A DNA stretch of 64,000 nt, taken from a phage. Below, in pieces: positions 1-64,000 of this stretch. Both the position numbers and the translations under genes were made by a program. The stretch lies in sequence record NC_100371.1; one strand, 5' to 3'. How positions within the stretch are numbered: position 1 is the first letter of the stretch; every line of letters begins with the position of its first letter. The notes beneath the pieces were generated by a model. The model saw nothing but the letters and a program-made list of their open reading frames with translations, did not search any database and was not told the origin of the DNA.

Positions 1-68
1 AGGAGGAGTTCTCTATCTCAAAGCCAATCTTGTTGACTGTTGTGGCAACTATTTTGTTTGTAGCCATG
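1..68 (-). CDS. 5' end of a gene running off the window edge (possibly tail tape measure protein, partial)
   Basis: ATG at 68 on minus strand preceded by GAGGAAAGC RBS; frame open to position 1 (MATNKIVATTVNKIGFEIENSS...); lies downstream of tail chaperone ORFs. Confidence 0.35.
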
Positions 69-121
69 CTTTCCTCATAATAAAAAGGGCCAGATCCCAG
101 AAAAGGAATCCGGCCCTTAGA

Positions 122-370
122 TTATCCTCTCCTGCGCTTAGCTTTCGCAGCAGCTGCGGCAGCCTTCTGCTCCCGCTCCATTTCCCTGTTTTGGACGGTA
201 TCTAGGAATTCTTCGATATCAAGATACTCACAGAGCTTCAGGAAATACGCCATATCTGCAAGATTTAGCGATTCAAAATTTTCCCCTTTGAAATTCTTGA
301 GCACCCTGCACCAAAGAAAGTCGAACCAGTTAAGTGAACTGTTCTTGGCTGCCCACTCACTGGCCCTCAC
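122..370 (-). CDS. hypothetical protein; possibly the -1 frame extension of the upstream tail chaperone
   Basis: 82-aa ORF in the -1 frame relative to ORF 382-855, its frame stays open upstream across that ORF's stop; Ala/Lys/Arg-rich C-terminus. Confidence 0.35.
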   Translation of the reverse strand: MRASEWAAKNSSLNWFDFLWCRVLKNFKGENFESLNLADMAYFLKLCEYLDIEEFLDTVQNREMEREQKAAAAAAKAKRRRG

Positions 371-381
371 AACAACCTTGC

Positions 382-855
382 TTATTCCTGCTCTTCCGGA
401 GTCTGATCCAGATTGTTCACCTGCTGGATCATACCCATCTGCTGTAACATCTCCAGAAGGCTTCCTAAACCGTCTTGTGTGAAAAAACAGCCGTAGTTAA
501 CCTCCAGAACCTTACCTGCCAGCTTAATCATCTCCAGCAGATGCCCTGCAAACACAACATCAGGGTTAAGCTTATCCACACCATCCACGGTAATATCTTC
601 GAACAAGATTTTAAATAACTCTTCAATAGAGTTATCATCAAGTTCTTGGAACAGGTAAGCCAGGGCTGTAGGAAGGACCTCTGCCATATTCTGACCGCCT
701 GAGAGAATAGATCCACCGATAGCACCTAGTGGGACAGCCACAATCTTACCGATTTTAGGCATGTTTTTCATTGCTTTCATCGGTCCCCAGTGAGTGATCA
801 CAAAGTTGTGCCCTGCTAAATCAATCTCTGTTGTAGGTCTAAAGTTTATAGCCAT
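382..855 (-). CDS. putative tail assembly chaperone
   Basis: 157-aa acidic protein immediately downstream of tail tube gene, own RBS (AAGGA) and promoter; assignment by gene order only. Confidence 0.4.
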   Translation of the reverse strand: MAINFRPTTEIDLAGHNFVITHWGPMKAMKNMPKIGKIVAVPLGAIGGSILSGGQNMAEVLPTALAYLFQELDDNSIEELFKILFEDITVDGVDKLNPDVVFAGHLLEMIKLAGKVLEVNYGCFFTQDGLGSLLEMLQQMGMIQQVNNLDQTPEEQE

Positions 856-898
856 TTTATAGCATCCTTATTAGTCATGTTGTGCACCATATTTGTGT

Positions 899-927
899 AT
901 TTTACCATGATTATAATGCATTGTCAA
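899..927 (-). promoter_or_regulatory. sigma70-like promoter (TTGACA-N17-TAAAAT) upstream of tail chaperone gene
   Basis: minus-strand TTGACA at 927-922 and TAAAAT at 904-899 with 17-nt spacer. Confidence 0.5.
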
Positions 928-971
928 TTTAACCTTTCAAGCAATCCAAAAATGGTGTGTCAAAACCATAA

Positions 972-1001
972 AAGCAAAAAGCCCCACCCGAAGGTGAGGC
1001 T
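972..1001 (-). terminator. Rho-independent terminator after tail tube gene
   Basis: minus-strand hairpin GCCTCACC-ttcg-GGTGGGGC followed by TTTTTGCTTTT. Confidence 0.6.
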
Positions 1002-1018
1002 TATACTAAAGTGTGCCC

Positions 1019-1492
1019 TTAGATAATGCCTGCAAGACCTGCGAGGCCAGTGAGAGCACCAGTGATGTTGTCACGGTTGAGCCATGCATCCAGAATACCG
1101 ATATCCCAGTCCAGCTGACCTACTTCGGTTCCGTAAGTGAGGTCAGGCTGTTTTTGGATCCAACCGATTGTAGCAATACCAGGACCCTGGCTACCTTCCA
1201 GCAGAACCGGGAAGAATACCAGACCAGTAATAGATGCCTGTTTCTGCCAGTCAGAAAGGTAAGCGTTCCATACAGAAGTGTTCTGCAAAGACACAGTCAT
1301 AACACCGGATTGGTTACGAGACAGGGCCGCAGACATTTCGCCATCCACACCAACATGAGGGTAGATGTTGTCTTCGTTTCTTGAAACAACGATCTTGGTG
1401 TCAGCAGCGAAGCCAGTGACACGCTGCTGCATCAGGTACAGTTTGACCTTTTTAGGGTCATAAGCATAAGGAGTTAAAATTTGAGTTTCCAT
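1019..1492 (-). CDS. tail tube protein
   Basis: 157-aa ORF directly downstream of the sheath gene in the sheath-tube order typical of contractile tails. Confidence 0.55.
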   Translation of the reverse strand: METQILTPYAYDPKKVKLYLMQQRVTGFAADTKIVVSRNEDNIYPHVGVDGEMSAALSRNQSGVMTVSLQNTSVWNAYLSDWQKQASITGLVFFPVLLEGSQGPGIATIGWIQKQPDLTYGTEVGQLDWDIGILDAWLNRDNITGALTGLAGLAGII

Positions 1493-1502
1493 CTAGTCTT
1501 CC

Positions 1503-2879
1503 TTATTCAGTCATTGCAACAGCATTGGTGGATTTAGAACCAACTTTGTCCAGAAGGACGTTGATCCGGATACGAACGAAGTGCAGGGCGTTGTTATACA
1601 CCAGTTCTACTTTCACACCTTCCAGAACACGAGCAGCCAACTGATTGGTTGGGATCTCTGCACGTTTAGGAACTGTGATAATCGGGTCGTAGAACACATT
1701 GTTGTCTTCGTCAAAACCTGTCAGGATCGCGCCATTCTTAATGCCAGTATTGATCGGGTTGTTCATCAGAACAGACTTGATAACCGGAAGATCATCATCA
1801 GACATCTTCATGCTTAAACCCATATTGGAGCGGCGATGCATGTACCCAAACATGGATTCTTCAGATCTGAACTTGATCCAGTGTGCAAAACGAATAGCGT
1901 CTGCATACTGACCTGAAGCACACTTACCTTCCCAGAAAGCGCCAACACCGTTAATCATTCTGTAGAAGTTAACGTGGTTTTCCCAAATCGCCATACGCTG
2001 AGTTAAAGTCAGAGATGGTGCAATCACACCCGGCATCTGTTTTAAGTGCAAGCTGTCACCGTAGGACGGATCGTTGGATGCCATAGCACCTATGATACCA
2101 CCCTCCGGGAAGTCCTTATCTGCACGAGGATCGTACATGCCAACACTGTCATATTGTGCAGCTTTCAGTTTGGTAGCGATGTTGCTATCTTTGCCAGTCA
2201 CATCTTCTGCAGTAGAGTAGACGTGCAGCTTGTAGTTGGCCTGAGCCCACTTAGCACATGCTTCAATGTCGGTGTGGTCTTCATGGCACAGGAAGTACCA
2301 ATTGTCCCGCTCAGCATTGATCTTATCAACTACTGTAGAAGGTTTTTCAGAATTGGCGATATTCTTGATTGTATAGTTACCAGTATGATAACCAACAGTG
2401 CAGTTACCAGTGATGGTGATAACACCTTCTTCAGCCTCTACAGTGATACCGTCCAAATTATCATCTGCTTCGATTTTAGTCTTCATTGACTCTGCAATCT
2501 GAGTTGCACCTGTTCCACCAGAGATAGGCACTATCAGAGAGGTATTGTAGCCACCTTTTGCAATAGTCATTACGACATCGGTATCGGCTGCGGCAGCAAT
2601 ACCTTTAAAGTCTACAGTGGTTTTTTCTTTGGCCTGTCTGCCGATCATAACATATTGTGGAGGGAATACACCACCAAAAGCTTTTGCTGCAAACTCATAC
2701 GCTGCAGAGCCTTGTGCGAAACCATCTTCCACCATCTGATCCAGCTCCGCATATACGCGAGCTCGCTCAGTAAAGTTGTTGTGGATAGCGATGAACAGGG
2801 GAGTTTCGAAACCTACAGTGTCAATAGGTTGGGTTCCGAGGTTAACTGTAACATCTACCACTTTATCTAAATATGGCAT
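1503..2879 (-). CDS. tail sheath protein
   Basis: 458-aa ORF of sheath-like size and composition, followed by the tube gene, strong RBS. Confidence 0.7.
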   Translation of the reverse strand: MPYLDKVVDVTVNLGTQPIDTVGFETPLFIAIHNNFTERARVYAELDQMVEDGFAQGSAAYEFAAKAFGGVFPPQYVMIGRQAKEKTTVDFKGIAAAADTDVVMTIAKGGYNTSLIVPISGGTGATQIAESMKTKIEADDNLDGITVEAEEGVITITGNCTVGYHTGNYTIKNIANSEKPSTVVDKINAERDNWYFLCHEDHTDIEACAKWAQANYKLHVYSTAEDVTGKDSNIATKLKAAQYDSVGMYDPRADKDFPEGGIIGAMASNDPSYGDSLHLKQMPGVIAPSLTLTQRMAIWENHVNFYRMINGVGAFWEGKCASGQYADAIRFAHWIKFRSEESMFGYMHRRSNMGLSMKMSDDDLPVIKSVLMNNPINTGIKNGAILTGFDEDNNVFYDPIITVPKRAEIPTNQLAARVLEGVKVELVYNNALHFVRIRINVLLDKVGSKSTNAVAMTE

Positions 2880-2951
2880 TTGTTTCCTCTTAATATCTGT
2901 GCACGGATATCAAACACGCAGTGTAATCATTACACTACACAATTATAACGA

Positions 2952-3503
2952 TTACTGACCACTGTCTGTAACCGCTTTACCAGAATTGGGTGAAGGGAAG
3001 TGTGTGGTTATTTCAGCCTTAATTCCCTGAAGATCCTCAAAAGCCCCAATGTCTGTCTCAACAAACCTTACGTTAAATGTCAGCATTACGGTGGCTCTAT
3101 TTTCATACGTCTGCTTATTCAACGGCACCCTTTGAGGTGAAATTGTTGAATTGTTAGAGTAGGCAAAGCACGATCCCAGAGGGAAATACTTGTCATAAAA
3201 CATTGGAAGGTTTATTGCTTGCAATACTCTGCTAAGTGCAGCATATGCCCTGCCGCGATAAGCTGTTAACAGATAAGAAACAGTGTAACTGTGGGTGACG
3301 TAAGCATTACCCTCCGCATCTTGAAACTCATTATCTTCCCAAGTGGTGGGATTGATCGCCAGGGTTTGCAAAAGTACAAACTCACCTTCCGGCTTCGGTA
3401 TGGTAGAGCTTTCTGCCAGAACTACAGTTCTTCCTGTGGCAACCTTGACAAGCTTAGCGATGGTTGTTTCAAGATCAGAAAAAACTTTTTCGAAAGCTTC
3501 CAT
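2952..3503 (-). CDS. hypothetical virion protein (tail completion / sheath terminator region)
   Basis: 183-aa ORF between neck genes and sheath; function by position only. Confidence 0.4.
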   Translation of the reverse strand: MEAFEKVFSDLETTIAKLVKVATGRTVVLAESSTIPKPEGEFVLLQTLAINPTTWEDNEFQDAEGNAYVTHSYTVSYLLTAYRGRAYAALSRVLQAINLPMFYDKYFPLGSCFAYSNNSTISPQRVPLNKQTYENRATVMLTFNVRFVETDIGAFEDLQGIKAEITTHFPSPNSGKAVTDSGQ

Positions 3504-3928
3504 CAGTTTTCTCCTTCAGGCTCTTCTACCACAAAAAATCTATATCTTCCACCACCAGACGTGACATAAGCATCACATTTTAAAACGGTAAACCACTTCA
3601 GGTCACCACGGATGTCAGGCAGTTGAATTTGATCAGCCATTGCATATGTTCCTTCGTCTGGACTATACAACCTGGTTGAGGAGTAAACTGTAAAAGCCTC
3701 GTACTGTCTGTCACCCTCAGGATTTATTTGAGAGGAGTAATCTTTAGCTGCCCTTCCTGTCAACGGCTGCACAACACATTCTAAGACATCAAACTCTTCA
3801 TACTCAAGTTCTAACCCCTCGTTAGCAAAAGGACCACCAACTGTTTTGTTATACACTCTGTGGCGACCTTTGAATGTTTTGCGAGGTATTAGCCTGTTCT
3901 TTCCTATCAGCTTATAACCTGCTGCCAC
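3503..3928 (-). CDS. hypothetical virion protein (neck/tail connector region)
   Basis: 141-aa ORF, start overlaps upstream stop in structural operon. Confidence 0.4.
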   Translation of the reverse strand: MAAGYKLIGKNRLIPRKTFKGRHRVYNKTVGGPFANEGLELEYEEFDVLECVVQPLTGRAAKDYSSQINPEGDRQYEAFTVYSSTRLYSPDEGTYAMADQIQLPDIRGDLKWFTVLKCDAYVTSGGGRYRFFVVEEPEGEN

Positions 3929-3943
3929 TCAACCCCCTTATTT

Positions 3944-4414
3944 TTACTGTCCAATTTTAAAGGTTGCAGATTCAAGCAGCACATCGTAATGCCGCATAGC
4001 CTCGTTGAAGCCCTTCTCTTGTGCCCACTGCTCACTAACAGTGGGGTTACTAAACTGACCAGCCTCAATAACAAACTGGATAGCTTTGGCCCCTGTATCC
4101 CCCATCTGCCTAAGAACAGCCTCTGCACTTGATCCTCTAGCCATAGCTCTCAACAATTTTTCTGTTAAGGTCTGCAGTTGCGTGCTGTGAAATGCAAAGG
4201 CCGTCTCCATGAAATTGCGAACAGGCAGCCCGTTCCAACCGAAGTTGTGAATAGCTGCCAATGTTGCCATATTTAAGCCTGACGGGTGAGGTTCATCATA
4301 AAAGCCGTAGGTTATTGTTTTGCTTTCAAGTTTCACAAGGTCTTTATAAAAGCGATCTAAACGCTTTAGGTTGAACCTTGTTTGACATTTAACCTTTAGC
4401 ATTATATTCCTCAC
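3944..4414 (-). CDS. hypothetical virion protein (head-tail joining region)
   Basis: 156-aa ORF in structural operon. Confidence 0.4.
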   Translation of the reverse strand: MRNIMLKVKCQTRFNLKRLDRFYKDLVKLESKTITYGFYDEPHPSGLNMATLAAIHNFGWNGLPVRNFMETAFAFHSTQLQTLTEKLLRAMARGSSAEAVLRQMGDTGAKAIQFVIEAGQFSNPTVSEQWAQEKGFNEAMRHYDVLLESATFKIGQ

Positions 4415-4455
4415 TAATGTATTTTACCACAAAGATACATCAAAAGCAACAATTT

Positions 4456-5133
4456 TTAAAAACTGCGTTTGCGTCTTGGGTGGCGAGGAGGTTGATTATT
4501 TAGACCACTGATAGGTGTAATCCCTTGAACATCGAACGGGCCGTTACTGTTTTCATTAAATTTAACCCGAATTCCCTCGTCTACACGAACACCGCCGATG
4601 ATAATCATTCTGCTATAAGCATCTAGCTCAGAGTCTACATAATCTGGGTGTGCCAGCAGCCAATCAAGAAAATCTTTCCACTGGGCGTAGGAAGATCCAC
4701 CACGAATCTCTATGGTCTCATCACCTATTTTTTCCAGACGAGAAGTTATACTTGCATTACCACTAGAAACTTCCTGCATCATCAGCCACCGCACAAGCTG
4801 CACAAGCACATTGTACTTAAGCAGGGGTAGCTTATCGGGGTCTGCCGGATAGTTTAGTTTCAGCTTCTCCATGTCAAGGAATGTTTTAATTACCTCATCA
4901 GGGAGTGTTTCCTCATCAACATTGCCAAGCAATAACCTCATAATATCGATAAGAGGTTGGTCTGGATCAGGTTCCGGAGGCACAGGATCTTCTTTTGGTG
5001 GTTCTTCTGGGGTATCGACTACACCATCATGGTTAGGCGGTGACGGGATAATCTCTTCATCTTCATACCATGCCATTTGAAAATACCTCGTAAAAATAAA
5101 GCCCCATTCCTGATTTGGAAGGGGCCTTAACAA
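4456..5133 (-). CDS. hypothetical virion protein
   Basis: 225-aa ORF, acidic Pro-rich N-terminus, in structural operon. Confidence 0.4.
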   Translation of the reverse strand: MLRPLPNQEWGFIFTRYFQMAWYEDEEIIPSPPNHDGVVDTPEEPPKEDPVPPEPDPDQPLIDIMRLLLGNVDEETLPDEVIKTFLDMEKLKLNYPADPDKLPLLKYNVLVQLVRWLMMQEVSSGNASITSRLEKIGDETIEIRGGSSYAQWKDFLDWLLAHPDYVDSELDAYSRMIIIGGVRVDEGIRVKFNENSNGPFDVQGITPISGLNNQPPRHPRRKRSF

Positions 5134-5135
5134 AA

Positions 5136-5990
5136 TTATGCCAGTGCAGCCTCAAAATCTTTCATCATATTTTGGAAAGTTTTTGCCTTACTTAAGGTAA
5201 CACCGTGCTCTTTAGCGAAGGTTTGGAGTGCATCTTTCGAACCACTCTTGTCATCTTCGTTGTTAAGAGCTGCGGCTTGCTGCAGTATGGCATCAACATC
5301 GCCGTGAGAAGATCTTGATTCTTGTGCCTGTTCAGGATCCTGCTCAGTACCTTCCGTACCCTCCGGTGCGGTCGGACCCGGTGATTCCTCACTGCCACCA
5401 CCAGGTTCAGTAGGGCCTACAGGTGGCTCCGGCTCTGGTTCAGGTTCTGGGGCTACTGTAGAAGTCAGACCAAGATTTACAACCTGAGAACGTTTCTTAG
5501 GCCACTCAATGGTGAAAGTCTGGGTATCTTCTGCATAAGCAACATCGCATTGCTCATCGTTTATGGTCACTTTTTTGGGCATCCCTTCAGGGTCCCACAG
5601 ATGACCTTCTGCCACTGAAACTTTGAAAGCGGCATCTACCTCTTTAAACACTGACGGGGTGAGTGTGATATTGACATCACCGCTTTGCAGTGTTAAAGTG
5701 CTTTCATCAAGGTTCTCTGTGAAGAACAGAAGAATAACACCCATACGGATAGTTGAGATACCAGTATCAATTGGCAGGCCTGTGTGTTTTGCAATCTTCT
5801 CGAAGAAGTCTACAATCGTTCTGCACGGATAGTGAACACTGCCAATAACGAATTCTGTTGGTGGCAGCAGGGCTGATAAACCAACATTGATTTCTGGATT
5901 GTATTGTGCTAAAAATTGATAAAAACTTAACTGATTGTTGAAAACTCTTAATAGAGGATCATACTCGACTGGATATACGGCTCTCTTCAC
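5136..5990 (-). CDS. hypothetical structural protein with low-complexity PEPEPEPEP/PGPT linker
   Basis: 284-aa ORF downstream of capsid gene; Pro/Glu-rich linker between two domains. Confidence 0.45.
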   Translation of the reverse strand: MKRAVYPVEYDPLLRVFNNQLSFYQFLAQYNPEINVGLSALLPPTEFVIGSVHYPCRTIVDFFEKIAKHTGLPIDTGISTIRMGVILLFFTENLDESTLTLQSGDVNITLTPSVFKEVDAAFKVSVAEGHLWDPEGMPKKVTINDEQCDVAYAEDTQTFTIEWPKKRSQVVNLGLTSTVAPEPEPEPEPPVGPTEPGGGSEESPGPTAPEGTEGTEQDPEQAQESRSSHGDVDAILQQAAALNNEDDKSGSKDALQTFAKEHGVTLSKAKTFQNMMKDFEAALA

Positions 5991-6014
5991 GGGACACTCC
6001 TGTTAAACCCTAAT

Positions 6015-6047
6015 AAGTAAAAAGGGGAGGGGAGAACCCCCTCCCCA
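6015..6047 (-). terminator. Rho-independent terminator after major capsid gene
   Basis: minus-strand hairpin GGGGAGGGGG-ttct-CCCCTCCCC followed by TTTTTACTT. Confidence 0.65.
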
Positions 6048-6070
6048 TATGGGATGAATCACATTAGTGA

Positions 6071-7093
6071 TTATTCACTTTTCAGAGTTACTTTAACAAC
6101 CAGCTCTGGGCGGGTGTTAACTGCCAGCATGGAAGTTTCAGATTCGATTTTCTGTTCTCTCAGGTAGGCAGAGTGTTTATACCACATATACAGCTCTTGA
6201 GCTGGGGTATTTGCATCTTCCAGAGTGTCAGCCGGAGCAAAGTGCAGCTGGAACATCTGATCGATACCCATAGGCATCAGACGAGCCTCACCGTCCGGAA
6301 TGTTGCCAGAGATGTCTTCGATGAAGGTCATACCCTTGTGTTCAAACACACGGTAAATGCTCTGTTCACCACCTGCACCCAGACGACGACGCAGCGGTTC
6401 CTGAGAAGAGCTGTAGTAGGTGTAAGCCAGCTCTACCAGCGGGTGATGAACCAGTGCTGAGAAGAATTTCGGAGAGCACAGCGCGATGATGTTGTAAGCA
6501 CCAGCGTTGTCACCAGCCTGCAGAGCAATGTGCAGACGTGCATCTTCGATTACTTCCATCGGGTCCTGTGCTGCATTTTTAGGATCGATTTCGATAGATT
6601 TCTGGGAAACGCCCCACAGTTTGTAATAGTCATACTGACAGGTGGTGTCGCCAGGGGCATATGATTTACCCAGAACTGCAGCAAACAGTGCTTTTTCACG
6701 CAGAGTTTCGTGGGTCAGACGGATACGACGAACCACACGGGTAACTACGTCCTGAACAGTTTTCGGTGCATCAGGGGTGAAGTAGCGACGGAAGTTCTGA
6801 ACATCCGCAGCGGTGATGCCTTTATCCAGCGGGAAGAACGGGATGTTCAGGTTTTTGATCTGAGCACGTTCGCTACCAACGTAGTTACGTTCACCACCAC
6901 GGCGACGTGCAGCAATATCACCAACCACTTCATCTACACGTTCAATCTGTGCGATTGTTGAGGTGCCTAGATGAGTTTCAAACAGATCCATACCAGTGAT
7001 CAGTCGGAATTGGCGCGGAACCAGTTCAAGAGTAGCACCTAAATCAACAATACCAAAATCATCTTTACGGGTGTTAGCCATTATTTTCTCCAA
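6071..7093 (-). CDS. major capsid protein (lambda gpE-like)
   Basis: 340-aa ORF following a gpD-like decoration gene and scaffold, strong terminator downstream; size and composition typical of E-family capsid proteins. Confidence 0.75.
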   Translation of the reverse strand: MEKIMANTRKDDFGIVDLGATLELVPRQFRLITGMDLFETHLGTSTIAQIERVDEVVGDIAARRRGGERNYVGSERAQIKNLNIPFFPLDKGITAADVQNFRRYFTPDAPKTVQDVVTRVVRRIRLTHETLREKALFAAVLGKSYAPGDTTCQYDYYKLWGVSQKSIEIDPKNAAQDPMEVIEDARLHIALQAGDNAGAYNIIALCSPKFFSALVHHPLVELAYTYYSSSQEPLRRRLGAGGEQSIYRVFEHKGMTFIEDISGNIPDGEARLMPMGIDQMFQLHFAPADTLEDANTPAQELYMWYKHSAYLREQKIESETSMLAVNTRPELVVKVTLKSE

Positions 7094-7127
7094 ATAACTT
7101 TAAAATTTATTTCCCAAAGATCTAGGA

Positions 7128-7502
7128 TTATTCCTGAACTTTGTTGCCTTTGGCTTCAAGCTCTGCCAGAACTGCTTCAGCTGCCGCTGTGCCGCCAGCA
7201 ACTTTCAAATGAGCTTTAGCGAAGGTTACACCGCGAACAGCAACAACCAGCTTGTACTTCTCGCCAACTTTCAGCGGTTCTGCAAGATTTACACGACCAG
7301 CAGAGTCGGGCAGAAGCGCACGGTCAACCAGCACACCAAAGGTGTCTGAACCATCTTGATTAGCCAGAGTACCGGTTTTGGTAACTACTGCGCCAGCAAC
7401 GTGATCAGCAGTGAGAGTGATTTCAATTTCTTTAAAGTTGAAACCTGCATCGCTAGAATCAACTTTGCCGAGCACGATATCAGAATATTGAGTGGTGATC
7501 AT
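7128..7502 (-). CDS. head decoration protein (lambda gpD-like)
   Basis: 124-aa Gly/Ala/Val-rich ORF immediately upstream of capsid gene. Confidence 0.6.
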   Translation of the reverse strand: MITTQYSDIVLGKVDSSDAGFNFKEIEITLTADHVAGAVVTKTGTLANQDGSDTFGVLVDRALLPDSAGRVNLAEPLKVGEKYKLVVAVRGVTFAKAHLKVAGGTAAAEAVLAELEAKGNKVQE

Positions 7503-7523
7503 TATTTTCCCCTATTAAACAAA

Positions 7524-8504
7524 TTATTTATTGGATTCTTTACGTGCGCGAGCCAGAGCTTTAGCGACGTTTTCAGCAATAATGTCTTCAGCAGATTTAG
7601 CAATGTCGTCCACCACGACATCACCATCTTTACCTTGCTCTGTGGTTGCGAACTCTTCTTTAGCTTTTTCAACTTTAGCTTCCAGTTCAGCAATACGAGC
7701 TTGAGCTTTTTCCAGCAATTCAACAACAGGGGCGTTAGCTTTATCCAGCATGAATTCGACCAGAGATGCGTGGTCTTCTTCAGTGGTGAAGCTTAACGCC
7801 TGAGCTTTTTCCAGCATTTTAGCTTTTTCAACTTCTACCTGAGCCTTGATGATTTCTTCAGCTTTTTCATTGGTAGCTTTCAGTTCTTCGAACTGTTTCA
7901 GCAGGTCCAGGTACTCTTGAGACTTGGTTACGTCTTCCACCGGATTCTCCTCGGTATTTGCGGATTTATCAACATTGTCCACAGCGTCTGTAACAACTTC
8001 TTCTGTGGTTTCCTGTGCCGCTTTAATAAGTTTCCCTTCTTCATCGAAGAGATCAGCGGTCATCTGCTCAAAAACTTGTTGGGTTTTCAGCAGAGTGTAT
8101 TGGTCAACAATACTTAAATCTTTACCTTCTTTAGCAGCTTTGTGAATGGTTACGTTATCACAACGTTCTTCTAACCACTGCACACAAGCCTCTGCATCAG
8201 CCTGTGCCCACTCCCAATCTGGGTGTTCTTTTGCCCAAGCTTCTTCCTCAATCTCGAACCCAAGCAGGTGAGCCAGTGCCTTAGCATCGTCATACCACAT
8301 ATCGAAAAAACGACGCAGGTATTCTTCAAAGCTAAGTTCAACAGTAACTTGGCGAAGAGCCTTAACGATATCCTCTGTTAACTGCTCAGGCTTAAGATCG
8401 CTCTTCATTAAAAGAGATACAGGTCTGTTGTTAGCGCTATAACCTTGCGCCTTATGGCACAGGGCAATCCCCTTCTCTTTAATAGTGATTGTTTTTTCAG
8501 ACAT
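7524..8504 (-). CDS. head scaffolding protein
   Basis: 326-aa highly charged Glu/Lys/Ala-rich ORF with long predicted coiled coils between portal and decoration genes. Confidence 0.55.
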   Translation of the reverse strand: MSEKTITIKEKGIALCHKAQGYSANNRPVSLLMKSDLKPEQLTEDIVKALRQVTVELSFEEYLRRFFDMWYDDAKALAHLLGFEIEEEAWAKEHPDWEWAQADAEACVQWLEERCDNVTIHKAAKEGKDLSIVDQYTLLKTQQVFEQMTADLFDEEGKLIKAAQETTEEVVTDAVDNVDKSANTEENPVEDVTKSQEYLDLLKQFEELKATNEKAEEIIKAQVEVEKAKMLEKAQALSFTTEEDHASLVEFMLDKANAPVVELLEKAQARIAELEAKVEKAKEEFATTEQGKDGDVVVDDIAKSAEDIIAENVAKALARARKESNK

Positions 8505-8935
8505 TATTCATTGCCCTCTTCTACAACACTGATCCCGAAATTTACGTTGGTAATTTCGCCCGTCTCTTCATCAACATTGCCTGTTGCCTGAATGCTTAGG
8601 CCACCAACAATGCCAGCCTTCTTAGCTTCCCATAATTCAGGATTATTGTATTTAACTTTAGCAACCCAAGAGCCAGCCTTGATGACCTGCTCAGTACCAA
8701 TTACTACAACATCAAACTCTTCTTGAATCCACGTCTTTTCAATAGTGAAAGCATCTGTAGAGGTCAAGTGGAAAAGGTTTTCAGAAACTAGGCCTGCGGC
8801 GTATGCTGCGTCCCAATTATCTTTAGCCTTTTTGATGGTGTCTTTACTCATCCACTCACCGTGAGCGTCTTTAGTGTCCGGTTCGTAGATGATTTCGTAG
8901 GAAATCATTTCTTCCTGTGGCATCTTATTCCCCAT
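8504..8935 (-). CDS. head morphogenesis protein (function uncertain)
   Basis: ORF 8504-9076 overlaps the portal gene; internal ATG at 8935 (MGNKMPQEEM...) is the likely start. Confidence 0.4.
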   Translation of the reverse strand: MGNKMPQEEMISYEIIYEPDTKDAHGEWMSKDTIKKAKDNWDAAYAAGLVSENLFHLTSTDAFTIEKTWIQEEFDVVVIGTEQVIKAGSWVAKVKYNNPELWEAKKAGIVGGLSIQATGNVDEETGEITNVNFGISVVEEGNE

Positions 8936-8990
8936 GTGGATTATTTTATCACGCCAAAGGAGGTTTTGCAACCCCCTGTGTTGATAATTT

Positions 8991-10547
8991 TTAATTTTCC
9001 ATGTTGGATATGGAATTATCTCTGGTTGATGACATCTTAGAAGTGCCGTTGCCAGTGGATCCTGCAGCCATTCCATCGCCAGCTCTACTGATGTCCTGGC
9101 CCAAGAGCTTCATTAGCTCTTCCTGATCCATGTCCTCGTCAAATCTTTCATCAAACCCACCTACTTCAAGAATCTTATTAATTACTGCAGGAGTTTTTGG
9201 CAAGTAACCTACAGCACCGATCCTCTGGACAAACTTGGAGAAGCTCTCCATGTCCACCTCTTCAATCAGGCCAGGTTTCAGTTTAGGCATATCATCATCT
9301 TCAAGGATGATACCATTCAATGCCAGAAGCTGTGGAATAAGATCTTTATTGAAGGCCTCAGTGATAATATCTATATCACGCTGAACAAAATGACCATGGA
9401 TAGACTGTTTTGACTCAGACAGAGAGAAGGATCCAACGTTATCGTTACCGAGGTTAATAAAGCCAGCACCGAAACGGTCAAGAATCGCCTTCTTACGGGC
9501 ATCAATCAAATCTTTAGTGGAATACTGCTTACCCATACCGTCAACCCCCTTCAGGGTCATGGAGTAAAGCTCTTTACCAGACTTATCTCTATCAGACGGA
9601 AGTATAAAGAAACTTTGCTCCCCACTATGGGCGTTTGCTGCGTCCAACATAAGATCTGCAACCATTCTCCCTTCCATCGAATTCGGGTCAATGCTGGCCT
9701 TGTTCAAAATATTGGAAGGAATTTTCAGCTCAAGCACACCACCAAGGTCTTTGGAGCAGCCAACAACCTCAAGGTTTTCAATCAAAACTTTCTCACGGAA
9801 AGATCTGTAGCAACCTATCATCGGTGACACACCTGCAGGATTAGATTCTGTTCCTGACAGAGTCATGAGCATAAGCTTTTTAGCAGGGATGAAAATTTCA
9901 GGCTCATTAAAGCCTTTTGAAGGCATTGCAGCGAGAGGTCCAGCCCAGCGTGCATTCTGAGTGTTTAGAAATGCATTAGGTGACTGATAAATACCTGTCA
10001 GTGTTCTGCTATTCTTGTCAAAGACAAACGGCTCTGATCTGGACAAACTGGCCTGTGGTCGGAATGCAATTTTATCAATAAGAAGCATCCCGGCATATTT
10101 ACCTTCTTTCTCTCTGCGGTATACTTTCTCAAACAGTGAAAAACCATACTCGTTAAAGGTAGCTGCGCTTCTTGCAATATCTCGAAGAGTTTGTTGGTTT
10201 GCCAAATTACGCAAAGAATACTCTATAAGCTCGGCGGCTTTCTTAGAGTCTTCACTTTTAACATTATAAAGGATCTTAAAATCATTGAATGCTTTCGTGA
10301 TGAAAACATATTTTGTATCTAAGGCAGTAGCAACTGTGGAATCACATTTCATAGTCTCCACTGTGGCAATCAGCTGAGGCCAACGCAATTCCTCAACCAT
10401 CATAGATTGTGATTCTGCCATAATTTGGGAAAGTGCGCCAGAACCGATCTCACTCATACGAACATTATGAGTTGGTGCGCCTGCGTTCCCAGATTTATTC
10501 ACAGTTTTGGCTGTGGCGTTGTGTTTCCTGCGGTTCTTTTTGGACAC
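8991..10547 (-). CDS. portal protein
   Basis: 518-aa ORF between terminase and head assembly genes; basic N-terminus, acidic C-terminal tail. Confidence 0.7.
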   Translation of the reverse strand: MSKKNRRKHNATAKTVNKSGNAGAPTHNVRMSEIGSGALSQIMAESQSMMVEELRWPQLIATVETMKCDSTVATALDTKYVFITKAFNDFKILYNVKSEDSKKAAELIEYSLRNLANQQTLRDIARSAATFNEYGFSLFEKVYRREKEGKYAGMLLIDKIAFRPQASLSRSEPFVFDKNSRTLTGIYQSPNAFLNTQNARWAGPLAAMPSKGFNEPEIFIPAKKLMLMTLSGTESNPAGVSPMIGCYRSFREKVLIENLEVVGCSKDLGGVLELKIPSNILNKASIDPNSMEGRMVADLMLDAANAHSGEQSFFILPSDRDKSGKELYSMTLKGVDGMGKQYSTKDLIDARKKAILDRFGAGFINLGNDNVGSFSLSESKQSIHGHFVQRDIDIITEAFNKDLIPQLLALNGIILEDDDMPKLKPGLIEEVDMESFSKFVQRIGAVGYLPKTPAVINKILEVGGFDERFDEDMDQEELMKLLGQDISRAGDGMAAGSTGNGTSKMSSTRDNSISNMEN

Positions 10548-10562
10548 AAGCTTTACCCCTCA

Positions 10563-10600
10563 AAACAGTATAACAAAATAGCCCTCGTGTCAGAGGGCTA
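10563..10600 (-). terminator. terminator-like hairpin between terminase and portal genes
   Basis: minus-strand hairpin AGCCCTC-tgacac-GAGGGCT followed by ATTTTGTTAT. Confidence 0.4.
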
Positions 10601-10649
10601 GTATCTCCGATTACTCTATTCTACCACATCTAATTAAGATTGGCAACAC

Positions 10650-11741
10650 TTAGATAAAACGCTTGAACATAGAAGGTGATGAGATTGATGGAATCACACA
10701 AGGCAGCGCTACCTCCTCTTTCTCCAGGAAATTAATCGCAGAAGCTACACAGTCGGCCCAGTCGTCTTTTCTGTTAAATGTTGATCTTTCCCCGTTGAAC
10801 TTTTCAAGTTCAGTCAGAAATGCTTCCAGAGTGTCAGGATGGAAACTGGATTTTACAATCCTCACCATTCCTTGTTGGGCAAGATTGGCAAAAGGTGAGA
10901 ACCTTGTCAGTTTAGATTTGTTGGAAGGCATTGGATCTTCTTCAACCCTGAACCCTTCGGCGAGCAAGGATCTGGACGAGGTTAAGAATTCACTCTTACC
11001 TGCCTGACCGGGGTCCACAGAAAATACGATTATGCAATCATCTCCATCAAACTGCGCCTGTTTCCTGATGATCACATCTCGTTCCCCAGCCTTTTTACAG
11101 AACTTACCTTCCAGACCTGTGGAATACCTACCGTCATCCACGTTCTCAGGACAATAATCTCCGGACAGGTAATAAAAGCCGTCGCTATCTTTACTTACCT
11201 TAACACTGGCGGTAAAGTCAGGAAATTTATTACCGGAAGTTCTCTCGGTTCCTGCTTTATCCCATGCCCTGCAAGATACTGATCCAAGAGGTACTCTATC
11301 GGCATCACGAAGGAAAGATCTTTGGAAATAGTTTGCACCCTCAGGTTTGGCAAACCAGTTGCCATGAAGAAGCTGGGCTTTTTCAAGCTCTGGCAGACCT
11401 TCAAGGAAAGCAAGGTATTCTGGGTTGTCTCTCAAGCAGACAGGGTTATCGAAAATTGTTGCTCCTATAAACGAGAATGACAACGGTCTTGGCTTGATCT
11501 CCACACCCAGTCCGTTAACCGTGGTGTATTTCTCTATTAACTCTTCTTTAGAGTCTCCCCAAATAAATTCACCGTCGCGTCGGATAAAATATCTTTTCTT
11601 ACCACATTTCTCCGGATCTGGATACCCTTCATCGTCCAACCACCACCTGACCAGTTTGGCAAGCATGTGTTCTGAGTCGGGGTTACAACTGATAACCATT
11701 CTTGATGGATACTTTGACTGAGATCGCAGACGAGACATCAA
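10650..11741 (-). CDS. terL: terminase large subunit, C-terminal part (exon 2, nuclease domain)
   Basis: Begins ...MVISCNPDSEH (ATPase coupling motif) and continues through a nuclease-like domain; frame is open upstream to about 11774 (TTQFEWEQIDYL). Confidence 0.7.
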   Translation of the reverse strand: MMSRLRSQSKYPSRMVISCNPDSEHMLAKLVRWWLDDEGYPDPEKCGKKRYFIRRDGEFIWGDSKEELIEKYTTVNGLGVEIKPRPLSFSFIGATIFDNPVCLRDNPEYLAFLEGLPELEKAQLLHGNWFAKPEGANYFQRSFLRDADRVPLGSVSCRAWDKAGTERTSGNKFPDFTASVKVSKDSDGFYYLSGDYCPENVDDGRYSTGLEGKFCKKAGERDVIIRKQAQFDGDDCIIVFSVDPGQAGKSEFLTSSRSLLAEGFRVEEDPMPSNKSKLTRFSPFANLAQQGMVRIVKSSFHPDTLEAFLTELEKFNGERSTFNRKDDWADCVASAINFLEKEEVALPCVIPSISSPSMFKRFI

Positions 11742-11774
11742 ATAGTCTATCTGCTCCCATTCGAATTGCGTCGT

Positions 11775-12651
11775 TTATGTTCGGGCAAGGTCGCTAGTCT
11801 TGCCCCGCCATTTTCAGGCAGCTGCATGTCTCCATGCAGACCAGACTATATCTTATGAATGTGCAAATACTCTGCTGCTCTAAGAATGGTTTCCTCATCC
11901 TCTTGGAAGAAACCTAAAGCTCTGTTGCATTTATCACAAAGCAACCCTCTTACAGCACCAGTTTTATGGTCATGATCAACACAAAAGAAATCTCTGTACC
12001 CTTGCGTCCTATACTCATCAAGAGATATTCTACAAATGGCACACTTATGATCTTGATCTGAGAGTAAGCGATAGTATTCATCTTTTGTTATGTGAAATTT
12101 CTTCTCAATCTGATAAAACTTTTCACACATCTTACACCTGTTCGTAACCAGATACACTTTACCATAGTCACGTTTTGTGTAAAAACTATCAGCAAGCATA
12201 CTTTCATGACAAGATTTACATTCAAAAAGCTCACCTTTCTTCAGTAAGTCTTGAATAAAAGATGCTGCATCATCTCTCTTAACCATATTTTTGTTTCTAC
12301 GAGATCCATTCTTCCTGTAGTACATATAGCATTCCTTGCATGTACCGGAGTATCCATCCTTGCTCTTAGATGATAAAAAGAAATCATCAAGAGGTAGAAC
12401 TCTTTGGCAATCCATACATTTTTTAGTATTACACATTCACCCTCCCGTTTCGAATCGCTTGATTCTACGTCTTTCGACTAGTCGTTGAACGTTCATCCTT
12501 TCGGATGCTTCGCTGCGGATTATCTAAATTAACACACTGTTACCATACCTTCGATCTCTCTTCGAAGCCTCTATCATGTTACCATGACAGGTTGGTGGTG
12601 TCAATAATAAAGATTTCCCCGCAATTAGGGAGGTTTTACGAGAGCTACAAA
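11775..12651 (-). mobile_element. putative group I intron (with homing endonuclease ORF) interrupting the terminase large subunit gene
   Basis: About 0.9 kb separates the two TerL parts; exon 1 ends GGU followed by in-frame UAA; contains HNH ORF 11846-12436; boundaries approximate. Confidence 0.5.
11846..12436 (-). CDS. HNH homing endonuclease (Endonuclease VII family)
   Basis: 196 aa; N-terminal Cys-rich zinc finger (CMDCQ...CKEC) and C-terminal CVDHDHKTGAVRGLLCDKCN motif. Confidence 0.75.
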   Translation of the reverse strand: MCNTKKCMDCQRVLPLDDFFLSSKSKDGYSGTCKECYMYYRKNGSRRNKNMVKRDDAASFIQDLLKKGELFECKSCHESMLADSFYTKRDYGKVYLVTNRCKMCEKFYQIEKKFHITKDEYYRLLSDQDHKCAICRISLDEYRTQGYRDFFCVDHDHKTGAVRGLLCDKCNRALGFFQEDEETILRAAEYLHIHKI

Positions 12652-13080
12652 TTAACCCTCATCGAAGCAAACCATGGTGTACTCAAGTCCTTGATGGTTA
12701 AGCTTATCTTGGACATACTCCATGTGGCAGTATTTTACAACAGCTCCTTTTTTGCTCCTGTCCCACTTGCCAGTGCTCGGATCAAACCGTGGAAAAATAA
12801 ACTTATGATCCTTCTCTCTGAACTTTGGTTTAATGTTTTCAGGCAGATCACTGTAAATAGCTACTGCTTTAGGCCATAGCCCACCCTCACCTTCCAACTG
12901 TGGAGTTGTTCTTCGGAACATAACCACAGAGCTGTGTGGGTCATCAATAATTTTAAGCGGCATCAACTGCAGGAGGAACGACTTACCTGACCCAGCCGCA
13001 CCACCAATGACAAGAATGTCTGCATCGTTTTCCAGGATCATCTTCTGCTTTTCAGAACACGGTCCGTAAATCTTAGACAT
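12652..13080 (-). CDS. terL: terminase large subunit, N-terminal ATPase part (exon 1)
   Basis: Walker A GGAAGSGKS, Walker B-like MVCFDEG immediately followed by a stop codon. Confidence 0.75.
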   Translation of the reverse strand: MSKIYGPCSEKQKMILENDADILVIGGAAGSGKSFLLQLMPLKIIDDPHSSVVMFRRTTPQLEGEGGLWPKAVAIYSDLPENIKPKFREKDHKFIFPRFDPSTGKWDRSKKGAVVKYCHMEYVQDKLNHQGLEYTMVCFDEG

Positions 13081-13367
13081 TAACCTCTCTCCTTTGGAAA
13101 CAGTGTTCTAATATAGTCTTGCAAAATGATCAATTTAGCCCTATCATTACTGCAAGACAGGTTATTATCCCTCATAATGCCAGAATTCACCGCATCAGGC
13201 GCACCTTTCTTTAAAGGTATAGCTTTAGCAGGAGGCTTCATAGCACCCTCGGGAGGTTTAACAATCAACCTTCCTACATCCGGAGGGTCAATCTTGTATT
13301 CTCTCTCAACGCTGGTTGCACACCCACACAATAACAAGCACAAAACAACCAGTGCAGTAACTCTCAT
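13080..13367 (-). CDS. o-spanin (Rz1-like outer-membrane lipoprotein)
   Basis: Signal peptide with lipobox-like LLCGC, Pro-rich mature region, 95 aa, start overlaps stop of upstream i-spanin. Confidence 0.55.
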   Translation of the reverse strand: MRVTALVVLCLLLCGCATSVEREYKIDPPDVGRLIVKPPEGAMKPPAKAIPLKKGAPDAVNSGIMRDNNLSCSNDRAKLIILQDYIRTLFPKERG

Positions 13368-13762
13368 CGAACCTCCTGATTGATACTCTCATTATAAATA
13401 TCTATTAGCTGATCAGGAAGTGTTGACTTCTTACCTTCAGGAGATTGGAGGTAGATAATCTGCTTTTCTTTGCCTGCCTTCTCAGCCATATTTAATTTAT
13501 CCTGTAGATCAGAAAGAGATTTTTCAAGGTTTTTAACCTCCTCTGCGTGGCCCATTTTAATTTTGTCGGCCTGCTTTTGTTGTTGGTCAAGGATCCGTTC
13601 CCACTTTAACTCTGTTGCTGACACACCTTCTTGATAAGCATCATTGAGCTTAGAGTTAAACCAATACACGGCCCCAAGATAAGCCATACCTATAGCCGCT
13701 GCAAAAACTAAACCTTTTATGATCCCTCTGTGTTTACTCATCAATGTTAAAACTGAAATCAT
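13364..13762 (-). CDS. i-spanin (Rz-like)
   Basis: N-terminal transmembrane helix (LVFAAAIGMAYLGAVYWF) followed by charged coiled-coil region, 132 aa. Confidence 0.55.
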   Translation of the reverse strand: MISVLTLMSKHRGIIKGLVFAAAIGMAYLGAVYWFNSKLNDAYQEGVSATELKWERILDQQQKQADKIKMGHAEEVKNLEKSLSDLQDKLNMAEKAGKEKQIIYLQSPEGKKSTLPDQLIDIYNESINQEVR

Positions 13763-13779
13763 TTTTAAGGCTCCAGAAA

Positions 13780-13817
13780 CGAAAAAACCCCGCAGCTATA
13801 CAGCTAACGGGGCGGGT
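13780..13817 (-). terminator. Rho-independent terminator
   Basis: minus-strand GC hairpin (CCCGCCCCG...CGGGG) followed by TTTTTTCGTTTC. Confidence 0.5.
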
Positions 13818-13868
13818 TAAAATTGAGTAACCTAAATAGATCGAAACTAACTAAAAGGAGACTAATAC

Positions 13869-14138
13869 TTATCGAGGCACTCGGTGGATGATTCTGACAG
13901 TAACCGCATTCTCATTCATCAAGTAAGCATCCACATCTCTGTAAATATAAAACTTCTGCTCGCTATCAACAACACAAGCTACTGCCCCTTCAGAGTTGTC
14001 TTCAAAGAAGACCACAACTGCATCGCAGCTTAGTTCATGATACGACTCTCGAAGATTTACAGCAAGAGGGTTGAAATCGTCACGAAGATCTAAAGTATGG
14101 GTTGGATTTACACGTTCTACAATTTTAAGTGTATACAT
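13869..14138 (-). CDS. hypothetical protein
   Basis: 89-aa ORF with RBS AAGGAAC; N-terminal 20 aa resemble those of ORF at 55950. Confidence 0.4.
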   Translation of the reverse strand: MYTLKIVERVNPTHTLDLRDDFNPLAVNLRESYHELSCDAVVVFFEDNSEGAVACVVDSEQKFYIYRDVDAYLMNENAVTVRIIHRVPR

Positions 14139-14184
14139 TTTAAAGGTTCCTTTTGTGTGTATATATTTAAAGTATAACTAAAGG

Positions 14185-14261
14185 TGGTCTCCACGGAGTG
14201 ATTCGAACACTCGACCTCCTGATCCCAAATCAGGCGCTCTACCAAGCTGAGCTACGCGGAG
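14185..14261 (-). tRNA. tRNA-Pro (anticodon UGG)
   Basis: Cloverleaf by eye: acceptor CTCCGCG/CGTGGAG (C1-G72 typical of Pro), anticodon loop TTTGGGA, T-loop GTTCGAATC, CCA encoded. Confidence 0.75.
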
Positions 14262-14272
14262 TATTTATTATT

Positions 14273-14347
14273 TGGTGGCCCTGGGTGGAATTGAACCACC
14301 GTCTGGCGATTATGAGTCGCTTGCTTGAACCTTCCAGCTACAGGGCC
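14273..14347 (-). tRNA. tRNA-Met (anticodon CAU; initiator/elongator/Ile-lysidine not distinguished)
   Basis: acceptor GGCCCTG/CAGGGCC, anticodon loop CTCATAA, T-loop GGTTCAATTCC, CCA encoded. Confidence 0.75.
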
Positions 14348-14348
14348 A

Positions 14349-14424
14349 TGGTGCTGATGGCAGGACTTGAACCTGCAACCTATTGATTACAAATCAATTG
14401 CACTGCCAATTGTGCTACATCAGC
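14349..14424 (-). tRNA. tRNA-Thr (anticodon UGU)
   Basis: acceptor GCTGATG/CATCAGC, anticodon arm ATTGA-TTTGTAA-TCAAT, T-arm GCAGG-TTCAAGT-CCTGC, CCA encoded. Confidence 0.75.
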
Positions 14425-14428
14425 AAAA

Positions 14429-14527
14429 GGTGCTAGGTGATGGAATCGAACCATCTATGTATTCAACGACTACCTCGTCTATTTTCAGGATTAAAAATCC
14501 TCGCCCTTGCCAAAGGGCTTACCTAGC
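14429..14527 (-). tRNA. atypical tRNA-like gene (99 nt; anticodon loop reads UUU; possibly degenerate or insert-containing)
   Basis: perfect acceptor GCTAGGT/ACCTAGC, D-arm GCCC-TTTGGCAA-GGGC, canonical T-arm GATGG-TTCGATT-CCATC, but about 30 nt between anticodon arm and T-arm. Confidence 0.4.
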
Positions 14528-14625
14528 TCAGCATGTTGACCATGTTGCTAGTCGGCGATGACGACTGTAACATTTGATAATCCGGTTCTGCTTCCGGCTT
14601 TCGCTTAATTACAAGGTCAACAATA

Positions 14626-14716
14626 TGGCAGAGGATAATGGAATCGAACCATCATCGAGTCATCCTCAACGGGACGGTTTTCAAGACCGCTTGAGCACCA
14701 TTGCTCCCTACCCTCT
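14626..14716 (-). tRNA. tRNA-Ser (anticodon UGA), type II
   Basis: acceptor AGAGGGT/ATCCTCT, anticodon arm GCGGT-CTTGAAA-ACCGT, long variable arm TTGAG-GATGA-CTCGA, T-loop GGTTCGATTCC, CCA encoded. Confidence 0.7.
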
Positions 14717-14830
14717 TTTATAAACAATACTGATAATGACACTGATTTTCGAGCAGTTAGTGACTAGTATAAACGACGATAAATATCAATGCCATTATCT
14801 GTATGATTTATGCATTTAAAAATATAAATT

Positions 14831-14918
14831 TGGTGGTGAGTGATGGAGTCGAACCACCCGAATCGCAATGATAACAGATTTACAGTCTGCCCCGCTACCC
14901 CTACGGAATTAACTCACC
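14831..14918 (-). tRNA. tRNA-Tyr (anticodon GUA), type II
   Basis: acceptor GGTGAGT/ACTCACC, anticodon arm GCAGA-CTGTAAA-TCTGT, long variable arm, T-loop TTCGACT, CCA encoded. Confidence 0.7.
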
Positions 14919-15048
14919 TAAATACTAATATTTAAATTCTTTTTAAAATAGCTAGTGTTCTAACCACTAACTATGAGGTATCGGTAAAGTGGTTACCGCC
15001 ACTTGCCGAAGATTTACTCTGCTAAAGTAAGCTACATTAAAAAGAACT

Positions 15049-15123
15049 TGGCACCCCGTACTGGACTCGAACCAGTGTCAACGGCTTAGAAGGCCGCTGC
15101 TTTATCCACTAAGCTAACAGGGC
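15049..15123 (-). tRNA. tRNA-Arg (anticodon UCU)
   Basis: acceptor GCCCTGT/ACGGGGT, anticodon arm GCGGC-CTTCTAA-GCCGT, T-arm ACTGG-TTCGAGT-CCAGT, CCA encoded. Confidence 0.7.
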
Positions 15124-15219
15124 ACTGGGTGGCTTTCTTTTACACCTGAGCCGCCAGAAAAGGTGGGAGACCATGTTTATAATATTACACTGTTAGGCAA
15201 AGTTTGTCAAGAAAATATT

Positions 15220-15558
15220 TTAACTATTGCCAACAGGCTGTATTTCTGTGGTAAATGGCATAAAAGGTGCTGGTTTTTCAGCCTCTTCCACTACCACCTC
15301 TTCCTCTTCACCAAACATCTCATCATATTCTTCCTGCATTCTGTCTGCCTTATCAAGAACATACTCTGCAATGCTTTGACGAATATTTTGTTTGGTTTTC
15401 GGGTCCAACATCAGCTCTCTTAAAACTTTGTGAGCTTCTGGAACCATCGCTATAAAAGATTCCTTCATATCAAGAATGTTCTTCTCTAGCTGAATGGCGT
15501 TGGACTCCTCTTTCAGAGGTCTGCCTCTACGGCGACGCTTTTTAGTTGTATCCGCCAT
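15220..15558 (-). CDS. hypothetical protein with basic AT-hook-like N-terminus
   Basis: Likely start at internal ATG 15558 with GGAGG RBS (MADTTKKRRRRGRPLKEES...); acidic C-terminus; the 12-bp palindrome TATCACGTGATA sits just upstream. Confidence 0.45.
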   Translation of the reverse strand: MADTTKKRRRRGRPLKEESNAIQLEKNILDMKESFIAMVPEAHKVLRELMLDPKTKQNIRQSIAEYVLDKADRMQEEYDEMFGEEEEVVVEEAEKPAPFMPFTTEIQPVGNS

Positions 15559-15903
15559 GTTTCCTCCATTATCACGTGATAGGTGGATTTTATCACGGCA
15601 AATACTGATTGTCAAGTTCGCCGCAGGGTGGTATTCCCTGCGACTTGCCCAGCGTCCTGGACCAGCAAGACCCAACAAGTGGGTTACCAGATACCCATTA
15701 CCGCGCTCTGGCTCGACCTTATTACAGGTTGGCTGGGGTCACATCGTCATGTGCTGGCTGCCCCTACCATTTTAAGTGTGGTGCACTATCAAGCCCTCTA
15801 AGGGGAACTCAGCCTTCTCCGAACCCTGTTTCAAAGCATCCGGAGATAAAGCCATCAAACTCATCTTTAAATTGGATATTCATCATGATACACGAAAACA
15901 ACC

Positions 15904-16146
15904 TCATTGTAAAGCACAAATAAATAAAACATACTTAATTTGTTTGTTATCAGGCTCAGGGTAGAAGTAGAAGATCTTGCTATCACCGATCTGAACACCA
16001 CCATCCCAACAGCATAACCCATAACCAGTATTCATACAAGCTAAGTCGTTGGCAAAATCTATTGCATCATCTAGTGCACGAAATTCACCTTCATCTTCTA
16101 AATAATCCTCATTCATGGAACGGAAAACGAGCTTAACCTTAAACAT
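15904..16146 (-). CDS. hypothetical protein
   Basis: 80-aa ORF, minus-strand small-gene block. Confidence 0.35.
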   Translation of the reverse strand: MFKVKLVFRSMNEDYLEDEGEFRALDDAIDFANDLACMNTGYGLCCWDGGVQIGDSKIFYFYPEPDNKQIKYVLFICALQ

Positions 16147-16222
16147 AGCATTACCTGTAGACCTCGTAAGTTAAAATTGTATCACATCATATTGCAGATC
16201 TTATCAGGTAACATTATTTTTG

Positions 16223-16411
16223 TCAACAGATTCCGGCCTTATCCCTCCTGTCTGCGTATTCTTTAATCGCAACCTCACCTGCATTGGTAACCAGATCTTC
16301 AAAGTAATTCTCAAGCTCCTCGTCAATGTCCGGTGACCAGCTCTTTTTCCTGTCAGTGTGAATTGCAGACTTGTTGAACTTATTACAATTCTTTGCTACC
16401 GGATTGTTCAT
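16223..16411 (-). CDS. hypothetical protein
   Basis: 62-aa ORF, start adjacent to stop of upstream gene. Confidence 0.3.
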   Translation of the reverse strand: MNNPVAKNCNKFNKSAIHTDRKKSWSPDIDEELENYFEDLVTNAGEVAIKEYADRRDKAGIC

Positions 16412-16421
16412 TAAGCTCTCC

Positions 16422-17000
16422 TCAACGTTCGTAGTAAATCTTATTCAACATTACCTCATCGTTTGCAGAAAGGATATCAAGATATGCATCACCAAATCTG
16501 CCTGCAACAACCTCTGCATGATACATCACTTCGTTAACATCGTCAAGAGTGATAACCGGATGACCATATCTTTCTGAATATTGTCTCAGTGTGCGATGTA
16601 ACGAGTCGTCATCATATGCAGACTTTTTAATATCACAAACACGACGAATGGCCTTGATGTCGAAAAAACCTGTGCGATACCACCCAAGAAAAAAGTTCCG
16701 TGTAGTGTCAACATCTACATCAATACCATTAAGAACCTTATCTACAAGATAGCTGTCATCCTTTGGACTAGCGTCCTTAGTGCGAATGTAGTTGCCATCT
16801 TTTCCAGGTGATAGCTCCTTCTCATCACCAACCTGCATGCCATCATTTGGCGGTGTTAGCCACTTATCAGGATGCTTACGATCACGAGCGTTAGAATGAT
16901 TACGCTGGAAACCTGGCTTCCACTTGAAAGTTTTCTCCATCTGTTCTTCATTCTGATAACGTTTTGCAATCTTTTCACTGGCATCTTTGCGTGAACTCAT
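16422..17000 (-). CDS. hypothetical protein
   Basis: 192-aa ORF, first gene downstream of the iteron/AT-rich region. Confidence 0.45.
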   Translation of the reverse strand: MSSRKDASEKIAKRYQNEEQMEKTFKWKPGFQRNHSNARDRKHPDKWLTPPNDGMQVGDEKELSPGKDGNYIRTKDASPKDDSYLVDKVLNGIDVDVDTTRNFFLGWYRTGFFDIKAIRRVCDIKKSAYDDDSLHRTLRQYSERYGHPVITLDDVNEVMYHAEVVAGRFGDAYLDILSANDEVMLNKIYYER

Positions 17001-17504
17001 AGCAGACTCCTCTTCAAGTTATAGAAAAACTCACTGTATCGCTTTGTAACGAGCTTTTCTATCAAACTGGTGCGATTGCCTTACTTGGTATAGTTTATAT
17101 AGCTGTGGAGCGATTTAGGGGCCTTCTTGTCAGTTTCCACACATAAACTTTATCCGAACTCGCGCGGGAGGCTCTCAACCGACTCCTTCCGGCGCTGGCA
17201 AGCTTTCGTCGGTGGTCCACATTAGTGCTCGGCCTTTGGCCTGCGCTATCGCTTCGCTCCCACACATGTTAACAGTCCTGCATGTATGCACTTCTGTTAT
17301 TGTGTGCACTATGGAGGCCCGGCATCTCGCCCCTCGTAGGCGAGTGCCAATGAAGGGCCGACACTACCCATAATAAGTAATAAATTTAAAACATGGTACT
17401 TAGGATCTAGTATATTCTACATAAGTTAAGTATATGTACTTTAGTACCATAAGTACTAGATCTTTTATTTTTTATTATTTAGTTATTTTAGTTATATTCT
17501 TTAT

Positions 17505-17587
17505 GTGTCCGTATCACGGACAGTTAGTGTCCGTATTACGGGCAGATGTGTCCGCGTGACGGACAGTAGTGTCCGTATCACGGACAG
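17505..17587. repeat. array of four 19-bp direct repeats, each an inverted-repeat palindrome (TGTCCGT-N3-ACGGACA), candidate operator/iteron array
   Basis: GTGTCCGTATCACGGACAG at 17505 and 17569; variants at 17528 and 17548; spacing 20-23 bp; AT-rich tract 17400-17500 adjacent. Confidence 0.7.
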
Positions 17588-17661
17588 TTACTAACCTCTG
17601 TTCCAGAGTGAACATAAAACATACAAATCCTTATAGTACAGATGTTTAAGTTTTTACTGGT

Positions 17662-18012
17662 CTAACCAGTTGTTGACATTCGAATAACTTCTTCTGGTGG
17701 CAAAACTTTGGAAAATGTGCATCTTTTACCTCTCCCTTGTGTGGATATTTCAACCACTCCTGCACATTCTAAAGTTTTAACGCACGCTGCTGCTTTTGTT
17801 TTCTTTATCCCAACATCTGCTGCAATTTTCCTGGTGCTGGGTGTGAAGCGTGAATTTTCTCCAAGCTTATACCAGTTGTGCAGGTAGCAGTATACGATCT
17901 TGTCATATAAGTCAAGAACAATAACCTCCCCAGTTGTGCCATTCAAAACTTTTGACATAGACAGTATTTCAAGGGGGACTTTAAGATATAGCAGCTTATC
18001 CCCATCTTTCAT
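17662..18012 (-). CDS. putative helix-turn-helix DNA-binding protein
   Basis: 116 aa; HTH-like segment TRKIAADVGIKKTKAAACVKTLECAGVV; adjacent to the palindromic repeat array. Confidence 0.45.
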   Translation of the reverse strand: MKDGDKLLYLKVPLEILSMSKVLNGTTGEVIVLDLYDKIVYCYLHNWYKLGENSRFTPSTRKIAADVGIKKTKAAACVKTLECAGVVEISTQGRGKRCTFSKVLPPEEVIRMSTTG

Positions 18013-18059
18013 ATCTCCTGATTCTCCTTGTGTGGCAATTTTCTTTAAAATAGCAGGGA

Positions 18060-18614
18060 TTACTCCCCGCTGTCAATAGCAAGACTCATTGCAATACGGT
18101 ATGCCTCTTCTAATGGTAAGAGTCTCCCCCACACATCCCAACCGACATCAAACTGCCTGCCAAACAACTGCTGTGTGGTTCCGTGAGCATGACCGAACAG
18201 TTGGACTGATCCGTGAGGCTTTCTGTTCCACTTTGCAAACTGGTAATGGCTCATACAGATCAAATTCTTGTTGTGGCGAAGCTCGTAATAATCTACAACC
18301 TCATGACCGAACTCTTTCATAATTCTGACAGTCGTCCTTGTGTCATGGTTACCACGAACAAGAATAATATGTCCGTTCAACATATTTAGAACATCTGGAA
18401 GCAATTTGTTGATATTCTTATCATTAGTGCACGCAATATCCCCCAAGTGAAACACAGTGTCTGCAGGTGACACAACAGAGTTCCACTTGGTGATGATTCC
18501 CGCATTCATACTGTCAAGATTGTGATCATACTGAGATCTGTGTTTTTGACATGAGTCGAACTCCATTACCCGCTGGTGGAGAAAGTGTGTGTCGCTTGTT
18601 ACAAAGTATTTCAT
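18060..18614 (-). CDS. calcineurin-like metallophosphoesterase (candidate polynucleotide 3'-phosphatase)
   Basis: Motifs DTHF, GDIACTND, GNHD, GHAH; start at internal ATG 18614 with GAGGA RBS (MKYFVTSDTHF...). Confidence 0.6.
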   Translation of the reverse strand: MKYFVTSDTHFLHQRVMEFDSCQKHRSQYDHNLDSMNAGIITKWNSVVSPADTVFHLGDIACTNDKNINKLLPDVLNMLNGHIILVRGNHDTRTTVRIMKEFGHEVVDYYELRHNKNLICMSHYQFAKWNRKPHGSVQLFGHAHGTTQQLFGRQFDVGWDVWGRLLPLEEAYRIAMSLAIDSGE

Positions 18615-18621
18615 ACATTCC

Positions 18622-19032
18622 TCATTTAAGTTTAATGCAGTTTTTAAGCTGGCGTTCCATACGATCCACAACCCTGTCTGGAACATCATGAATGCTTTTA
18701 TTACCATGGCGGTTTTCAACCACGATCACGGTATAACTATATCCATGACTGATCGCCATGTCAATATATTCTTGCACATATTTTTCTTTTGTAAACGTAT
18801 TACTTACCACGATACGGTCGTAGCCCATACGCATCATATCTTCTACGTTATCTTTGCACCATTTTGCTGCAAGTGTTACTTTACTTGCATCCCAATTGTA
18901 ATTGCCGTCATCGTCGTACCAGAACATATCGTTCTCAAAATGTGGATACAGACCTTCTAAAGATAGCGCATTTGCCAGTGTTGATTTGCCAGACCCTGGT
19001 AGACCACGCACGATATATAGCATTTTAGACAT
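18622..19032 (-). CDS. P-loop polynucleotide 5'-kinase-like protein
   Basis: Walker A GLPGSGKST as in T4 Pnk kinase domain (GCPGSGKST); start at ATG 19032 with GGAG RBS (MSKMLYIVRG...). Confidence 0.6.
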   Translation of the reverse strand: MSKMLYIVRGLPGSGKSTLANALSLEGLYPHFENDMFWYDDDGNYNWDASKVTLAAKWCKDNVEDMMRMGYDRIVVSNTFTKEKYVQEYIDMAISHGYSYTVIVVENRHGNKSIHDVPDRVVDRMERQLKNCIKLK

Positions 19033-19060
19033 AGTAACTCTCCGTTTTAATTTTAATGAT

Positions 19061-19089
19061 AGTATACCTAACTGTTTTGTTAATTTCAA
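19061..19089 (-). promoter_or_regulatory. sigma70-like promoter (TTGAAA-N17-TATACT) for kinase/phosphoesterase operon
   Basis: minus-strand TTGAAA at 19089-19084 and TATACT at 19066-19061. Confidence 0.5.
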
Positions 19090-19092
19090 GTG

Positions 19093-19121
19093 TTGACACC
19101 AGGTTATTTGTGTGGCAGAAT
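19093..19121 (+). promoter_or_regulatory. candidate divergent sigma70-like promoter (TTGACA-N17-CAGAAT) for RNA ligase gene
   Basis: TTGACA at 19093-19098; weak -10. Confidence 0.35.
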
Positions 19122-19132
19122 AAAGGGACAAA

Positions 19133-20068
19133 ATGACAAATGAGGAATGTATGATGAAGTATTTTAATGCAGACGACCTGGTTGACAAAGGTCTTGTAAC
19201 CAGCAGATATTACCCAGATCTTGGATTAAAGATCTACAAATATGCCAGAAAAGTATTCTACAACAATTTATGGCATTTGTCTCCGCGTTTACTAGAGTGC
19301 CGAGGCATTGTTGTCGGTAATGAAGGAAATGTTGTGGCATGGCCCTTCACAAAAGTGTTTAATTTGGGAGAAAACTCCACCAACCTGCCTGACAATAAAC
19401 TTGTGACGGCGGTAGAGAAAAAGAACGGATTCCTTGGTGTGGTATCATCTCATAAAGGTGAACTATTGTTTTCAACAACCGGGTCTCTTGATTCTCCATA
19501 TTGTAACCTTGCAAAGGAAACCATCCAGGAGCAATGTGGTAATTTAGATCTTATCAAGAAGGTTATGGGCCATGAAAACATGACATTCATGTTTGAAATT
19601 TGTCACCCTTCAGATCCGCATATTGTTCAGGAAGATCATGGCGCATATTTGATAGGTTGCAGATATAATGATTCTGGAATAATGCTACCAGAAGCAGCTT
19701 TAGATGGGATTGCCAAATACCTTGGTGCAAAACGTCCTCACACTGTGCGTGAAATTCCGTTCAGCTATGCAAAAGAATTAGCTGCAGAAACAAGGGGTGA
19801 AGGGTATATGATCCGTAAGCCTTACTACCCTTATGACCTGCAACTAAAGATCAAGTCTCCCTACTATCTGGCACGGAAGGCCGTAATGAGGTGTAGAGCT
19901 TGGAAGATTTGGGATGATGATATCTTTAAACGTGTTGACGAAGAGTTTTACGGCATGGTAAACTTCATTCGTAGGAACTACACAGAAGATGTGTGGAATT
20001 GCCTCCTGGAGCAGGAACGCCGTGAGATACTTGACTGCTATTTCCACAACGAGGACTATATGCAATGA
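19133..20068 (+). CDS. RNA ligase (T4 Rnl1/RnlA-like)
   Basis: Collinear with T4 Rnl1: LECRGIVVG, KVFNLGEN, adenylation lysine motif EKKNGFL, LKIKSPYY; likely true start at ATG about 19151 after GAGGA. Confidence 0.8.
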   Translation: MTNEECMMKYFNADDLVDKGLVTSRYYPDLGLKIYKYARKVFYNNLWHLSPRLLECRGIVVGNEGNVVAWPFTKVFNLGENSTNLPDNKLVTAVEKKNGFLGVVSSHKGELLFSTTGSLDSPYCNLAKETIQEQCGNLDLIKKVMGHENMTFMFEICHPSDPHIVQEDHGAYLIGCRYNDSGIMLPEAALDGIAKYLGAKRPHTVREIPFSYAKELAAETRGEGYMIRKPYYPYDLQLKIKSPYYLARKAVMRCRAWKIWDDDIFKRVDEEFYGMVNFIRRNYTEDVWNCLLEQERREILDCYFHNEDYMQ

Positions 20069-20415
20069 AGAAGTTGATTGTGTGGCTTGATGATTTTAGA
20101 GATCCGTCAGATTATGGACTACCAGACGCTCTGTGGCTGAAGAATTCTTCTGAGTTTATGGATTTTCTTAATGATAAGAGAAAGCTCTACAGACGCGTAT
20201 CTGAGTGGTATTTTGACAATGATCTAGGGGAAGTGCTTGAAGGGTACGACTGCTTCTCTGCGCTAGAGGAGAAACTTGTATTCGGAAAGCCACCACTTAT
20301 TGACAACGTGATTATTTTCGTGCATACTTCTAATCCATCGGCAGCTCGTAAATTTATGCTTGCTGCTGACTCATTCAAGAAGTTTGGAATAGAGATCAAA
20401 CAAAACATCTACTAA
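20065..20415 (+). CDS. hypothetical small alpha/beta protein, possible partner of the downstream Sir2 gene
   Basis: 116 aa; alternating beta/alpha segments (LIVWLDD, YFDNDLG, IIFVHTSNP); start overlaps RNA ligase stop; no family recognised. Confidence 0.4.
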   Translation: MKKLIVWLDDFRDPSDYGLPDALWLKNSSEFMDFLNDKRKLYRRVSEWYFDNDLGEVLEGYDCFSALEEKLVFGKPPLIDNVIIFVHTSNPSAARKFMLAADSFKKFGIEIKQNIY

Positions 20416-20423
20416 GGACATTT

Positions 20424-21185
20424 ATGCGACGACTTATTGTTATTTCTGGTGCTGGCTTGAGCGCAGAATCTGGGATCCCAACTTTTCGTTCTGGTCAAAC
20501 TGCAATGTGGGAGAATTTCAGCATCGATGAGGTGTGTAACATCCACACCTTTGCCAAGAACTACTATAAGGTGCATGACTTTTACAATGCACGGCGTGTA
20601 GCTCTGGGCAGTGTTGATCCTAACCTTGCACATCTCCGGATCGCTGAGTGGTATTCACGTTGGTCTGGTCGTGTGATCAACCTGACAACCAATGTAGATG
20701 ATTTGCTGGAGCGTGCTGGTGTTAAACATGAAGATATCTTACATGTCCACGGGTATTTGCCTGAAATCACCTACGAAGATGCTGAAGGTAATGATGTAAT
20801 TAAAAATATCGGATACACGGAGGTAGATACAGGCAAGTATACTTGGGTTAAGCCCAATGTGGTGTTCTTCGGTGAGGTTGCTCCTAAGTATACAGACATG
20901 TATGACCTATTGACATCTCTTACCAGCAATGATATGGTGATCCTGGTGGGTTGTTCTAACACAGTTATTAATTTTAACTGGGAATTGTTTCCTGCTACTT
21001 GTAAAGGCACAAAACTACTGATTGTAAACAAGTATGATTCGCAGAGTGCAGATGGAAGCGGCATTTCACGTAGCGACCTTTATCAATATGAGGATCGCGG
21101 GATCCCGGTTTGGTTTAACGGGGCGGTTGATGCTTTCTCTGATAAAACATTCATTGAGACCGTAGAAAACTTTATGGAACTTTAA
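20424..21185 (+). CDS. Sir2-family NAD-dependent protein deacylase / ADP-ribosyltransferase
   Basis: Sirtuin motifs GAGLSAESGIPTFR, TTNVDDL, catalytic His in LHVHGYL; canonical Zn-binding CxxC pairs not evident. Confidence 0.75.
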   Translation: MRRLIVISGAGLSAESGIPTFRSGQTAMWENFSIDEVCNIHTFAKNYYKVHDFYNARRVALGSVDPNLAHLRIAEWYSRWSGRVINLTTNVDDLLERAGVKHEDILHVHGYLPEITYEDAEGNDVIKNIGYTEVDTGKYTWVKPNVVFFGEVAPKYTDMYDLLTSLTSNDMVILVGCSNTVINFNWELFPATCKGTKLLIVNKYDSQSADGSGISRSDLYQYEDRGIPVWFNGAVDAFSDKTFIETVENFMEL

Positions 21186-21198
21186 AAGGAGACCTTTA

Positions 21199-21912
21199 AT
21201 GCTGAATACCAAATTAATTGACAACCTGGAAAAACTGTCCCAGCCTGAAAACTACCTTTGGTCTGCCAACTGGGTGGAAAACTGGAACCGTGTAGCAGCT
21301 AAAGTGAAAAAATCATACACACCATTCGAACTTCAGCTGAGTTTCATTGAGGAAGAGTTCAATGAGGTTTTGGAAGAGTTGGAGAAAGGTGATGGTGGGG
21401 ATCATCTCCTAAAAGAGGCCTGCGATCTTCATGTTGTCACAAGTTATGCCGCTTATCTTGTTAACGATAACCATGAAAAGTGGTCAAACCTGTTTGATAA
21501 TCCGCGAGGTCTTAAGTTTAAGATCGGTGAATTTTATGATACACTGATCGCTGCGAAAAATACCTCTAAGCAAAGAGCGTCTGCTTACCGCTTAGCAGAG
21601 TTGTCAACAGCTTTGCTGTTCCAGCTTCGCGGTGATGTGTGCGGGATGATGCGGAAGGTTCTAAAATCTAATGACAGCAAGTTTGCACGCGTCAACCATC
21701 TGCGGTATTCACACGGTGCCAGTGCAGATATGCCTGCTGAACAACTCATCGAGTTGGAGATTAAAGATCTTGAGCGACGCTTTGATGGTCGCTATGAAGG
21801 TTTTGTTGCTAAAGAAGAATTCTACAACGGAAATAAAGTTATCATATTCCTTGACAGTAAAGGTAAGATTATGAAGCCTTCAAGCTTCAAAGATGTAACA
21901 GAATATATTTAA
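21199..21912 (+). CDS. MazG-like nucleoside triphosphate pyrophosphohydrolase
   Basis: All-alpha NTP-PPase style acidic motif EEEFNEVLEELEKGD...EACDLHVV. Confidence 0.5.
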   Translation: MLNTKLIDNLEKLSQPENYLWSANWVENWNRVAAKVKKSYTPFELQLSFIEEEFNEVLEELEKGDGGDHLLKEACDLHVVTSYAAYLVNDNHEKWSNLFDNPRGLKFKIGEFYDTLIAAKNTSKQRASAYRLAELSTALLFQLRGDVCGMMRKVLKSNDSKFARVNHLRYSHGASADMPAEQLIELEIKDLERRFDGRYEGFVAKEEFYNGNKVIIFLDSKGKIMKPSSFKDVTEYI

Positions 21913-21976
21913 TAACATAGCCGGGGCGATCCCGGCTTTACTTGTTTCGGAAAGTATGCAAGTGAGGTAGAAAGTT

Positions 21977-22285
21977 ATGTACAAGCACTCCAGAGATCTT
22001 GAAAACGATGATGTGTTTGGGGATCAGATGAAAGAATTGGTTAAACTTATAGGTAGGATAGAGGATAAGTTTGACACTAAGATCTACATCGACAGTAAAG
22101 TATTCAACCACAAAATATGGACAAATCTGTGTGTTGGACTGCATGGAGATAAAGATGTGGTAAATTTGGTTGTAATTAAGTTCATAGTGTGGCAGAATAA
22201 AACTATAAATTATTACGATCCACACCCACTTGTTTACCCGATAAAAGACCTATTAGAGAAGGAGGACTGCAATGCAGTTATTTAA
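21977..22285 (+). CDS. hypothetical protein
   Basis: 102-aa ORF with RBS. Confidence 0.35.
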   Translation: MYKHSRDLENDDVFGDQMKELVKLIGRIEDKFDTKIYIDSKVFNHKIWTNLCVGLHGDKDVVNLVVIKFIVWQNKTINYYDPHPLVYPIKDLLEKEDCNAVI

Positions 22286-22541
22286 TCTTGCTAAACCTGT
22301 AGAAGCACACCAGTTTGACGGAAGCTCTTCATCAGTATCTGATCTGCAACGGTGGATTGATACAGGTGTGTTTACACCGTCACCTGTTCGGACCAGAGAT
22401 ATTCTTCGCATGTGTGAGCTTGTCGAGCCGTTTGGTAACCTGGTCTTGTACCAAGGGGATTGGTTAGTTGACTTTATGGGAGACTGGTTGGTAATTAGCA
22501 AAGAAGAGATGTTTAAAATTTTTAAGGAAGAGGCTGAGTAA
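22272..22541 (+). CDS. hypothetical protein
   Basis: 89-aa ORF, RBS AAGGAGGA upstream. Confidence 0.4.
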   Translation: MQLFNLAKPVEAHQFDGSSSSVSDLQRWIDTGVFTPSPVRTRDILRMCELVEPFGNLVLYQGDWLVDFMGDWLVISKEEMFKIFKEEAE

Positions 22542-23824
22542 TGCATCAGATCAAAACAACACTGTACGCACTGAACAAAGATGGCAGCTACCAACAGTGG
22601 AAAGTATTCACGGATGGTGATAAGGTTATCGTAGAGTTTGGCAAGCTTGATGGTAAACTGCAATACAAAGAGACGATCTGCACACCTAAGAACGTGGGTC
22701 GTGCCAATGAAACTACAGCTGAGCAACAGGCTGAGCTGGAAGCGATCAGTAAGTGGGAAAAACAAGTCCGTCTGGGGTATGTTGAAAATATGGAAGATTG
22801 CGAGCAGGGTGTTGACCTTTTACCCATGTTGGTGCATGACTACCTGAAGCGTGGAAAGGCACTTAAATTACCTTGCTGGATTTTGCGTAAGTTAGATGGC
22901 CTTCGTCTACTGGTTGTTTTCCAAAACGGTGAGCCTAAATTTATTTCCCGTGGTAATAAGTCCTACCCTATTCAAGGAAAGCTTCTGGAGCAACTTCGTT
23001 CTTTCCACTTCACCACCGGGATTAAACAGCTCGACGGAGAGATCTATATTCATGGTCTGCCTCTGCAGAAAATAGTGTCTCTTGCTAAACGGTGGCGCAC
23101 ACAGGAAGAGATTCAGGCCGAGATCGATAAAGACTACGAGGCAGATAAAAAACGCCGTCATGCCGCAATTAAGGCAGGCTTATCAACATACAAAAACTTC
23201 AATAAGGTAGATATTCCTGTTGATGTTGAGCCTGTTCGTGATGATTTGCGTTACGGAGGGTACTGTAGCTATGACTTAGAGTATCATATTTTCGACATCC
23301 CTAGTGACAAGGTATGGTGGGATCCAGAAACAGAATCTGGACGATGCAAGGATCTTATGGATGCAGAAGATACCATTACCACCCTGATGCTTGACCATAT
23401 CAAGGTTGTTGACGCAGAGCTTGCGTACACAGTTGATCATTGCGAAGAATCTGTTGGTGTATTCATGTCCGAAGGATATGAAGGTACTATCATGCGTAAC
23501 TTCTGTGGTAAATATGAATATGGTCAGCGAACATCTGAAGCATTGAAATGGAAAAAGTTCAACGATGCTGAGGTGAAAGTTATTGACGTTGAGAAAGATA
23601 AGAATGATGAAGGTGTTCTTATCTGCGTTGACAAGGAAGGTATCGTTGTTAAAATGAAGATGAAAGGCACGCACGAGGAGCGTAGCTATGACAGGATGCA
23701 GGAAATGATCGGCAAGTTTATCACCTTCAAATATCAAGCAAGGACAGAAGACAACAACTACCAATTCCCTGTCGGCATCTGCGTCCGAAATGTTAACCCT
23801 GACACTTGGGAGGTTCTGGAATGA
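22541..23824 (+). CDS. ATP-dependent DNA ligase
   Basis: Nucleotidyltransferase motifs: I RKLDGLR, III LDGEIYIHG, IV YEGTIMR, V LKWKKF. Confidence 0.7.
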   Translation: MHQIKTTLYALNKDGSYQQWKVFTDGDKVIVEFGKLDGKLQYKETICTPKNVGRANETTAEQQAELEAISKWEKQVRLGYVENMEDCEQGVDLLPMLVHDYLKRGKALKLPCWILRKLDGLRLLVVFQNGEPKFISRGNKSYPIQGKLLEQLRSFHFTTGIKQLDGEIYIHGLPLQKIVSLAKRWRTQEEIQAEIDKDYEADKKRRHAAIKAGLSTYKNFNKVDIPVDVEPVRDDLRYGGYCSYDLEYHIFDIPSDKVWWDPETESGRCKDLMDAEDTITTLMLDHIKVVDAELAYTVDHCEESVGVFMSEGYEGTIMRNFCGKYEYGQRTSEALKWKKFNDAEVKVIDVEKDKNDEGVLICVDKEGIVVKMKMKGTHEERSYDRMQEMIGKFITFKYQARTEDNNYQFPVGICVRNVNPDTWEVLE

Positions 23825-23948
23825 TGTAGGAATGTTTAGTAGATAATGGTAGCCAATTGAATGATGGTTTTTCAATTGGCACCTACATAACCACATTATG
23901 CAGTGTTGTTGATCTGGTTAGTTATGAGTAAACTGGAGAGTATGAAAA

Positions 23949-24419
23949 ATGAAACTTGATAAAAATGTTCAACGAAAAGCTTTCTTGGATATGATCGCAT
24001 ATTCAGAAGGTACAGATAATGGTAGACAACCTACCAAGGATCGGGGCTATGATGTCATAGTCGGTGGCAAGCTGTTTAGCGATTACAGTAAGCATCCAGG
24101 TGTTTACGTTAAGCTAAATGCTAAACTTACCTCCTCTGCTGCTGGGCGTTACCAGATTTTGGAGAAGTTTGCTAAACACTATATGGAACAGTTAGGATTA
24201 CCAGATTTTGGCCCTGCCAGTCAGGACAAGATTGCATTGCAACTGATCCGTGAGTGTAAGGCTCTCACTGACATTGACGAAGGTCGCATCCACGAAGCTA
24301 TCCGCAAATGCCGTTCCCGCTGGGCTTCGTTACCCGGTGCCGGATACGGTCAGCATGAACAGAAGATTGAGAAGTTGATCGAGGTGTTTAAAAAGGCAGG
24401 CGGCATTGTCCTAGATTAA
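23949..24419 (+). CDS. endolysin (phage lambda R-like lytic transglycosylase)
   Basis: Signature FLDMIAYSEGTD with catalytic Glu, about 156 aa, typical lambda-lysozyme size. Confidence 0.75.
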   Translation: MKLDKNVQRKAFLDMIAYSEGTDNGRQPTKDRGYDVIVGGKLFSDYSKHPGVYVKLNAKLTSSAAGRYQILEKFAKHYMEQLGLPDFGPASQDKIALQLIRECKALTDIDEGRIHEAIRKCRSRWASLPGAGYGQHEQKIEKLIEVFKKAGGIVLD

Positions 24420-24482
24420 TCATTGACATGACCACATGGACGTGGTATTGTTACCTAGTAAAATGTTAAGAAGGGTTTAACC

Positions 24483-24689
24483 ATGAAAGATTTTCTGTTG
24501 GCAATTTTGTTCATGGCAGCATGTCTGGCCTGTGGTGTCGTGTTTGCAGGTGAAACAGCGTATCTTGTCGATGTATATCGGGACAATGGTAAACGTATTT
24601 GCCTTTATGAAACAAGCCAAGGTGAGCTCTACGAGCTTGTTAAACAAGGCGAGGCTGGATCTTGTCCTCGGACTCACTTCTTCGAATAA
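24483..24689 (+). CDS. small secreted/membrane protein
   Basis: 68 aa with N-terminal hydrophobic signal-like segment (LLAILFMAACLACGVVFA); directly downstream of endolysin. Confidence 0.4.
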   Translation: MKDFLLAILFMAACLACGVVFAGETAYLVDVYRDNGKRICLYETSQGELYELVKQGEAGSCPRTHFFE

Positions 24690-24699
24690 GGTTGGTAGT

Positions 24700-24918
24700 A
24701 TGGCTTTAGAAGGCACTGATTATATTCACGATTACCGTGGGAGTGCAGTGTATGTGGGCGATACTGTTGCAGTATACTACGGTTATGGTTCCCTAGAAAC
24801 AGCGAAGGTCATACAGATCAAGAATGACCGTGCTAAGCTTGAAGTTTATTACTCTAATGGTGAAAGATCGATTTCTAAGTGGAAAGATGGTCATTGTATG
24901 GTCAAATTGGAGGGCTGA
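24700..24918 (+). CDS. hypothetical protein
   Basis: Internal ATG at 24700 with GGTTGG RBS (MALEGTDYIHDYRG...), 72 aa. Confidence 0.35.
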   Translation: MALEGTDYIHDYRGSAVYVGDTVAVYYGYGSLETAKVIQIKNDRAKLEVYYSNGERSISKWKDGHCMVKLEG

Positions 24919-25382
24919 TGGAAGACGGACGTTTAATGAAGTCTGAACGCAGGCTTATTGTGCAGCTGATCCCAGAAACAGCTTGGTATAATAATCTCCG
25001 AAACGCTGTGAAGAAGAGTGAGTGGGATAAGATCCGTAAGAAGTGCTACAGAGAAGCCAACTATACTTGTGAGGTGTGCGGCGGTAAAGGCAGCAAACAT
25101 CCGGTGGAGTGTCATGAACTTTACACTTTCGAAGAGGGAGTGATCCGGCTTGTCGGACTGATAGCGTTGTGCCCAGATTGTCACACATCGGTGCATCCTG
25201 GGTTAGCAAATATCCGTGGAAAGTATGCTCAGGCAGTTAATCAGTTGGCTAAGGTGAATAAGATCACCAAGGGTATGGCAGAGGCCTATTACCGAGACTG
25301 CTTTGCAGAATGGCGGGAGCTTAGCAAAGTTCCTGAATGGAGAACTGACTTTTCGTGGATAGAGGGTTACCTTGATGGCTAA
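24918..25382 (+). CDS. HNH endonuclease
   Basis: Cys/His motif CEVCGG...HPVECHEL...CPDCHTSVH; ATG at 24918 overlaps upstream stop (ATGA), GGAGGG RBS. Confidence 0.6.
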   Translation: MEDGRLMKSERRLIVQLIPETAWYNNLRNAVKKSEWDKIRKKCYREANYTCEVCGGKGSKHPVECHELYTFEEGVIRLVGLIALCPDCHTSVHPGLANIRGKYAQAVNQLAKVNKITKGMAEAYYRDCFAEWRELSKVPEWRTDFSWIEGYLDG

Positions 25383-25665
25383 GAAACCTGTAAAAGAGAA
25401 ATTTGATAAGACAGCTTTTGTATTCGATACACCTCTGGACGACATTATTAGAGGTATGCAAGCACTGTATCGAAAGGCTGAATCTGAGCAGTTGTCTGAA
25501 TCAGAACTTTACTGGCTTGGTTGGTGGGAGTTAAACCTGCCTAAAGCTGAAAGTTCTTGTCTGAGAACTGTTAAAACGTGCGCCCAAGAAAACGCCGCAC
25601 TTGGAATCTACCACAAAAGGAAAAGATCAACAAAAAGCTCTCCAAGAAAGACTAAAAAGTCTTGA
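25372..25665 (+). CDS. hypothetical protein
   Basis: 97-aa ORF, basic C-terminus. Confidence 0.35.
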   Translation: MMAKKPVKEKFDKTAFVFDTPLDDIIRGMQALYRKAESEQLSESELYWLGWWELNLPKAESSCLRTVKTCAQENAALGIYHKRKRSTKSSPRKTKKS

Positions 25666-25691
25666 CAAAAGTGCTATTAATCTGATATTAT
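25662..25691 (+). promoter_or_regulatory. sigma70-like promoter (TTGACA-N17/18-TATTAT)
   Basis: TTGACA at 25662-25667, TATTAT at 25686-25691. Confidence 0.55.
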
Positions 25692-25724
25692 CAGTCAGAT
25701 ATTTATAAACTAGGAGAACTAGAC

Positions 25725-26033
25725 ATGCTTAAAATTTTTATTGTTGAAGATAAAGATATTGTCCAGTTGTATGCAAACGAGAATCATAAAGGTATGATCC
25801 TGAAGAAGGCAAGCAACCTTCATGAAAACACCATTCAACCTGGCGATGTAATTAAGATCTGTGGCTATCTGATACCAGACTCCTTGATGAAAATAACCCA
25901 CCACTGGGGGTCTAATCCGTTCCTTTTTGAAAAATATTGGGATGTTGAGTCGCTTATTGCAGAGAGTGATGATGCATTCCATTACAGCATCCAACCATCT
26001 TGCAGAGTAACTAACAGGAGGGTCTTTGAGTAG
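25725..26033 (+). CDS. hypothetical protein
   Basis: 102-aa ORF with TAGGAGAA RBS downstream of promoter. Confidence 0.45.
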   Translation: MLKIFIVEDKDIVQLYANENHKGMILKKASNLHENTIQPGDVIKICGYLIPDSLMKITHHWGSNPFLFEKYWDVESLIAESDDAFHYSIQPSCRVTNRRVFE

Positions 26034-34513: not shown

Positions 34514-36825
34514 TCACCAAGGTAATTAAAAGCAACGGATGTGAAGTGGCATTCGATCCGGAACGTTTAAATAAGGCAGCTATTTTCGGTGACGACGGTA
34601 ACGGCAATTGGTCACATATTGCACTTGATGCATACAAACGGCTGTATGATGGATGCACAACCAAAGAAGTTAACCAAGCTATTATAGACTCCTGTGTTAG
34701 CCGTAAGGACGAAGCACATTCTCGTATGGCTGGTCGTGTTCTTATCGGTCAGATTTATAAAGAGGCTTTTGGAGGATTCACAAAGATCCCTTCCTTACCA
34801 TCATTTTACAATACCATGGTTGATAAAGGGTATTGGGAGGATATGGGCTATAGCTTTACCGAGTTAAACACTTTAGACACTGTTATTGATCACAGTAAAG
34901 ACCTTGGTTATGGCTATGCAGTCCTTAAACAGTTTCGAGACAAATACGGGATCAAGGATACTCTTAAAGACACCCTGTTCGAATCTCCACAGATGATGTT
35001 TATGGGGATAGCGATGGCTGTCATGAAAAATATGCCGAAAGAACGCCGTATTGACGATGTTGTAAAATTATACACTTATCTGTCAGACTTAAAGATCAAT
35101 GCCCCGACACCGTACTTAAACGGTCTACGCACAGGCAAGACAGGGTATGCATCTTGTTGTGTAATAAAAGCTGACGATACAGCAAAATCTATTGGTGTGG
35201 CACGTGAAGTTGCATACACAATGACGGTTAACCAAGCAGGTATTGGCTACTATTTATCATCAAGATCTGCAGGTGATGGTGTTCGTGGTAACACTATTAA
35301 ACATATGGGCAAGATTCCATATTATCGAGGTATTGATGCTGGGGTTAAGGAGAACAGACAACAATCACGTGGCGGTTCTGCAACAGTATCATTCCTTGCA
35401 CTGGACCCGCAGATTGATGAGCTAATCCGTTTGAGAAACCCTATGACTGTTGCTTCAAAAAGAATCAACACCATGGACTACTCTATAGGTATTAATAGGT
35501 CGTTTATCAACCGTGTGGCTAAGAATTTAGATTGGATGCTTGTTTCTTATAAGCACGCGCCTCAACTGCATGAGGGTATCTTCACCATGTCTATGGAGGA
35601 GTTTGATGCAGAGGTTGATCGTATCGCTAAAGATGACAGTATTCCTAAAACATGGATCCGAGCTAGAGATCTTGCTGTTGAGCTGATCACTCAGCGTACC
35701 GAGGTTGGAAGGCTGTACGTATACTGGACAGATGAGATGAATAGACATACACCTTTTAAAGATGTAATCTATTCAAGTAACCTGTGTGCAGAAATAGCCC
35801 TCCCGACAAAAGGCTATTCAGATATGCGTAATATCTTCAAGTACGATGTTGATGATGGCGAAGTTGCATTGTGCTTCCTGTCATCTCTTGTAGCCGGAAG
35901 GGTTACCCCAGAGGAGTATGAGGATGTTGCATACTACACGGTGCTTATGATTGACAATGTTATGGAAATCATGACATATCCGTATGAAAATATGGAGAGC
36001 ACTGTTAAAAAACGCAGATCCATTGGGGTTGGCCTTACTAATGTTGCACATTTTATTGCCAGCCACAAGGTTACTTACGGATCTCCTGAAAGTAAACAGC
36101 TTGTTCACGATCTTGCAGAACTTCACAGCTACAGCTTGCATAAGGCAAGTTTACGATTGGCAAAAGAGCGTGGTGTCTGTGAGTGGATGCATAAAACAAA
36201 ATACCCGGAGGGTTGGTTACCAATCGACACCTATAACAAAGAGGTCGATAGTGTGGTGAAAGATCCTTCTCTTAAGCAGGATTGGGAAGGGTTACGTAAA
36301 GAAATCATTGAAAATGGTGGGCTACGTAATAGCGTTCTTGAAGCATATATGCCTAATGAAAGCTCTTCGCTGGCAACAAACACCACTAACGGGGTTTATC
36401 CTGTCCGTGAACACATTATCTTTAAAAAGTCACCACAAGGGCAGGTGCTGTTTATCGTTCCTGAATATGATGAACTGAAAGAGTATTATACCTCGGCTTG
36501 GGACGTTGATACTAACGACATGATTGATATGTATGCTGTGATTCAAAAATTCACAGGACAGGCAATCAGTGCTGACCTATATATTGATTACACCAAGTTG
36601 AAAGATGGTAAAATTTCAATGAAAGAGCAGCTGGGGTATCTTATCCGTGCTACTAAATTCGGGATGAAGACATGGTATTACTTAAACTCTCGGGTTGGTG
36701 CTGGTGACTCTTTGACAGAGGAGCTTCACGCGAAGAAACAGGCTGAAGATGAAACCAGAAAGAACTATCCTTTGATTGCAGATAGTTCAGTTGAAGATCC
36801 GTATTGCGAAAGTTGTGCACTGTAA
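34510..36825 (+). CDS. nrdA: ribonucleoside-diphosphate reductase large subunit (class Ia)
   Basis: 771 aa; N-terminal ATP-cone (VIKSNGCEVAFDPERLNKA), active-site NLCAEI, PNESSS, C-terminal YCESCAL tail. Confidence 0.9.
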   Translation: MITKVIKSNGCEVAFDPERLNKAAIFGDDGNGNWSHIALDAYKRLYDGCTTKEVNQAIIDSCVSRKDEAHSRMAGRVLIGQIYKEAFGGFTKIPSLPSFYNTMVDKGYWEDMGYSFTELNTLDTVIDHSKDLGYGYAVLKQFRDKYGIKDTLKDTLFESPQMMFMGIAMAVMKNMPKERRIDDVVKLYTYLSDLKINAPTPYLNGLRTGKTGYASCCVIKADDTAKSIGVAREVAYTMTVNQAGIGYYLSSRSAGDGVRGNTIKHMGKIPYYRGIDAGVKENRQQSRGGSATVSFLALDPQIDELIRLRNPMTVASKRINTMDYSIGINRSFINRVAKNLDWMLVSYKHAPQLHEGIFTMSMEEFDAEVDRIAKDDSIPKTWIRARDLAVELITQRTEVGRLYVYWTDEMNRHTPFKDVIYSSNLCAEIALPTKGYSDMRNIFKYDVDDGEVALCFLSSLVAGRVTPEEYEDVAYYTVLMIDNVMEIMTYPYENMESTVKKRRSIGVGLTNVAHFIASHKVTYGSPESKQLVHDLAELHSYSLHKASLRLAKERGVCEWMHKTKYPEGWLPIDTYNKEVDSVVKDPSLKQDWEGLRKEIIENGGLRNSVLEAYMPNESSSLATNTTNGVYPVREHIIFKKSPQGQVLFIVPEYDELKEYYTSAWDVDTNDMIDMYAVIQKFTGQAISADLYIDYTKLKDGKISMKEQLGYLIRATKFGMKTWYYLNSRVGAGDSLTEELHAKKQAEDETRKNYPLIADSSVEDPYCESCAL

Positions 36826-36828
36826 TTT

Positions 36829-36855
36829 AAAAAAAGGGGCTTCGGCCCCATTTTA
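36829..36855 (+). terminator. Rho-independent terminator after nrdA
   Basis: AAAAAAA-GGGGC-ttcg-GCCCC-ATTTT. Confidence 0.65.
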
Positions 36856-36866
36856 GAGGTAGAATA

Positions 36867-37955
36867 ATGGCAGTATTTAATACTGAGAACACTGCTCATA
36901 AAACTGGTGATTATCCGCTGTTTTTAGGACAGCAGATGGGGATGTACGACTCTATTAACAAAAAGTACCCACAGCTGTTTGAACTATACAAAAAACAAAA
37001 AGAACAAGATTGGGCAGAGGACGAAGTAGATTTGTCACAGTCTATTTCGGATTTCGTAACATGCTCAAAGTCAACTTACGATGTAATGGTGCAGACACTG
37101 ATGTGGCAATGGGAGGCAGACAGTGTTGCAGCAAGATCTATCATTTGTCTGTTTTCACCATTTATCACTAATAGTGAACTTTTCACCTTGTTGATGAAGC
37201 AGTCTGAGATCGAGGTTCTTCATGCACTAACTTACTCAGAGATTGTTAGACAATGCCTTCCTAATGCTCGTGAGATTATAGAAGAGATTCAGGAAAACCA
37301 GAACGTGCTAAGCAGGTCTGGAGTTATTGTCAAATATATGCAAGAGCTTGAGGTTATTGGTGCAAAATACCGACTGGATCCTTCCAGTGTTGAAGAAGAT
37401 GTTGTACGGAAATGTATCCTTAGAGCACTTTTTGCACTTTTAGCTCTAGAGAGTATTGAGTTTATTGCAAGTTTTGCATGTACGTTCGCAGTAGCTGAGC
37501 AAGGTATTTTTGTTCAAGTTGCACAACTCGTTCAAAAAATTATGCTTGATGAGATGCTGCATTCGAAAGGTGATTTTGCTATCATCGATATCCTGCTTGA
37601 TGATCCTACATGGGAGCAAAGCTTTCTTGAGATTAAGGGAGAGTTAAAAGAGATTCTTGACGAAGTACGGATCAAGGAGTACGGTTGGAGTGACTATATT
37701 TTCAGCGAAGGAAGGGCGATTATAGGGCTTAACTCACCATTACTTAAAGAATGGGTTGACTATAACTGTTCACCGATTTATGATTATTATAACATCGACA
37801 AAGACTTTGTGCCGCCAACAAAAGACCCGTTACCGTTTATGCAGGTGTGGATGAAACCTTCACTGCAACAGACGGCTAACCAGGAAATGTCTAACACCGA
37901 CTATCGCGTCAACACAACTGTTAATGACGCTGAAGAAGAAATTTGGGAGTTTTAA
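36867..37955 (+). CDS. nrdB: ribonucleoside-diphosphate reductase small subunit
   Basis: 362 aa ferritin-like; iron-ligand style motifs SEIEVLHALTYSE, ESIEFIASFA, DEMLHSKGDF; directly follows nrdA. Confidence 0.85.
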   Translation: MAVFNTENTAHKTGDYPLFLGQQMGMYDSINKKYPQLFELYKKQKEQDWAEDEVDLSQSISDFVTCSKSTYDVMVQTLMWQWEADSVAARSIICLFSPFITNSELFTLLMKQSEIEVLHALTYSEIVRQCLPNAREIIEEIQENQNVLSRSGVIVKYMQELEVIGAKYRLDPSSVEEDVVRKCILRALFALLALESIEFIASFACTFAVAEQGIFVQVAQLVQKIMLDEMLHSKGDFAIIDILLDDPTWEQSFLEIKGELKEILDEVRIKEYGWSDYIFSEGRAIIGLNSPLLKEWVDYNCSPIYDYYNIDKDFVPPTKDPLPFMQVWMKPSLQQTANQEMSNTDYRVNTTVNDAEEEIWEF

Positions 37956-37958
37956 TAT

Positions 37959-38237
37959 ATGAGCTGTGAAAAATCTTTTTTCATTATCATCTACGGTAAG
38001 GATAACTGCCCACATTGTGTAAGAGCAAAAGAATTTGCAGCAAGCAAAGGTATACCTTTCGTATACAAGACGCTCGGTGAAGGATACACAAAAGAAGAGC
38101 TTATTGAGAAGTGTAGTCCATTTGTTCCCAGAACGTTGCCTCAGATCTTCTTGGAAAGCAACCTTGATAGTGTCCACATAGGTGGTGCTGACGATTTCAT
38201 CTCTTTTGTTAAGAATGGTTTTGGAGAGAAAAAGTGA
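37959..38237 (+). CDS. glutaredoxin (NrdH/NrdC-like redoxin)
   Basis: 92 aa with CPHC active site (YGKDNCPHCVRAKEF). Confidence 0.7.
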   Translation: MSCEKSFFIIIYGKDNCPHCVRAKEFAASKGIPFVYKTLGEGYTKEELIEKCSPFVPRTLPQIFLESNLDSVHIGGADDFISFVKNGFGEKK

Positions 38238-40357
38238 AAGTTGTAAAACGGGACGGTAGAGAAGAGGTCTATAACGGAGTTAAGGTAATCAAGGCGGCAG
38301 AGTCCGCCTTACTTGAGTCTGGGCATACTGAAGAAGAAGCTTACCGGATCGCTTGTGCGGTTAATGAAGTTGTTGCCAACAATCTACCAACCGACCAGTG
38401 CACGATCTCTGTAAAAAATATCCATATCCTTGTTGAAGATGCTCTTATGGATATGGGTTTAAAATGTGCAGCCAGAGAATATATCCAGTATAGACAGACA
38501 AGAGATAATAACAGAGAGGCAGGTGGAAAACTGCTTGCAGATATTAGTGGCTTCTTGGATCGAACTTGTGATGAATTTACAAAAGAAAACGCAAATAAGC
38601 CCACTAATCATGTACATACTCATCGTGACCTGCTTGCAGGTATCCTTAGCAAACACCTTGCATCAACACAGATACTGCCAGATCGTGTCTCCGAAGAGCA
38701 CAACAAGGGATTCATCCATGTGCATGATCTTGACTATCTGATCAGTCCGTTAACAAACTGCTGTTTGGTGAATTATCCGGATATGCTGGAAAACGGATTC
38801 AACATTGGCAACGCCCATGTCAGTAAGCCGAAGTCAATAGGGGTTGCAACAACAATCCTCAGCCAAATCTCTAGTGCAGTAGCTAGTGCTCAATATGGTG
38901 GTCAGACCATGAGCCATATTGATCATTATCTGGCGCAGTATGCTGAAGCAACCTATGAGAAGAATCTTAAATTTTGTCAGGAACATTGGTTGCCGGATGC
39001 TGAGACTGTTGCAATGCAAATGACGGATAAAGACGTGTTTGATAGTATGCAAACTTTGCTATACCAAATCAATACGTTAACTTCTGTCAACGGGCAAACC
39101 CCATTCATCACATTAAGTTTAGGACTGGATACCTCAATCTTTGGTAGAATGATTACCAAAAACTACCTGAAAGTCCACAAAATGGGTCTTGGTGAAGAAC
39201 GTATCACACCTGTGTTCCCTAAGGTGCTGTTCTTCCTGGAGGAAGGTATCAACATGAACCCCGGGGATCCTAACTATGATTTGAAACGATTAGCTCTGGA
39301 ATGCTCTGCAGAGCGGATTTATCCTGACTTCGTATCTGTACCACTAAATAGAAAAGTGACAGGTTCAACAGAAGGTAATGTCACAAGCATGGGTTGCCGG
39401 AGTTTTCTTAGCAAATACAATGACTTGGAAACAGGAGAGGAGAAATACCTTGGCAGATTTAACTTAGGTGTTGTTAGCCTTAACCTACCAATGATTGCGG
39501 CAAAAGCTAAAACGGAAGGTGTTGATTTCTTTGCAGTTCTTGACGAGTACTTGGATCTGGCATACGAGGCTCACCTTGTAAGGGTTAACCGTCTAAAAGG
39601 AACAAAGGCAGGGCAGAACCCCATCATGTGGTGTGAAGGAGCTCTTGCTCGCCTGGATCCTGAAGAGAGTATTGATAAACTCTTCTATGACGGGTATGCT
39701 TCCATAAGTATTGGATATATTGGTGTGTATGAAACCTGCCAGATTTTAGGCAGAGAGGGAGACAAGTCCTTAGCTCTTGGGATCCTTCAGCACATGAAAG
39801 ACGCTTGTGATCGGTACAAAAAAGAAAGTGGTCTGGCATTCAGCTTGTACGGCACTCCTTCAGAGAGCTTGTGCTATAAGGCTGCAACATGTCTAGATCG
39901 TGAATATCCTGAAGTGTTGAAGCACGAGCACGAATACCTTACCAACAGTTTCCACCAGCCCGTGTGGATCAATAGCTCACCTTTTGACAAGTGGAAGTAT
40001 GAGGAAGGTTTTGCTATGATCTCTTCTGGCGGTAACATTGGATACATAGAAACACCTAACCTGAAAAACAACCTGGATGCTTTGGAATCCCTTGTCGATT
40101 TCGGGTATAAACACATTATGTATTTTGGTATTAACCAACCTGTGGATAAATGTCTTAAGTGCGGATTCTCTGGTGAGTTCAGTGCAACAGCTAAAGGCTT
40201 TGTATGCCCAGAGTGCGGAAACCATGAAGAGGGAACGATCAGTGTGATTAGACGTGTATCTGGGTATCTGTCCAGTCCAAACTCCCGACCTTACAACAAA
40301 GGTAAGCAAGCGGAAGTTATAGAACGGGTTAAGCACTACGGAAGCTGTGGTTGCTGA
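38234..40357 (+). CDS. nrdD: anaerobic ribonucleoside-triphosphate reductase
   Basis: 707 aa; C-terminal glycyl-radical motif RRVSGYL and Zn-ribbon CPECG; GTG start overlapping upstream stop. Confidence 0.85.
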   Translation: MKVVKRDGREEVYNGVKVIKAAESALLESGHTEEEAYRIACAVNEVVANNLPTDQCTISVKNIHILVEDALMDMGLKCAAREYIQYRQTRDNNREAGGKLLADISGFLDRTCDEFTKENANKPTNHVHTHRDLLAGILSKHLASTQILPDRVSEEHNKGFIHVHDLDYLISPLTNCCLVNYPDMLENGFNIGNAHVSKPKSIGVATTILSQISSAVASAQYGGQTMSHIDHYLAQYAEATYEKNLKFCQEHWLPDAETVAMQMTDKDVFDSMQTLLYQINTLTSVNGQTPFITLSLGLDTSIFGRMITKNYLKVHKMGLGEERITPVFPKVLFFLEEGINMNPGDPNYDLKRLALECSAERIYPDFVSVPLNRKVTGSTEGNVTSMGCRSFLSKYNDLETGEEKYLGRFNLGVVSLNLPMIAAKAKTEGVDFFAVLDEYLDLAYEAHLVRVNRLKGTKAGQNPIMWCEGALARLDPEESIDKLFYDGYASISIGYIGVYETCQILGREGDKSLALGILQHMKDACDRYKKESGLAFSLYGTPSESLCYKAATCLDREYPEVLKHEHEYLTNSFHQPVWINSSPFDKWKYEEGFAMISSGGNIGYIETPNLKNNLDALESLVDFGYKHIMYFGINQPVDKCLKCGFSGEFSATAKGFVCPECGNHEEGTISVIRRVSGYLSSPNSRPYNKGKQAEVIERVKHYGSCGC

Positions 40358-40420
40358 TACTTGACAAAAGCCACAAGGATGTGGCATATTGTTGTTACAC
40401 AGTAAACTAGGAGGTGCAGT

Positions 40421-40537
40421 ATGTCGTCAGGTATTTATAAAATTTGCAAGTGTGGTTGTCATTGCAATCTTCGTTGGTGCAAGGCACTGGATGATTTTAT
40501 TTGGCATTGTCCTAAATGTGATGCGGAGTACTTATGA
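40421..40537 (+). CDS. small Cys-rich zinc-ribbon-like protein (38 aa)
   Basis: GGAGGTG RBS then MSSGIYKICKCGCHCNLRWCKALDDFIWHCPKCDAEYL; stop overlaps nrdG ATG (ATGA). Confidence 0.4.
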   Translation: MSSGIYKICKCGCHCNLRWCKALDDFIWHCPKCDAEYL

Positions 40538-41007
40538 ATATTGTCGGATACACAGAAATATCCTACACCGAAGGGCCAGGTCTCAGGACGGCCTTGTGGG
40601 TATCTGGGTGCCCACACGCTTGTCCTGGTTGCTTTAATCAAGCATTTTGGTCCAAAGATAAGGGAAGAGAATTCACCGAAGAAGATTTGCAGAGAATTTT
40701 GTCAGATTTGGACAATGAATCTATATGCGGTATTTCTTTGCTTGGTGGAGAGCCTTTGGCTACGTATAATGAGCCCGGTATTATTAAACTTATGAGGAGA
40801 ATTAAGGAAAAGTTTGGTGACAAGAAAACTATTCTTGTGTATACTGGGTTCACATTTGAGCATATCTCTAGTGATGTTCTTGAGCTGGCTGATATCATCA
40901 TTGATGGCAAGTATGTAAAAGATTTACCAACAAAGAAATCATTCCGAGGCAGCGATAACCAAAGAATGTTTAAAAAGGTAGCAGGCGGTTGGGTTCAGGT
41001 TGACTAA
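40534..41007 (+). CDS. nrdG: anaerobic ribonucleotide reductase activating protein (radical SAM)
   Basis: 157 aa with CPHACPGC (CxxxCxxC) radical-SAM cluster motif, downstream of nrdD. Confidence 0.85.
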   Translation: MNIVGYTEISYTEGPGLRTALWVSGCPHACPGCFNQAFWSKDKGREFTEEDLQRILSDLDNESICGISLLGGEPLATYNEPGIIKLMRRIKEKFGDKKTILVYTGFTFEHISSDVLELADIIIDGKYVKDLPTKKSFRGSDNQRMFKKVAGGWVQVD

Positions 41008-41009
41008 TC

Positions 41010-41039
41010 GTTGACAAAGCTTTGGTAAGTTGGTTATAA
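41010..41039 (+). promoter_or_regulatory. sigma70-like promoter (TTGACA-N18-TATAAT)
   Basis: TTGACA at 41010-41015, TATAAT at 41034-41039. Confidence 0.55.
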
Positions 41040-41069
41040 TTATCGTAATGAAAGCAGAGGAGGTGCCAA

Positions 41070-41183
41070 ATGGCTAAAAAAGCCTTGAAGAAGGCGTACA
41101 AGAAAGAGATTGCGCTTGAGCTTAAGAAAAAACACAAGCGTGAAAAGAAATATCATGAAGATGTAGAGGGGGTGCAACAGTGA
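41070..41183 (+). CDS. small lysine-rich basic protein (37 aa)
   Basis: GAGGAGGTG RBS then MAKKALKKAYKKEIALELKKKHKREKKYHEDVEGVQQ; stop overlaps next start (GTGA). Confidence 0.35.
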   Translation: MAKKALKKAYKKEIALELKKKHKREKKYHEDVEGVQQ

Positions 41184-41530
41184 CACAAGAGCGTATTGAT
41201 TTAGCCAGTAAGTTTGTAGATCTCATTTTGCCACGGTTGGTTACTCAACATGCAGACGCTATTTCTACTAATCTTGATGGCTTACGCCTAATGCTGAACC
41301 GAACAGATGACCCACGTATTCGGGCCGATTTAGAGGCCTCTGCCAACAAACTGGAAAAGTTCTTGCAAGTAGACACGCAAGAAGCCTTGCACAAGATTAT
41401 GGTGGAAGGTTTCTCTAAAGAATTCACCGTTAAAGAGCTTAAGGAGCTGATCCGCCAAGAAGAGATGAATATCCGAGTTCAGGCTGTTGCAAGCAGCATG
41501 GAAGCGGCTATTGAAAAACTGTTGCAGTAA
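41180..41530 (+). CDS. hypothetical protein
   Basis: 116-aa ORF, GTG start, helical composition. Confidence 0.4.
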   Translation: MTQERIDLASKFVDLILPRLVTQHADAISTNLDGLRLMLNRTDDPRIRADLEASANKLEKFLQVDTQEALHKIMVEGFSKEFTVKELKELIRQEEMNIRVQAVASSMEAAIEKLLQ

Positions 41531-41568
41531 AAGTCCTTGACACATCTCAATCTGAAAGGAGTCCCAAC

Positions 41569-42357
41569 ATGGGTCGAGCTAAAGAAACAAAACGCATGCG
41601 TGATGAAGCCAGAGAGGCTCGCAAATCTGATCGCCTGCGTAAGGCTGCTGAGAAATTTGCTGACGAACGAGAGCACACAGCTCCAGCTCTCCGACCAATG
41701 AACAAAAAGCAGCAAAAGTATCTTGATTATCTAGGATCGCGTAAGATTATTATTGTAAACGGTGTGTTTGGATCCGGTAAGACATTCATGGCATCCGCAT
41801 ATGCAGGTGATCTTTTGCGTAAGAACGAGATTGATAAGATCATTGTTGCACGCCCTTACGTTCAGACAGGAAAGACTTCAGGGTTTAAACCTGGAAACGC
41901 AATGCAGAAACTGTGGCCCTATCTCCGAAGCATGATGGACACGATTTGTCGTCGTGTTGGCAAAGGTGCTTTTGCCGCAATGCTGGGAGATGGTCAGAAC
42001 AGTCGTATCGAGATCTGTGAAGTTGAAAGCATTCGTGGTCGTAGTTTCGATGAGCGGTGCTTTGTCCTAATTGACGAGGCACAGCAAACTAACCCTGAAG
42101 AAATGTTGTCAATTATCACAAGGATCTCTGATCAGGCCACACTTGTAATCATGGGTGATAATAGCCAACGTGACATCCCTGGTAAGTCTGGACTTGCATG
42201 GGTAACGGATTTCTTTACTCGTCATCCAGATCCTGAGGTTGGGATGATTAGCTTTGATAGCCCAGATGATGTCGTTCGTTCCGGGTTGGGTCGTCAGATT
42301 GCACTCAATCTTATCGAGGATCGTGCAAATCATATTTGGACCCCTGTTTCCGAGTAA
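41569..42357 (+). CDS. phoH: PhoH-like ATPase
   Basis: Walker A NGVFGSGKTF, Walker B FVLIDEAQQ, PhoH-type size (262 aa). Confidence 0.85.
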   Translation: MGRAKETKRMRDEAREARKSDRLRKAAEKFADEREHTAPALRPMNKKQQKYLDYLGSRKIIIVNGVFGSGKTFMASAYAGDLLRKNEIDKIIVARPYVQTGKTSGFKPGNAMQKLWPYLRSMMDTICRRVGKGAFAAMLGDGQNSRIEICEVESIRGRSFDERCFVLIDEAQQTNPEEMLSIITRISDQATLVIMGDNSQRDIPGKSGLAWVTDFFTRHPDPEVGMISFDSPDDVVRSGLGRQIALNLIEDRANHIWTPVSE

Positions 42358-42363
42358 TACAGA

Positions 42364-42392
42364 AGGGTGGTTATTCCACCCTTAAATATCTA
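42364..42392 (+). terminator. terminator-like hairpin after phoH
   Basis: GGGTGG-ttatt-CCACCC followed by TTAAATATCT. Confidence 0.45.
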
Positions 42393-42401
42393 AAACAATT
42401 A

Positions 42402-42430
42402 TTGACAAACAGATAAGTTTTAGGTATTAT
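42402..42430 (+). promoter_or_regulatory. sigma70-like promoter (TTGACA-N17-TATTAT)
   Basis: TTGACA at 42402-42407, TATTAT at 42425-42430. Confidence 0.55.
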
Positions 42431-42455
42431 CGAACAAAACAAGGAGAATGACAGT

Positions 42456-42767
42456 ATGGCTACAATACAAGAGAGACTGAATAAGATATACTGCCTATTT
42501 GTCTATAACGGTGAGACAATTTTGGCAAACAAAGGATACAAGAATGTGTGGATTAAGGACAGCGGTGGTAACATAATCAACTTGGCGCTACTACGTGAGC
42601 GAAGACACCGATTCTTCACTGAGTCCCGTGTTATTGAAAGCAACACATTTTACAGAACAGGGGATAAAGTAATTGTTGACAATGACACGTGGTATGTGGT
42701 AGACTGGCAATCGTTGACCTGTGATGCTTCTGACAATTGTAAGTATTCCATGGTAATTGCTAAATAA
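42456..42767 (+). CDS. hypothetical protein
   Basis: 103-aa ORF with AAGGAGAA RBS. Confidence 0.4.
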   Translation: MATIQERLNKIYCLFVYNGETILANKGYKNVWIKDSGGNIINLALLRERRHRFFTESRVIESNTFYRTGDKVIVDNDTWYVVDWQSLTCDASDNCKYSMVIAK

Positions 42768-42828
42768 AGGCAAATGAGAATCAGGTTTAAATAGATCGCT
42801 TTTAACTTTCCAACATTAAGGACCTCAC

Positions 42829-43878
42829 ATGAATTTAACACCTCGCAGCACCATGGTACACGGCATGAAAGAAAAACAGAACGGCTTCGAACCGATGAGT
42901 AATAAAATGTTTGGTATGCCTGGTGGTATTATGGAAACATACAGCTACCCAACGCCAGTTGTTGACCACGTGCTTTATATTGACGATCTTGATGATTTGC
43001 AGGATCATATGTCCCGTTTGCAAACAATTCGTATGGCACAGCCGGAAGAAAGTATCCGTGTAATTGTTAACAGCCCTGGTGGTTGCGTCCACATTGCCAT
43101 GGCGTATTTGCAGGCATTCCGCGAGTCTCAGGCAAGCGTTGTTGTACACGCTGAAGGAATGTGCTGCTCAGCAGGAACAATCTTATGGCTGGGTTGCAAA
43201 GAACGAACTGTGGCTCCGGACACAGAGTTTATGTTCCACTACTATCAAGGTGGCACCTATGGCAACGGTGTGAACATGAATACTCAGGTCAACTACTGGA
43301 AGAAACGTTTTGAACGCCTGATCGAAAAATACTACGGTGGGGTTCTGACAGAAGATGAGATCGCATCCATCACGGCTGGTGGGGAAGTGTGGTTGGATGG
43401 AGAAGAGCTGGCAGCTCGAACTGGTGCTATCATTCTGGACGATGAAAACATTCAGCGTATTCAGAATGGGCAGAAACCGAAAAAGCTTTTGGCAAAAAGT
43501 GATGAAGAAGGTGTGCTAGGCGAAGCAGGCCTGCCAGAGATTCACCAATGCACATCTCTGGACGAGCTGGTTCACGCTGTTGAGTCTGCAAAAGCAAATG
43601 GTCTGAAAGGTGATGTTCACACTGTGTTCCTGAATCTGCAGATGGAGAGTGGTGAGACCGTTAAGATTGCACTGGGTGAGATTACCTCGGAAGATCTGCA
43701 GCGATTCTCTGTGGTAGAGCTTCAGGACATTTTGTCCCAATTGAAAACCACCCTGAACGGAGGTGAAGAAGTTCAGGTTAAAGATAAGACCCGCAAGCGT
43801 CTGGTGGACAATATTATTAAAACAGCAAAAGAGCTCAATGAAAAAATCCTGGGCGCAGGAATTATCGAAGAAGCTTAA
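42829..43878 (+). CDS. ClpP/S14-like serine peptidase with about 150-aa C-terminal extension
   Basis: VNSPGG and Ser nucleophile context MCCSAGT, His in FMFHYYQG; acidic helical C-terminal region. Confidence 0.55.
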   Translation: MNLTPRSTMVHGMKEKQNGFEPMSNKMFGMPGGIMETYSYPTPVVDHVLYIDDLDDLQDHMSRLQTIRMAQPEESIRVIVNSPGGCVHIAMAYLQAFRESQASVVVHAEGMCCSAGTILWLGCKERTVAPDTEFMFHYYQGGTYGNGVNMNTQVNYWKKRFERLIEKYYGGVLTEDEIASITAGGEVWLDGEELAARTGAIILDDENIQRIQNGQKPKKLLAKSDEEGVLGEAGLPEIHQCTSLDELVHAVESAKANGLKGDVHTVFLNLQMESGETVKIALGEITSEDLQRFSVVELQDILSQLKTTLNGGEEVQVKDKTRKRLVDNIIKTAKELNEKILGAGIIEEA

Positions 43879-43891
43879 ACATTAATCTTAA

Positions 43892-43914
43892 AGCCCTCTT
43901 CGGAGGGCTTTTAT
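43892..43914 (+). terminator. Rho-independent terminator
   Basis: GCCCTC-ttcg-GAGGGC followed by TTTTAT. Confidence 0.65.
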
Positions 43915-43929
43915 GATCTGGAGATTTGC

Positions 43930-44463
43930 ATGACTTGTGCTAGAAAACCTGACGAACAACGTAACGCCTATGATGAATATGTGACACCAGAGTGGTGTGC
44001 AGAAGGGTTGTATGACCTCATTCCGTTCCCAGAAGATTGGACCTATTTGGAGCCTTGCAGGAATAGCGCCTCAGGTGTGTTCTACTCCCGTATGCCGTTA
44101 GGATCTGCATGGGGAGAAATCCAAGAAGGTGTTGACTATCTGAATACAGAATACAACCATGTTGACTGTATTATCACCAACCCGCCGTACAGCCTGGCTC
44201 GTGAGTTTGTGGACAAGGCGTTGAAAGATGCCGACGTAGTTATTATGCTTTTGCGTCTTAATTTTCTGGAAAGCAAGGCCAGATTTGAATGGTGGCTTGA
44301 TAATGCCCCTACCACTGTGATCACAATATCTAAGCGTCCATCATTCCAATCGAATGGCAGAACTGACGGGCAAGCATATGCATATTTTGTGTGGGACAAG
44401 AAGAACCGTTTAGACCTACCACCATTTATGTGGTTGGCACCTCCGGAGGCAGACTTGAAATGA
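43930..44463 (+). CDS. phage-type DNA N6-adenine methyltransferase (Dam-like, orphan)
   Basis: 177 aa with IITNPPYS (NPPY) catalytic motif. Confidence 0.6.
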   Translation: MTCARKPDEQRNAYDEYVTPEWCAEGLYDLIPFPEDWTYLEPCRNSASGVFYSRMPLGSAWGEIQEGVDYLNTEYNHVDCIITNPPYSLAREFVDKALKDADVVIMLLRLNFLESKARFEWWLDNAPTTVITISKRPSFQSNGRTDGQAYAYFVWDKKNRLDLPPFMWLAPPEADLK

Positions 44464-44744
44464 AAATGAGTGCTAAGGACAAGTTGCACCAGTTAGCGCT
44501 AAAACGTCCTGTAACTCTCCCTGACGAGCTTAACTCCATTTATGATGCGATTGTAGGGGAGATACAAAATAAGGCGTTAGCAGGCTTTCTGGGATGCGGA
44601 TTTTCGATAAATCTTCCATCACACCTCTCAGACTACTTCCCACACATCGTTGGGGATTTGAGGGCAGGAGGTCTGCAGGTGGATGTTGTTGGCATCTCCC
44701 CGGAGAAAAATAACACAGTTGCCTACTTGACAGTGACCTGGTAG
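44460..44744 (+). CDS. hypothetical protein
   Basis: ATG 44460 overlaps upstream stop (ATGA); MKMSAKDKLHQ... Confidence 0.35.
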   Translation: MKMSAKDKLHQLALKRPVTLPDELNSIYDAIVGEIQNKALAGFLGCGFSINLPSHLSDYFPHIVGDLRAGGLQVDVVGISPEKNNTVAYLTVTW

Positions 44745-44779
44745 TAGTGTATTTTGTTTTCAACAAGAGGGGGTCATCT

Positions 44780-45019
44780 ATGTATAAGTCATTTTCAATT
44801 TACTCAAGACAGGCAAAACACTACACAGAGATTCTGATCACTCAGAAAAAATCTGTGGAAGGTGAGTGGGAATATCATCATAAAATGTTGCGTCCAGACT
44901 GGGTTTTTGATAGGCTTATTGCTATGATCCCTCTTGGAGAAGTATACCCTCTGACAGGTCATAGGGATGCTTGGGATTTAATTGACTATATAGATTCATT
45001 TAAGGAGCCTAGATTATGA
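44780..45019 (+). CDS. hypothetical protein
   Basis: ATG 44780 with AGAGGGGG RBS (MYKSFSIYSRQ...). Confidence 0.35.
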   Translation: MYKSFSIYSRQAKHYTEILITQKKSVEGEWEYHHKMLRPDWVFDRLIAMIPLGEVYPLTGHRDAWDLIDYIDSFKEPRL

Positions 45020-45414
45020 AGATTGAGATTACTGAAGAAGGTAAGAAAGTCTCTGGTAACTATGCAACAGTTATCCGTGATGTAATGTTCGAAGTCACTA
45101 AGATTGGCACATCCAAGGTTGGTCAAACGGTGAGTGTGCAAGGTAATATCACCTCAGGAGAGAAGATATTCATCGTGATAAAAGGCCAGGATCCTGTAGA
45201 AGGGACAGTTGGACGTGGTGGATACTTGTGTATCTCTGAAGAGCCTCGCATGCTAGTTGCTGATAACTCCACAGGTAAAAAGCGAGTATGTAACACGGAC
45301 GAGGTGATGATTATCTATCCAGTCAACCCGGATGATCCGGCAACATGGATTGTGGGAAATGAAATCTTCTCTTTAGAAGAGTTATCCTTCCCAGCTCCGC
45401 GATCTGTTCAGTAA
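45016..45414 (+). CDS. hypothetical protein
   Basis: 132-aa ORF, AAGGAG RBS. Confidence 0.4.
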   Translation: MKIEITEEGKKVSGNYATVIRDVMFEVTKIGTSKVGQTVSVQGNITSGEKIFIVIKGQDPVEGTVGRGGYLCISEEPRMLVADNSTGKKRVCNTDEVMIIYPVNPDDPATWIVGNEIFSLEELSFPAPRSVQ

Positions 45415-45453
45415 TAATTTATCTTACCAGGGACGGTAAAAGCAGGAGGTAGC

Positions 45454-45687
45454 ATGAAAGTTAAATTTCTTACAGATTTAGGGTACCCTTCCTTGGTTGA
45501 CTGCGTTGGTAAAATTGTGGAAGCAAAACGGCTATCTGCAAACGATAATGTTGTCATGGTTAAGGGAAAAGATTTACTAGCTGCAGGTGCAGAGTCTGGC
45601 AGGATCTCTCCTGACTATACGTATTACCTGTCTTTAAGTAATCTACCAGAACGAGGCGGCAAAGGCCTTGAAGTTGTGGAGGAGTGA
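45454..45687 (+). CDS. small acidic protein, paralogous family member
   Basis: MKVKFL... N-terminus, DLLAAGA motif, C-terminal LEVVEE; shared with ORFs at 49111 and 49325. Confidence 0.5.
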   Translation: MKVKFLTDLGYPSLVDCVGKIVEAKRLSANDNVVMVKGKDLLAAGAESGRISPDYTYYLSLSNLPERGGKGLEVVEE

Positions 45688-46229
45688 CAGGTATGCTTCT
45701 GATTAACTGGGAAGACCTCTATGGGGACAAAGACCCTGTTGCGTTTGTTGATCGTAGGTGGAGGTACACTGAAGAACAACTGGCTGCAAAAAATTTAACT
45801 GCAAAACGCAGAAAGATCATCCAGTGCAAGTACAAATACGCACAGTTTGCTGCAAAAGTGTCTCCACAAATCGAGAGTTTTGTACTTAAATTGTATGACG
45901 AGTACCTCAAATTCAAATTGGATTTTGTACAGGTATACCGTGCACAGGTACGTCCAGATACCAACATCTGCAGATGGAAGGTTGTTTGTGATGGTAAAGA
46001 TTTGCCGCTCAGTTTGACAATTGAGTGGCGTTGGGGGTATCATGAGTGCGGTTTGTATGATATTTGGGATGTCATTGTAGATCCTGCTAAGTACCTGAAC
46101 ACAGAGGAGCTGGAATATATCAATAAGGTTATTCTAGATATGTTTTTCAGCTACACCCATGAAAACTCTGAGAAAGAACGGGATAATTTTCTTGACACCC
46201 TCGGCAACCACCTGCAGTGTACAATTTAA
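45684..46229 (+). CDS. hypothetical protein
   Basis: 181-aa ORF. Confidence 0.4.
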   Translation: MTGMLLINWEDLYGDKDPVAFVDRRWRYTEEQLAAKNLTAKRRKIIQCKYKYAQFAAKVSPQIESFVLKLYDEYLKFKLDFVQVYRAQVRPDTNICRWKVVCDGKDLPLSLTIEWRWGYHECGLYDIWDVIVDPAKYLNTEELEYINKVILDMFFSYTHENSEKERDNFLDTLGNHLQCTI

Positions 46230-46247
46230 CCTACAAAGGAGGAGCCA

Positions 46248-46484
46248 ATGAGTATAGATGCTGTGCTGATAGGTTACCTGGTAGTAGCTGTTATAACAGC
46301 AGTAATCTTGGCAGGTATATGCATCGTGTCTACACGAAGGGTGAAGTTTGATGATTTTATCACCATCATCACTGCTGCGCCCTTTTGGCCTGTTGTTATC
46401 TTCATCGTAATAATGTGCCTAGTTGATTACCACAAGAATATCCGTAAGGAGAAAAAGGAGAGTAGGGATGGATACCGCACCTAA
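46248..46484 (+). CDS. small membrane protein (two predicted TM helices)
   Basis: 78 aa, hydrophobic segments LIGYLVVAVITAVILAGICIV and AAPFWPVVIFIVIMCLV, basic C-terminus. Confidence 0.45.
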   Translation: MSIDAVLIGYLVVAVITAVILAGICIVSTRRVKFDDFITIITAAPFWPVVIFIVIMCLVDYHKNIRKEKKESRDGYRT

Positions 46485-46620
46485 AACTGTTTATACTGTT
46501 CTTAAAGAGATTGCGTTCTACGCAGATCTTAGCCGGGCACCTTTATGGGAAAAGAATATGTATTTAAAATGGTGCGTGAAATTAGGGGGGCCTTCTAATG
46601 TTTCAAGCCATGTTTATTGA
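46468..46620 (+). CDS. hypothetical small protein
   Basis: Internal ATG 46468 with AAGGAGA RBS (MDTAPKTVYTVLKE...). Confidence 0.3.
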   Translation: MDTAPKTVYTVLKEIAFYADLSRAPLWEKNMYLKWCVKLGGPSNVSSHVY

Positions 46621-46703
46621 AATGCTCTCTGGGGTATTACTGCTGGTAGCCATTTTGGGTGGCGCGGCACTGATGTATAATTATCTTGAAAAAGGGGACA
46701 GTA

Positions 46704-46889
46704 ATGACAAAAAATAAATCCTTAGAACAGGCTGAAAACCTTCTCCACGAGCTGGTAAAGGAGTGGAAAGTTGAATACTCAGATTTTAATGCAAGAGAGG
46801 GGGAAGATTATTGGCCTACAGAGCGCTCAGAGGGAGAGTGGTATCAAGATTTCATAGAATGGCTATATCAGACGTGCGATGAGGGGTGA
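46704..46889 (+). CDS. hypothetical small protein
   Basis: ATG 46704 after AAAGGGGA (MTKNKSLEQAENLL...). Confidence 0.35.
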   Translation: MTKNKSLEQAENLLHELVKEWKVEYSDFNAREGEDYWPTERSEGEWYQDFIEWLYQTCDEG

Positions 46890-47347
46890 CGATGTTTGTT
46901 AAATATGTAAAAACGTGCCTCAACAACCTTGGTAGAGAGCATTGGTACACACTGCTTGAAAAAGGAGAAATTTTAACAAAATCTGGAAAGATAACTTTGA
47001 TACCTTTGGACGATAAAGACCCGTCACTACTTGTCATAGATGATTACGTTACAGGTGTGTCGTACGAGGTATCTGTGGAGAGGTTAATACGCAGATCTGG
47101 AGGTCCTTATGACCGAAGAGAGTATGTTTTCGATTCCGTTACAGAGAAGGAAGATCCGTCCCTAATGTTTAGAATGGTAATCAGGGATATGAAATCATCT
47201 ATAAATAGGATCGTAAAGGACATTAAGGAGCCTTTTAGGGTAAAAGTTAAGAAGTTTTTTGATTCTAAGATCAACATACTCGCCGTTGTGCTAGGCGTAA
47301 TTCAACTTCTGTTAATTTTGCACTATTTTGAACTGTTGTTTAAGTAA
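46886..47347 (+). CDS. hypothetical protein with C-terminal hydrophobic helix
   Basis: 153-aa ORF; C-terminal ILAVVLGVIQLLLILHYF. Confidence 0.4.
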   Translation: MTMFVKYVKTCLNNLGREHWYTLLEKGEILTKSGKITLIPLDDKDPSLLVIDDYVTGVSYEVSVERLIRRSGGPYDRREYVFDSVTEKEDPSLMFRMVIRDMKSSINRIVKDIKEPFRVKVKKFFDSKINILAVVLGVIQLLLILHYFELLFK

Positions 47348-47407
47348 TGTGCATTATGGCACAAAGGATGTGCCATAATTAAATAAACTAAGAAAGAGGT
47401 AGAGAGA

Positions 47408-47755
47408 ATGTCAAAGATTAAATCGATATTAATGTGGGTGGCTGTTGTAGCTTTTGTAGGATACTGGACTTGGGAAACTGAATTAAAAGATATTGGGTAT
47501 ACCAGCCTTGAGAGCAAGGCGTGCATTGGCATAACCGATGCATTCAGGCAGAATGCTATGGATCACGAATGTGTCGATGCAGATATAGATGAGAAACTGT
47601 CTAAGGACAAAGATTTTTACCATGGTCATGCCTTGCTTGATAGTGGTGACACTGTGGAATTCTGGTCGTGGTTCCGTGAAGATGGGACAATAAAGACAGC
47701 AGTAAAGATTTCCAACAAAGAGTTGATGCTGTTGCAGCAGAAGGAGGTGCAATGA
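47408..47755 (+). CDS. hypothetical protein with N-terminal signal/TM segment
   Basis: 115-aa ORF; N-terminal ILMWVAVVAFVGYW; AGAGGTAGAGAGA RBS. Confidence 0.4.
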   Translation: MSKIKSILMWVAVVAFVGYWTWETELKDIGYTSLESKACIGITDAFRQNAMDHECVDADIDEKLSKDKDFYHGHALLDSGDTVEFWSWFREDGTIKTAVKISNKELMLLQQKEVQ

Positions 47756-48039
47756 TCTGGATATCCTACGCTGATGGCACCATGCTGTATACTGCAGGTA
47801 CTAGATATGAAGTTAAGGAGGACGATAAAAAATTTATCGTAAAAACATTTGACAAGGACGACAACCTTTTGCTAGAATTGACTTACAAGGTTGGGGATGT
47901 ATCTAGCATCCAATTAGATTGCGGTCATAAAGATAACCCGCTCAAGAAACCTGGGGTAGGTAAAGCTTCAGAAGAACGCCTGTCTCGTATTGCAGAAAGC
48001 GTTTCTGCACAAAAATCTAAAAAGGGGACTAGAAAATGA
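47752..48039 (+). CDS. hypothetical protein
   Basis: 95-aa ORF, overlapping stop/start. Confidence 0.35.
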   Translation: MIWISYADGTMLYTAGTRYEVKEDDKKFIVKTFDKDDNLLLELTYKVGDVSSIQLDCGHKDNPLKKPGVGKASEERLSRIAESVSAQKSKKGTRK

Positions 48040-48230
48040 AAAACTTACATTTTAACACTTATTACTACAACACTTTGAATGATTTGTATTATATTGTTCG
48101 AAGTAAAAATCCTGAAACAGTCCTATTCTGCCGCGAACCTTTCAAAGGAGAGGAAGTGGAGTCTGAGATGAATGTTAGCCAGATTACCTCTTTGTTGCTC
48201 TCAGGTGCAATGGAAGAAGCAATATTCTAA
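48036..48230 (+). CDS. hypothetical protein
   Basis: 64-aa ORF, overlapping stop/start. Confidence 0.3.
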   Translation: MKNLHFNTYYYNTLNDLYYIVRSKNPETVLFCREPFKGEEVESEMNVSQITSLLLSGAMEEAIF

Positions 48231-48248
48231 ACCAGGCGGGAGGGTTTT

Positions 48249-48434
48249 ATGAAGCACTATTGTCTGTCTGGTAGGATGGGGGTGGATTGTGATTGGGTTT
48301 TCTTAAAACTTGTCAGCGTTCGAGAGTCCATCCCAGAGGAAGAGCAAGAAAGTGAGCTGATGTCATGGATCAACTATTACGGCAACACTTTCCGGCATGT
48401 CAAAATGGAAGAGCTGCCAAACGAGGCTGATTGA
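48249..48434 (+). CDS. hypothetical protein
   Basis: 61-aa ORF. Confidence 0.3.
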   Translation: MKHYCLSGRMGVDCDWVFLKLVSVRESIPEEEQESELMSWINYYGNTFRHVKMEELPNEAD

Positions 48435-48529
48435 TTATGGTCGCATCAATATTAACGTTTATGGGTGGCGTGGCATTCGGATTCATTCTTTGTCTGTTTA
48501 TAGTTATCATGGCTATGCGAGGCTGAATT

Positions 48530-48814
48530 ATGAAACTGTTCGAGTGGTTTAAAAAGTTTAAATACCAGGCTGTTGCTGTATCGAAATGGACCGTCCGCTG
48601 GGTGGACGATGATGGAACACAAATTCCCGGTGATCAGGATACCGGATACTGGGTTATGATGGAGAACGGATTTGGGAAAAGGAAGTTTAAATGTGTTGGT
48701 GCTCCTACTCTTTTAAATGTTAGAAGTGTGCCAGGGTACAGCACTATGGTTGTTTGGGAGCTATCCGGTGTTCCTCCTGCTAATGTGCAATATCTGCCAA
48801 ACCAAGAAAAATAA
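48530..48814 (+). CDS. hypothetical protein
   Basis: 94-aa ORF. Confidence 0.35.
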   Translation: MKLFEWFKKFKYQAVAVSKWTVRWVDDDGTQIPGDQDTGYWVMMENGFGKRKFKCVGAPTLLNVRSVPGYSTMVVWELSGVPPANVQYLPNQEK

Positions 48815-48826
48815 AAGGAGAAGATA

Positions 48827-49111
48827 ATGAGCAATGGTGTTAGCAATAGTGCTGCAGAGTTTAAAGTGATCTGTAAAGGAACTTATTGGATAGTGAAACA
48901 GAAAGTGTACCTATTCGGTTTCATACCGTTTTGGCAGAGATTTTGCTGGGGAGCTAACGAGCTTAAGAGATACGCAACCAAGGCTATGGCACTTATTGGT
49001 ATAGCTGAATACATTGCTGCCAGGGACAGAGAGGGTAAAACTTGTTACTACACTGCTGACGAGATTCGTAACAGTGTTTACGTTCCACAACCGCCCGATG
49101 GAGACCGCTGA
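48827..49111 (+). CDS. hypothetical protein
   Basis: 94-aa ORF, AAGGAGAAGA RBS. Confidence 0.4.
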   Translation: MSNGVSNSAAEFKVICKGTYWIVKQKVYLFGFIPFWQRFCWGANELKRYATKAMALIGIAEYIAARDREGKTCYYTADEIRNSVYVPQPPDGDR

Positions 49112-49335
49112 TGAAAGTTAAAGTTTTAGATTCAAGCTTCTATATTGGTCAGGAGCCCTTAGTGGGGAAAGTGTTTACCGCTATCCCTAACGAAGATTAT
49201 CCTGACCTTTTAAAAATAAAAGGTGCAGATCTTATTGCCGCTGGTGCATCCCAGGAATGCTTTGACAGTCAGTGGACCTACAACTTTGCCCTAGGAGAGG
49301 ATGTGGAGATAGTGGAGGACGATCATGAAGGTTAA
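49111..49335 (+). CDS. small acidic protein, paralogous family member
   Basis: MKVKVLDSSFYIGQ..., DLIAAGA, C-terminal EIVEDD. Confidence 0.5.
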   Translation: MKVKVLDSSFYIGQEPLVGKVFTAIPNEDYPDLLKIKGADLIAAGASQECFDSQWTYNFALGEDVEIVEDDHEG

Positions 49336-49579
49336 AATTCTTGACTCTAACGTCTACTTGGGACAATCCTTCCTGAAAGGAAAGGTAGTACCTGCTGTAT
49401 ACTTCGAAGGGTTGCCGTGGGACGATCCTGTGCGGCAAAATCACAGCCATGTAGGCCACAATGTGGTGTTCATCTTGGGATCAGACCTGATCGCGGCTGG
49501 TGCCCCGGAATATTATTTCGGAGAGGACTCGTATTATGCCTTTGGGGCAGGGTCAGATGCAGATATTTTAGAGCTGTGA
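49325..49579 (+). CDS. small acidic protein, paralogous family member
   Basis: MKVKILDSNVYLGQ..., DLIAAGA, C-terminal DILEL; tandem to 49111. Confidence 0.5.
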   Translation: MKVKILDSNVYLGQSFLKGKVVPAVYFEGLPWDDPVRQNHSHVGHNVVFILGSDLIAAGAPEYYFGEDSYYAFGAGSDADILEL

Positions 49580-49591
49580 TGGGGAACTGTT

Positions 49592-49990
49592 GTGAAAAAT
49601 AAACTGTTCAAAGTTACAATGAAAATTCGCGGAGCTTGGAGCGTAAAGCAAGGGCGTATCCCCGAATTTGAGAAAGACTTCTACGTAGTCTCCACCTCGG
49701 AGGAGGCTGCATGCTGGCAGGCTGGCTATGCCTATGCAAGAACCTGGTACGAAGGATACCAGACTGGAGGCTATGACGGAGAAATTGTCAGTAAGGGTGT
49801 GGAAGAAATTAATGTGTTGACAAGTGAAAAAGTTTTTGTTATAGTGCATCCAGATTCCAGAGTGAAGCATTACTGGAATGCCAGAACAAAAACCTGGACA
49901 CCGTTTGCAGATTCTGCTACACCACTTTTAAACCAGAAAGCTCTTGACTCTGCCCCAAGCTATGGGGTTGTTGAAGAAAAGATAAGCTGA
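49592..49990 (+). CDS. hypothetical protein (paralogue of 51797-52192)
   Basis: VHPDSRVKHYWNARTKTWTP vs RHPHSNIAYYWDVLNNEWTP in 51797 ORF. Confidence 0.45.
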   Translation: MKNKLFKVTMKIRGAWSVKQGRIPEFEKDFYVVSTSEEAACWQAGYAYARTWYEGYQTGGYDGEIVSKGVEEINVLTSEKVFVIVHPDSRVKHYWNARTKTWTPFADSATPLLNQKALDSAPSYGVVEEKIS

Positions 49991-50007
49991 AATAGTGGGG
50001 TGCTTAC

Positions 50008-50298
50008 ATGATGGATTTAGTTTTGGACGCTGATAACACCGGATCGTTTAAAAAAGATGGTGTAATAAGCATGGACCAATCCTGCGATGTCAAGATTGAC
50101 TCAAAATGGACCTACAAGTTTGACGGTGAGATCTTCGCAAATGATGAGAAGGTCGTGGATGCTGTAGCCATTTTAAACGCTTTAGGGTATGACCCTGTGA
50201 ACTCATTGATCAAGGATCCTGTTGAGTTTGCAGAGTATGTTCGTAAAATGGCAGATCTTGCAGTAGATATTTTAAAAACTATCGACAACAAGTTGTAA
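50008..50298 (+). CDS. hypothetical protein
   Basis: 96-aa acidic ORF. Confidence 0.4.
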   Translation: MMDLVLDADNTGSFKKDGVISMDQSCDVKIDSKWTYKFDGEIFANDEKVVDAVAILNALGYDPVNSLIKDPVEFAEYVRKMADLAVDILKTIDNKL

Positions 50299-50304
50299 AA
50301 ACTG

Positions 50305-50333
50305 TTGACACAACGCTTCAGATTTAGTATCAT
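50305..50333 (+). promoter_or_regulatory. sigma70-like promoter (TTGACA-N17-TATCAT) upstream of hpf-like gene
   Basis: TTGACA at 50305-50310, TATCAT at 50328-50333. Confidence 0.55.
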
Positions 50334-50379
50334 TGTTTTCAAAGAGGGGTTGGTCCCTCTTCTTTAAAAGGAACACATT

Positions 50380-50697
50380 ATGCAAATTGAAATCACTGGC
50401 AACGTAGAGATCACTGAAGGTATGGTGTCTTTCATTTCCAACAAAATGTCCAAGCTGGAGCGTTTGCACCCCTCTGCCAACTATGCACGTGTGAGTGTAA
50501 AAGTTGAAAATGATCACCAGGAAGTTATGGCTTTCATTTTTGACACTTCTGGAAAAGAAGTTATCGCCAAAGCTAAAGGTAGTGATGCTTACGAGGCAAC
50601 TGACCGTATGGTAGATGTTGCAGCACGCCAGTTGGCTAAGTGTGGTGGAAAGAAAGGTAAGGGAAAAGGCAAAGTAAAGATTGACTTTTTAGATTAA
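50380..50697 (+). CDS. hpf: ribosome hibernation promoting factor / RaiA (YfiA) family protein
   Basis: MQIEITGNVEITEGMVSFISNKMSKLERL...AKGSDAYEATDRMVDVAARQLAK collinear with bacterial HPF/YfiA (MQLNITG...DMYAAIDGLIDKLARQL); Lys/Gly-rich tail. Confidence 0.65.
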   Translation: MQIEITGNVEITEGMVSFISNKMSKLERLHPSANYARVSVKVENDHQEVMAFIFDTSGKEVIAKAKGSDAYEATDRMVDVAARQLAKCGGKKGKGKGKVKIDFLD

Positions 50698-50834
50698 GGT
50701 GCTACAATGGGCACGATTAAGAAATTAATCCCAAATGTGGAGATTGCATGCTTTGAAATTATGTTTGCAATCGCAGTTGTAGTTAATGTGTTAGGTTACG
50801 GCTATTAATATCAAATAATTGAGGAGACCTCTAA

Positions 50835-51104
50835 ATGAAAATTAAATTATTCCAAACTGAGCTGGCAGACAAAAACTGTGGACTGGTTGAAGGCATGATC
50901 GTTGAAGCACAACCAGTTGACTACATGAAGGTGGTTCGTGATGCCCTGGGTGAAGGTTTTGATCTGATGGAGCCAGCTCTGCGAGAAGATGTCATCGAAA
51001 TGGCTAAAAAGCACACACCGGAAGGTTTGGTAGTGTTTGTTGCTCCAGGTAATGGAGAGGAGTTGATTGTAACTCCGGATGTGTATGAGGTTGTAGAAGA
51101 GTAA
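50835..51104 (+). CDS. small acidic protein, paralogous family member
   Basis: MKIKLFQ... N-terminus and C-terminal YEVVEE. Confidence 0.45.
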   Translation: MKIKLFQTELADKNCGLVEGMIVEAQPVDYMKVVRDALGEGFDLMEPALREDVIEMAKKHTPEGLVVFVAPGNGEELIVTPDVYEVVEE

Positions 51105-51196
51105 TCCTGCTTGGGTTGGAATACTTTCCTCGACAAGAAAGGTTTATAATTATTTGTGGGAAAGGAATCCCCATCTCTTACCAGAGGTGATACTAT

Positions 51197-51460
51197 ATGA
51201 TTGTTTATTTTAAAACTTCAGGTGGATACCCTGATTCTCAAAGCTTGATTGGAAAAACGTGCACAGCATACTCACCTCTTGATGAGGAGGTAAGTGGTAT
51301 CCTACGAGATATGTATCGGATTGATCCACAAGAAGCTTTTGATCAAAACCTTGTATTTGTCAAGGGATCAGACATAAAGTCTTTGGGGGCATTCCCTGAA
51401 GCAGATGATGATGCTGTTTATTCGTTTATGACACCTTTTGAAGCTATGGTTGTGGGGTAA
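51197..51460 (+). CDS. small acidic protein, paralogous family member
   Basis: VKGSDIKSLGAF motif resembling KGADLIAAGA of 49111. Confidence 0.4.
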   Translation: MIVYFKTSGGYPDSQSLIGKTCTAYSPLDEEVSGILRDMYRIDPQEAFDQNLVFVKGSDIKSLGAFPEADDDAVYSFMTPFEAMVVG

Positions 51461-51464
51461 GAAT

Positions 51465-51797
51465 ATGAAAGTACGCTTTATTGGTGAAACAATTCCTGTG
51501 CATCTCCGGTCTCCTGAAGACTCTGCAGATCTTGCATCTCAAAAGGCGAGAGGGTATGATAAGAAAGTGATCTCAAGCAATGTAGAGCTTGAGGCCACCA
51601 GTCTGCCTGACCCAGCTGCATTCTTCAATCATTATGGCTACTATTTTAGCAATCTGATGAATATTGGTGAGCTTGTGTTTATTAGTGGTGGAGAGATAGT
51701 TAGCAAGCTTGGTGGAGATCCGGATATCTTTCATGAAACCTGTCCTTTTGCATTTGTGGTGGGTTCAGATGTGGAAGTTATTGAGGAGGTTCGGTAA
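51465..51797 (+). CDS. small acidic protein, paralogous family member
   Basis: Start at internal ATG (MKVRFIGE...), C-terminal VEVIEEVR. Confidence 0.4.
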   Translation: MKVRFIGETIPVHLRSPEDSADLASQKARGYDKKVISSNVELEATSLPDPAAFFNHYGYYFSNLMNIGELVFISGGEIVSKLGGDPDIFHETCPFAFVVGSDVEVIEEVR

Positions 51798-52192
51798 TGG
51801 TAAGTCTATACCGTGTTGAGTATAGCTCGGATACTGTATACAACGTAAGAAGCAAAGATCGCAGTGATAGAGTGCAAGAAATGTATGTTCTTGCAGATAG
51901 TCCGTTATCTGCAGCGTTCAAGGCAGGAGCTCTTGCATCTCGTTGGAAATTTGAGGGTGGATCTTTCTATGAAGAAACCCTTGAAGATTCTGTTGTTATT
52001 TCTTCTGTAGAGGTTTCAACCGACTACGAAGGGAAAAAGTTCGTAATGCGGCACCCACACAGCAATATTGCGTACTACTGGGATGTTCTGAACAATGAGT
52101 GGACCCCTGATCTTCAGAAGGCCACTGTTCTAACCCCATTCCTGGCAGATAAGTTCCCACCAGAAGGTAATTTATCTGCACTGTTTCAGTAA
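51797..52192 (+). CDS. hypothetical protein (paralogue of 49592-49990)
   Basis: Shared RHPHSNIAYYWDVLNNEWTP block. Confidence 0.45.
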   Translation: MVSLYRVEYSSDTVYNVRSKDRSDRVQEMYVLADSPLSAAFKAGALASRWKFEGGSFYEETLEDSVVISSVEVSTDYEGKKFVMRHPHSNIAYYWDVLNNEWTPDLQKATVLTPFLADKFPPEGNLSALFQ

Positions 52193-52210
52193 TTTTATGC
52201 CACACAGGTG

Positions 52211-52239
52211 TTGACAACACCAACCCTGTGTGCAATAAT
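52211..52239 (+). promoter_or_regulatory. candidate sigma70-like promoter (TTGACA-N17-AATAAT) inside an inverted repeat
   Basis: TTGACA at 52211-52216; flanked by CACACAGG/CCTGTGTG inverted repeat. Confidence 0.4.
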
Positions 52240-52268
52240 ACCTTCATCTTAACAAGATAGGAGACCGA

Positions 52269-52529
52269 TTGATGAAGATTAAATTGAAAAACCTTGAAAC
52301 GGCAGAGATTCAGGAAGGTGTTGATTTCCGTTCTAAAGATGGAGACATCCTAGAGGCGAATGTCCCGACATATAAGTTGATTAAAGGTTTTGGCAACGTT
52401 CCGGAGGAGGATATTACAGACATTCTTATGATGTTGATCCTTGACGGGACTGTGTTTGTAGGTGAAGGTGAGAACGCTATTGCAATCCCGAGCCATTTTT
52501 ATGAAGTAGTTGACGAAGAGGTGCTGTAA
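52269..52529 (+). CDS. small acidic protein, paralogous family member
   Basis: MMKIKLKNLE..., C-terminal YEVVDEEVL. Confidence 0.45.
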   Translation: MMKIKLKNLETAEIQEGVDFRSKDGDILEANVPTYKLIKGFGNVPEEDITDILMMLILDGTVFVGEGENAIAIPSHFYEVVDEEVL

Positions 52530-52880
52530 ATGAAAGTAGAGATCACAGGTTTTGATATGAATGCGGTTCCGGAAGATATTTTAGCTAAACTCCCGGAAGG
52601 TTTTGGTAACGGTGTTGTGGTTGATGCTGTTCCTCCTACCAAAGACATCCTGCTGCAGTATGGTGTGGCAGAGGAAGATGTTGATAAAGTTCTTACAATG
52701 ATGGCAATCGACCGTGTTGTCGTTGTTAAAGGTCTTGAAGGTTTTGATAACGATCCTCTGATTATTCGTGGTGATGACTATCGCATCATCGACAACGAAG
52801 GCCAAGAGTTCTACGAACCTTCTGCTGAAGATGTTCTTAACTTACTACTGGAAGCAGGCACCGAAGAGGAGGAAGAATAA
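52530..52880 (+). CDS. small acidic protein, paralogous family member
   Basis: MKVEITGFD..., acidic C-terminus TEEEEE. Confidence 0.45.
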   Translation: MKVEITGFDMNAVPEDILAKLPEGFGNGVVVDAVPPTKDILLQYGVAEEDVDKVLTMMAIDRVVVVKGLEGFDNDPLIIRGDDYRIIDNEGQEFYEPSAEDVLNLLLEAGTEEEEE

Positions 52881-53209
52881 TGAAAATTGATCCGTTACTG
52901 AAGGCTCGTGCAGAAAAAGCATACACTATCAAGCTGACCTCTCTGGTCCCTACTTGTCATCCGGATGTAGGTTGGCCTGAAGGCTTGGTAGAGGGGACTG
53001 TAACAGCTGCATACCTTCCTAACATCAAATACCTCATGGAGATCTTGGAGATGGATGAGGAAACGGCAGAACAGTTCCAGTTAGACATGAAGCAAAGTGG
53101 GACTCTGGTTATTCACGGGTGGTATAATACTAAAGATGCAGAAGATCCCCTGGTAACTTCTAATCTGGCATATGAGATCTTAGGGCCTTTGAACTTGGGG
53201 GAAGACTAA
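52880..53209 (+). CDS. small acidic protein, probable family member
   Basis: MKIDPLLKA..., tandem position, similar size and composition. Confidence 0.4.
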   Translation: MKIDPLLKARAEKAYTIKLTSLVPTCHPDVGWPEGLVEGTVTAAYLPNIKYLMEILEMDEETAEQFQLDMKQSGTLVIHGWYNTKDAEDPLVTSNLAYEILGPLNLGED

Positions 53210-53496
53210 TGAAAGATTTGGTTAAGATCAAGATTAAAGACACCAATGGAGAACTCAGCCATTTTGGAATTAACGATGGTGACGAGCTGATCGCCCACCT
53301 GCCTACCAAGGAAGTTGTAAGCAAAGCGGTTGCCGGAGAAGAAGATGCAATGCAGGCTGCAGGTGTGGATGAAAACTATGTAGCAATGTGTATGTGCCGA
53401 GATCAGGTTGTTCTGTATAAAGCGTATCGACCAAATGGAGCACCTGAGTGGCTTGTTTTCCGACCAGAAGGGTATGAAATTTTAGAGACGCTATGA
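53209..53496 (+). CDS. small acidic protein, probable family member
   Basis: MKDLVKIKIKD..., C-terminal YEILETL. Confidence 0.4.
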   Translation: MKDLVKIKIKDTNGELSHFGINDGDELIAHLPTKEVVSKAVAGEEDAMQAAGVDENYVAMCMCRDQVVLYKAYRPNGAPEWLVFRPEGYEILETL

Positions 53497-53585
53497 TAAA
53501 TCCTGCCAAGGTTGCAACGGCACTGTTAATTATTTGCTGGATAGTGACCTTGGCACTATGTCTTGTATTTCATTAAGGGGGCTGT

Positions 53586-53849
53586 ATGAACATCTTGGTG
53601 TGGGTTGTAGCAGTAGCGTTTGTTGCGTGCCTCTCTTGTTGGGTTGCTGTGAGGATTTCTATAGCCACTCTTCGGAAATTAGGGTTCTCAGAGTGGGATA
53701 TTGATATCCTTTCTTTTCGCAATGAGACAATCTCAGCCGCCCTGCTGTGTAAGAAGTTTAAGTGGGAACCTTGTGAGGTCATGAACTATCTAAGAACAGG
53801 AGATATTCCTGAGAGATTTAAAAAAGTTCTTGACGGCAAAGACAAATGA
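53586..53849 (+). CDS. small membrane protein
   Basis: N-terminal TM segment ILVWVVAVAFVACLSCWVAV, 87 aa. Confidence 0.4.
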   Translation: MNILVWVVAVAFVACLSCWVAVRISIATLRKLGFSEWDIDILSFRNETISAALLCKKFKWEPCEVMNYLRTGDIPERFKKVLDGKDK

Positions 53850-54004
53850 TAGTATAGTGACTAACAAGAGGTGAGGAATGACTGATTTTACTGAAGCTTT
53901 AATGATGGCCTTATCTGTTTTAGCGCTATCGGTGTGTTTTGGGGCGTTATTCACATCTCTAGTTAAAGTTTTACATACCATATTCTCACCCAAGGAGCAC
54001 AGTA

Positions 54005-54256
54005 ATGACGAAGATTGACTTAAATGCTGGCGACCATGTTGTTGTCAAATGCATCGGGGATTATCTTGGATTCACAATCGGCAATACTTACGAGGCAGTG
54101 GTGGCGAAGGTTTATCATGATAAAGTCCTTAGCCTTGTATTTGACTGCGATGATGACGGAGATGACCGTTACGTCTGTGAGGTGCTGGCACGTGACGATA
54201 GTGAAGACCAGAAATTCCTGGTTATCGAACTGAACGGTATTTTTGTAGAACGTTAA
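54005..54256 (+). CDS. hypothetical protein
   Basis: 83-aa acidic ORF with AAGGAG RBS. Confidence 0.4.
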   Translation: MTKIDLNAGDHVVVKCIGDYLGFTIGNTYEAVVAKVYHDKVLSLVFDCDDDGDDRYVCEVLARDDSEDQKFLVIELNGIFVER

Positions 54257-54284
54257 TTTAAAACAATATAAGGAGACTCTTACT

Positions 54285-54590
54285 ATGGCTAAATCTAAAG
54301 TTGAACTGTTCACCTCTCTTCCTTCTGACATTGCAGAGCGTGATCGCCTCCGTAAAACAATTGAAGAGCTGGTGGAACTTCAGCTTCAGATTAAAGATCT
54401 GAAAGACGCTATCAAGGATATTATTCTTGTCGAGAAACAGGATCACCTGTACTCTCCTAAGTTTATCAAGTCTTTGGTGGCTACCGAATTCGATATCCGC
54501 TACGAAGCTGAAAAACGTCGGGCTAAAATCGAAGAAGAGGTTGAGCACATGTCTGAAGCAGACATTCTGTTCAAACGCTCTGCAGAATAA
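54285..54590 (+). CDS. hypothetical protein
   Basis: 101-aa charged helical ORF with AAGGAGA RBS, followed by terminator. Confidence 0.45.
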   Translation: MAKSKVELFTSLPSDIAERDRLRKTIEELVELQLQIKDLKDAIKDIILVEKQDHLYSPKFIKSLVATEFDIRYEAEKRRAKIEEEVEHMSEADILFKRSAE

Positions 54591-54594
54591 CGAC

Positions 54595-54622
54595 AAAGAG
54601 GGGCCTTGGCCCCTCTTTTTTA
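54595..54622 (+). terminator. Rho-independent terminator
   Basis: GAGGGGCC-tt-GGCCCCTC followed by TTTTTTACT. Confidence 0.65.
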
Positions 54623-54644
54623 CTATCTATGAAGGAGATCAGAG

Positions 54645-54971
54645 ATGCTAATGCCGGTTACTGTAAAAGAGCTAAATGAACGTGATGCAGGGGGCCTGTG
54701 GCCTGCACGGAAAATACGCTGCGTCTATATGAAAGAGAATCTTGAGCACCTTGATCAGCAGATTGCGGTTGGTGATATTTTCGAAGTTCTCTATTCTAAT
54801 CGTCGCAACTGGGAAACCATTCAACCTTCCGGTTTTGTTCTTGCCAGACTTGATACTGGAGAAGTGATTATCCCTGGGCTGGACATTGTCTTCGAAATTA
54901 TCCAGGAGTGGGATCCTGATAAGATTAAATATGAAGAGTTATTCGGTGAAGGTATTATCAAACCTGTGTGA
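54645..54971 (+). CDS. hypothetical protein
   Basis: 108-aa ORF, GAAGGAGA RBS. Confidence 0.4.
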   Translation: MLMPVTVKELNERDAGGLWPARKIRCVYMKENLEHLDQQIAVGDIFEVLYSNRRNWETIQPSGFVLARLDTGEVIIPGLDIVFEIIQEWDPDKIKYEELFGEGIIKPV

Positions 54972-55279
54972 GGTGGATTATGTCTACAACGACAGCTAAA
55001 TACTCCTATATGCCAGCAACCTCAGCAGAAATAGACTTCAGTTTCGATGTGTTTCCATTGTTTGAGGTGGTTCTGGCATACCCAACAATACTATCTACTC
55101 CTGAATCCCTTGTACCTGTTAAGTTGCAGAACGCTATGCACTCCATGCACTACAACAATAAATGTAGGCACAGATGGTGTCAAGACGAGGAAAAAGATCT
55201 GGAGAGTTTGAAAGATTTTGACAGTCACCTTTTGACACCTTTTAGTTACTCAAACCTAGACAAGCCTTCATGGGTATAG
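54968..55279 (+). CDS. hypothetical protein
   Basis: 103-aa ORF overlapping upstream stop. Confidence 0.35.
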   Translation: MRWIMSTTTAKYSYMPATSAEIDFSFDVFPLFEVVLAYPTILSTPESLVPVKLQNAMHSMHYNNKCRHRWCQDEEKDLESLKDFDSHLLTPFSYSNLDKPSWV

Positions 55280-55492
55280 CAAAGTATCAAATTTAAGGCA
55301 CATAGGACGCTCTGTGGCGTCCTTTTCTTTATCCGGTGAACGATTCCATACCTTAAGCAGTTAATCTCATTACAGAGCGTTTAAGGGCGGCTTACAAGCA
55401 ACTCTCTATTTCGAGCGTAGCGAGAACGCACGTCCGTTTTGACCAAAATCACCATACGCTCGGATTTTAACCAAACCCTCGCGGCGCTTCTG

Positions 55493-55521
55493 TTGACACA
55501 TTACCGCTCCTGTGATAGTAT
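55493..55521 (+). promoter_or_regulatory. sigma70-like promoter (TTGACA-N17-TAGTAT)
   Basis: TTGACA at 55493-55498, TAGTAT at 55516-55521. Confidence 0.45.
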
Positions 55522-55553
55522 CCGCACATCGTTTGAAGAATATGGGATACACA

Positions 55554-55634
55554 ATGAAAACATTGTCAGAGGTTTTAGTGGTGATCCTGATAATCATTGC
55601 GTCCATAGCGGCTGTTGCCGGAATATGCTTATAG
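55554..55634 (+). CDS. small hydrophobic peptide (26 aa, single TM-like helix)
   Basis: MKTLSEVLVVILIIIASIAAVAGICL about 30 nt downstream of the promoter; weak RBS. Confidence 0.3.
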   Translation: MKTLSEVLVVILIIIASIAAVAGICL

Positions 55635-55709
55635 CATCGACACGTTCCAGCCATATGTCGATAAAGTCTTATTTTTTAAACATGTTGCCGGAATACTCAC
55701 GGGTGGAAC

Positions 55710-55895
55710 ATGACCAACACACATGCATCTAAAGAGACATCTGAAGGGGTGACAGAGGAAAACTTCAATTCTGAGGATTCTCTATCTCCGTCCCAGGTGG
55801 ACCCTGAGGCTGATGACCTGACGTGGGAGGATATCATAGCCATCTGGTTCTCTATTATGCCTGAGCACGAAGAGTTCAGAGGTGGGAGACTATGA
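55710..55895 (+). CDS. hypothetical acidic small protein
   Basis: 61-aa ORF. Confidence 0.3.
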   Translation: MTNTHASKETSEGVTEENFNSEDSLSPSQVDPEADDLTWEDIIAIWFSIMPEHEEFRGGRL

Positions 55896-56015
55896 AGCAC
55901 CGAGCCCACATAAGTTTATCATGCTAAAGCATGGCCTGAAGGGGCAAACGTGTATAATTCTAGCGTATTGGAACGTATAAACCCTGTTCACACTCTCATT
56001 TCCAGAGGAGATTTC

Positions 56016-56231
56016 ATGAAAATAGAGATATTTGGTGGGGCTGACAACACTCGTGGCCTGATTTACCTTGAATTTGATGAATCTTATCTGCCAGAGGTGT
56101 TAAATATAGATGCTGTTGCGGAAGCCCTTGATGTAGACCCTAAAGATCTCTACTCTGGTGCTGAGATTGATGGTTGGGAAGAGACTCTGAACATTGATTT
56201 CAGTGAAGTAGTGGGTGAACCTTTGGACTGA
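56016..56231 (+). CDS. hypothetical protein
   Basis: ORF 55950-56231; likely start at ATG 56016 after GGAGA (MKIEIFGG...); upstream 66 nt resemble the 5' end of gene 13869-14138. Confidence 0.4.
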   Translation: MKIEIFGGADNTRGLIYLEFDESYLPEVLNIDAVAEALDVDPKDLYSGAEIDGWEETLNIDFSEVVGEPLD

Positions 56232-56594
56232 CACACAAGTCTGCTTTGCAGGTTTAGCTGCCCAGCTAAGGTTCTGGAGGCACCTATAACATCTTTCAAC
56301 TAAATTTCCTACCAACACAGTTACTTACCCACCACACATAACTGTTTGCTTGTTTAGTGAGCAGTCATCCCTTGACATTCTTGCCTATCTTGATAAAATT
56401 AAGTTCTTCTCTTTTCTTTTACCGAGTAATTCGGGTTTTCTGTTCTCTTCGGTTTGAAGGGGTATGGAGATACACCTGAGTGAACAGGGTGAACAACCGA
56501 ACATTTGGCTATGGCATTAGCATGGCGAAGCGGACGGGTGACGAAAGAGGGGCCGGAGGACACCAGTCACTGCCATATAGTATATGGGTGATAA

Positions 56595-57135
56595 CCTGAA
56601 GAGTCTGAATAAGTGTTTAAGTACCAGTCAGAGGAAAAGGTGAATGGTAGCCGAAGGGGGAGAGGGGGTTTCTTATATCTTTAATTTGTATATTATGTAT
56701 ACACTTGTAAACCAATTCAATTAGGATCTGTTTACCACACAAAGTGGATGGAGACAAATATCACCTATTAAACTTGAATTATTTATAGAAAATACCACAA
56801 CACCTCTTAAGTATTTGATTTTACACACAAATCTTACAAATATCCTACCTCCATATTTAACATACTTGTAACATATTCCATATCCTACCTGCCTGATCAA
56901 TTTACTCCCACCACATCCCCACATTTTCCCTGTCTGTACTACCCCTGCCCCGCCGGGAGTCCCGTCATATCTGGCTTTCCAGCAAATATCGCACCCACAA
57001 ATATCATCACCTGAAGAGGGTTTCATCCCATAATACCTGCCTTACCTGAAGAGCGCTTCATACACCACGTAAATTTTTTAATTGACCCCTCCCCGCCGCC
57101 GGAGAGGTTGGCTTTTCCCACACAGGCCTGAAGAG
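56595..57135. repeat. dispersed CCTGAAGAG motif (4 copies) within non-coding region
   Basis: Copies at 56595, 57010, 57045, 57127, two of them in tandem units ACCTGAAGAG-N3-TTCAT. Confidence 0.6.
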
Positions 57136-57760
57136 TCAGCCAGAAATATCTGAACAGGTCCAGTTATACCCCGATTTTGTGCCTGTCCTACAGGAGTGCT
57201 GCCCTGTCAGGAGCCGGTAGCGACTGGAGTGCTGCCAGGCGGACGGAATGGGAATACTTCTCATTTTTATAATAATTCTCAAATATCGAGGCAGTGAGGC
57301 AAATTAATAGGCCAGGCCGTTCACACAGTGGCACAACATTTGCAATCTATCTTGTGGGAGTGAATGAGAATACCTATCATTGTGAGAATGGTTATCATTA
57401 CGGGCAATTTAACATAATACCCATTATGCGCACCACTGGCGATACATACAGGGATTGATAACATGGGTTACTGTTTACGCATATAACAATTATATTTCTT
57501 ACTATTTGTGTGGGATATAGTTAGCAACCAATAGATTAGATATTGACCTGCAGACTTCTGACCGTCCAGACGTCTAAACGCCCACACAGCAAGGATTATA
57601 CATACACTCCTGCATGTAAACAGGACCGCAAAAATGCTACCATACCAGTTTGTAAATTTTTCATGCAGCACTTGACAAAGAGGAGAAAAACTTGTCTGAC
57701 ACACTGGACACAATGTCCCACAATATGACACAATAACGGCTGTTACTATTCCATATCTCA

Positions 57761-57815
57761 CTGTTTACGCATAGACTGTTTACGCCTGAATAGTTTACGC
57801 AAAAACTGTTTACAC
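57761..57815. repeat. tandem array of four CTGTTTACGC-like 10-mers with 15-bp periodicity
   Basis: Copies at 57761, 57776, 57791 (tagtttacgc), 57806 (ctgtttacac); further isolated copies at 57471 and 58217. Confidence 0.65.
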
Positions 57816-57827
57816 AGAGATGATAAG

Positions 57828-58059
57828 CCATGCCATTCGTTTGCATGAAAACAATTAACAAGCTAACAATCTATGACATAATATAAAAGCAGGGCAACTA
57901 TTAGAAGATCTATAGTTGCCTTGCTTGTTATGTCATGATTAACTAAATACAAGGCAACTATGATCTGAATAATAGATTGCAGACAAACTATCACGGGGGT
58001 GATTGTTACTGCTTTTATATTATGTCGCGACTCCGTCGCGCCATGCCATTCGTTTGCAT
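57828..58059. repeat. pair of 19-bp direct repeats (CCATGCCATTCGTTTGCAT) flanking a palindrome-rich about 190-bp segment
   Basis: Repeats at 57828-57846 and 58041-58059; inside, inverted copies of GGCAACTAT/ATAGTTGCC and GACATAATATAAAAGCAG/CTGCTTTTATATTATGTC. Confidence 0.6.
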
Positions 58060-58682
58060 AGTTGCCTTATTGTTACAGGTAAAACAATTACATTATTAAT
58101 TATTTCTTATCTTTCTCTTAGTCATCTAATGATTCCAGTCAGTATAGTAATGTACAGTAAACATTAGACGACTAAAGATTTCTCTGTGTATAATAACTTA
58201 TCGTGACAATTTCGAACTGTTTACGAAAAATGTTGACACCTGAGCTGATTTATGTTATGCAGTTTACACGAATAATTATTTTATGCAGGTATTGACTATT
58301 CCGTTATTCTGTGGTTGGAATAAATACTTTGCAGACTATAGAATGGCGTGCGTACGTGAATTCTGAGATCTGGCGGCTATAGTTATACTCGATTTTTCGC
58401 GTAGAACACGCTTTCGATGCTGTGTAAGTGTATGACTTATAAAGATTTTTAGTTGTTGACAAGATATTGGAGATGTGCATCAGGTTAAAATTTGTGCAAT
58501 AGCGGCATTACGTGCACTTTTGGGAGAGAAAACGGGTAAAAATGGCCCTGCTACCACACAATGAAAGATTATGCAATAGTTATTTTCCATGTATATTTGT
58601 ACAGTATGTGGGATTGATGGCTAGTCAATTATTCCACTTGCCAGGTAGGGCCGTTTATGGTAGGAGAAGAGCAGACAAAAAG

Positions 58683-58708
58683 AAAGGGGCCTTTAAGCCC
58701 CTTGATAA
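58683..58708 (-). terminator. Rho-independent terminator ending the right-hand minus-strand gene block
   Basis: minus-strand GGGGC-ttaaag-GCCCC followed by TTTCTTTTTGTCT. Confidence 0.6.
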
Positions 58709-58721
58709 TTCAGTTAAGAAA

Positions 58722-59141
58722 TTATAATGATTCGTATATTTCAAAAATCCGATTTGCCAGGTCGTTACGGTAGCGGAATTTTTCATCGCGCTTGATCATT
58801 AAATCCTTATAGCCGTACTCTTTAAGCACTTCATTAACTTTATAGCGGCATACCTGCATATTATCTTGAGCGTCACCAATAAACTTGTTGCTGTGGTGCA
58901 TTGCTTTAATTTCTTCTTCCAGGACCAGGGCAACTACCCGGACCGGATCAAGCTGATAGGCGGTAACATCTATGCGGCATTGTAGACGGCTTTTAACGTC
59001 TGCCACCGGATATACTGCAACCTCTTCCCCGTCAACATTGACAATAATTAGTTTACCATCGATTTCGAATCCTTTCGCCGCCGGACCGTGACAAAAAGCG
59101 TTATCAAAGCTATATGCCGGATTATCAGATTTAATGTTCAT
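58722..59141 (-). CDS. hypothetical protein
   Basis: 139-aa ORF with RBS, last gene before terminator. Confidence 0.45.
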   Translation of the reverse strand: MNIKSDNPAYSFDNAFCHGPAAKGFEIDGKLIIVNVDGEEVAVYPVADVKSRLQCRIDVTAYQLDPVRVVALVLEEEIKAMHHSNKFIGDAQDNMQVCRYKVNEVLKEYGYKDLMIKRDEKFRYRNDLANRIFEIYESL

Positions 59142-59285
59142 GGTGTTTTTACCTCTTAGTTAATTTTCTTACAACTTCCCTTCAAAAAAGAATATAGCAA
59201 AACTGCCGATCCCTGTCAACAAGGGATAGCATAATTTTTATGTGATCAAGGGGCTTTATCGCCCCTGACCATGCAACCTGTTGTA

Positions 59286-59633
59286 TTATTTGTTGCTCAT
59301 CCAGTTTTCCCAAGCTGCCTGATAATCTGCCTCACTACGGCGGATCTCTTCTTGTTCTTCAAGCCGGATCTCTTCTTCCAGGTACCCCAAGATATCGGCT
59401 TTTTTGGTCTGGCGTAACATCCAATCGTCTTTTTTGCGAGTAAAGATCTTGTACGCTTTCTCGCAAACTTCTTTTTTGCTACCTTTTTGGACTTCAAGAA
59501 TTCTGTAAGCCATGTACTGAACTAGTTTGAGCTGGTCAAGACGTTTCATGATGTTTTCCTCTTTATGTGGTCCTGGTTTAGTGGGCCTTTTGGCCCGTGT
59601 CATTATCTTATTACTTACGGCGGCAGAATTCAA
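59286..59633 (-). CDS. hypothetical protein
   Basis: 115-aa basic ORF. Confidence 0.4.
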   Translation of the reverse strand: MNSAAVSNKIMTRAKRPTKPGPHKEENIMKRLDQLKLVQYMAYRILEVQKGSKKEVCEKAYKIFTRKKDDWMLRQTKKADILGYLEEEIRLEEQEEIRRSEADYQAAWENWMSNK

Positions 59634-59883
59634 GCGTTTTTAATTGATAATCTTCCTCAGCCTGGAGTACAACCGCCTCGATCATTTCGTTGGCATTGTT
59701 GAAGCCATACCCTTTAGCGAACTCGTCCGCACCACCTTCGTGATCATGTTCTGCGTTCATCGCTTCCACGAAATGGAATTCAAGATTATTGAGATAAGGG
59801 CTTGATGTTCCGTCCTCTTTTTCGATGAGATCCCAAATAGTATTAAAACGTGATTCGACTTCTTGGTTAATCCAGCTTAACAT
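59611..59883 (-). CDS. hypothetical protein
   Basis: 90-aa acidic ORF. Confidence 0.4.
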   Translation of the reverse strand: MLSWINQEVESRFNTIWDLIEKEDGTSSPYLNNLEFHFVEAMNAEHDHEGGADEFAKGYGFNNANEMIEAVVLQAEEDYQLKTLEFCRRK

Positions 59884-60095
59884 GGCGTTTTCCTCTCTTC
59901 TGGTTGTTGTGTGGGCACTTTTGCCCCTTCAAGATAAATGTTACCCTACCACCTGGCAGGTGTCAACGGTTTTTATAGTTTTTTATATGACAGGCACCCC
60001 CGGTGATTGTCTCCCCCCGTCACCAGGTGCCTGCCGTGAAATAAGTATAACAAAAAACAGGACCATTACAAGCCCTGTTTTATGGTTTATAAAGA

Positions 60096-60287
60096 TTATA
60101 TTTTTTCGCCTATATAGTCCGGTCGGTTTTTCTCTGTCATACGCTTAAGCAATTCTTGCATGTTGCTTATGGCTTGTAGTGTATCCTCTTCAAGGGATGA
60201 ATCGAGATAATCAGGATCATTCTTCACCTTGCAATGATTATGGTAACGTAGTACTGCCAGTACTTTTTTAACTTCTTCTGCTGTCAT
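60096..60287 (-). CDS. hypothetical protein
   Basis: 63-aa ORF. Confidence 0.35.
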   Translation of the reverse strand: MTAEEVKKVLAVLRYHNHCKVKNDPDYLDSSLEEDTLQAISNMQELLKRMTEKNRPDYIGEKI

Positions 60288-60295
60288 TATTCCAC

Positions 60296-60430
60296 CTAAA
60301 ACAATGAGTTAATATATAACATTAGATCGCTGACTACCAGGACAACACTGATCAGCACATACCTAACCATAAGTGGAAAGATCGCCAACATTGCCACCAC
60401 GATCCCCATGGTAATAATTATCTTTCTCAT
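60296..60430 (-). CDS. small hydrophobic membrane peptide (44 aa)
   Basis: MRKIIITMGIVVAMLAIFPLMVRYVLISVVLVV...; start abuts stop of upstream gene. Confidence 0.3.
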   Translation of the reverse strand: MRKIIITMGIVVAMLAIFPLMVRYVLISVVLVVSDLMLYINSLF

Positions 60431-60432
60431 GG

Positions 60433-60717
60433 TTAACGGTTCACGTAAGTTTTCCCGTTTACGGTTATCGGCAGATCCTCCAGGTCTGGATCTTCTTTAA
60501 GGTCGCGAGCAAGTTCACCGCACCGGACGCCCTCGAATCCGTAGTACTCTGTAGTGCCGTCCTTAAAAGTTTTTGCGGCAAGGCATAGGCGATAAGTAAC
60601 CCCGATTTGATTGACGGCATGGATATCAGTTAGATCTACCTCTTTTGCCAACTCTTTAGCCATTACAGGCGCATTAAGTCCAACAACCAGGGCAACCACT
60701 GCGATCATCTTTTTCAT
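60433..60717 (-). CDS. secreted/periplasmic small protein
   Basis: N-terminal signal peptide MKKMIAVVALVVGLNAPVMA, 94 aa. Confidence 0.45.
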   Translation of the reverse strand: MKKMIAVVALVVGLNAPVMAKELAKEVDLTDIHAVNQIGVTYRLCLAAKTFKDGTTEYYGFEGVRCGELARDLKEDPDLEDLPITVNGKTYVNR

Positions 60718-60808
60718 TGTGTCTATCCTCTTTCTGCTACGTTTAAGGCGGCAGTAACCGCCTGTTTATGCTTTGTTGGTTAATTTTCGGGTATCTGTAT
60801 AAATTAAA

Positions 60809-61024
60809 CTATGCTGTACGCTCAACTATAACAACGGCTTGAGGGATCTCACCTTCAACCACTATCAAGGCTTTTTTCTGCGTGATAGATATCTTTACCC
60901 GCTTCAGCGTGGCGGTAAAATCTTTCATTTCGTCACGTGGTGTTTTAGTGCAATACCAGATCTCAGGCTTGCCGATCTGCAAGTTGCGTAAAAATTCTGT
61001 TTTGCCTGTTTTGTTGGTGATCAT
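60809..61024 (-). CDS. hypothetical protein
   Basis: 71-aa ORF. Confidence 0.35.
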   Translation of the reverse strand: MITNKTGKTEFLRNLQIGKPEIWYCTKTPRDEMKDFTATLKRVKISITQKKALIVVEGEIPQAVVIVERTA

Positions 61025-61032
61025 TTGCCCAC

Positions 61033-61137
61033 CTTATCCGATACCGTTGGAAGACAAGATCATATTAGCCATGGTTGCAATCAGGCCAATACCTAGGGCA
61101 ATAACCAGGATCATCGCATCAATTAATTTCTGTTTCA
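61033..61137 (-). CDS. small hydrophobic membrane peptide (34 aa)
   Basis: AGAGGAAAA RBS then MKQKLIDAMILVIALGIGLIATMANMILSSNGIG. Confidence 0.3.
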
Positions 61138-61485
61138 TCTTGTTTTCCTCTTCTTGCTCCAGGTGGCGGACCATTCCACCACCTTATGTATTATGCTTTG
61201 TTAGATAGTGTTGTTTGTTGTCAAACTATTTTAACGATAGTCATCATATGCTTTATTAACCTGGCGAATATAACATTCAAAAGCTAGATCAATAGACTTA
61301 TACTCACGGATATACTCGCCATAGGAAACCACATACATTTCTATAGCTTCCTCATATGCCAGGAGAATAGAATCTAACCCTACAATCTCGGTCTTTGCAA
61401 TAATAGCCATGATTTTTATCCTCTTTGTGGTTGGTGGGGCTTGCCCCTTTGATTTATATACTACAGTCTTATACGGTCATGTCAA

Positions 61486-61719
61486 CTATTTTTCAAAAAA
61501 TTTTTCTGCTGTGATATTCTTCCCGGTCGGATTAGCTACTTTTAAAATTCTATCATGCACCGGACGCCCAAAAGAATACGATCCGTATACAGTAAACCAA
61601 TAATCCCCGTTCGGTTGAACTGTTACCGCAGCGTACGGTGTCCCTCTTTCATTATCACCAATAAAGTGAGAAACATTGCCGTTAACGTTCGGTTTAGTGC
61701 TTTTAATTTGTTCAATCAT
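61486..61719 (-). CDS. hypothetical protein
   Basis: 77-aa ORF. Confidence 0.35.
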   Translation of the reverse strand: MIEQIKSTKPNVNGNVSHFIGDNERGTPYAAVTVQPNGDYWFTVYGSYSFGRPVHDRILKVANPTGKNITAEKFFEK

Positions 61720-61781
61720 GATGATTTACCCCTCTTTATTTTTTCATAATTTCAGGAGGGGCCTTTTCGGCCCCGCCAGGC

Positions 61782-62066
61782 TTATTTATTGATGGCGTGC
61801 AACGGGAAAGGTACGCCAGGTTGATAGATAACTTTTACAACCTCATCAGGGCAAAAGAAGTTGCAAAATTCACCGCAATAGGCTTCGTCTTCTTTTAGCT
61901 CTTCATCAACATACTCAAAAAAGTAGTCGATGCTTGGATAATCCTGGCCGGGATTATAGTCGACCATTGTCAGGACTAGCTCAAGATCGTTGCGTAGGAT
62001 ATGCATACCCGCTTTTAAGTATTTGGCTTCCATTTCTACTACATCGCCAACGGTAACAATAGCCAT
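61782..62066 (-). CDS. hypothetical protein
   Basis: 94-aa acidic ORF with RBS. Confidence 0.4.
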   Translation of the reverse strand: MAIVTVGDVVEMEAKYLKAGMHILRNDLELVLTMVDYNPGQDYPSIDYFFEYVDEELKEDEAYCGEFCNFFCPDEVVKVIYQPGVPFPLHAINK

Positions 62067-62267
62067 AGTTTTAACTCCTATCTATCCGGTTAATGATTGG
62101 GGGCCGCCCCCTGACACGTCCTATTATCCATATTGTAGGACTTGATGCAAGTACTTCTTTAAAAAAATTTTTAAGCGCCTTGGGGCCGCTGTAACGCCAA
62201 AATAATAAAGGCCATGCGGTTGCATAGCCTTTAGATGATTATATCGCTGTAGGCCCTGCTGGGGGCC

Positions 62268-62618
62268 TTATTTTGCATTATTTCCTATATTGCCGCCACG
62301 GTACCAGCGTTTACGGTGAAAATGGTAATAATCGCCATCGGCATTGAACATCAGATGGTTTTCAATAACCAGCTTACGAAGGTGGGCCGGATCTTGTTCC
62401 ATTCTTGCCAGACTCTGGCGGCTGTTACGTAAGCGGATAAATTCCATATTCAGGCCGTTGATTGCAGCATGGATGTCAAAGTAACCACCTTTGAGACGTT
62501 CACGCATGGCGTTAATCTCAACACAATATACAGATTTCTCACAAATCAAGGTATTAGCCAGGGCGCGGACCTGGGCAAGGGGGTTAAGCTCATTAAGGTA
62601 ATATAGTTTTACTTTCAT
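62268..62618 (-). CDS. hypothetical protein
   Basis: 116-aa ORF. Confidence 0.4.
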   Translation of the reverse strand: MKVKLYYLNELNPLAQVRALANTLICEKSVYCVEINAMRERLKGGYFDIHAAINGLNMEFIRLRNSRQSLARMEQDPAHLRKLVIENHLMFNADGDYYHFHRKRWYRGGNIGNNAK

Positions 62619-62635
62619 AAAATAACCTGCTGAAA

Positions 62636-62956
62636 CTAGTTTGAGAAAACATCGTTCACAATAGCGATCACAATGCCGTTCACCTTGTCACGGTCAACAA
62701 TGCACAAATCGCCATAGATCATGTGGTAGTCTGGATGATCTTTCACGGAATAATCAATGAGTGTTTTCTTATCGTCCAGCTTACTAACTTCCATTCTCAT
62801 AACGATATGAGAATCATCGAAGACATTATTCCGAAAAGTCATAACCTGACCGCCAGGGCACCCTGTGATCTCTACTTCCACGCCGTCTACGATCTGACCA
62901 TCAAAGAAATAAAGATTATTAGCCTGGATAAACATGATCATTACTCCTTTTTGCAC
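62636..62956 (-). CDS. hypothetical protein
   Basis: 106-aa ORF. Confidence 0.4.
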   Translation of the reverse strand: MQKGVMIMFIQANNLYFFDGQIVDGVEVEITGCPGGQVMTFRNNVFDDSHIVMRMEVSKLDDKKTLIDYSVKDHPDYHMIYGDLCIVDRDKVNGIVIAIVNDVFSN

Positions 62957-63026
62957 TGATTATTTTAACAGGGTTTAAATTTACTTTATTGATGGCCCTG
63001 GAGTCAAGGCCATCTAAAAATAAATT

Positions 63027-63227
63027 TTACAGGCCTACAATCTCTTTAATTCGTTTTACTGCTGCCTCAGCGCCTTGAGGGTAAAAATTATGGTAACCAA
63101 TCACGCGGGTAATACTGATCGCCACTTGATGATCTTCATAATCGCCTTTGAAGATTTCTTGACCGTCAATCAACACGGCAATTTTTTCTTCTTTTTTGAA
63201 GTTAATAACGCGGATATTGTTGCTCAT
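63027..63227 (-). CDS. hypothetical protein
   Basis: 66-aa ORF with RBS. Confidence 0.35.
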   Translation of the reverse strand: MSNNIRVINFKKEEKIAVLIDGQEIFKGDYEDHQVAISITRVIGYHNFYPQGAEAAVKRIKEIVGL

Positions 63228-63708
63228 TTTGTTTCTCCTTTTGGAACTTTGTCTATGTGGTGAGGAGTGTCTCCCCGTTGATTGTTATTATCCATATTCT
63301 GGATCGGATTGCAACACCCAGGGAGAAAAAAATTTAAAAAGTTAGGCCCCCAGGGATCAGGGGCCGTTATCAGTTACTTACAGCGATAAAATACATCCCT
63401 ACGCCTAACAATATTTCAAGGGCGATGATCTCAAGCCATACCATAGCACGGCTTGCCTTATCGGTGCGGGGCTTATCCTTGGGTGTCATCGTCTCCCCCT
63501 TTCCTCCTGTTAGCAGTTACGTGGTTTGCAATGGTCCCCAGGAGTATTATCACCACGCACATTACAAGAAAAATTATCTCTGTCGTTGTTCGATCCATTG
63601 TTATAAAATTCCTTAAGATCAGGCCTGAAAATAAAGCTTTCGTTATTGAATCCATCCCGCCAGGCGGCTGGCTTCAAATCTTCACTAAATGGATTAATTA
63701 ACGTGGCA

Positions 63709-63972
63709 TTATTTAAACGGCTGGCCCACATATTTTCTATTCCTCTCAAATAAGCGATCCGCCTCAGTTAAACAAATCTCATGGGCGTGATCTCTGGTTT
63801 TAGCTTCATCGAAAACCTGTTGTGCAAGGCTGCAACGTAGGGAGACTGGAAGATCACTATAATAGGCGTTGACAAACGTTTGAGCGTCGTACAGGTCTGA
63901 AAATACTTTACCCTTTCTATTATTCCCCTTGTCAACAATTGCAAGGATAACCAATACAATAGTTGCAACCAC
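63709..63972 (-). CDS. small membrane protein
   Basis: N-terminal TM segment MVATIVLVILAIV, 87 aa. Confidence 0.4.
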   Translation of the reverse strand: MVATIVLVILAIVDKGNNRKGKVFSDLYDAQTFVNAYYSDLPVSLRCSLAQQVFDEAKTRDHAHEICLTEADRLFERNRKYVGQPFK

Positions 63973-64000
63973 TCCCAGGAAGATAGATATAATAAACCAT

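What the first reader, a model, noticed from the sequence alone, without database searches (positions are those of the whole stretch)
17040..17400. GC-rich structured non-coding island between gene 16422-17000 and the iteron array
About 350 bp with no ORF in the track, markedly more GC-rich than its surroundings and full of short inverted repeats (for example GGCCTTTGGCC, GCCCCTCGTAGGCGAG). It could encode a small structured RNA or be a horizontally acquired remnant.
Basis: seen in the sequence. Interest (0 to 1): 0.4.

Follow-up and report, generated by a model that had tools for sequence, protein, structure and literature searches.

The report
Conserved hairpin array beside phage origin
The GC-rich island is a real, non-coding, selectively conserved array of hairpins next to the likely replication origin of an rV5-like E. 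coli phage, and its core also occurs, with compensating stem changes, in apparently undescribed 13-kb E. coli plasmids that carry phage capsid and tail genes.

Summary
17119-17368 is the GC-richest 250 nt of the window (56.8% against 42.7%). It has no coding signal and no Rfam or tRNA match.

The window is a Vequintavirus (rV5-like). The island (about 17113-17365) is present in all 118 genus records. In a divergent relative the adjacent initiator gene, iterons and AT-rich stretch are replaced, yet the island stays 86-92% identical. Third codon positions of the neighbouring gene are 66% identical.

A 67-nt core (D1, 17156-17222) also occurs in about 13-kb circular E. coli plasmids. These encode a capsid protein, a Dit-like tail protein, a neck protein and a tape measure related to rV5 proteins, and no terminase is annotated. 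Between phage and plasmids the 24-nt loop is identical, while the enclosing 6-bp stem differs at three pairs, each compensated. The 3' hairpin also covaries.

In the plasmids D1 heads a variable array of hairpin cassettes, each ending in CCCACACA, beside unrelated iterons.

My preferred reading (about 0.4) is a cis-acting origin accessory that works as a folded single strand, a priming or loading signal. The rivals are a plus-strand ncRNA, a pac site and REP-like cassettes. The functional strand and whether it acts as RNA or DNA are unresolved.

The parts
17113..17365 (.). The conserved GC-rich island as a whole (a hairpin-cassette array). These are the limits of conservation against the divergent relative L004.
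   Evidence: 85.8% identity to L004, against 57% for 17076-17112 and 35% for the AT-rich stretch. GC maximum of the window.
17114..17121 (+). 5' boundary motif TTTAGGGG (ATTTAGRGG), also present in the leader of the plasmid arrays.
   Evidence: direct reading of the sequences.
17137..17143 (+). First CCACACA punctuation motif.
   Evidence: The same motif ends every cassette of the plasmid arrays.
17156..17222 (+). D1 core: CGCGCGGGAGRCTC, stem 17178-17183 / 17208-17213 (ACCGAC/GTCGGT) enclosing the invariant 24-nt loop 17184-17207 (TCCTTCCGGCGCTGGCAAGCTTTC), then GGTCCACAT.
   Evidence: Covariance model R1 gives one hit per genome at 91-97 bits. The stem is GCTGCC/GGCAGC in the plasmids, so 3 of 6 pairs changed on both sides. 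A third version, TCCGGAT/ATCCGGA, occurs in type-2 and type-3 plasmids.
17224..17247 (.). Hairpin AGTGC..GGCC-TTT-GGCC..GCGCT.
   Evidence: predicted in the single-sequence and the alignment folds. It does not vary among phages, so there is no covariation test.
17259..17309 (.). CCCACACA motif (17259-17266) plus a long hairpin closed by CACACA/TGTGTG. An 18-nt deletion (17287-17304) in rV5, Pr121LW and MaxTheCat leaves a shorter perfect hairpin, CACACATG..CATGTGTG.
17316..17359 (.). 3' hairpin S4: GGCCC-GGCA-CTCGCC / GGCGAG-TGCC-GGGCC.
   Evidence: z -3.6 and -3.5. The copy in plasmid L019 reads GTCA-CTCTCC / GGAGAG-TGAC, which is two compensated pairs.
17366..17504 (.). AT-rich stretch (about 35% GC) with palindromes and a T-run on the + strand. 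It is a candidate DNA-unwinding element.
   Evidence: It is replaced in L004.
17505..17590 (.). Four 21-22-nt iterons (GTGTCCGTATCACGGACAGTTA).
   Evidence: L004 has five unrelated 20-nt repeats in their place.
17662..18012 (-). 116-aa winged-helix protein, the putative replication initiator.
   Evidence: phrog_12838 'replication initiation protein' (E 6e-78), with weak hits to phrog_8102, 428 and 270. Pfam DUF6945 and HTH_36. L004 carries a different, distantly related 143-aa protein here.
17021..17075 (-). Strongly conserved block with a 12-nt inverted repeat (17021-17032 / 17051-17062) between the island and gene 16422-17000. Presumably the regulatory region of that gene, not part of the island.
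   Evidence: 92% identity to L004.

Best explanation
The island is a cis-acting accessory module of the phage's iteron-type replication origin, and it works as a folded single strand.

Proposed sequence of events:
1. The 116-aa winged-helix initiator binds the four iterons and opens the adjacent AT-rich stretch.
2. Unwinding, or a transcript running into that stretch, exposes the island as a single strand.
3. The island's hairpins stay folded and present conserved unpaired sequences: the 24-nt D1 loop and the CA-rich linkers.
4. These serve as the entry or priming site for a replication factor that does not depend on the particular initiator. The candidate is the phage's T7-like primase-helicase and polymerase.

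The 13-kb plasmids carry the same core next to their own, unrelated iterons. That would let them be copied by the same machinery.

Shown here:
- The island is non-coding.
- It is under purifying selection.
- Two helices are kept by compensatory change while a loop stays invariant.
- It sits at a constant position and orientation relative to three unrelated iteron sets.
- It survives exchange of the initiator-iteron unit.
- It is shared with the plasmids.

Inferred, not shown:
- That the iterons are an origin.
- That the island acts in replication.
- That it acts as DNA rather than RNA.
- Which strand folds.
- Which factor reads it.
For: 1. Origin context. Four direct repeats, an AT-rich stretch and a gene of the 'replication initiation protein' families immediately upstream. 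The repeats lie downstream of that gene, not at its promoter.

2. Module exchange. In IMG/VR relative L004 the initiator-like gene, the repeats and the AT-rich DNA are all different. The island is kept right up to its 3' boundary. Identity is 85.8% for the island, 91% for D1 and 92.5% for S4, against 65.6% at third codon positions of the adjacent gene.

3. Same arrangement in the plasmids. The order is array, then a pyrimidine-rich or AT-rich stretch, then iterons, in the same orientation, with at least five different iteron types.

4. Function as a folded strand. Stem b is ACCGAC/GTCGGT in phages, GCTGCC/GGCAGC in most plasmids and TCCGGAT/ATCCGGA in the rest. 95.8% of cells are paired, and 0 of 500 shuffles reach the observed covariation score. 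S4 has two compensated pairs. The three-hairpin cassettes keep their architecture with different stems.

5. Sequence-specific reading. The 24-nt loop is identical in the window and in type-1 plasmids, and carries only two single-base variants among the other phages, while the stem around it changed.

6. No promoter is required by this model. No conserved promoter is found.

7. DNA-like features. Stems are almost purely Watson-Crick and many loops are C-GNA-G triloops. I recall these as unusually stable in DNA; that is background knowledge, not a test.

8. Precedents (established knowledge, not tested here). The G site downstream of oriR in plasmid R1. ssiA and ssiB beside the iterons of RSF1010. 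The n'-pas sites of ColE1. Primer transcripts at ColE1 and at T4 oriE.
Against: - No experiment or read data links the iterons or the island to replication.
- No DnaA-box enrichment.
- The D1 type assorts independently of the plasmids' Rep and iteron type and of every plasmid protein. About a third of the plasmids carry a D1 with a different loop although their structural genes are 92-100% identical. So the phage-type loop is not indispensable to the plasmids.
- The strand could not be fixed. z-scores and alignment folds are similar on both strands. G-T wobbles favour the + strand in the plasmids, but an A-C at the stem end in L004 and L005 favours the - strand.
- Hairpin-plus-T-run features downstream on the + strand in the window, L004 and the plasmids fit a transcript at least as well.
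- Within the phages alone there is not a single compensatory change. All covariation comes from the phage-plasmid comparison, which amounts to very few evolutionary events.
Confidence: 0.4

Rival explanations
1. The island is a gene for a non-coding RNA of about 260-380 nt, read from the + strand, antisense to all flanking genes. The RNA acts in trans, or in cis on neighbouring transcripts. The plasmids express a longer modular version (D1 plus a variable number of hairpin cassettes). The invariant D1 loop would bind a protein or another RNA.
For: - Covarying stems with a conserved loop are the classical signature of a structured RNA.
- In the plasmids the array is bracketed on the + strand by a promoter-like site (TTGTCA-16-AATTAT) and by a conserved 11-bp hairpin followed by CTTTCATTTG (z -3.05).
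- Hairpin plus T-rich run also follows the island on the + strand in the window and, with unrelated sequence, in L004.
- The interior wobbles in the plasmid stems are G-T on the + strand: GGTCCAC/GTGGGCC, and GGTGGC/GTCACC in L126.
- Copies of a related 50-nt three-hairpin module that lie inside genes are always in the same orientation on the sense strand, at 3 independent positions.
Against: - No Rfam match even at E<10.
- No sigma-70 consensus promoter on the + strand in the phage. The extended -10-like TGGTATAGT at 17084-17092 is lost in L004 and L005.
- Fold energies are only modestly better than shuffles and are equal on both strands.
- There are very few G-U pairs for an RNA of this size.
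- The D1 loop has no better-than-chance complementary target in the 64-kb window.
- The T-rich runs could simply belong to the unwinding element.
Confidence: 0.3
2. The island is, or contains, the packaging recognition (pac) site of the headful-packaging phage. The plasmids are satellites that lack terminase and carry the helper's pac so that they are encapsidated. The repeated CCACA(C/T)A motifs would be binding sites for the small terminase subunit.
For: - The plasmids have capsid, Dit-like, neck and tape-measure genes related to rV5's. No terminase or portal is annotated.
- D1 with S4, plus one 50-nt module, are the only non-coding stretches they share with the phage.
- The analogy is P4, which carries the cos site of P2 (background knowledge).
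- Vequintaviruses package by the headful mechanism (PMC13211470).
- CCACACA is over-represented in the window: 28 matches against 9.4 +/- 3 expected.
Against: - Free covariation of stems is not what a duplex protein-binding site predicts.
- The site is about 4-7 kb from the large terminase gene (rV5 58,027-60,872 against 64,704-65,046).
- PhageTerm reported 'circular permutated' genomes with no fixed terminus for Vequintaviruses (PMC8407724).
- Plasmids with type-2 or type-3 D1 lack the phage-type loop but have near-identical structural genes, so presumably the same helper.
- No phage in the collection carries the type-2 D1.
Confidence: 0.1
3. The island is an accretion of mobile, REP-like GC-rich hairpin cassettes that recombine at their CA-repeat junctions. 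They would have only a generic structural role, such as transcript stabilisation or insulation, or a gyrase or supercoiling site like the par locus of pSC101. They would have no specific role in replication or packaging.
For: - Cassette number and order differ between otherwise near-identical plasmids, and the CA repeat varies in length (CCCACACA, CCCACACACA).
- A related 50-nt three-hairpin module occurs at several unrelated positions in the plasmids and twice in rV5, including inside genes.
- The type-2 D1 stem and tail (CCGGAT...CTTATCCGG) resemble the E. coli REP consensus. This is a comparison by eye with a consensus recalled from memory.
- D1 types are interchangeable.
Against: - D1 and S4 are single-copy.
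- They are kept in all 118 phage genomes and are constrained about as strongly as first and second codon positions.
- The 24-nt loop is identical across phage and plasmids while its stem diverged, which argues for sequence-specific recognition.
- The phage island has no match on any E. coli chromosome.
Confidence: 0.12
4. The island encodes small proteins on the - strand, as annotated in some records: rV5 ORF78 (56 aa, 17095-17265) and a 31-aa ORF at 17269-17364.
For: ORFs exist mechanically and are annotated in several GenBank and RefSeq records. Within 17095-17265 the two indels seen are multiples of three.
Against: - There is no third-position excess in any frame (14/18/18, 12/10/8, 8/6/7 for the - strand ORFs), against 38/20/97, 5/2/23 and 5/1/26 for the flanking genes.
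- One-nucleotide indels occur in L009, L012, L013 and L004.
- The ORF78 frame ends early and has a different start in L004.
- Most annotators call nothing here.
Confidence: 0.03

Closest known systems
Single-strand initiation (ssi) signals next to plasmid origins: the G4-type 'G site' downstream of oriR in plasmid R1, ssiA/ssiB of RSF1010, and the n'-pas sites of ColE1
   Same: All are non-coding, hairpin-forming stretches of about 100-300 nt immediately beside an initiator/iteron/AT-rich duplex origin. They function only after unwinding and independently of the initiator's sequence specificity. RSF1010 has the same order of parts: iterons, AT-rich region, structured signal.
   Different: No sequence similarity was or could be tested, because no ssi library is available. 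The strand specificity that defines ssi signals was not resolved here. The array-of-cassettes organisation with CCCACACA punctuation and a 24-nt invariant loop is not a described ssi feature. The host is a virulent myovirus with its own T7-like primase-helicase.
Origin primer or activator transcripts: ColE1 RNA II, T4 oriE/oriF transcripts, the T7 primary origin
   Same: A structured transcript, or a promoter-proximal structured region, reading toward an AT-rich unwinding element. T4 oriE combines iterons, small Rep proteins and a primer transcript in a lytic myovirus (recalled from the literature).
   Different: No conserved promoter was found on the strand that reads toward the AT-rich region. 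There is no G-rich hybrid-forming tract in the phage, and no evidence of transcription.
cos or pac sites shared by a satellite and its helper (P4 carries the cos site of P2; cos-type PICIs and SaPIs)
   Same: A short stretch of helper-identical non-coding DNA in a small element that has some virion genes but no terminase.
   Different: Known cos and pac sites are duplex protein-binding sites without covarying stems. Here a third of the plasmids lack the helper-type loop. No terminus data place a pac site at the island.
REP/BIME elements of enterobacterial chromosomes, and the par locus of pSC101
   Same: GC-rich extragenic palindromes in arrays, variable in number, non-coding. pSC101 par is a cis-acting repeat-containing locus adjacent to an iteron origin.
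   Different: The phage island has no similarity to E. coli chromosomes. The cassettes are all in one orientation rather than alternating. D1 carries a long invariant loop. Gyrase binding was not tested.
Type III antitoxin (ToxI-like) and other tandem-module RNAs
   Same: Arrays of structured modules separated by a short conserved motif that could be a processing site.
   Different: The modules here are different sequences, not tandem copies of one repeat. No toxin endoribonuclease gene is adjacent. There is no Rfam match.

Membership tests
Any Rfam 15 RNA family (tmRNA, RNase P, 6S, SRP, introns, riboswitches, HEARO, phage sRNAs and others) | A match to the family covariance model at the gathering score, or at least E<10 with permissive filters. 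| tested here: not met
   Nothing lies wholly inside 17040-17400. The only overlapping hit (rli43, 24.6 bits against a gathering score of 100) runs 17282-17579, spans the AT-rich DNA and iterons, and is noise.
tRNA / tmRNA | A cloverleaf or tmRNA detected by ARAGORN. | tested here: not met
   The tRNA genes lie only at 14185-15123.
Protein-coding gene (rV5 ORF78 and similar annotations) | An excess of substitutions at third codon positions, and frame-preserving indels across relatives. | tested here: not met
   (flat phase distribution in all frames, against a strong third-position excess in four flanking genes). (1-nt indels).
Iteron-type replication origin (the neighbourhood of the island) | Three or more direct repeats of about 20 bp next to an AT-rich stretch. 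| tested here: met
   (4 copies at 17505-17590). (17366-17504, about 35% GC).
Iteron-type replication origin (the neighbourhood of the island) | A cognate initiator gene adjacent to the repeats, with initiator and repeats exchanged together between relatives. | tested here: met
   (phrog_12838; HTH_36 and DUF6945). (L004 has a different initiator-like protein and five different repeats).
Iteron-type replication origin (the neighbourhood of the island) | DnaA boxes flanking the unwinding element, as is usual in host-dependent iteron replicons. | tested here: not met
   No exact box, and only four one-mismatch boxes, in 16900-18100, which is no enrichment over the window average of 3.25 per kb.
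Iteron-type replication origin (the neighbourhood of the island) | Replication actually starts there. | not testable with these tools
   Needs marker-frequency sequencing, 2D gels or an autonomous-replication assay.
ssi / primosome-assembly signals | A non-coding hairpin-forming stretch adjacent to a duplex origin. | tested here: met
   for the hairpins. for the position.
ssi / primosome-assembly signals | Activity confined to one strand and one orientation. | tested here: inconclusive
   The orientation relative to the iterons is constant. The folded strand could not be told from energies or substitutions.
ssi / primosome-assembly signals | Directs primer synthesis on SSB-coated single-stranded DNA. 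| not testable with these tools
   This is a biochemical or M13-vector assay.
Origin primer / activator RNA | A promoter that reads through the structured region toward the unwinding element. | tested here: inconclusive
   no + strand consensus promoter at 17000-17110. A TGGTATAGT at 17084-17092 is not conserved in L004 and L005. The plasmids have a 9/12 promoter-like site.
pac / cos site shared by helper and satellite | Present both in the helper and in satellites that lack terminase. | tested here: inconclusive
   Present in 13 plasmids. It is replaced by a different D1 in 7 plasmid loci (6 distinct sequences) whose structural genes are the same; one further plasmid locus (L116) gave no D1 hit.
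pac / cos site shared by helper and satellite | Virion DNA ends, or the packaging series, start at the site. | not testable with these tools
   The literature gives only 'circular permutated' or 'headful (PAC)' without a position.
REP / BIME elements | Similarity to the chromosomal REP consensus, with many chromosomal copies. | tested here: not met
   the phage island has no match on any of 5,426 E. coli chromosomes. Only the type-2 plasmid D1 resembles REP, and that only by eye.
Intrinsic terminator | A GC-rich hairpin directly followed by a T-run. | tested here: not met
   none inside the island. Weaker hairpin-plus-T features lie 30-110 nt downstream on the + strand.

The most novel reading that the evidence does not exclude
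The 13-kb E. coli plasmids are an undescribed family of plasmid-borne satellites of virulent rV5-like myoviruses. They build their own capsid and tail-length parts. The island's D1 core is the helper's own cis signal, for replication loading or for packaging, which the satellites copy in order to be amplified or encapsidated by the helper. The hairpin-cassette array punctuated by CCCACACA would then be a new kind of helper-satellite recognition locus. The alternative D1 types would be specificity variants.
Probability: 0.3. Interest if true: 0.85.

Novelty: new variant of a known kind. Interest (0 to 1): 0.6.

Why it matters
1. For rV5-like phages, which are widely used as O157 biocontrol and therapy candidates, neither the origin nor the packaging signal has been mapped. 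This locus gives a concrete, testable candidate together with its initiator, iterons and an accessory element.

2. The element is a clean example of a structured non-coding motif missing from Rfam. It has an invariant 24-nt loop and a stem that exists in three fully complementary versions.

3. Following it led to about 13-kb circular E. coli elements. The capsid-protein search returned 18 clusters with roughly 500 member sequences, all named ones from E. coli. These elements combine a plasmid replicon with rV5-related capsid, Dit, neck and tape-measure genes. A 2025 review states that only one plasmid phage satellite, of an inovirus, has been demonstrated (PMC12282955). If these plasmids are satellites of a strictly lytic myovirus, they matter for phage-therapy escape and interference. 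They also matter for gene transfer, since one copy carries aminoglycoside-resistance cargo.

4. The shared core says which phage sequence such elements need, and so makes the helper-satellite interface directly testable.

Tried and rejected
- Rfam at permissive thresholds and ARAGORN: nothing.
- Coding potential in six frames: rejected.
- Similarity between island B and the second GC-rich island A, or anything else in the window: none.
- E. coli chromosomes: no match.
- Other Vequintavirinae genera: neither the island nor its two flanking proteins exist outside the 118-119 Vequintavirus records.
- Collection scans. IMG/VR holds only one relative. My gapped pattern was badly chosen: it missed even that relative and returned 63 chance hits in GC-rich genomes, using up the single genome-contig scan (shown to be chance). 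The metagenome scan gave 2 plasmids and 2 phages, and 17 chance hits.
- Type-2 D1 against all phages: no match.
- DnaA boxes: not enriched.
- Sigma-54 promoter in the D1 loop: the plasmid sequence fits 9/12, but the phage lacks the -12 GC. Rejected by inspection.
- H-type pseudoknot (GGGAGG with CCTTCC across stem b): the geometry is attractive, and the helix is in the single-sequence MFE. But positions 17171 and 17189 vary independently in all four combinations, and C17189A breaks the helix in most phages. Not supported.
- 5' helix GGGGCCTTCTTG/CGGGAGGCTCT: it has wobble-to-Watson-Crick changes but also four breaks, and it is not conserved in the plasmids. Left open.
- Strand assignment from shuffle z-scores, alignment folds and wobble counts: inconclusive.
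- Target search for the D1 loop by RNA duplex energy across the window: no better than shuffled loops.
- A plasmid protein that co-varies with D1 type: none.
- A small terminase among the neighbouring genes (ORF74's N-terminal KKRRRRGRPLK looked suggestive): no family support.
- Literature searches on rV5 satellites, Vequintavirus transcriptomes or mapped termini: nothing specific.
Full report
**What the window is.** The region matches 118 phage records at 90-99.8% identity. All are Vequintavirus, the rV5-like E. coli myoviruses. Genes around the finding lie on the - strand. Reading right to left they are: a kinase-like gene, a phosphoesterase, a 116-aa winged-helix protein (17662-18012), four iterons (17505-17590), an AT-rich stretch, the GC-rich island, a 192-aa gene (16422-17000), small genes, a second GC-rich gap, and a tRNA cluster.

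**Checking the observation.**
- The stretch 17119-17368 has 56.8% GC, the maximum of all 250-nt windows in the 64 kb (mean 42.7%, sd 3.6%).
- The island folds better than dinucleotide shuffles, but only moderately: z -3.2 on the + strand and -2.1 on the - strand, and similar values in relatives.
- The 3' hairpin 17316-17359 is clearly exceptional, with z -3.6 and no shuffle out of 200 as stable.
- The mechanical ORFs of 31-56 aa, which some records annotate, have no coding signature. Variable sites are spread 14/18/18, 12/10/8 and 8/6/7 over the codon positions. In the four flanking genes the spread is 38/20/97, 5/2/23, 5/1/26 and 12/9/25. Several strains carry 1-nt indels.
- Rfam gives nothing at E<10, and ARAGORN gives nothing.

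**Selection.** The most divergent relatives are a wastewater phage (L005) and an IMG/VR contig (L004).
- In L004 the initiator-like gene is replaced by a different, distantly related 143-aa protein (phrog_8102, E 4e-6). The four iterons are replaced by five unrelated 20-nt repeats, and the AT-rich DNA is also different.
- The homology resumes exactly at the 3' end of the island. Island identity to L004 is 85.8% (D1 91%, S4 92.5%). Third codon positions of the adjacent gene are 65.6% identical, first and second positions 91.4%, and the linker 17076-17112 is 57% identical.
- The island is therefore constrained about as strongly as amino-acid-determining positions. It is also a module separate from the initiator-iteron unit.
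- Neither the island nor its two flanking proteins exist in other Vequintavirinae genera.

**The unexpected relatives.** A search of E. coli genomes and plasmids with the island found no chromosomal match. It did find 84-86% matches in circular 'plasmids' of 13.2-13.7 kb, plus a 39.6-kb record with three copies.
- These elements encode a major capsid protein, collinear with and 24% identical to the window's capsid protein.
- They also encode a Dit-like tail protein (52-54% identical to rV5 gp048), a neck / tail-completion protein (48% identical to window ORF 3944-4414) and a tape measure with rV5-like segments.
- They carry a winged-helix Rep next to iterons and two HTH proteins. No terminase or portal is annotated.
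- The capsid protein defines a tight family of 18 clusters at 82% identity or more, with roughly 500 member sequences. Every member that carries a name is labelled E. coli (10 of the 18 clusters), and most contigs are 13.4-14.3 kb.
- I found no paper describing them. A 2025 review says only one plasmid satellite, of an inovirus, has been demonstrated.
- That they are satellites of rV5-like phages is my inference from gene content. It has not been shown.

**What is shared.** Apart from the tail-gene similarity and one 50-nt hairpin module, the only nucleotide-level similarity between the plasmids and the phage is the island's core.
- A covariance model of the 67-nt core D1 (17156-17222) finds exactly one copy per phage and per plasmid, at 91-97 bits.
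- D1 reads CGCGCGGGAGRCTC, stem, 24-nt loop, stem, GGTCCACAT.
- The loop TCCTTCCGGCGCTGGCAAGCTTTC is identical in the window and in type-1 plasmids. Among the other phages it carries only two single-base variants.
- The stem is ACCGAC/GTCGGT in phages and GCTGCC/GGCAGC in the plasmids. Three of six pairs changed on both sides, 95.8% of cells are paired, and no shuffle out of 500 reaches the observed covariation score.
- A second class of plasmids has TCCGGAT/ATCCGGA around a different loop, with the same flanks.
- One plasmid (L019) also has the 3' hairpin S4, with GGCA/TGCC changed to GTCA/TGAC and CTCGCC/GGCGAG changed to CTCTCC/GGAGAG.
- These are few evolutionary events, but they are hard to explain unless the stems must pair. 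Within the phages alone there is no compensatory change, because variation is too low.

**Architecture.** In the plasmids D1 heads an array: a leader containing ATTTAGGGG, then D1, then one to four hairpin cassettes, each ending in CC(C)ACACA(CA), then a conserved hairpin with a T-rich tail, a pyrimidine-rich stretch, and the iterons.
- Cassette number and order differ between plasmids whose proteins are 92-100% identical.
- Cassettes of the same class keep their three-hairpin architecture with different stem sequences.
- The phage island obeys the same grammar: TTTAGGGG, CCACACA, D1, a hairpin, CCCACACA, a hairpin closed by CACACA/TGTGTG, and S4. The 18-nt deletion in rV5-type strains leaves a shorter perfect hairpin.
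- D1 type assorts independently of Rep and iteron type and of every plasmid protein.

**Mechanism.** Two points are robust. The element works as a folded single strand with a sequence-specific loop. In three unrelated iteron contexts it sits at the same side and in the same orientation relative to the iterons, and it survives exchange of the initiator-iteron unit.
- I therefore favour, at about 0.4, an origin accessory: a priming or loading signal exposed when the AT-rich stretch opens. It would be read by a factor common to the phages, with the T7-like primase-helicase (rV5 gp225) and polymerase (gp223) as candidates. The precedents are the R1 G site, RSF1010 ssiA/ssiB and the ColE1 pas sites, or, as an RNA variant, ColE1 RNA II and the T4 oriE transcript. 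These come from background knowledge.
- A free-standing + strand ncRNA is nearly as plausible, at about 0.3. The plasmids have a promoter-like site and a terminator-like hairpin bracketing the array on that strand. Hairpin-plus-T-run features follow the island in the window and in L004. Interior wobbles in the plasmid stems are G-T on the + strand.
- A pac site, at about 0.1, would explain why terminase-less elements copy this sequence. It fits poorly with covarying stems, with the distance to the terminase gene, and with plasmids that lack the phage-type loop.
- REP-like cassettes with a generic role, at about 0.12, explain the modularity but not the invariant single-copy core.
- The folded strand, and whether the element acts as DNA or RNA, remain open.

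**Verdict.** It is a selectively maintained, structured, non-coding element that belongs to no catalogued family. It is tied to a likely origin and is shared with a family of capsid- and tail-encoding plasmids. Its function is inferred, not shown.

Noticed in passing
L019 (NZ_CP020521.1), L084-L087, L092, L098, L113-L126: A family of about 13-kb circular E. coli elements combining a Rep/iteron replicon with rV5-related capsid, Dit-like, neck and tape-measure genes, with no terminase or portal annotated. The capsid-protein search returned roughly 500 member sequences, most on 13.4-14.3-kb contigs. I read them as putative plasmid-borne satellites of Vequintavirus. No description was found in the paper library.
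   Followed up: partly
window 15621-15808: A second GC-rich (about 55%), unannotated, conserved island (88.8% identical in L004). It lies between small - strand ORFs and a near-consensus sigma-70 promoter (15615-15587, -). It has no similarity to island B or to the plasmids. Function unknown.
   Followed up: partly
window 56300-58700: A 2.4-2.6-kb stretch with no credible ORF, also unannotated in rV5 (104,013-106,618). It contains four CTGTTTACGC-type direct repeats (57760-57815), long palindromes and six CCACACA motifs. It could be a second origin-like or regulatory region.
   Followed up: no
L111 5484-5541 and 7689-7739 (rV5 about 103.5 kb and 105.7 kb); L019 10886-10934; L085 10647-10697; L086 8549-8597; L098 3313-3363 and 10118-10166: A 50-nt module of three tandem mini-hairpins, (CCC GAA GGG)(GTGAC..GTCAC)(CTGGC..GCCAG). 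It is shared at 78-90% identity between rV5 and the plasmids and sits at unrelated positions, some inside genes, always in the same orientation on the sense strand. It looks mobile.
   Followed up: partly
L118 (NTNY01000053.1, 30.1-kb contig): One copy of the plasmid family is joined to aminoglycoside phosphotransferase genes, a DDE transposase and a TetR-family repressor gene, so the elements can carry resistance cargo.
   Followed up: no
whole window: CCACACA is three-fold over-represented: 28 matches against 9.4 +/- 3.0 expected, and no shuffle out of 100 reaches 28. Clusters lie at 17.1-20.1 kb and 56.3-58.6 kb.
   Followed up: partly
L087, L120, L121, L126, L113, L114 (type-2 and type-3 D1): The alternative D1 stem and tail (TCCGGAT...CTCTTATCCGGAC) resemble the E. 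coli REP consensus (GCCGGATG...CTTATCCGGCCTAC) as I recall it. No phage in the collection carries this D1 type.
   Followed up: partly
window 14429-14527 and 14834-14918: An odd tRNA-like gene of 99 nt that ARAGORN calls with a 4-base anticodon. A further tRNA (Tyr in related records) is found by Rfam but not by ARAGORN.
   Followed up: no
public records CP057073.1 and MG0656xx: A 137.6-kb E. coli 'plasmid' record is an rV5-like phage genome (96% identical over the island). Eighteen to twenty records named 'Campylobacter phage' are near-identical to E. coli Vequintaviruses.
   Followed up: no
window 17021-17062: A conserved 12-nt inverted repeat (ATAGAAAAACTC / GAGCTTTTCTAT, 18-nt spacer) just upstream of gene 16422-17000, kept in L004. 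It looks like an operator.
   Followed up: no

What the first reader, a model, noticed from the sequence alone, without database searches (positions are those of the whole stretch)
18060..20068. Three-gene RNA repair module (5'-kinase, metallophosphoesterase, Rnl1 ligase) in divergent arrangement
A P-loop kinase resembling the T4 Pnk kinase domain (GLPGSGKST) and a calcineurin-like phosphoesterase (DTHF/GDIACTND/GNHD/GHAH) are transcribed leftward from a TTGAAA-N17-TATACT promoter. An Rnl1-type RNA ligase, collinear with T4 RnlA (LECRGI, KVFNLGEN, EKKNGFL), is transcribed rightward from the same intergenic region. Together they supply the end-healing and sealing activities used to reverse host anticodon-nuclease cleavage of tRNA. 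Unlike T4 Pnkp, the phosphatase here is a metallophosphoesterase on a separate polypeptide, as in bacterial Pnkp-type repair enzymes.
Basis: partly seen in the sequence, partly recalled or inferred. Interest (0 to 1): 0.65.

Follow-up and report, generated by a model that had tools for sequence, protein, structure and literature searches.

The report
Phage RNA heal-and-seal repair gene cluster
This rV5-like E. coli phage carries a small kinase, a metal-dependent phosphoesterase and a T4-like RNA ligase that most likely rejoin tRNAs cut by host defence nucleases; the cluster is real and well conserved, but it is already annotated and discussed for this phage group.

Summary
Window 18060-20068 encodes a metallophosphoesterase, a 136-aa P-loop kinase and a ~304-aa RNA ligase, flanking back-to-back sigma-70-like promoters.

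- **Ligase:** its profile hits only T4 Rnl1 among solved structures (1e-13), and every adenylyltransferase catalytic residue is present.
- **Kinase:** sequence and predicted fold place it with the polynucleotide/tRNA kinases (T4 Pnkp, C. thermocellum Pnkp, Pnkp1, PSTK).
- **Phosphoesterase:** all metal-binding motifs are intact.
- **Linkage:** of 80 metagenomic phage loci with a ligase homologue, 70 carry the kinase (11 fused to the ligase) and 67 carry the phosphoesterase. Bacteria encode single kinase-Metallophos-ligase proteins with the same ligase clade.

Three amendments are needed:

- The module is larger. The ligase is in an operon with cREC, a Zn-less sirtuin and a MazG-like protein.
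- The ligase C-terminal domain is not T4-like.
- The divergent layout is specific to this genus.

The window is 96-97% identical to over 100 deposited Vequintavirus genomes that annotate these genes. Iyer et al. 2022 describe this neighbourhood for phage V5. No biochemistry was found. An untested lead: the ligase clade keeps an invariant Asn/His/Lys/Arg set resembling the 2'-phosphate site of fungal tRNA ligase.

The parts
18060..18614 (-). Metallophosphoesterase, 184 aa, aq_1665-like subfamily; proposed 2',3'-cyclic-phosphate / 3'-phosphate end-healing enzyme
   Evidence: Pfam Metallophos_2 and Metallophos above cut-off. phrog_547 'phosphoesterase' 5e-51. The family profile hits PDB 1xm7 (aq_1665) at 2.5e-22. 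All metal-binding motifs are invariant in 28 homologues: D8, H10, G58-D59, G88-N89-H90, H123, G141-H142, H144.
18622..19032 (-). P-loop kinase, 136 aa; proposed RNA 5'-OH polynucleotide kinase
   Evidence: Pfam AAA_33 2.7e-10. phrog_2071 2e-58 and phrog_505 'polynucleotide kinase' 3e-10. Profile against PDB: Pnkp1 1.5e-6, T4 Pnk 1e-5, PSTK 1.5e-5, C. thermocellum Pnkp kinase 4e-5; Asp35 aligns with T4 Pnk Asp35. AF2 model pLDDT 87; Foldseek top hits PSTK, C. thermocellum Pnk and T4 Pnkp at TM 0.72-0.76.
19061..19089 (-). Leftward promoter-like site TTGAAA-N17-TATACT, followed by GGAG 7 nt before the kinase ATG
   Evidence: Conserved in Vequintavirus relatives. An equivalent TTGACA-N17-TAATAT is present in L002.
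19093..19121 (+). Rightward promoter-like site TTGACA-N17-CAGAAT, preceded by TG
   Evidence: The -35 block and the TGTGTGGCA block are the most conserved part of the intergenic region, including in L002.
19154..20068 (+). ATP-dependent RNA ligase, 304 aa, with an Rnl1-like adenylyltransferase domain and a short helical C-domain. The adenylation Lys89 codon is 19418-19420. The ORF opens at 19133.
20065..20415 (+). cREC (cyclic-phosphate-processing receiver-like) protein, 116 aa; its start overlaps the ligase stop
   Evidence: Pfam PF20274 cREC_REC 1.1e-13. Predicted cyclic phosphodiesterase in the literature.
20424..21185 (+). Sirtuin, 253 aa, CobB-like, lacking the Zn-binding cysteines
   Evidence: Pfam SIR2 5e-28. 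Best PDB hit is E. coli CobB 1s5p at 3e-21. No phage residue aligned to a CobB cysteine in that stretch is a cysteine.
21199..21912 (+). MazG-like nucleotide pyrophosphohydrolase candidate, 237 aa
   Evidence: phrog_671 'nucleotide pyrophosphohydrolase' 5.4e-22. No Pfam, NCBIfam or PDB hit. Called MazG in Iyer et al. 2022.
21919..21937 (+). Terminator-like GC-rich hairpin plus T-rich tail, closing the rightward four-gene operon

Best explanation
This is the RNA repair cluster of a Vequintavirus (rV5-like phage). [quoted passage not shown] The proposed steps are:

- The 136-aa kinase phosphorylates the 5'-OH.
- The metallophosphoesterase removes the cyclic or 3' phosphate.
- The ligase adenylylates itself on Lys89, transfers AMP to the 5'-phosphate and seals the break.

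This is the same three-activity logic as T4 Pnkp plus Rnl1, but with three separate proteins and a binuclear-metal phosphoesterase in place of the T4 HAD-type phosphatase.

The genes are expressed from back-to-back promoters. The ligase is co-transcribed with cREC, a sirtuin and a MazG-like enzyme. These probably extend the range of ends that can be repaired, or clear by-products.

Shown here: gene identities, catalytic residues, predicted folds, genomic linkage and domain fusions. Inferred: substrates, the order of steps and the biological target.
For: **Identities**
- Kinase: nearest solved relatives are polynucleotide and tRNA kinases, by sequence profile and by fold, at TM 0.72-0.76 against about 0.6 for gluconate kinase. 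The catalytic Asp35 is invariant.
- Phosphoesterase: the full set of metal ligands is invariant.

**Linkage**
- In 80 IMG/VR loci with a ligase homologue (38-89% identity), the kinase is present in 70 and the phosphoesterase in 67. Both are present in 59, and both lie within 2.5 kb in 53.
- They are on the ligase strand in every locus except the Vequintavirus one.

**Fusions**
- 11 loci encode a kinase-ligase fusion, confirmed by Pfam.
- 24 of the top 150 family representatives are 700-812 aa. All four that I scanned are AAA_33-Metallophos-RNA_lig_T4_1. A ligase-kinase and a further kinase-ligase fusion also exist.
- One such three-domain protein lies in a cellular-looking contig next to RuvA and EAL genes.

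**Literature**
- The heal-and-seal concept and this very neighbourhood in phage V5 are described in PMC9503650 and PMC7824862.
Against: - I found no biochemical or genetic data for any member of this clade.
- Kinase similarity to polynucleotide kinases is remote (E 1e-5 to 1e-6). PSTK and other kinases of the same P-loop clade score similarly.
- The phosphoesterase subfamily (aq_1665) has no known substrate.
- In this phage, the kinase and phosphoesterase sit in a different transcription unit from the ligase.
- The ligase's operon partners (cREC, Sir2, MazG-like) suggest chemistry beyond a simple T4-like pathway.
- The ligase C-domain differs from the T4 Rnl1 C-domain that confers tRNA specificity (PMC11404444). 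tRNA as the substrate is therefore not established.
Confidence: 0.72

Rival explanations
1. Fungal-type pathway. The ligase clade needs a 3'-OH,2'-phosphate end, as Trl1 does. cREC and/or the phosphoesterase act only as cyclic phosphodiesterases and leave a 2'-phosphate. The kinase makes the 5'-phosphate and the ligase seals the break. The Zn-less sirtuin (or host KptA in phages that lack it) then removes the junction 2'-phosphate using NAD+, and the MazG-like enzyme clears the ADP-ribose-derived product.
For: - Iyer et al. 2022 propose a KptA-like role for this sirtuin clade in exactly this neighbourhood.
- In Trl1-LIG the 2'-phosphate site comprises Asn150 of motif I (KxNG), His227 (motif III Glu +9), and Arg334 and Arg337 (motif V Lys +9 and +12), next to a 79-aa five-helix C-domain (PMC6379707, PMC11404444).
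- The phage clade has KxNG, where T4 has KEDG. It has His156 at motif III Glu +8, Lys242 at +8 and Arg246 at +12. These are invariant in 147/147, 147/147, 145/145 and 143/144 representatives.
- It also has a ~70-aa helical C-domain.
- Ligase, cREC, Sir2 and the MazG-like gene form one operon.
Against: - The sequence profile finds T4 Rnl1 but no Trl1 chain at E<=10.
- The residue offsets differ by one position, and spatial equivalence could not be checked.
- T4 Rnl1 has an Arg aligned with the His, so a basic residue there may be general to these ligases.
- cREC, Sir2 and the MazG-like gene accompany the ligase in only 8, 6 and 8 of 80 loci. The kinase and phosphoesterase accompany it in 70 and 67.
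Confidence: 0.17
2. The kinase and phosphoesterase are not RNA end-healing enzymes. They act on DNA ends (with the ATP-dependent DNA ligase at 22541-23824) or on nucleotides/NAD+ metabolites (with Sir2 and MazG). Their position next to the RNA ligase reflects only a general nucleic-acid-metabolism gene block.
For: - A DNA ligase homologue lies within 10 kb in 40 of 80 loci and 2.5 kb downstream here.
- There is a weak hit to the ligase-associated DNA-damage phosphoesterase PdeM, 2.4e-4 and far below cut-off.
- Nicotinamide riboside kinase appears among the P-loop hits.
- A kinase-phosphoesterase pair occurs in a 283-kb phage-like contig without an adjacent Rnl1-like gene.
Against: - The kinase is fused directly to the RNA ligase domain in 11 phage loci. 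Kinase-Metallophos-RNA ligase triple fusions also exist.
- Linkage to the RNA ligase is far tighter (within 2.5 kb in 63-66 of 80 loci) than to the DNA ligase.
- The best full-length structural matches are polynucleotide and tRNA kinases.
Confidence: 0.07
3. The ligase serves mainly as a tail-fibre attachment catalyst, as T4 gp63 does and as many GenBank records label it. RNA ligation would be incidental.
For: GenBank annotations read 'RNA ligase and tail fiber protein attachment catalyst'. phrog_562 is filed under 'tail'.
Against: - These labels are transferred from T4 gp63 by homology.
- The T4-specific C-terminal half is not conserved.
- All ligase catalytic residues are invariant across 147 diverse members.
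- The gene sits among early/nucleic-acid genes beside a kinase and a phosphoesterase, not among tail genes.
Confidence: 0.03

Closest known systems
Bacteriophage T4 Pnkp + Rnl1 (tRNA repair against the PrrC anticodon nuclease)
   Different: In T4 the kinase and phosphatase are one polypeptide, and the phosphatase is a DxDxT/HAD enzyme (PMC3592404). Here the two are separate genes and the phosphoesterase is a binuclear metallophosphoesterase. The T4 Rnl1 C-domain (tRNA specificity) is replaced by an unrelated ~70-aa helical domain. Motif I is KxNG, not KEDG. Extra operon partners (cREC, Sir2, MazG-like) are present.
Sirtuin-centred phage RNA repair neighbourhood 'type 2', prototyped by Escherichia phage V5 and Proteus phage Mydo (Iyer, Burroughs, Anantharaman, Aravind 2022, PMC9503650)
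   Same: This is the same gene set in the same phage group: T4-like tRNA ligase, cREC, nucleotide kinase, sirtuin, MazG and a calcineurin-like phosphoesterase. The window is 96-97% identical to Vequintavirus genomes.
   Different: That paper centres the system on the sirtuin and calls the phosphoesterase occasional. In my 80 ligase-anchored loci the reverse holds. The kinase (70) and phosphoesterase (67) are the near-constant partners, and cREC, Sir2 and MazG-like (8, 6, 8) are confined to the closest relatives.
Bacterial Pnkp of the Pnkp-Hen1 system (Clostridium thermocellum), and Pnkp1-Rnl-Hen1
   Same: Both combine kinase, metallophosphoesterase and ligase activities (PMC3675462, PMC1920235, PMC4411300). 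Kinase profile and fold matches include C. thermocellum Pnkp kinase and Pnkp1. Bacterial single-chain kinase-Metallophos-ligase proteins exist that carry this phage ligase clade as their C-terminal domain.
Fungal tRNA ligase Trl1 (LIG-KIN-CPD; Rnl6 clade) with Tpt1
   Different: There is no detectable sequence-profile match to Trl1 chains. The end-healing enzymes are unrelated: no 2H CPD and no Tpt1/KptA. A 2'-phosphate requirement is untested.

Membership tests
Covalent lysine nucleotidyltransferase / ATP-dependent RNA ligase with Rnl1-like adenylyltransferase domain (Pfam RNA_lig_T4_1) | Motif I lysine (KxxG) plus motifs III, IV and V, and the N-terminal sub-domain residues equivalent to T4 Arg54, Lys75 and Phe77 | tested here: met
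   Pfam 55.7 bits against a cut-off of 28.3. In the HMM alignment to 2c5u, LECRGI matches LECRGI. In 304-aa numbering the catalytic residues are K67/F69, K89-K-N-G, FE148, E216-G217 and K232-I-K234. These residues are invariant in 147 representatives, except F69 (Phe in 125, Tyr in 17).
Rnl1 family in the strict sense (families defined by the domain appended to the NTase core, PMC6379707; NCBIfam T4 RnlA equivalog) | T4 Rnl1-type C-terminal domain (aa ~255-374) that confers tRNA specificity | tested here: not met
Rnl6 (fungal Trl1-LIG) clade | Trl1-type five-helix C-domain with the His-Arg-Arg 2'-phosphate site, and a requirement for a 2'-phosphate end | tested here: inconclusive
   Analogous invariant Asn91, His156, Lys242 and Arg246 lie at nearly the same offsets. 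There is no sequence-profile hit to Trl1, and the C-domain is not clearly superposed. The end requirement cannot be tested with these tools.
5'-OH polynucleotide kinase clade of P-loop kinases (T4 Pnkp-N, C. thermocellum Pnkp-N, Pnkp1, mammalian PNKP) | Walker A GxxGxGKS/T, a catalytic Asp general base about 20 residues downstream, a lid Arg, and the fold | tested here: met
   GLPGSGKST is present. Asp35 aligns with T4 Asp35 and is invariant. Arg128 is nearly invariant. Foldseek TM is 0.72-0.76 to C. thermocellum Pnk, T4 Pnkp and Pnkp1. Caveat: PSTK scores equally, and E-values are only 1e-5 to 1e-6.
5'-OH polynucleotide kinase clade | Phosphoryl transfer to a polynucleotide 5'-OH | not testable with these tools
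   Supported indirectly by kinase-ligase and kinase-Metallophos-ligase fusions.
Calcineurin-like binuclear metallophosphoesterase superfamily | Motifs DxH, GD, GNH(D/E), H, GH and GxH that ligate two metal ions | tested here: met
   D8-x-H10, G58-D59, G88-N89-H90-D, H123, G141-H142 and H144 are invariant in 28 homologues. Pfam hits are above cut-off.
C. thermocellum Pnkp-type / lambda-phosphatase-like 2',3'-phosphoesterase | Specific sequence relationship to the Pnkp phosphatase module, and 2',3'-cyclic phosphodiesterase/monoesterase activity on RNA | tested here: not met
   The profile search of PDB at E<=1 returns aq_1665 (2.5e-22), GpdQ-like phosphohydrolases and two others, and no chain described as a Pnkp phosphatase. 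The Metallophos domains of the bacterial triple fusions belong to a different subfamily from this protein (hhalign probability 9-30%). Activity is not testable here.
Sirtuin-centred phage RNA repair neighbourhood (Iyer et al. 2022, type 2) | Co-located genes for a T4-like ligase, cREC, a nucleotide kinase, a sirtuin and MazG, with or without a calcineurin-like phosphoesterase | tested here: met
   All six genes lie between 18060 and 21912. The window is a Vequintavirus, the group named in the paper.

The most novel reading that the evidence does not exclude
The ligase clade found here, which in the searches made here turned up in many phages and as the C-terminal domain of bacterial kinase-Metallophos-ligase proteins, may be a prokaryotic counterpart of fungal/plant tRNA ligase that requires a 2'-phosphate end. 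It would read that end with the invariant Asn91, His156, Lys242 and Arg246. In Vequintavirinae the co-transcribed Zn-less sirtuin would then be an NAD+-dependent RNA 2'-phosphotransferase, a Tpt1/KptA analogue. That would be a new activity for a sirtuin. Phages lacking the sirtuin would rely on host KptA, which would give that enzyme a natural substrate.
Probability: 0.15. Interest if true: 0.75.

Novelty: already known. Interest (0 to 1): 0.3.

Why it matters
tRNA cleavage is a widespread anti-phage strategy, and T4 Pnkp/Rnl1 is the only phage repair answer studied in depth. This cluster shows the same logic built from different parts. In the loci I surveyed, the kinase-phosphoesterase-ligase trio is a recurrent unit that is sometimes fused. 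It is therefore a good candidate for biochemical work and for explaining host-range differences of rV5-like therapeutic phages.

As a discovery it adds little. The genes are annotated in more than 100 genomes, and the neighbourhood has been described in the literature. The open questions are the end specificity of the ligase and the role of the cREC-sirtuin-MazG genes.

Tried and rejected
- **Single-sequence PDB searches:** the ligase and kinase found nothing meaningful. Family profiles were needed.
- **First kinase structure job:** I rebuilt the alignment from database hits.
- **285-aa gene beside a kinase-phosphoesterase pair in a 283-kb contig:** tested as a hidden ligase, and it is not one.
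- **Kinase-ligase fusion loci:** checked for a substitute phosphoesterase next door. None was recognisable.
- **Metallophos domains of the bacterial triple fusions:** checked against this phage's phosphoesterase subfamily. They are not the same subfamily. The fusions therefore support the functional trio, not orthology.
- **Burroughs & Aravind 2016 (NAR):** not available in the library.
- **HIDEN-SEQ preprint on the Vequintavirus Bas54:** the passages I retrieved from its main text say nothing about these genes.
- **Rfam:** found only tRNAs between 13500 and 22500.
- **Pfam on seven neighbouring small ORFs:** gave nothing relevant.
Full report
**What the window is.** The region is 96-97% identical over 2.9 kb to more than 100 deposited phage genomes, almost all Escherichia phages of the genus Vequintavirus (rV5-like myophages of ~136 kb). 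GC skew changes sign at about 19-20 kb. The annotated relative ECP32 shows leftward genes up to the kinase and rightward genes from the ligase onward. The intergenic region at 19033-19153 is therefore the strand switch between two large gene blocks, not a layout special to these three genes.

| Gene | Window coordinates | Size |
|---|---|---|
| Phosphoesterase | 18060-18614 (-) | 184 aa |
| Kinase | 18622-19032 (-) | 136 aa |
| Ligase ORF | 19133-20068 (+) | conserved start at 19154, 304 aa |

- Pfam gives Metallophos_2/Metallophos, AAA_33 and RNA_lig_T4_1, each above its curated cut-off.
- The leftward TTGAAA-N17-TATACT site (19089..19061) is followed by a GGAG 7 nt before the kinase ATG.
- A rightward TTGACA-N17-CAGAAT site with an upstream TG lies 4 nt away, at 19093..19121.
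- Both sites are conserved in Vequintavirus relatives. Equivalents occupy the same positions in L002, whose intergenic DNA is otherwise diverged; there the scan finds 4 promoter-like sites against 0.4 expected.
- Only the ATG at 19154 is conserved. With a start there, the predicted transcript has a ~25-nt leader containing GAGG.

**Ligase.**
- A profile of 26 homologues (A1) hits only T4 Rnl1 among all PDB sequences, at 1e-13. The match spans residues 45-232 of the profile and 50-249 of T4.
- Counterparts of T4 Arg54, Lys75, Phe77, Lys99 (motif I), Glu159, Glu227-Gly228 and Lys240/Lys242 are aligned. They are invariant across 147 representatives clustered at 50% identity, except the Phe77 counterpart (Phe in 125, Tyr in 17).
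- The AF2 model is confident, with pLDDT 91.6.
- The last ~70 residues are helical and match neither the T4 nor the Trl1 C-domain.
- The NCBIfam T4 RnlA equivalog model scores 38.7 bits against a cut-off of 242.
- Shuman's RNA ligase families are defined by the domain appended to the adenylyltransferase core (PMC6379707). By that definition this is an Rnl1-like adenylyltransferase with its own C-domain, not a strict Rnl1 orthologue.

**Kinase.**
- The family is very large, with the search saturating at 8,000 scored candidates of ~130 aa.
- Its profile hits Pnkp1 (1.5e-6), T4 polynucleotide kinase (1e-5), PSTK (1.5e-5), C. thermocellum Pnkp kinase (4e-5) and mammalian PNKP (1.6e-4). The nominally best hit, adenylate kinase 9, is a sum of short P-loop matches.
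- Asp35 aligns with the T4 Pnk general base Asp35 and is invariant.
- The AF2 model (pLDDT 87) matches PSTK, C. thermocellum Pnk, T4 Pnkp and Pnkp1 at TM 0.72-0.76. Gluconate kinase and similar enzymes score near 0.6.
The similarity is nonetheless remote.

**Phosphoesterase.**
- All binuclear-metal motifs are invariant in 28 homologues.
- The closest solved relative is the uncharacterised Aquifex protein aq_1665 (2.5e-22). No chain described as a Pnkp phosphatase appears among the matches at E<=1.
- Its role in removing the 2',3'-cyclic phosphate is an inference. It rests on gene linkage and on the precedent of the C. thermocellum Pnkp metallophosphoesterase (PMC3675462, PMC1920235).

**Linkage beyond this phage.** I fetched 80 IMG/VR loci that encode a ligase homologue at 38-89% identity. 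I then searched their ORFs with iterated profiles of each window protein.

| Partner of the ligase | Loci (of 80) | Notes |
|---|---|---|
| Kinase | 70 | 66 within 2.5 kb; 11 fused to the ligase N-terminus |
| Phosphoesterase | 67 | 63 within 2.5 kb |
| Kinase and phosphoesterase | 59 | 53 with both within 2.5 kb |
| cREC | 8 | closest relatives only |
| Sir2 | 6 | closest relatives only |
| MazG-like | 8 | closest relatives only |

- Gene order varies. The commonest orders are phosphoesterase-ligase-kinase (28 loci) and kinase-ligase-phosphoesterase (13 loci).
- The strand is shared with the ligase everywhere except in the Vequintavirus locus L002. The divergent arrangement is thus a genus-level rearrangement.
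- In sister lineages the order is phosphoesterase-ligase-cREC-kinase-Sir2, all on one strand.
- Pfam confirms the kinase-ligase fusion.
- An exhaustive profile search found 4,180 relatives at E<=1e-10. Of the best 150, 24 are 700-812 aa. The four of those I scanned are AAA_33-Metallophos-RNA_lig_T4_1. Ligase-kinase and kinase-ligase two-domain proteins also exist.
- One triple-domain protein lies on a contig with RuvA and EAL genes, so it looks cellular.
- Its kinase is only distantly related to the phage kinase, and its Metallophos domain belongs to another subfamily. The same three activities have therefore been combined with this ligase clade more than once. That is strong support for a functional trio.

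**The larger module.**
- The ligase stop overlaps the start of a cREC gene (PF20274, 1e-13). A sirtuin follows 8 nt later and a 237-aa protein 13 nt after that. The run ends at a terminator-like hairpin at 21919-21937.
- The 237-aa protein matches a PHROG of nucleotide pyrophosphohydrolases at 5e-22.
- The sirtuin is closest to E. coli CobB. It keeps the NAD-binding and catalytic motifs but has no cysteine at any position aligned to a CobB cysteine.
- Iyer et al. [quoted passage not shown] They propose that the sirtuin acts like KptA/Tpt1 and removes a 2'-phosphate. They propose cREC, the calcineurin-like enzyme and others either open the cyclic phosphate or process the ADP-ribose product. cREC-ligase linkage is also discussed in PMC7824862.
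- GenBank records already label the three genes RNA ligase, phosphoesterase and polynucleotide kinase.
- I found no experimental work on them.

**Mechanism.** The best-supported reading (about 0.72) is a T4-like heal-and-seal pathway carried out by three separate proteins. cREC, Sir2 and the MazG-like protein would be a lineage-specific add-on.

A rival (about 0.17) is a fungal-type pathway. In Trl1-LIG the 2'-phosphate is read by four residues:

- the Asn of motif I (KxNG);
- a His nine residues after the motif III Glu;
- two Arg residues, 9 and 12 residues after the second motif V Lys.

The phage clade has KxNG where T4 has KEDG, a His at +8, a Lys at +8 and an Arg at +12. All are as invariant as the catalytic residues. 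This is a lead, not a result:

- the offsets differ by one position;
- T4 has an Arg aligned with the His;
- no Trl1 chain is reached by the sequence profile;
- most family members lack cREC and Sir2 nearby.

**Verdict.** The finding is real and correctly read in outline, but incomplete. The system is already annotated and has been discussed in the literature for this phage group, so novelty is low. What remains worth testing is the ligase's end specificity and the function of the sirtuin branch.

Noticed in passing
window 14185-15123 (- strand): There is a phage tRNA cluster 3-4 kb from the repair genes, on the kinase strand. ARAGORN finds Pro(TGG), Met(CAT), Thr(TGT), Ser(TGA) and Arg(TCT). 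It also finds an odd 99-nt tRNA-like gene at 14429-14527, called with a 4-base anticodon. Rfam calls that one as tRNA (37.5 bits) and finds a further tRNA-like match at 14834-14918 (39 bits) that ARAGORN missed. These phage tRNAs could be substrates for, or an alternative to, repair.
   Followed up: partly
window 20424-21185 (+): The sirtuin is CobB-like (3e-21) and keeps the GAGxS, TNVD and HG motifs. No phage residue aligned to a CobB cysteine in the stretch after the HG motif is a cysteine, so the small Zn module appears degenerate. This may point to a non-peptide substrate.
   Followed up: partly
window 17001-17661: This ~660-bp stretch lies between a 192-aa gene and the HTH regulator gene. 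It has no convincing ORF, no annotated gene in the relative ECP32 and no Rfam match. Its function is unknown.
   Followed up: no
public records MG065658, MG065661, MG065682 and 15 others: Eighteen records named 'Campylobacter phage' (host Campylobacter jejuni, unannotated) match this E. coli Vequintavirus region. The six listed among the best hits are 96.5-97% identical to it. Mislabelling or contamination of those deposits seems likely.
   Followed up: no
window 18060-18090 (C-terminus of the phosphoesterase); alignment A3: Most homologues of the phosphoesterase end in a conserved His-His motif (consensus ...HH...). The Vequintavirus protein ends ...AIDSGE and lacks it.
   Followed up: no
L082 6001-7055; L087 6001-8304: The small kinase is followed directly by a Metallophos gene in a 283-kb phage-like contig without an adjacent Rnl1-like ligase. 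A 767-aa kinase-Metallophos-ligase protein sits in a cellular-looking contig between a HEAT-repeat gene and a DUF2201 gene, with no Hen1. I did not find this single-chain architecture with an RNA_lig_T4_1-type ligase described in the papers I read.
   Followed up: partly
window 22541-23824 (+): An ATP-dependent DNA ligase lies 2.5 kb downstream of the RNA ligase. A DNA ligase homologue lies within 10 kb of the RNA ligase in 40 of 80 related loci.
   Followed up: no

What the first reader, a model, noticed from the sequence alone, without database searches (positions are those of the whole stretch)
20065..21912. Phage-encoded Sir2-family protein with a small uncharacterised upstream partner and a MazG pyrophosphohydrolase
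ORF 20424-21185 has the canonical sirtuin core (GAGLSAESGIPTFR, TTNVDDL, catalytic His in HVHGYL) but no obvious Zn-binding CxxC pairs. It is translationally coupled to a 116-aa alpha/beta protein of unknown family and followed by a MazG-like NTP pyrophosphohydrolase, directly beside the RNA-repair genes. Sir2 domains usually appear as NAD-depleting effectors in bacterial defence systems; a phage-borne copy with a dedicated small partner suggests an NAD-dependent host-modifying or counter-defence activity. This locus is my best candidate for an undescribed system.
Basis: partly seen in the sequence, partly recalled or inferred. Interest (0 to 1): 0.75.

Follow-up and report, generated by a model that had tools for sequence, protein, structure and literature searches.

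The report
Phage RNA-repair operon containing a sirtuin
The Sir2 gene, its small neighbour and the MazG-like gene are real, but they belong to a six-gene RNA-break-repair cluster of rV5-like E. coli phages that was described computationally in 2021-2022, so this is not a new system, although nobody has yet tested what the sirtuin actually does.

Summary
ORFs 20065-20415, 20424-21185 and 21199-21912 are real, conserved genes, and the Sir2 has all its catalytic motifs but no zinc-binding cysteines.

The interpretation mostly does not hold.
- The three genes plus the upstream Rnl1 RNA ligase form one operon (19133-21937). A polynucleotide-kinase-like gene and a calcineurin-type phosphoesterase are transcribed divergently from it.
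- Iyer et al. 2022 (PMC9503650, section 3.7.3) describe this exact neighbourhood, with 'Escherichia phage V5' as prototype. They predict an NAD+-using RNA repair system in which the sirtuin removes 2'-phosphates as KptA/Tpt1 does. The window is a Vequintavirus, 90-96% identical to 121 GenBank phages.
- cREC is not a dedicated Sir2 partner. It stays with ligase and phosphoesterase genes where Sir2 lies 33 kb away (phi92-like phages), and T5-like phages carry Sir2 without cREC.
- The Sir2 resembles the deacylases CobB and SIRT5, not defence NADases.

I found no biochemical test of the sirtuin or cREC. Verdict: already known in silico, function untested. Interest is low to moderate.

The parts
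18060..18614 (-). Calcineurin-like metallophosphoesterase (184 aa from the ATG at 18614). Candidate enzyme for healing 2',3'-cyclic-phosphate or 3'-phosphate RNA ends.
   Evidence: Pfam Metallophos/Metallophos_2 at 4-5e-6 and phrog_547 at 5e-52. Co-clusters with cREC in L003, L008, L010-L021 and L023.
18622..19032 (-). Stand-alone P-loop kinase resembling polynucleotide 5'-kinase (136 aa, Walker A GLPGSGKST).
   Evidence: Pfam AAA_33 at 2.8e-10, phrog_2071 at 1e-58 and phrog_505 'polynucleotide kinase' at 3e-10. Relatives annotate it as polynucleotide kinase.
19036..19132 (.). Divergent intergenic region with promoter-like sites facing both ways (+ 19093-19121; - 19089-19061 and 19083-19056).
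   Evidence: Consensus scan and sequence. These are pattern matches only, not shown to be functional.
19133..20068 (+). T4 Rnl1-type RNA ligase (311 aa), first gene of the operon.
   Evidence: Pfam RNA_lig_T4_1 at 8e-15 and phrog_562 at 1.7e-65. Its stop codon overlaps the cREC start (ATGA).
20065..20415 (+). cREC: divergent receiver-fold protein (116 aa), predicted cyclic-phosphate phosphoesterase.
20424..21185 (+). Zinc-less class III-like sirtuin (253 aa), the NAD+-using enzyme of the cluster.
   Evidence: Pfam SIR2 at 5e-28. Closest PDB sequences are CobB 1s5p at 2.9e-21 and SIRT5. AF2 model pLDDT 89; Foldseek top hit CobB at E 3e-19, TM 0.75. F21, R22, Y54, R57, R58, N90, D92, H109, F148, F149 and E151 are invariant. 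No zinc-binding Cys tetrad.
21199..21912 (+). MazG/PRA-PH-superfamily pyrophosphohydrolase-like protein (237 aa). Its C-terminal part (about 100-237) has no assigned family.
   Evidence: phrog_671 at 5e-22. PRA-PH hit in 19/19 and MazG in 15/19 family members. Orthologues pass the curated cut-offs. Profile against PDB: MazG 3crc E 0.08, HisE 1yvw E 0.14. E52, E53, E56, D76, SNDSK (157-161) and 222-GKIxKP-227 are invariant.
21919..21947 (+). Terminator-like GC-rich hairpin (AGCCGGGGCGATCCCGGCT) followed by a T-rich tail, which closes the four-gene operon.
   Evidence: Terminator scan and sequence.
22541..23824 (+). ATP-dependent DNA ligase. A constant neighbour of the cluster; it is unclear whether it takes part in the same process.
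   Evidence: Pfam DNA_ligase_A_M plus the OB domain, and phrog_114 at 2e-82. Present beside cREC, phosphoesterase and MazG-like genes in L003, L008, L010-L017 and L019-L021.

Best explanation
The finding is one part of a phage RNA (probably tRNA) break-repair module. The module consists of an operon Rnl1 ligase - cREC - Sir2 - MazG-like (19133-21937) and a divergent pair, polynucleotide-kinase-like gene and metallophosphoesterase (18060-19032).

Proposed mechanism:
1. Host ribonucleases cut tRNA or other RNA, leaving 2',3'-cyclic-phosphate and 5'-OH ends.
2. The kinase phosphorylates the 5' end.
3. cREC and/or the metallophosphoesterase open the cyclic phosphate.
4. Rnl1 seals the break.
5. 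The sirtuin uses NAD+ to remove a leftover 2'-phosphate, as Tpt1/KptA does, giving nicotinamide and an ADP-ribose cyclic phosphate.
6. cREC, the phosphoesterase and the MazG-like pyrophosphatase then break down that by-product. In jumbo phages a Nudix enzyme takes the place of the MazG-like protein.

Shown here: gene identities, folds, conserved catalytic residues, operon layout and the conservation patterns.
Inferred: every enzymatic step. The Sir2 step is the least certain. This is the model of Iyer et al. 2022, not a new one.
For: 1. Compact operon. ATGA overlap between Rnl1 and cREC, 8-nt and 13-nt gaps with ribosome-binding sites, and a terminator-like hairpin straight after the MazG-like stop.
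2. The whole set (phosphoesterase, Rnl1, cREC, kinase, Sir2, DNA ligase, MazG-like) is kept within about 9 kb, in shuffled order, in Klebsiella/Mydo-type phages and IMG/VR contigs whose cREC is only 58-64% identical (L003, L010-L016).
3. The same Sir2 clade sits beside three non-homologous sets of RNA-end enzymes:
   - the set above;
   - the HAD_SAK_2 'Swiss Army Knife' phosphatase in T5-like phages (5e-20, 3.8e-19);
   - Nudt16-like Nudix plus cREC in jumbo phages, fused in GAP32 (cREC 3.7e-24) and separate in SHEFM2K (1.5e-22), with a 2H-fold protein two genes upstream in GAP32.
4. cREC copies about 30% identical still lie next to an RNA ligase of a different family (PF09414, L022) or a metallophosphoesterase (L023).
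5. Sir2 keeps every NAD-pocket and catalytic residue invariant, plus the anion-binding Y54/R57 pair of class III sirtuins.
6. No Macro-domain gene is adjacent.
7. A phage tRNA cluster lies 3 kb away.
8. The published prediction matches gene for gene.
Against: - I found no biochemistry for the phage sirtuin, cREC or the MazG-like protein.
- The kinase, metallophosphoesterase and Rnl1 could in principle heal and seal a break without any NAD-dependent step (my knowledge of the T4 Pnkp/Rnl1 and Clostridium thermocellum Pnkp pathways).
- The Sir2's nearest sequence and structural relatives are true protein deacylases.
- Sir2 is detached from the cREC/ligase cluster in phi92-like phages, where they lie 33 kb apart.
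- Henunavirus keeps Sir2 and the rest of the cluster but has no detectable cREC.
- Part of the argument rests on partner families (HAD_SAK_2, cREC) whose RNA-repair roles are themselves only predicted.
Confidence: 0.45

Rival explanations
1. The Sir2 is an ordinary CobB-like NAD+-dependent protein deacylase that remodels host or phage protein acylation (for example, activating acetyl-CoA synthetase). It lies in the RNA-repair operon only because it is expressed at the same time. This is the hypothesis of Skliros et al. 2016.
For: - The best PDB sequence and fold matches are E. coli CobB, archaeal Sir2-Af1 and SIRT5.
- The catalytic His, the FGE loop and the class III Tyr/Arg pair that binds acidic acyl groups are all invariant.
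- Sir2 is unlinked from the repair cluster in phi92-like phages, and in ukendt and nt-1 it has no recognisable partner.
- The published proposal comes with transcript data.
Against: - The same Sir2 clade recurs beside three unrelated sets of RNA-end-processing enzymes in distant phage lineages, which is hard to explain by co-expression alone.
- The family has lost the zinc ligands of the small domain, which helps form the peptide-binding cleft in canonical sirtuins. It has also changed the invariant TQNID motif to TTNVD.
- No deacylase assay has been reported.
Confidence: 0.3
2. The module, or part of it, counters NAD/ADP-ribose-based immunity rather than repairing RNA. cREC plus the pyrophosphatase (MazG-like or Nudix) would destroy cyclic ADP-ribose-type immune signals or ADP-ribose adducts. 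The sirtuin would act as an ADP-ribosyltransferase or NAD-processing enzyme in the same conflict.
For: - The cREC family is also predicted to process cyclic ADP-ribose derivatives, and it is fused to Nudix in jumbo phages.
- A protein matching Pfam Acb1 (anti-CBASS, 2H fold, 5.7e-16) lies two genes upstream of Sir2 in GAP32.
- NAD+-salvage genes sit next to the cluster in Klebsiella phage Iguana and in GAP32.
Against: - cREC's most constant neighbours are RNA ligases and phosphoesterases, not NAD enzymes.
- Nothing in the window's operon is a known anti-defence protein.
- No experimental support was found.
Confidence: 0.12
3. One reading: a previously undescribed two-gene system in which a phage Sir2 effector, related to NAD-depleting defence Sir2 proteins, works with a dedicated small partner.
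For: - The two genes are adjacent and closely spaced in the window and in all Vequintavirus relatives.
- Sir2 and cREC are also linked in jumbo phages.
Against: - Already described in the literature.
- The pair is not conserved as a pair.
- No defence-type SIR2 match in PADLOC or among the top 50 structural neighbours.
- The protein is a stand-alone 253-aa sirtuin core with no sensor domain.
Confidence: 0.04

Closest known systems
Sirtuin-centred NAD+-utilising phage RNA-repair neighbourhood, type 2 ('Escherichia phage V5 / Proteus phage Mydo'), Iyer, Burroughs, Anantharaman & Aravind 2022 (PMC9503650, section 3.7.3, Fig. 5f)
   Same: Same genus (Vequintavirus) and the same gene set: sirtuin, T4-like RNA ligase, cREC, nucleotide kinase, MazG-superfamily pyrophosphatase and calcineurin-like phosphoesterase, with no adjacent Macro domain.
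Phage T4 Pnkp + Rnl1 tRNA repair pathway (countering the PrrC anticodon nuclease)
   Same: An Rnl1-type ligase together with a 5'-kinase activity, encoded by a lytic E. coli phage.
   Different: The kinase is a stand-alone protein. The end-healing phosphatase is calcineurin-type rather than the HAD domain of T4 Pnkp. Three further genes (cREC, Sir2, MazG-like) have no T4 counterpart. The comparison with T4 rests on my own knowledge of that pathway.
Fungal/plant tRNA ligase + Tpt1 (KptA) pathway
   Same: The predicted logic: open the cyclic phosphate to a 2'-phosphate, ligate, remove the 2'-phosphate with NAD+, then degrade ADP-ribose 1''-2'' cyclic phosphate.
   Different: No homology. Tpt1 has an ADP-ribosyltransferase fold whereas this enzyme is a Rossmann-fold sirtuin. 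cREC has a receiver fold, not a 2H fold. There is no Macro domain. The activity is unproven.
Class III sirtuins: E. coli CobB, human SIRT5
   Same: Fold (TM about 0.75), GAGxS, FR, N/D, HG and FGE motifs, and the Tyr-x-x-Arg pair.
   Different: Only about 27% identity. The zinc-binding cysteines are lost across the whole family. TQNID reads TTNVD. There is a C-terminal extension of about 50 residues. The gene lies in a phage RNA-repair context.
Defence-system SIR2 NADases (Thoeris ThsA, DSR1/2, SIR2-HerA, SIR2-pAgo)
   Same: Membership of the SIR2 superfamily only.
   Different: No fused or partnered sensor domain. No PADLOC match. None of these appears in the top 50 structural hits. The gene is phage-encoded inside a repair operon.
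Response-regulator receiver (REC/CheY) domains
   Different: 8-20% identity. No histidine kinase or output domain is present. It has its own invariant residues (R12, H87, N90). It occurs with RNA ligases and phosphoesterases instead.

Membership tests
Sirtuin / SIR2 family (Pfam PF02146) | Rossmann NAD-binding core with the GAGxS and FR cofactor-loop motifs | tested here: met
   GAGLSAESGIPTFR is present. G9, A10 and G11 are in 56/57 sequences; S16, G17, F21 and R22 are invariant. Pfam E 5.4e-28, 98.6 bits against a cut-off of 24.
Sirtuin / SIR2 family (Pfam PF02146) | Catalytic His (HG) and the Asn/Asp of the TQNID motif | tested here: met
   H109, G110, N90 and D92 are invariant in 57 sequences. 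The Gln of TQNID is replaced by an invariant Thr (TTNVD).
Sirtuin / SIR2 family (Pfam PF02146) | Zinc-binding small domain with four Cys ligands | tested here: not met
   No CxxC pair. Residues 110-146 contain 0-2 Cys in all 57 family members. CobB's Cys-rich stretch has no counterpart in the alignment. The model keeps a confident beta-sheet module at this position.
Sirtuin / SIR2 family (Pfam PF02146) | NAD+-dependent deacylase or ADP-ribosyltransferase activity | not testable with these tools
   No biochemical report found.
Class III sirtuins (CobB/SIRT5 type) | Tyr-x-x-Arg pair that binds an anionic acyl group | tested here: met
   Y54 and R57 (FYNARR) are invariant and align with FYNARR of CobB. 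The role of this pair in SIRT5 is from my own knowledge.
Sirtuin-centred phage RNA-repair neighbourhood, type 2 (Iyer et al. 2022) | [quoted passage not shown] | tested here: met
   All six are identified within 18060-21912. The same set is found in L003 and L010-L016.
Sirtuin-centred phage RNA-repair neighbourhood, type 2 (Iyer et al. 2022) | No adjacent Macro-domain gene (which distinguishes it from sirtuin-Macro toxin-antitoxin pairs) | tested here: met
   None of the ten neighbouring proteins hits a Macro family.
Sirtuin-centred phage RNA-repair neighbourhood, type 2 (Iyer et al. 2022) | KptA/Tpt1-like removal of RNA 2'-phosphate by the sirtuin | not testable with these tools
   This is a prediction in the source paper, and no assay was found.
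cREC (Pfam PF20274, cyclic-phosphate processing receiver domain) | Sequence match above the curated threshold | tested here: met
   E 1.1e-13, 52.1 bits against a cut-off of 27. 54 of the 55 homologues carry PF20274; the one without is a 63-aa fragment.
cREC (Pfam PF20274, cyclic-phosphate processing receiver domain) | Receiver-like fold with conserved aspartates, and no histidine-kinase partner | tested here: met
cREC (Pfam PF20274, cyclic-phosphate processing receiver domain) | Cyclic phosphodiesterase activity | not testable with these tools
   The source papers state that it is experimentally uncharacterised.
MazG / all-alpha NTP pyrophosphohydrolase superfamily (PF03819, PF01503) | Sequence match to MazG or PRA-PH with the acidic EExxE...D metal-binding motif | tested here: inconclusive
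   The window's copy is below threshold (PRA-PH E 0.084, 13.7 bits against 21.3). Orthologues P0124 and P0135 pass both cut-offs, and 19/19 members hit PRA-PH. E52, E53, E56 and D76 are invariant. The profile against PDB gives only E 0.08 to MazG.
Defence-type SIR2 NADase effectors (ThsA, DSR, SIR2-HerA, SIR2-pAgo) | Match to a defence-system SIR2 model, and a fused or adjacent sensor or partner (SLOG, HerA, pAgo, DSR C-terminal domain) | tested here: not met
   PADLOC gives only one noise-level hit (E 0.0094, no stretch passing on its own). The protein is a 253-aa stand-alone core. None of the top 50 fold matches is a defence SIR2.
Tpt1/KptA RNA 2'-phosphotransferase (ADP-ribosyltransferase fold) | Homology to the KptA/Tpt1 family | tested here: not met
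   The protein has the SIR2 Rossmann fold. Any resemblance to Tpt1 would be functional only.

The most novel reading that the evidence does not exclude
The phage sirtuin acts on nucleic acid rather than protein. It would transfer ADP-ribose from NAD+ to a phosphate on an RNA end (2'-phosphate removal like Tpt1, or ADP-ribose capping of a terminal phosphate). cREC would be a receiver-fold cyclic phosphodiesterase that works with a MazG or Nudix pyrophosphatase to clear the ADP-ribose cyclic-phosphate product. That would be the first RNA-directed sirtuin and the first enzymatic (non-signalling) receiver domain of this kind. The idea is already published as a prediction, so only its demonstration would be new.
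Probability: 0.3. Interest if true: 0.7.

Novelty: already known. Interest (0 to 1): 0.3.

Why it matters
As a discovery it matters little. The locus, its components and a mechanistic hypothesis are already in the literature and partly in GenBank annotation.

Its remaining value is as a clean experimental target. This sirtuin clade occurs in about 1000 sequenced phages, including T5-like, rV5-like, phi92-like, KVP40-like and jumbo phages, and its function is unknown. Two published hypotheses can be told apart with simple assays: protein deacylase or Tpt1-like RNA 2'-phosphotransferase. A positive result for the second would extend sirtuin chemistry to RNA. It would also add an NAD+-dependent branch to phage tRNA repair, which is relevant to how phages survive anticodon-nuclease defences.

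Tried and rejected
1. **Defence-type Sir2 reading.** Rejected. PADLOC shows no match and the fold neighbours are deacylases.
2. **'Dedicated partner' reading.**
   - I compared the small ORFs immediately upstream of Sir2 in eight lineages. None matches the cREC profile and no family is shared across lineages. Only the T5-like phages share their own ORF of about 120 aa (phrog_11748).
   - cREC follows the ligase/phosphoesterase cluster, not Sir2.
3. **NADAR hunch.** I suspected from its motif pattern that the 161-aa ORF in the cREC slot of Erwinia Henunavirus (L008 7079-7564) was a NADAR domain. This is not supported: no Pfam hit even at E 10, phrog_652 has unknown function, and there is no PDB sequence hit.
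4. **MazG check by profile comparison** with the annotated 'MazG-like' protein of Vibrio phage nt-1. Uninformative, because that protein is not itself recognisable as MazG.
5. **Exhaustive profile search** to widen the MazG-like family. It never ran because the queue was full on three tries.
6. **Single-sequence PDB searches** for cREC and the MazG-like protein. Nothing significant.
7. **NAD+-salvage genes in the window upstream of the locus.** None found at 8.5-17 kb. That region holds portal, protease, a split terminase and tRNAs.
8. **Rfam scan of 13.5-24.5 kb.** Only tRNAs.
9. **Literature searches for experimental work** on phage sirtuins or cREC. None found. One search failed on a formatting rule and one on term length.


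Full report
**1. Observation**

The 253-aa protein contains GAGLSAESGIPTFR, TTNVDDL and HVHGYL. It hits Pfam SIR2 at 5.4e-28 and phrog_2162 at 2e-108. Its only cysteines are C38, C177 and C193, and it has no CxxC pair.

These are conserved genes, not chance ORFs. 121 phage records match the stretch 19000-23000 at 90-96% nucleotide identity, and 114 of them cover at least 80% of it. The relatives include FV3, FFH2, JES2013, Murica, slur16 and the BASEL phages AlexBoehm and EduardKellenberger. All are members of the genus Vequintavirus, whose type species is V5. The window is therefore an rV5-like E. coli myovirus.

**2. What the three proteins are**

*The 116-aa protein is not of unknown family.*
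- It hits Pfam PF20274 (cREC_REC, 'cyclic-phosphate processing receiver domain') at 1.1e-13, 52 bits against a cut-off of 27.
- 54 of its 55 database homologues carry the same domain.
- An AlphaFold2 model built on 41 sequences has pLDDT 93.
- The alignment keeps the receiver active-site layout. D9 and D10 follow strand 1. Invariant D51 and D53 (FDNDLG) follow strand 3. VHTSNP follows strand 4. K96 is invariant. R12, H87 and N90 are family-specific invariants.

*The Sir2 resembles the class III deacylases.*
- Its closest solved sequences are E. coli CobB (1s5p, 2.9e-21) and SIRT5.
- Its model (pLDDT 89, pTM 0.88) matches CobB, Sir2-Af1 and SIRT5 best (E down to 3e-19, TM about 0.75, about 27% identity). 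No defence-type SIR2 appears in the top 50, and PADLOC gives no defence-family match.
- Across 57 family members, the NAD-pocket and catalytic residues are invariant: S16, G17, F21, R22, N90, D92, H109, G110, F148, F149 and E151. So is the class III Tyr/Arg pair (Y54, R57).
- The Gln of TQNID is an invariant Thr.
- No member has more than 2 Cys where the zinc tetrad should be.
- The small domain is still modelled as a confident beta-sheet module.

*The MazG assignment is right at family level but weak for this copy.*
- The window's protein scores only E 0.084 against PRA-PH.
- All 19 family members hit PRA-PH and 15 hit MazG.
- Orthologues 55% identical to it pass both curated cut-offs.
- A family profile finds MazG (3crc, E 0.08) and HisE (1yvw, E 0.14) as its best PDB hits, aligned on the EExxE...D motif.
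- E52, E53, E56 and D76 are invariant.
- Only about 50 residues are explained in this way. The C-terminal part, with its invariant SNDSK and GKIxKP motifs, has no assigned family.

**3. Surroundings and operon**

Upstream on the same strand lies an Rnl1-type RNA ligase (19133-20068; Pfam 8e-15, phrog_562 1.7e-65).

Transcribed divergently are two genes:
- a P-loop polynucleotide-kinase-like gene (18622-19032);
- a calcineurin-like phosphoesterase (18060-18614).

The junctions show a compact operon:
- The ligase stop overlaps the cREC start (ATGA).
- cREC and Sir2 are 8 nt apart, with an AAGGA ribosome-binding site.
- Sir2 and the MazG-like gene are 13 nt apart, with AAGGAG.
- A GC-rich hairpin with a T-rich tail (21919-21947) follows the MazG-like stop.

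The unit is therefore Rnl1-cREC-Sir2-MazG-like, which is larger than the finding's coordinates. Rfam finds no structured RNA in the locus. A phage tRNA cluster lies at 14.2-15.1 kb.

**4. It is already described**

[quoted passage not shown] In it the sirtuin is coupled to:
[quoted passage not shown] - occasionally a calcineurin-like phosphoesterase.

They propose that the sirtuin acts like KptA/Tpt1 in removing 2'-phosphates.

Earlier and related records:
- cREC was defined in their 2021 jumbo-phage paper (PMC7824862).
- Skliros et al. 2016 (PMC5107563) had already noted that phage Sir2/CobB proteins lack zinc ligands. They proposed a protein-deacetylase role, with modelling and transcript data only.
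- A recent GenBank record (phage HMD-6) labels all six genes, including the cREC name.

I found no biochemical or genetic test of any of these proteins.

**5. Independent co-occurrence test**

tblastn finds this Sir2 in 1011 phage records and cREC in 359. I fetched 25 neighbourhoods and scored them with profiles.

| Lineage (loci) | What lies with Sir2 and cREC |
|---|---|
| rV5-like and Klebsiella/Mydo-type (L003, L010-L016) | All seven genes within about 9 kb, in shuffled order |
| Erwinia Henunavirus (L008) | The full set but no detectable cREC |
| T5-like (KEY, SP15, rokbiter) | Sir2 with the HAD_SAK_2 'Swiss Army Knife' RNA-repair phosphatase; no cREC, no ligase |
| Jumbo phages (GAP32, SHEFM2K) | Sir2, then Nudt16-like Nudix, then cREC (fused in GAP32); a 2H/Acb1-like protein upstream in GAP32 |
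| phi92-like (L017, L019-L021) | cREC, phosphoesterase, DNA ligase and MazG-like genes (plus Rnl1 and kinase in L019 and L020); no Sir2 within 10 kb |
| Distant cREC copies, about 30% identical (L022, L023) | An RNA ligase of a different family (PF09414) or a metallophosphoesterase |

In phi92-like genomes the Sir2 is 33 kb from the cREC cluster: in ukendt, cREC at 89.7 kb and Sir2 at 56.6 kb; in ESCO13, 53.5 and 20.0 kb.

These results reproduce all three published neighbourhood types. They also add a nuance: cREC's constant partners are RNA ligases and phosphoesterases, so it is not a dedicated Sir2 partner. No small ORF is shared upstream of Sir2 across lineages.

**6. Mechanism**

The best-supported reading is a heal-and-seal RNA repair module that counters host ribonucleases leaving 2',3'-cyclic-phosphate and 5'-OH ends.
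- The kinase phosphorylates the 5' end.
- cREC and/or the metallophosphoesterase open or remove the cyclic phosphate.
- Rnl1 seals the break.

The proposed NAD-dependent branch has the sirtuin removing a residual 2'-phosphate, as Tpt1 does. cREC, the phosphoesterase and a pyrophosphatase would then degrade the ADP-ribose cyclic-phosphate by-product.

One small point supports a pyrophosphate-containing intermediate. A pyrophosphatase is present in both architectures, but from unrelated families: MazG-like here and Nudix in jumbo phages.

All the enzymatic steps are inferred. The Sir2 step is the weakest, for three reasons:
- The kinase, phosphoesterase and ligase could suffice on their own (my knowledge of the T4 and C. 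thermocellum pathways).
- The nearest relatives of the Sir2 are true deacylases.
- Sir2 is unlinked from the cluster in one lineage.

I put about 0.45 on the full model. I put higher confidence, about 0.75-0.8, on the locus as a whole being an RNA-end repair module.

Rivals:
- a CobB-like protein deacylase that is co-expressed with the module (0.3);
- a role against NAD/ADP-ribose-based immune signalling (0.12);

**7. Verdict**

It fails on three points: the system is not undescribed, the partner is not dedicated to Sir2, and the Sir2 is not related to the defence NADases.

Novelty: already known as a computational prediction, in the very genus named as prototype.

Interest: low to moderate (0.3). 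It rests only on the fact that the published hypotheses remain untested and could be resolved with simple assays.

Noticed in passing
window 10650-13080 (- strand): The terminase large subunit appears split. The N-terminal part (12652-13080) matches Terminase_6N positions 2-104. The rest (10650-11741) matches 6N positions 117-211 plus 6C. Between them lies an Endonuclease VII-domain ORF (11846-12436). This looks like a homing-endonuclease or intron-type insertion.
   Followed up: no
window 14185-15123 (- strand): A phage tRNA cluster (Pro-TGG, Met-CAT, Thr-TGT, Ser-TGA, Arg-TCT) lies about 3 kb from the repair genes. At 14429-14527 there is an odd tRNA-like gene of 97-99 nt for which ARAGORN calls a 4-base anticodon. 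Rfam finds a further tRNA-like hit at 14834-14918 that ARAGORN misses, while ARAGORN's Ser gene (14626-14716) is not listed by Rfam.
   Followed up: partly
L003 583-3130 (Klebsiella phage Iguana); L006 2679-5885 (Cronobacter phage GAP32): NAD+-salvage genes sit a few kb from the Sir2 repair cluster in relatives. Iguana has nicotinamide phosphoribosyltransferase plus a ribose-phosphate pyrophosphokinase-like gene. GAP32 has NMN adenylyltransferase/Nudix plus nicotinamide phosphoribosyltransferase. This suggests that NAD+ supply is coupled to NAD+ use. No such genes were found at 8.5-17 kb of the window.
   Followed up: partly
L008 7079-7564 (Erwinia phage pEa_SNUABM_55, Henunavirus): This relative keeps the phosphoesterase, Rnl1, kinase, Sir2, DNA ligase and MazG-like genes but has no detectable cREC. 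A 161-aa ORF of unknown function (phrog_652, 3.8e-34) occupies the slot between kinase and Sir2. It may be a non-homologous replacement. My NADAR guess was not supported.
   Followed up: yes
window 21199-21912, residues about 100-237: The C-terminal two-thirds of the MazG-like protein has strictly conserved motifs (SNDSK at 157-161 and 222-GKIxKP-227) but matches no Pfam or PDB family. It may be a substrate-recognition domain specific to this cluster.
   Followed up: partly
window 22541-23824, with 21977-22285 and 22272-22541: An ATP-dependent DNA ligase and two small ORFs (102 aa, phrog_7684; 89 aa, phrog_14585) travel with the repair cluster. The DNA ligase is beside cREC, phosphoesterase and MazG-like genes even in phi92-like phages that have no Sir2 nearby. 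Homologues of both small ORFs are present in L003 and L008.
   Followed up: partly
GenBank records MG065642-MG065692 (hits H8-H10, H31, H32, H34, H42, H77 and others): About 18-25 unannotated records named 'Campylobacter phage', with host given as Campylobacter jejuni, are 94-99.6% identical to this E. coli Vequintavirus locus, or carry T5-like and phi92-like versions. The labels probably reflect contamination or mislabelling.
   Followed up: no
L001 7652-8008, L002 7239-7619, L009 7222-7581 (T5-like phages): T5-like phages share their own conserved ORF of 118-126 aa upstream of Sir2 (phrog_11748, mutual E 1e-12 to 1e-46). It has unknown function and is unrelated to cREC.
   Followed up: partly
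L006 7276-7722 (Cronobacter phage GAP32): A 148-aa protein two genes upstream of the GAP32 Sir2 matches Pfam Acb1 (anti-CBASS 2H phosphodiesterase) at 5.7e-16 and the 2'-5' RNA ligase superfamily at 1.3e-5. It could process RNA cyclic phosphates or degrade immune cyclic nucleotides.
   Followed up: no

What the first reader, a model, noticed from the sequence alone, without database searches (positions are those of the whole stretch)
40421..40537. Unannotated 38-codon Cys-rich ORF translationally coupled between nrdD and nrdG
A strong RBS (GGAGGTG) precedes MSSGIYKICKCGCHCNLRWCKALDDFIWHCPKCDAEYL, whose stop overlaps the nrdG start (ATGA). Eight Cys plus His residues suggest a small metal-binding ribbon. 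Its position inside the anaerobic RNR operon suggests an accessory role. It falls below the ORF-track length cut-off, which instead reports a conflicting 82-aa frame.
Basis: seen in the sequence. Interest (0 to 1): 0.4.

Follow-up and report, generated by a model that had tools for sequence, protein, structure and literature searches.

The report
Tiny zinc-ribbon gene upstream of nrdG
A real, strongly conserved 38-codon gene for a cysteine-rich mini zinc-ribbon protein sits just ahead of nrdG in rV5-like coliphages, but the same gene also occurs in SP6-like phages that have no ribonucleotide reductase, so it looks like a portable accessory gene, not a reductase subunit.

Summary
The ORF at 40421..40537 (+) is exactly as described: AGGAGG 6 nt upstream, and a stop that overlaps the nrdG start (ATGA). 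It has 7 Cys, not 8. The window is a Vequintavirus (rV5-like) genome.

The ORF is a genuine gene. It is intact in about 120 relatives. Variation is mostly at third codon positions (18/27, against 3/27 at second positions), with pS up to 0.9 against pN of at most 0.11. It is 79-84% identical in phages whose NrdG is only 53-57% identical. The competing 82-aa frame is broken in every relative below 99.8% identity.

It is not unannotated. Many GenBank records call it a hypothetical protein, and PHROG 20137 labels it "ribonucleotide reductase", apparently after its neighbours. The rV5 type record calls the wrong frame.

The fold prediction and motifs indicate a zinc ribbon with three extra invariant Cys.

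The proposed RNR accessory role is weakened by three observations:
- An 85%-identical copy lies in front of DNA ligase in nrd-less SP6-like Vectrevirus phages, in a slot that other small genes occupy in sister phages.
- In 33 Vequintavirus genomes, including rV5, it is intact but separated from a replaced nrdG.
- Other phage groups have no counterpart.

Function is unknown. The interest is modest.

The parts
40421..40537 (+). 38-codon CDS for a Cys-rich mini zinc-ribbon protein (PHROG 20137 family). The seven Cys (C9, C11, C13, C15, C20, C30, C33) are invariant, as are NLRW, LDD, IW, CPxC and EYL.
   Evidence: sequence; PHROG, E=4.6e-30; homologues and invariant columns; omega well below 1; 18/27 third positions vary against 3/27 second positions; zinc-ribbon-like model.
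40409..40414 (+). Shine-Dalgarno AGGAGG, 6 nt upstream of the ATG.
   Evidence: An AGGAG(G) is kept at the same distance in all Vequintavirus-like loci, whatever lies upstream (nrdD end or a homing-endonuclease gene).
40361..40390 (+). Sigma-70-like promoter match TTGACA-N18-CATATT (TG-extended) in the nrdD-ORF spacer. Function is not shown.
   Evidence: 10/12 match. The region total of 15 sites is not above the shuffle expectation of 12.9. The sequence is conserved in relatives without an endonuclease insertion.
40370..40385 (.). 6-bp hairpin GCCACA-AGGA-TGTGGC inside the spacer. Its role is unknown (a weak terminator or a stability element).
   Evidence: conserved.
40525..40528 (+). GGAG inside codons Ala35-Glu36, 5 nt before the nrdG ATG. 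It is a Shine-Dalgarno for the downstream gene embedded in the small ORF.
   Evidence: GCGGAGTA or ACGGAGTA is invariant in all 16 loci, including the Vectrevirus copies upstream of ligase.
40534..40537 (+). ATGA stop/start overlap between the small ORF and nrdG.
   Evidence: The same overlap occurs onto nrdG in L006, L008 and L011 and onto DNA ligase in Vectrevirus.
40534..41007 (+). nrdG (class III RNR activase, radical SAM).
   Evidence: Fer4_12 E=3e-43, Radical_SAM.
38234..40357 (+). nrdD (class III RNR; ATP-cone, NRDD, glycyl-radical domain with a C-terminal Zn ribbon). It is uninterrupted in this window.
   Evidence: NRDD E=2.8e-161.
40389..40637 (+). 82-aa TTG ORF in another frame. It is spurious.
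   Evidence: it contains 1-6 stop codons in all 14 loci examined other than the window itself and the 99.8%-identical ECP32.

Best explanation
40421..40537 encodes a genuine, expressed 38-residue stand-alone zinc-ribbon protein. The likely Zn(Cys)4 site is formed by the C9/C11 knuckle and the C30-P-K-C33 knuckle. Three further invariant cysteines (C13, C15, C20) may build a second or shared metal site.

It behaves as a self-contained, portable accessory cassette made of just the ORF. The cassette is slotted immediately in front of a nucleotide- or DNA-metabolism gene, so that its last codons supply that gene's Shine-Dalgarno (GGAG) and its stop overlaps that gene's ATG. The downstream gene is nrdG in most Vequintavirus and DNA ligase in some Vectrevirus.

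Being too small for catalysis, it most likely acts by binding a partner. The partner could be a protein or nucleic acid of the host, or of the phage replication or nucleotide machinery. It is probably not a dedicated subunit of the phage anaerobic ribonucleotide reductase.

Shown: coding status, conservation, motif pattern, distribution, and independence from phage nrd genes and from nrdG coupling.
Inferred: zinc binding, expression, and the binding-module mode of action. The target is unknown.
For: Coding:
- The ORF is intact in 16/16 loci and in about 119 full-length tblastn matches among about 121 Vequintavirus records.
- Nei-Gojobori on the 27-codon core gives pS 0.14-0.93 against pN 0-0.11.
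- Variable columns by codon position are 9/3/18, and the other two frames contain stops.
- The protein is 79-84% identical where NrdG is 53-57% and NrdD 70-85% identical.
- The RBS is retained in every context.

Fold:
- The invariant columns include C, CG, C, C, C and CPxC.
- The AF2 model has strands 16-20, 25-30 and 35-37, with pLDDT 69.
- The top Foldseek neighbours are zinc ribbons (Rpb9, ZifS 8yoz, the N-terminal ribbon of Nudix 3cng), with TMq about 0.7 and rmsd 1.1-1.5 A over 32-34 residues.
- The eL43 ribbon shares the string IWHCPKC.

Portable and not RNR-bound:
- Homologues lie between the nucleotide kinase and DNA ligase in Vectrevirus ACG-C91 and in contig L007.
- DNA similarity (85% over 111 nt) is confined to the ORF plus ATGAATAT, and ACG-C91 has no NrdD, NrdG or NrdB.
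- The same slot is empty in LL11. It holds an unrelated 38-aa zinc ribbon in K1E and a 57-aa non-Cys protein in vB_EcoP_B.
- 33 Vequintavirus records, including rV5, keep the ORF but have a replaced nrdG about 385 bp away, with the breakpoint exactly at the ORF's stop.
Against: - No experiment or expression data were found.
- Metal binding is untested.
- The AF2 confidence is only moderate and the Foldseek E-values (0.5-1) are not significant for so small a domain.
- In every Vequintavirus-like genome the gene stays between nrdD and nrdG, even across deep divergence. This is also what an RNR-linked function would predict.
- The E. coli host of the Vectrevirus phages has its own NrdDG, so an RNR-related target is not excluded.
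- The family is tiny (14 clusters at 90% identity, 2 representatives at 50% identity). There are therefore only two independent contexts.
Confidence: 0.55

Rival explanations
1. Dedicated accessory factor of the class III (anaerobic) ribonucleotide reductase. It would be a rubredoxin- or desulforedoxin-like Fe(Cys)4 or Fe-S mini-protein, or a metallochaperone. It would reduce or load the [4Fe-4S] cluster of NrdG, or stabilise the NrdD Zn-ribbon/glycyl-radical domain. In Vectrevirus it would act on the host NrdDG.
For: - The position between nrdD and nrdG is invariant in all Vequintavirus-like genomes, including clades with NrdG at 53-57% identity.
- There is a stop/start overlap with nrdG in about 80 records.
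- Seven invariant Cys is more than one Zn site needs.
- Aerobic RNRs have precedents for small accessory redox proteins: NrdH, NrdI and YfaE (established knowledge).
Against: - It is present in nrd-less Vectrevirus, directly coupled to DNA ligase.
- In 33 genomes it is unlinked from nrdG. It stays 95% identical to the window while NrdG is only 53% identical, so it does not co-vary with NrdG.
- There is no counterpart in Justusliebigvirus, where nrdD and nrdG overlap directly, nor in Felixounavirus, KVP40 or Slopekvirus.
- There is no Pfam rubredoxin hit or any other Pfam hit.
- No fusion to NrdD or NrdG was found anywhere among 1.8e9 representative proteins.
Confidence: 0.2
2. The ORF matters only as a translated leader. 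It would deliver ribosomes to the downstream start by termination-reinitiation, and the peptide itself would have no function.
For: - The ATGA overlap and the embedded GGAG are conserved in both contexts.
- The Vectrevirus slot accepts unrelated small ORFs with the same overlap.
Against: - There is strong amino-acid-level purifying selection along the whole core, including 7 invariant Cys and 2 invariant Trp, with synonymous sites near saturation.
- The ORF is retained intact in 33 genomes where it no longer abuts nrdG.
- In LL11 the ligase start sits 2 nt after the kinase stop, and in Justusliebigvirus nrdD and nrdG overlap directly. Neither has a leader ORF.
Confidence: 0.05
3. NrdR mimic or decoy. 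A free zinc ribbon would compete with the host repressor NrdR (zinc ribbon plus ATP-cone) at NrdR boxes. This would derepress the host nrd operons and raise dNTP supply, which would be useful to phages with or without their own RNR.
For: Only conceptual: it would explain the presence in both phage families and the placement among nucleotide-metabolism genes.
Against:
- No Pfam family, NrdR-type ribbon or otherwise, is hit at E<=1.
- No NrdR structure appears among the 50 Foldseek neighbours listed.
Confidence: 0.03
4. Chance ORF or non-coding spacer. The 82-aa overlapping frame, or no frame at all, would be the real feature.
For: Short ORFs are abundant in this AT-rich genome. The rV5 type record annotates the other frame.
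Against: - The alternative frame has 1-6 stops in all 14 loci examined other than the window itself and the 99.8%-identical ECP32.
- The Cys-rich frame is always open, with third-position-dominated variation.
Confidence: 0.01

Closest known systems
PHROG phrog_20137 (labelled 'ribonucleotide reductase') and the GenBank 'hypothetical protein' entries, e.g. QDB73735 (ECP32), YP_008530353 (JES2013), QXV81303 (Bas53 JohannBauhin)
   Same: It is the same family. The match is full-length (1-38 of a 38-position profile) at E=4.6e-30, with identical or 92-100% identical proteins at the same position.
   Different: The label 'ribonucleotide reductase' appears to come from the neighbouring genes. There is no similarity to any RNR domain. 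No function has been tested.
Classical zinc ribbons (Rpb9/TFIIS-type ribbons, ribosomal eL43/L37ae, the N-terminal ribbon of Nudix 3cng)
   Same: - Two Cys knuckles flank a three-stranded antiparallel sheet.
- The second knuckle has the CPxC form.
- Structural superposition gives TMq about 0.7 and rmsd 1.1-1.5 A.
- eL43 shares the string IWHCPKC.
   Different: - It is stand-alone and only 38 aa.
- The first knuckle is CxC in most members (CxxC in the 41-54 aa variants).
- There are three additional invariant Cys.
- There is no significant sequence homology (E 0.14-7.5).
Stand-alone prokaryotic mini zinc-finger proteins (Thermus ZifS TTHA0897, PDB 8yoz; Haloferax small CPxCG-related proteins such as HVO_0758, PDB 8q5b)
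   Same: They are very small free-standing Cys4 ribbon proteins. ZifS is among the best structural neighbours. HVO_0758 gives weak hits (E=0.14 in PDB, 0.42 in NCBIfam).
   Different: No homology is demonstrated. Those are cellular proteins, whereas this family is confined to coliphages.
C-terminal Zn(Cys)4 ribbon of NrdD itself (window residues about 639-670)
   Same: It has the same knuckle register (KCxKCG ... F/W-x-CPxC) and is encoded about 200 nt upstream.
   Different: hhalign probability is only 10.7%, with 21% identity over 28 columns. This is generic ribbon similarity and is not evidence of duplication.
Small accessory redox proteins of RNRs (NrdH, NrdI, YfaE) and rubredoxin/desulforedoxin
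   Same: They are small, operon-embedded, and rich in Cys or metal (established knowledge).
   Different: - There is no sequence or fold match.
- Those proteins serve class I RNRs.
- This gene also occurs without any phage RNR.
Other occupants of the Vectrevirus kinase-ligase slot (K1E 38-aa ribbon MTCPNCG...; vB_EcoP_B 57-aa protein, phrog_15259)
   Same: They have the same insertion point, the same ATGA overlap onto ligase, and similar size. The K1E occupant is also a Cys4 ribbon.
   Different: Their sequences are unrelated. They illustrate a variable accessory-gene slot and do not form a family with this gene.

Membership tests
PHROG 20137 / Vequintavirus small Cys-rich protein family | Full-length, significant match to the family profile | tested here: met
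   E=4.6e-30, residues 1-38 on profile positions 1-38 of 38. 92-100% identical proteins occur in about 119 phage records.
Zinc ribbon fold | Two Cys-Cys knuckles (CxxC or CPxC type) separated by a beta-hairpin | tested here: met
   C9-x(1-2)-C11-G and C30-P-x-C33 are invariant in 13 sequences, although the first knuckle is CxC, not CxxC, in most members. The AF2 strands at 16-20, 25-30 and 35-37 lie between and after the knuckles.
Zinc ribbon fold | Significant structural similarity to solved zinc ribbons | tested here: inconclusive
   The top 30 Foldseek hits are almost all zinc ribbons, with TMq 0.65-0.74. However, E is 0.5-5 and the model pLDDT is 69.
Zinc ribbon fold | Stoichiometric Zn(II) bound by four Cys | not testable with these tools
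   This needs metal analysis of purified protein.
Ribonucleotide reductase (as labelled in RefSeq and PHROGs) | Homology to an RNR catalytic, radical-generating or activase domain | tested here: not met
   There are no Pfam hits at E<=1. The only NCBIfam hit is ribosomal L37ae at E=4.3. Only generic ribbon similarity to the NrdD C-terminus was found.
Dedicated class III RNR accessory protein | Co-occurrence with nrdD/nrdG wherever the gene is found | tested here: not met
   Vectrevirus ACG-C91 has the gene (E=6e-18) but no NrdD, NrdG or NrdB (best E 0.02-0.36). L007 shows the same context.
Dedicated class III RNR accessory protein | A counterpart in other phage or bacterial nrdDG operons | tested here: not met
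   nrdD and nrdG overlap directly in Justusliebigvirus. Unrelated non-Cys ORFs fill the interval in Felixounavirus, KVP40 and Slopekvirus. There were no hits in 185,579 bacterial and archaeal genomes.
Dedicated class III RNR accessory protein | Physical or functional interaction with NrdG or NrdD | not testable with these tools
   No multimer prediction or assay is available.
Rubredoxin / desulforedoxin | Match to the rubredoxin family profile (CxxCG ... CPxCG with about 29-residue spacing) | tested here: not met
   There is no Pfam hit. The knuckle spacing here is about 18 residues.
Known anti-defence or defence proteins | Match to PADLOC models | tested here: not met
   0 families at E<=10. 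PADLOC covers defence systems, so this says little about anti-defence function.

The most novel reading that the evidence does not exclude
The 7-Cys mini-protein is the missing small redox or metal partner of the class III ribonucleotide reductase system, a counterpart of NrdI/YfaE/NrdH for the anaerobic enzyme. It would donate an electron or a metal to the NrdG [4Fe-4S] activase, or guard the NrdD Zn-ribbon/glycyl-radical domain. It would work on the host NrdDG as well, which would explain its presence in nrd-less SP6-like phages.
Probability: 0.12. Interest if true: 0.7.

Novelty: new member of a known kind. Interest (0 to 1): 0.25.

Why it matters
There are three reasons.

1. It is a clean example of a sub-40-codon phage gene that ORF-length cut-offs miss. 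The rV5 type-genome annotation replaced it with a wrong-frame ORF. Databases then named it 'ribonucleotide reductase', apparently after its neighbours. Correcting this prevents the error from propagating.

2. The gene is shared, as a bare ORF-sized cassette, between unrelated myophages and podophages of E. coli. In both it plugs in front of a nucleotide- or DNA-metabolism gene with a stop/start overlap. This illustrates how tiny accessory genes move and are expressed.

3. If the minority reading is right (a partner of class III RNR, or a host-directed binder such as an anti-defence factor), the protein would be an experimentally easy 38-residue handle on that biology.

As it stands, the function is unknown and the finding is of modest interest.

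Tried and rejected
I used a 3-sequence alignment instead.
- Spurious hits were discarded. L014 lies inside a tail-fibre-like gene. L023 is a high-GC bacterial contig with no matching ORF. P0015 is a repetitive 248-aa protein.
- The genome-contig scan found no relative in bacterial or archaeal genomes.
- No Pfam, NCBIfam or PADLOC family matched. The PDB sequence search gave only weak knuckle matches.
- Duplication of the NrdD C-terminal ribbon was considered. hhalign probability was 10.7%, so there is no support for it.
- The NrdR zinc-ribbon mimic idea was considered. Probability was 3.5% and only the knuckle matched.
- I looked for analogous small Cys-rich ORFs between nrdD and nrdG in Felixounavirus, KVP40, Slopekvirus and Justusliebigvirus. 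None were found.
- Literature searches found no description of the ORF, and the rV5 genome paper does not mention it.
- The promoter-like site upstream is a consensus match only. The region total of 15 sites is not above the shuffle expectation of 12.9.
- No complex prediction with NrdG, NrdD or ligase was attempted. The structure tool takes one protein or one alignment, so a complex cannot be modelled.

Full report
**Observation**

The window is a Vequintavirus (rV5-like E. coli myophage). The nrdD-nrdG stretch is 99.8% identical to phage vB_EcoM-ECP32 and 92-99% identical to about 120 other records.

Its features are:
- AGGAGG at 40409-40414, 6 nt before the ATG.
- A stop codon that overlaps the nrdG start (ATGA, 40534-40537).
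- nrdD (38234..40357) upstream, carrying the ATP-cone, NRDD and glycyl-radical domains.
- nrdG (40534..41007) downstream, a Fer4_12/radical-SAM activase.

Three details need correcting:
- The peptide has 7 Cys and 2 His, not 8 Cys.
- It is coupled to nrdG only. A 63-nt spacer separates it from nrdD. The spacer holds a promoter-like TTGACA-N18-CATATT match and a 6-bp hairpin.
- It is not unannotated in public data (see "Is it known?" below).

**Is it a gene?**

Yes. The evidence is as follows.

- Across 16 loci (the window, GenBank phages, and IMG/VR, ENA and Logan contigs) the frame is always open. The competing 82-aa frame (40389..40637) contains 1-6 stops in all 14 loci examined other than the window itself and the 99.8%-identical ECP32.
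- In the 27-codon core, 18 of 27 third positions vary, against 9 first and 3 second positions. The other two frames contain stops.
- Nei-Gojobori counts give pS 0.14-0.93 against pN 0-0.11, so omega is roughly 0.02-0.2 where it can be computed.
- In a divergent Vequintavirus-like clade (L006, L008, L011) NrdG is only 53-57% identical to the window and NrdD 70-85%. The small protein is 79-84% identical.
- An AGGAG Shine-Dalgarno is kept at the same distance whatever lies upstream.
- Within the 64-kb window it is the only ATG-initiated 25-90 aa Cys-rich ORF with a strong SD.

**Is it known?**

- Many GenBank records call it a CDS. It is 'hypothetical protein' in ECP32 and in Bas53 JohannBauhin, and 'ribonucleotide reductase' in RefSeq JES2013, FFH2 and V18.
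- It matches PHROG 20137 end to end at E=4.6e-30. That PHROG is labelled 'ribonucleotide reductase'. The label appears to come from the neighbouring genes, because there is no Pfam, NCBIfam or PADLOC hit.
- The type phage rV5 record (DQ832317) annotates the wrong frame as ORF 114 and omits the Cys-rich ORF. The rV5 genome paper (PMC3606486) does not mention it.

**Family and anatomy**

The family is very small.
- There are 14 clusters among 5.8 billion proteins.
- An exhaustive HMM scan of 1.8 billion representatives found two representative clusters at 50% identity.
- Nothing was found in 185,579 bacterial and archaeal genomes.

Variants are 36, 38, 41 and 53-54 aa long. The long forms add a Lys/Glu-rich N-terminal tail, and the 41-54 aa forms have CxxC where the window has CxC.

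The invariant columns are C9, K10, C11, G12, C13, C15, L17, R18, W19, C20, L23, D24, D25, I27, W28, C30, P31, C33, E36, Y37 and L38. His14 is variable, and His29 is Tyr in several members, so neither is a conserved ligand.

Structure prediction gave these results:
- AF2 with the 13-sequence alignment predicts a three-stranded sheet with pLDDT 69.
- Its best PDB neighbours are zinc ribbons: Rpb9, Thermus ZifS (8yoz) and the N-terminal ribbon of Nudix 3cng. TMq is about 0.7 and rmsd 1.1-1.5 A, but the E-values of 0.5-1 are not significant.

The most economical reading is a Zn(Cys)4 ribbon built from the two knuckles. The three further invariant Cys have an unknown role.

**Context: the key result**

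*1. The gene also occurs outside RNR operons.*

- A 36-aa homologue (77% aa identity) lies in the SP6-like podophage vB_EcoP_ACG-C91 (Vectrevirus), and another lies in a Logan contig (L007). In both it sits between the gp1.7-like nucleotide kinase and the ATP-dependent DNA ligase. It again has an ATGA overlap onto the downstream gene.
- The DNA similarity to the window is 85% over 111 nt. It is confined to the ORF plus the first 8 nt (ATGAATAT) of the downstream gene.
- ACG-C91 has no NrdD, NrdG or NrdB homologue.
- In sister Vectrevirus genomes the same junction is variable. It is empty in LL11. It holds an unrelated 38-aa Cys4 ribbon in K1E (KY435490) and a 57-aa non-Cys protein in vB_EcoP_B. 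All occupants overlap the ligase ATG.
- This is therefore a variable accessory-gene slot, and the gene of interest is one interchangeable occupant.

*2. Coupling to nrdG is not required.*

- In 33 Vequintavirus records, including rV5 and A147, nrdG has been replaced by a 53%-identical allele. The replacement came with 34-aa and 78-aa ORFs.
- The small ORF stays intact (95% identical to the window) about 385 bp upstream of nrdG.
- The homology breakpoint falls exactly at the small ORF's stop.

*3. Other phage groups have no counterpart.*

- In Justusliebigvirus, nrdD and nrdG overlap directly.
- In Felixounavirus, KVP40 and Slopekvirus the interval holds unrelated, non-Cys ORFs.
- The nrdD-to-small-ORF spacer is also a landing site for free-standing homing endonucleases.

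**Mechanism**

What the evidence shows is a real, selected, portable mini-gene. Its 3' end doubles as the translation-initiation region of the next gene: a GGAG lies in codons 35-36, and the stop overlaps the next start.

What I infer is a metal-stabilised ribbon that works by binding a partner. The invariant surface (NLRW, LDDxIW, EYL) is the likely contact. The target could be a host or phage component of nucleotide or DNA metabolism, or a host defence or takeover target. This cannot be decided here.

The rivals compare as follows:
- **Dedicated RNR accessory role.** This remains possible, because synteny is fixed in all Vequintavirus-like genomes and the host of the Vectrevirus phages has NrdDG. 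It is disfavoured by the ligase context, by the lack of co-variation with NrdG, and by the absence of any counterpart elsewhere.
- **Leader-only role.** This is contradicted by selection at the amino-acid level and by retention of the ORF where it is uncoupled from nrdG.
- **Duplication of the NrdD ribbon, or mimicry of the NrdR ribbon.** Neither found support.

**Verdict**

The 'anaerobic RNR accessory' part is not supported by distribution.

The gene is catalogued but uncharacterised, and it is mislabelled in PHROGs and RefSeq. It is a new member of a familiar kind, the stand-alone phage zinc-ribbon mini-protein. Interest is 0.25.

Noticed in passing
window 38234..40357; relatives; L006 1687..4936; L008 1..4270: nrdD is uninterrupted in this window. 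Many Vequintavirus relatives (FV3, slur16, FFH2, nomo and others) carry an insertion of about 800 bp with an HNH endonuclease that splits nrdD in two. Divergent relatives have nrdD in 2-3 pieces with NUMOD4/HNH_3 genes between them.
   Followed up: partly
L005 279..1439; L009 1982..2947; L008 4279..4971; L011 2411..2920 (equivalent to window about 40358-40408): The spacer between nrdD and the small ORF is a recurrent landing site for different free-standing homing-endonuclease genes of 386, 321, 230 and 169 aa. The 386-, 321- and 230-aa genes match PHROG 681/559/99 endonuclease/HNH families; the 230-aa gene also has DUF723/HNH_3 domains. These genes replace the promoter-like and hairpin sequence but keep the small ORF's RBS.
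   Followed up: partly
L009 3117..3974; L027 (rV5) 833..1514; breakpoint equivalent to window 40535-40537: 33 Vequintavirus records, including the type phage rV5, have a module swap. The new module has a 34-aa ORF, a 78-aa ORF (phrog_3249, mislabelled 'putative minor capsid protein') and an nrdG allele only 53% identical to the window's. The recombination breakpoint is exactly at the stop of the small ORF.
   Followed up: partly
L027 636..863 (rV5 DQ832317 ORF 114); window 40389..40637: The rV5 type record annotates the wrong-frame ORF, which is the homologue of the window's spurious 82-aa frame, in place of the Cys-rich gene. PHROG 20137 ('ribonucleotide reductase') and PHROG 13972 ('DNA ligase') are tiny zinc-ribbon families that appear to be named after their neighbours.
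   Followed up: yes
L015 673..789 (K1E KY435490); L016 673..846 (vB_EcoP_B); L017 660..680 (LL11): The nucleotide-kinase/DNA-ligase junction of Vectrevirus phages is a variable slot. It is either empty or holds one of at least three unrelated small genes, two of them Cys4 ribbons. Each overlaps the ligase ATG by ATGA. The 8-nt ATGAATAT shared by the ligase and nrdG starts may have served as microhomology for cassette transfer (speculative).
   Followed up: partly
window 41011..41530: A perfect TTGACA-N18-TATAAT promoter match (41011-41040) precedes a conserved 37-aa Lys-rich ORF (41070..41183, phrog_7670). That ORF's stop overlaps the GTG start of a 116-aa ORF (41180..41530, phrog_7650). Both have unknown function.
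   Followed up: no
P0004 (phage vB_Eco_Alma, 61 aa); P0014 (62 aa, ENA contig): Two aberrant family members were found. One has a C-terminal frameshift read-through. The other fuses the small ORF's N-terminal half (up to RWC) to the C-terminal half of the 78-aa ORF, which implies a deletion between them. These may be genuine disruptions or assembly errors.
   Followed up: no
and records MG0656xx: About 18 GenBank records named 'Campylobacter phage' (marked UNVERIFIED) are ordinary Vequintavirus genomes, 92% identical to this E. coli phage window. The host label is probably wrong.
   Followed up: no
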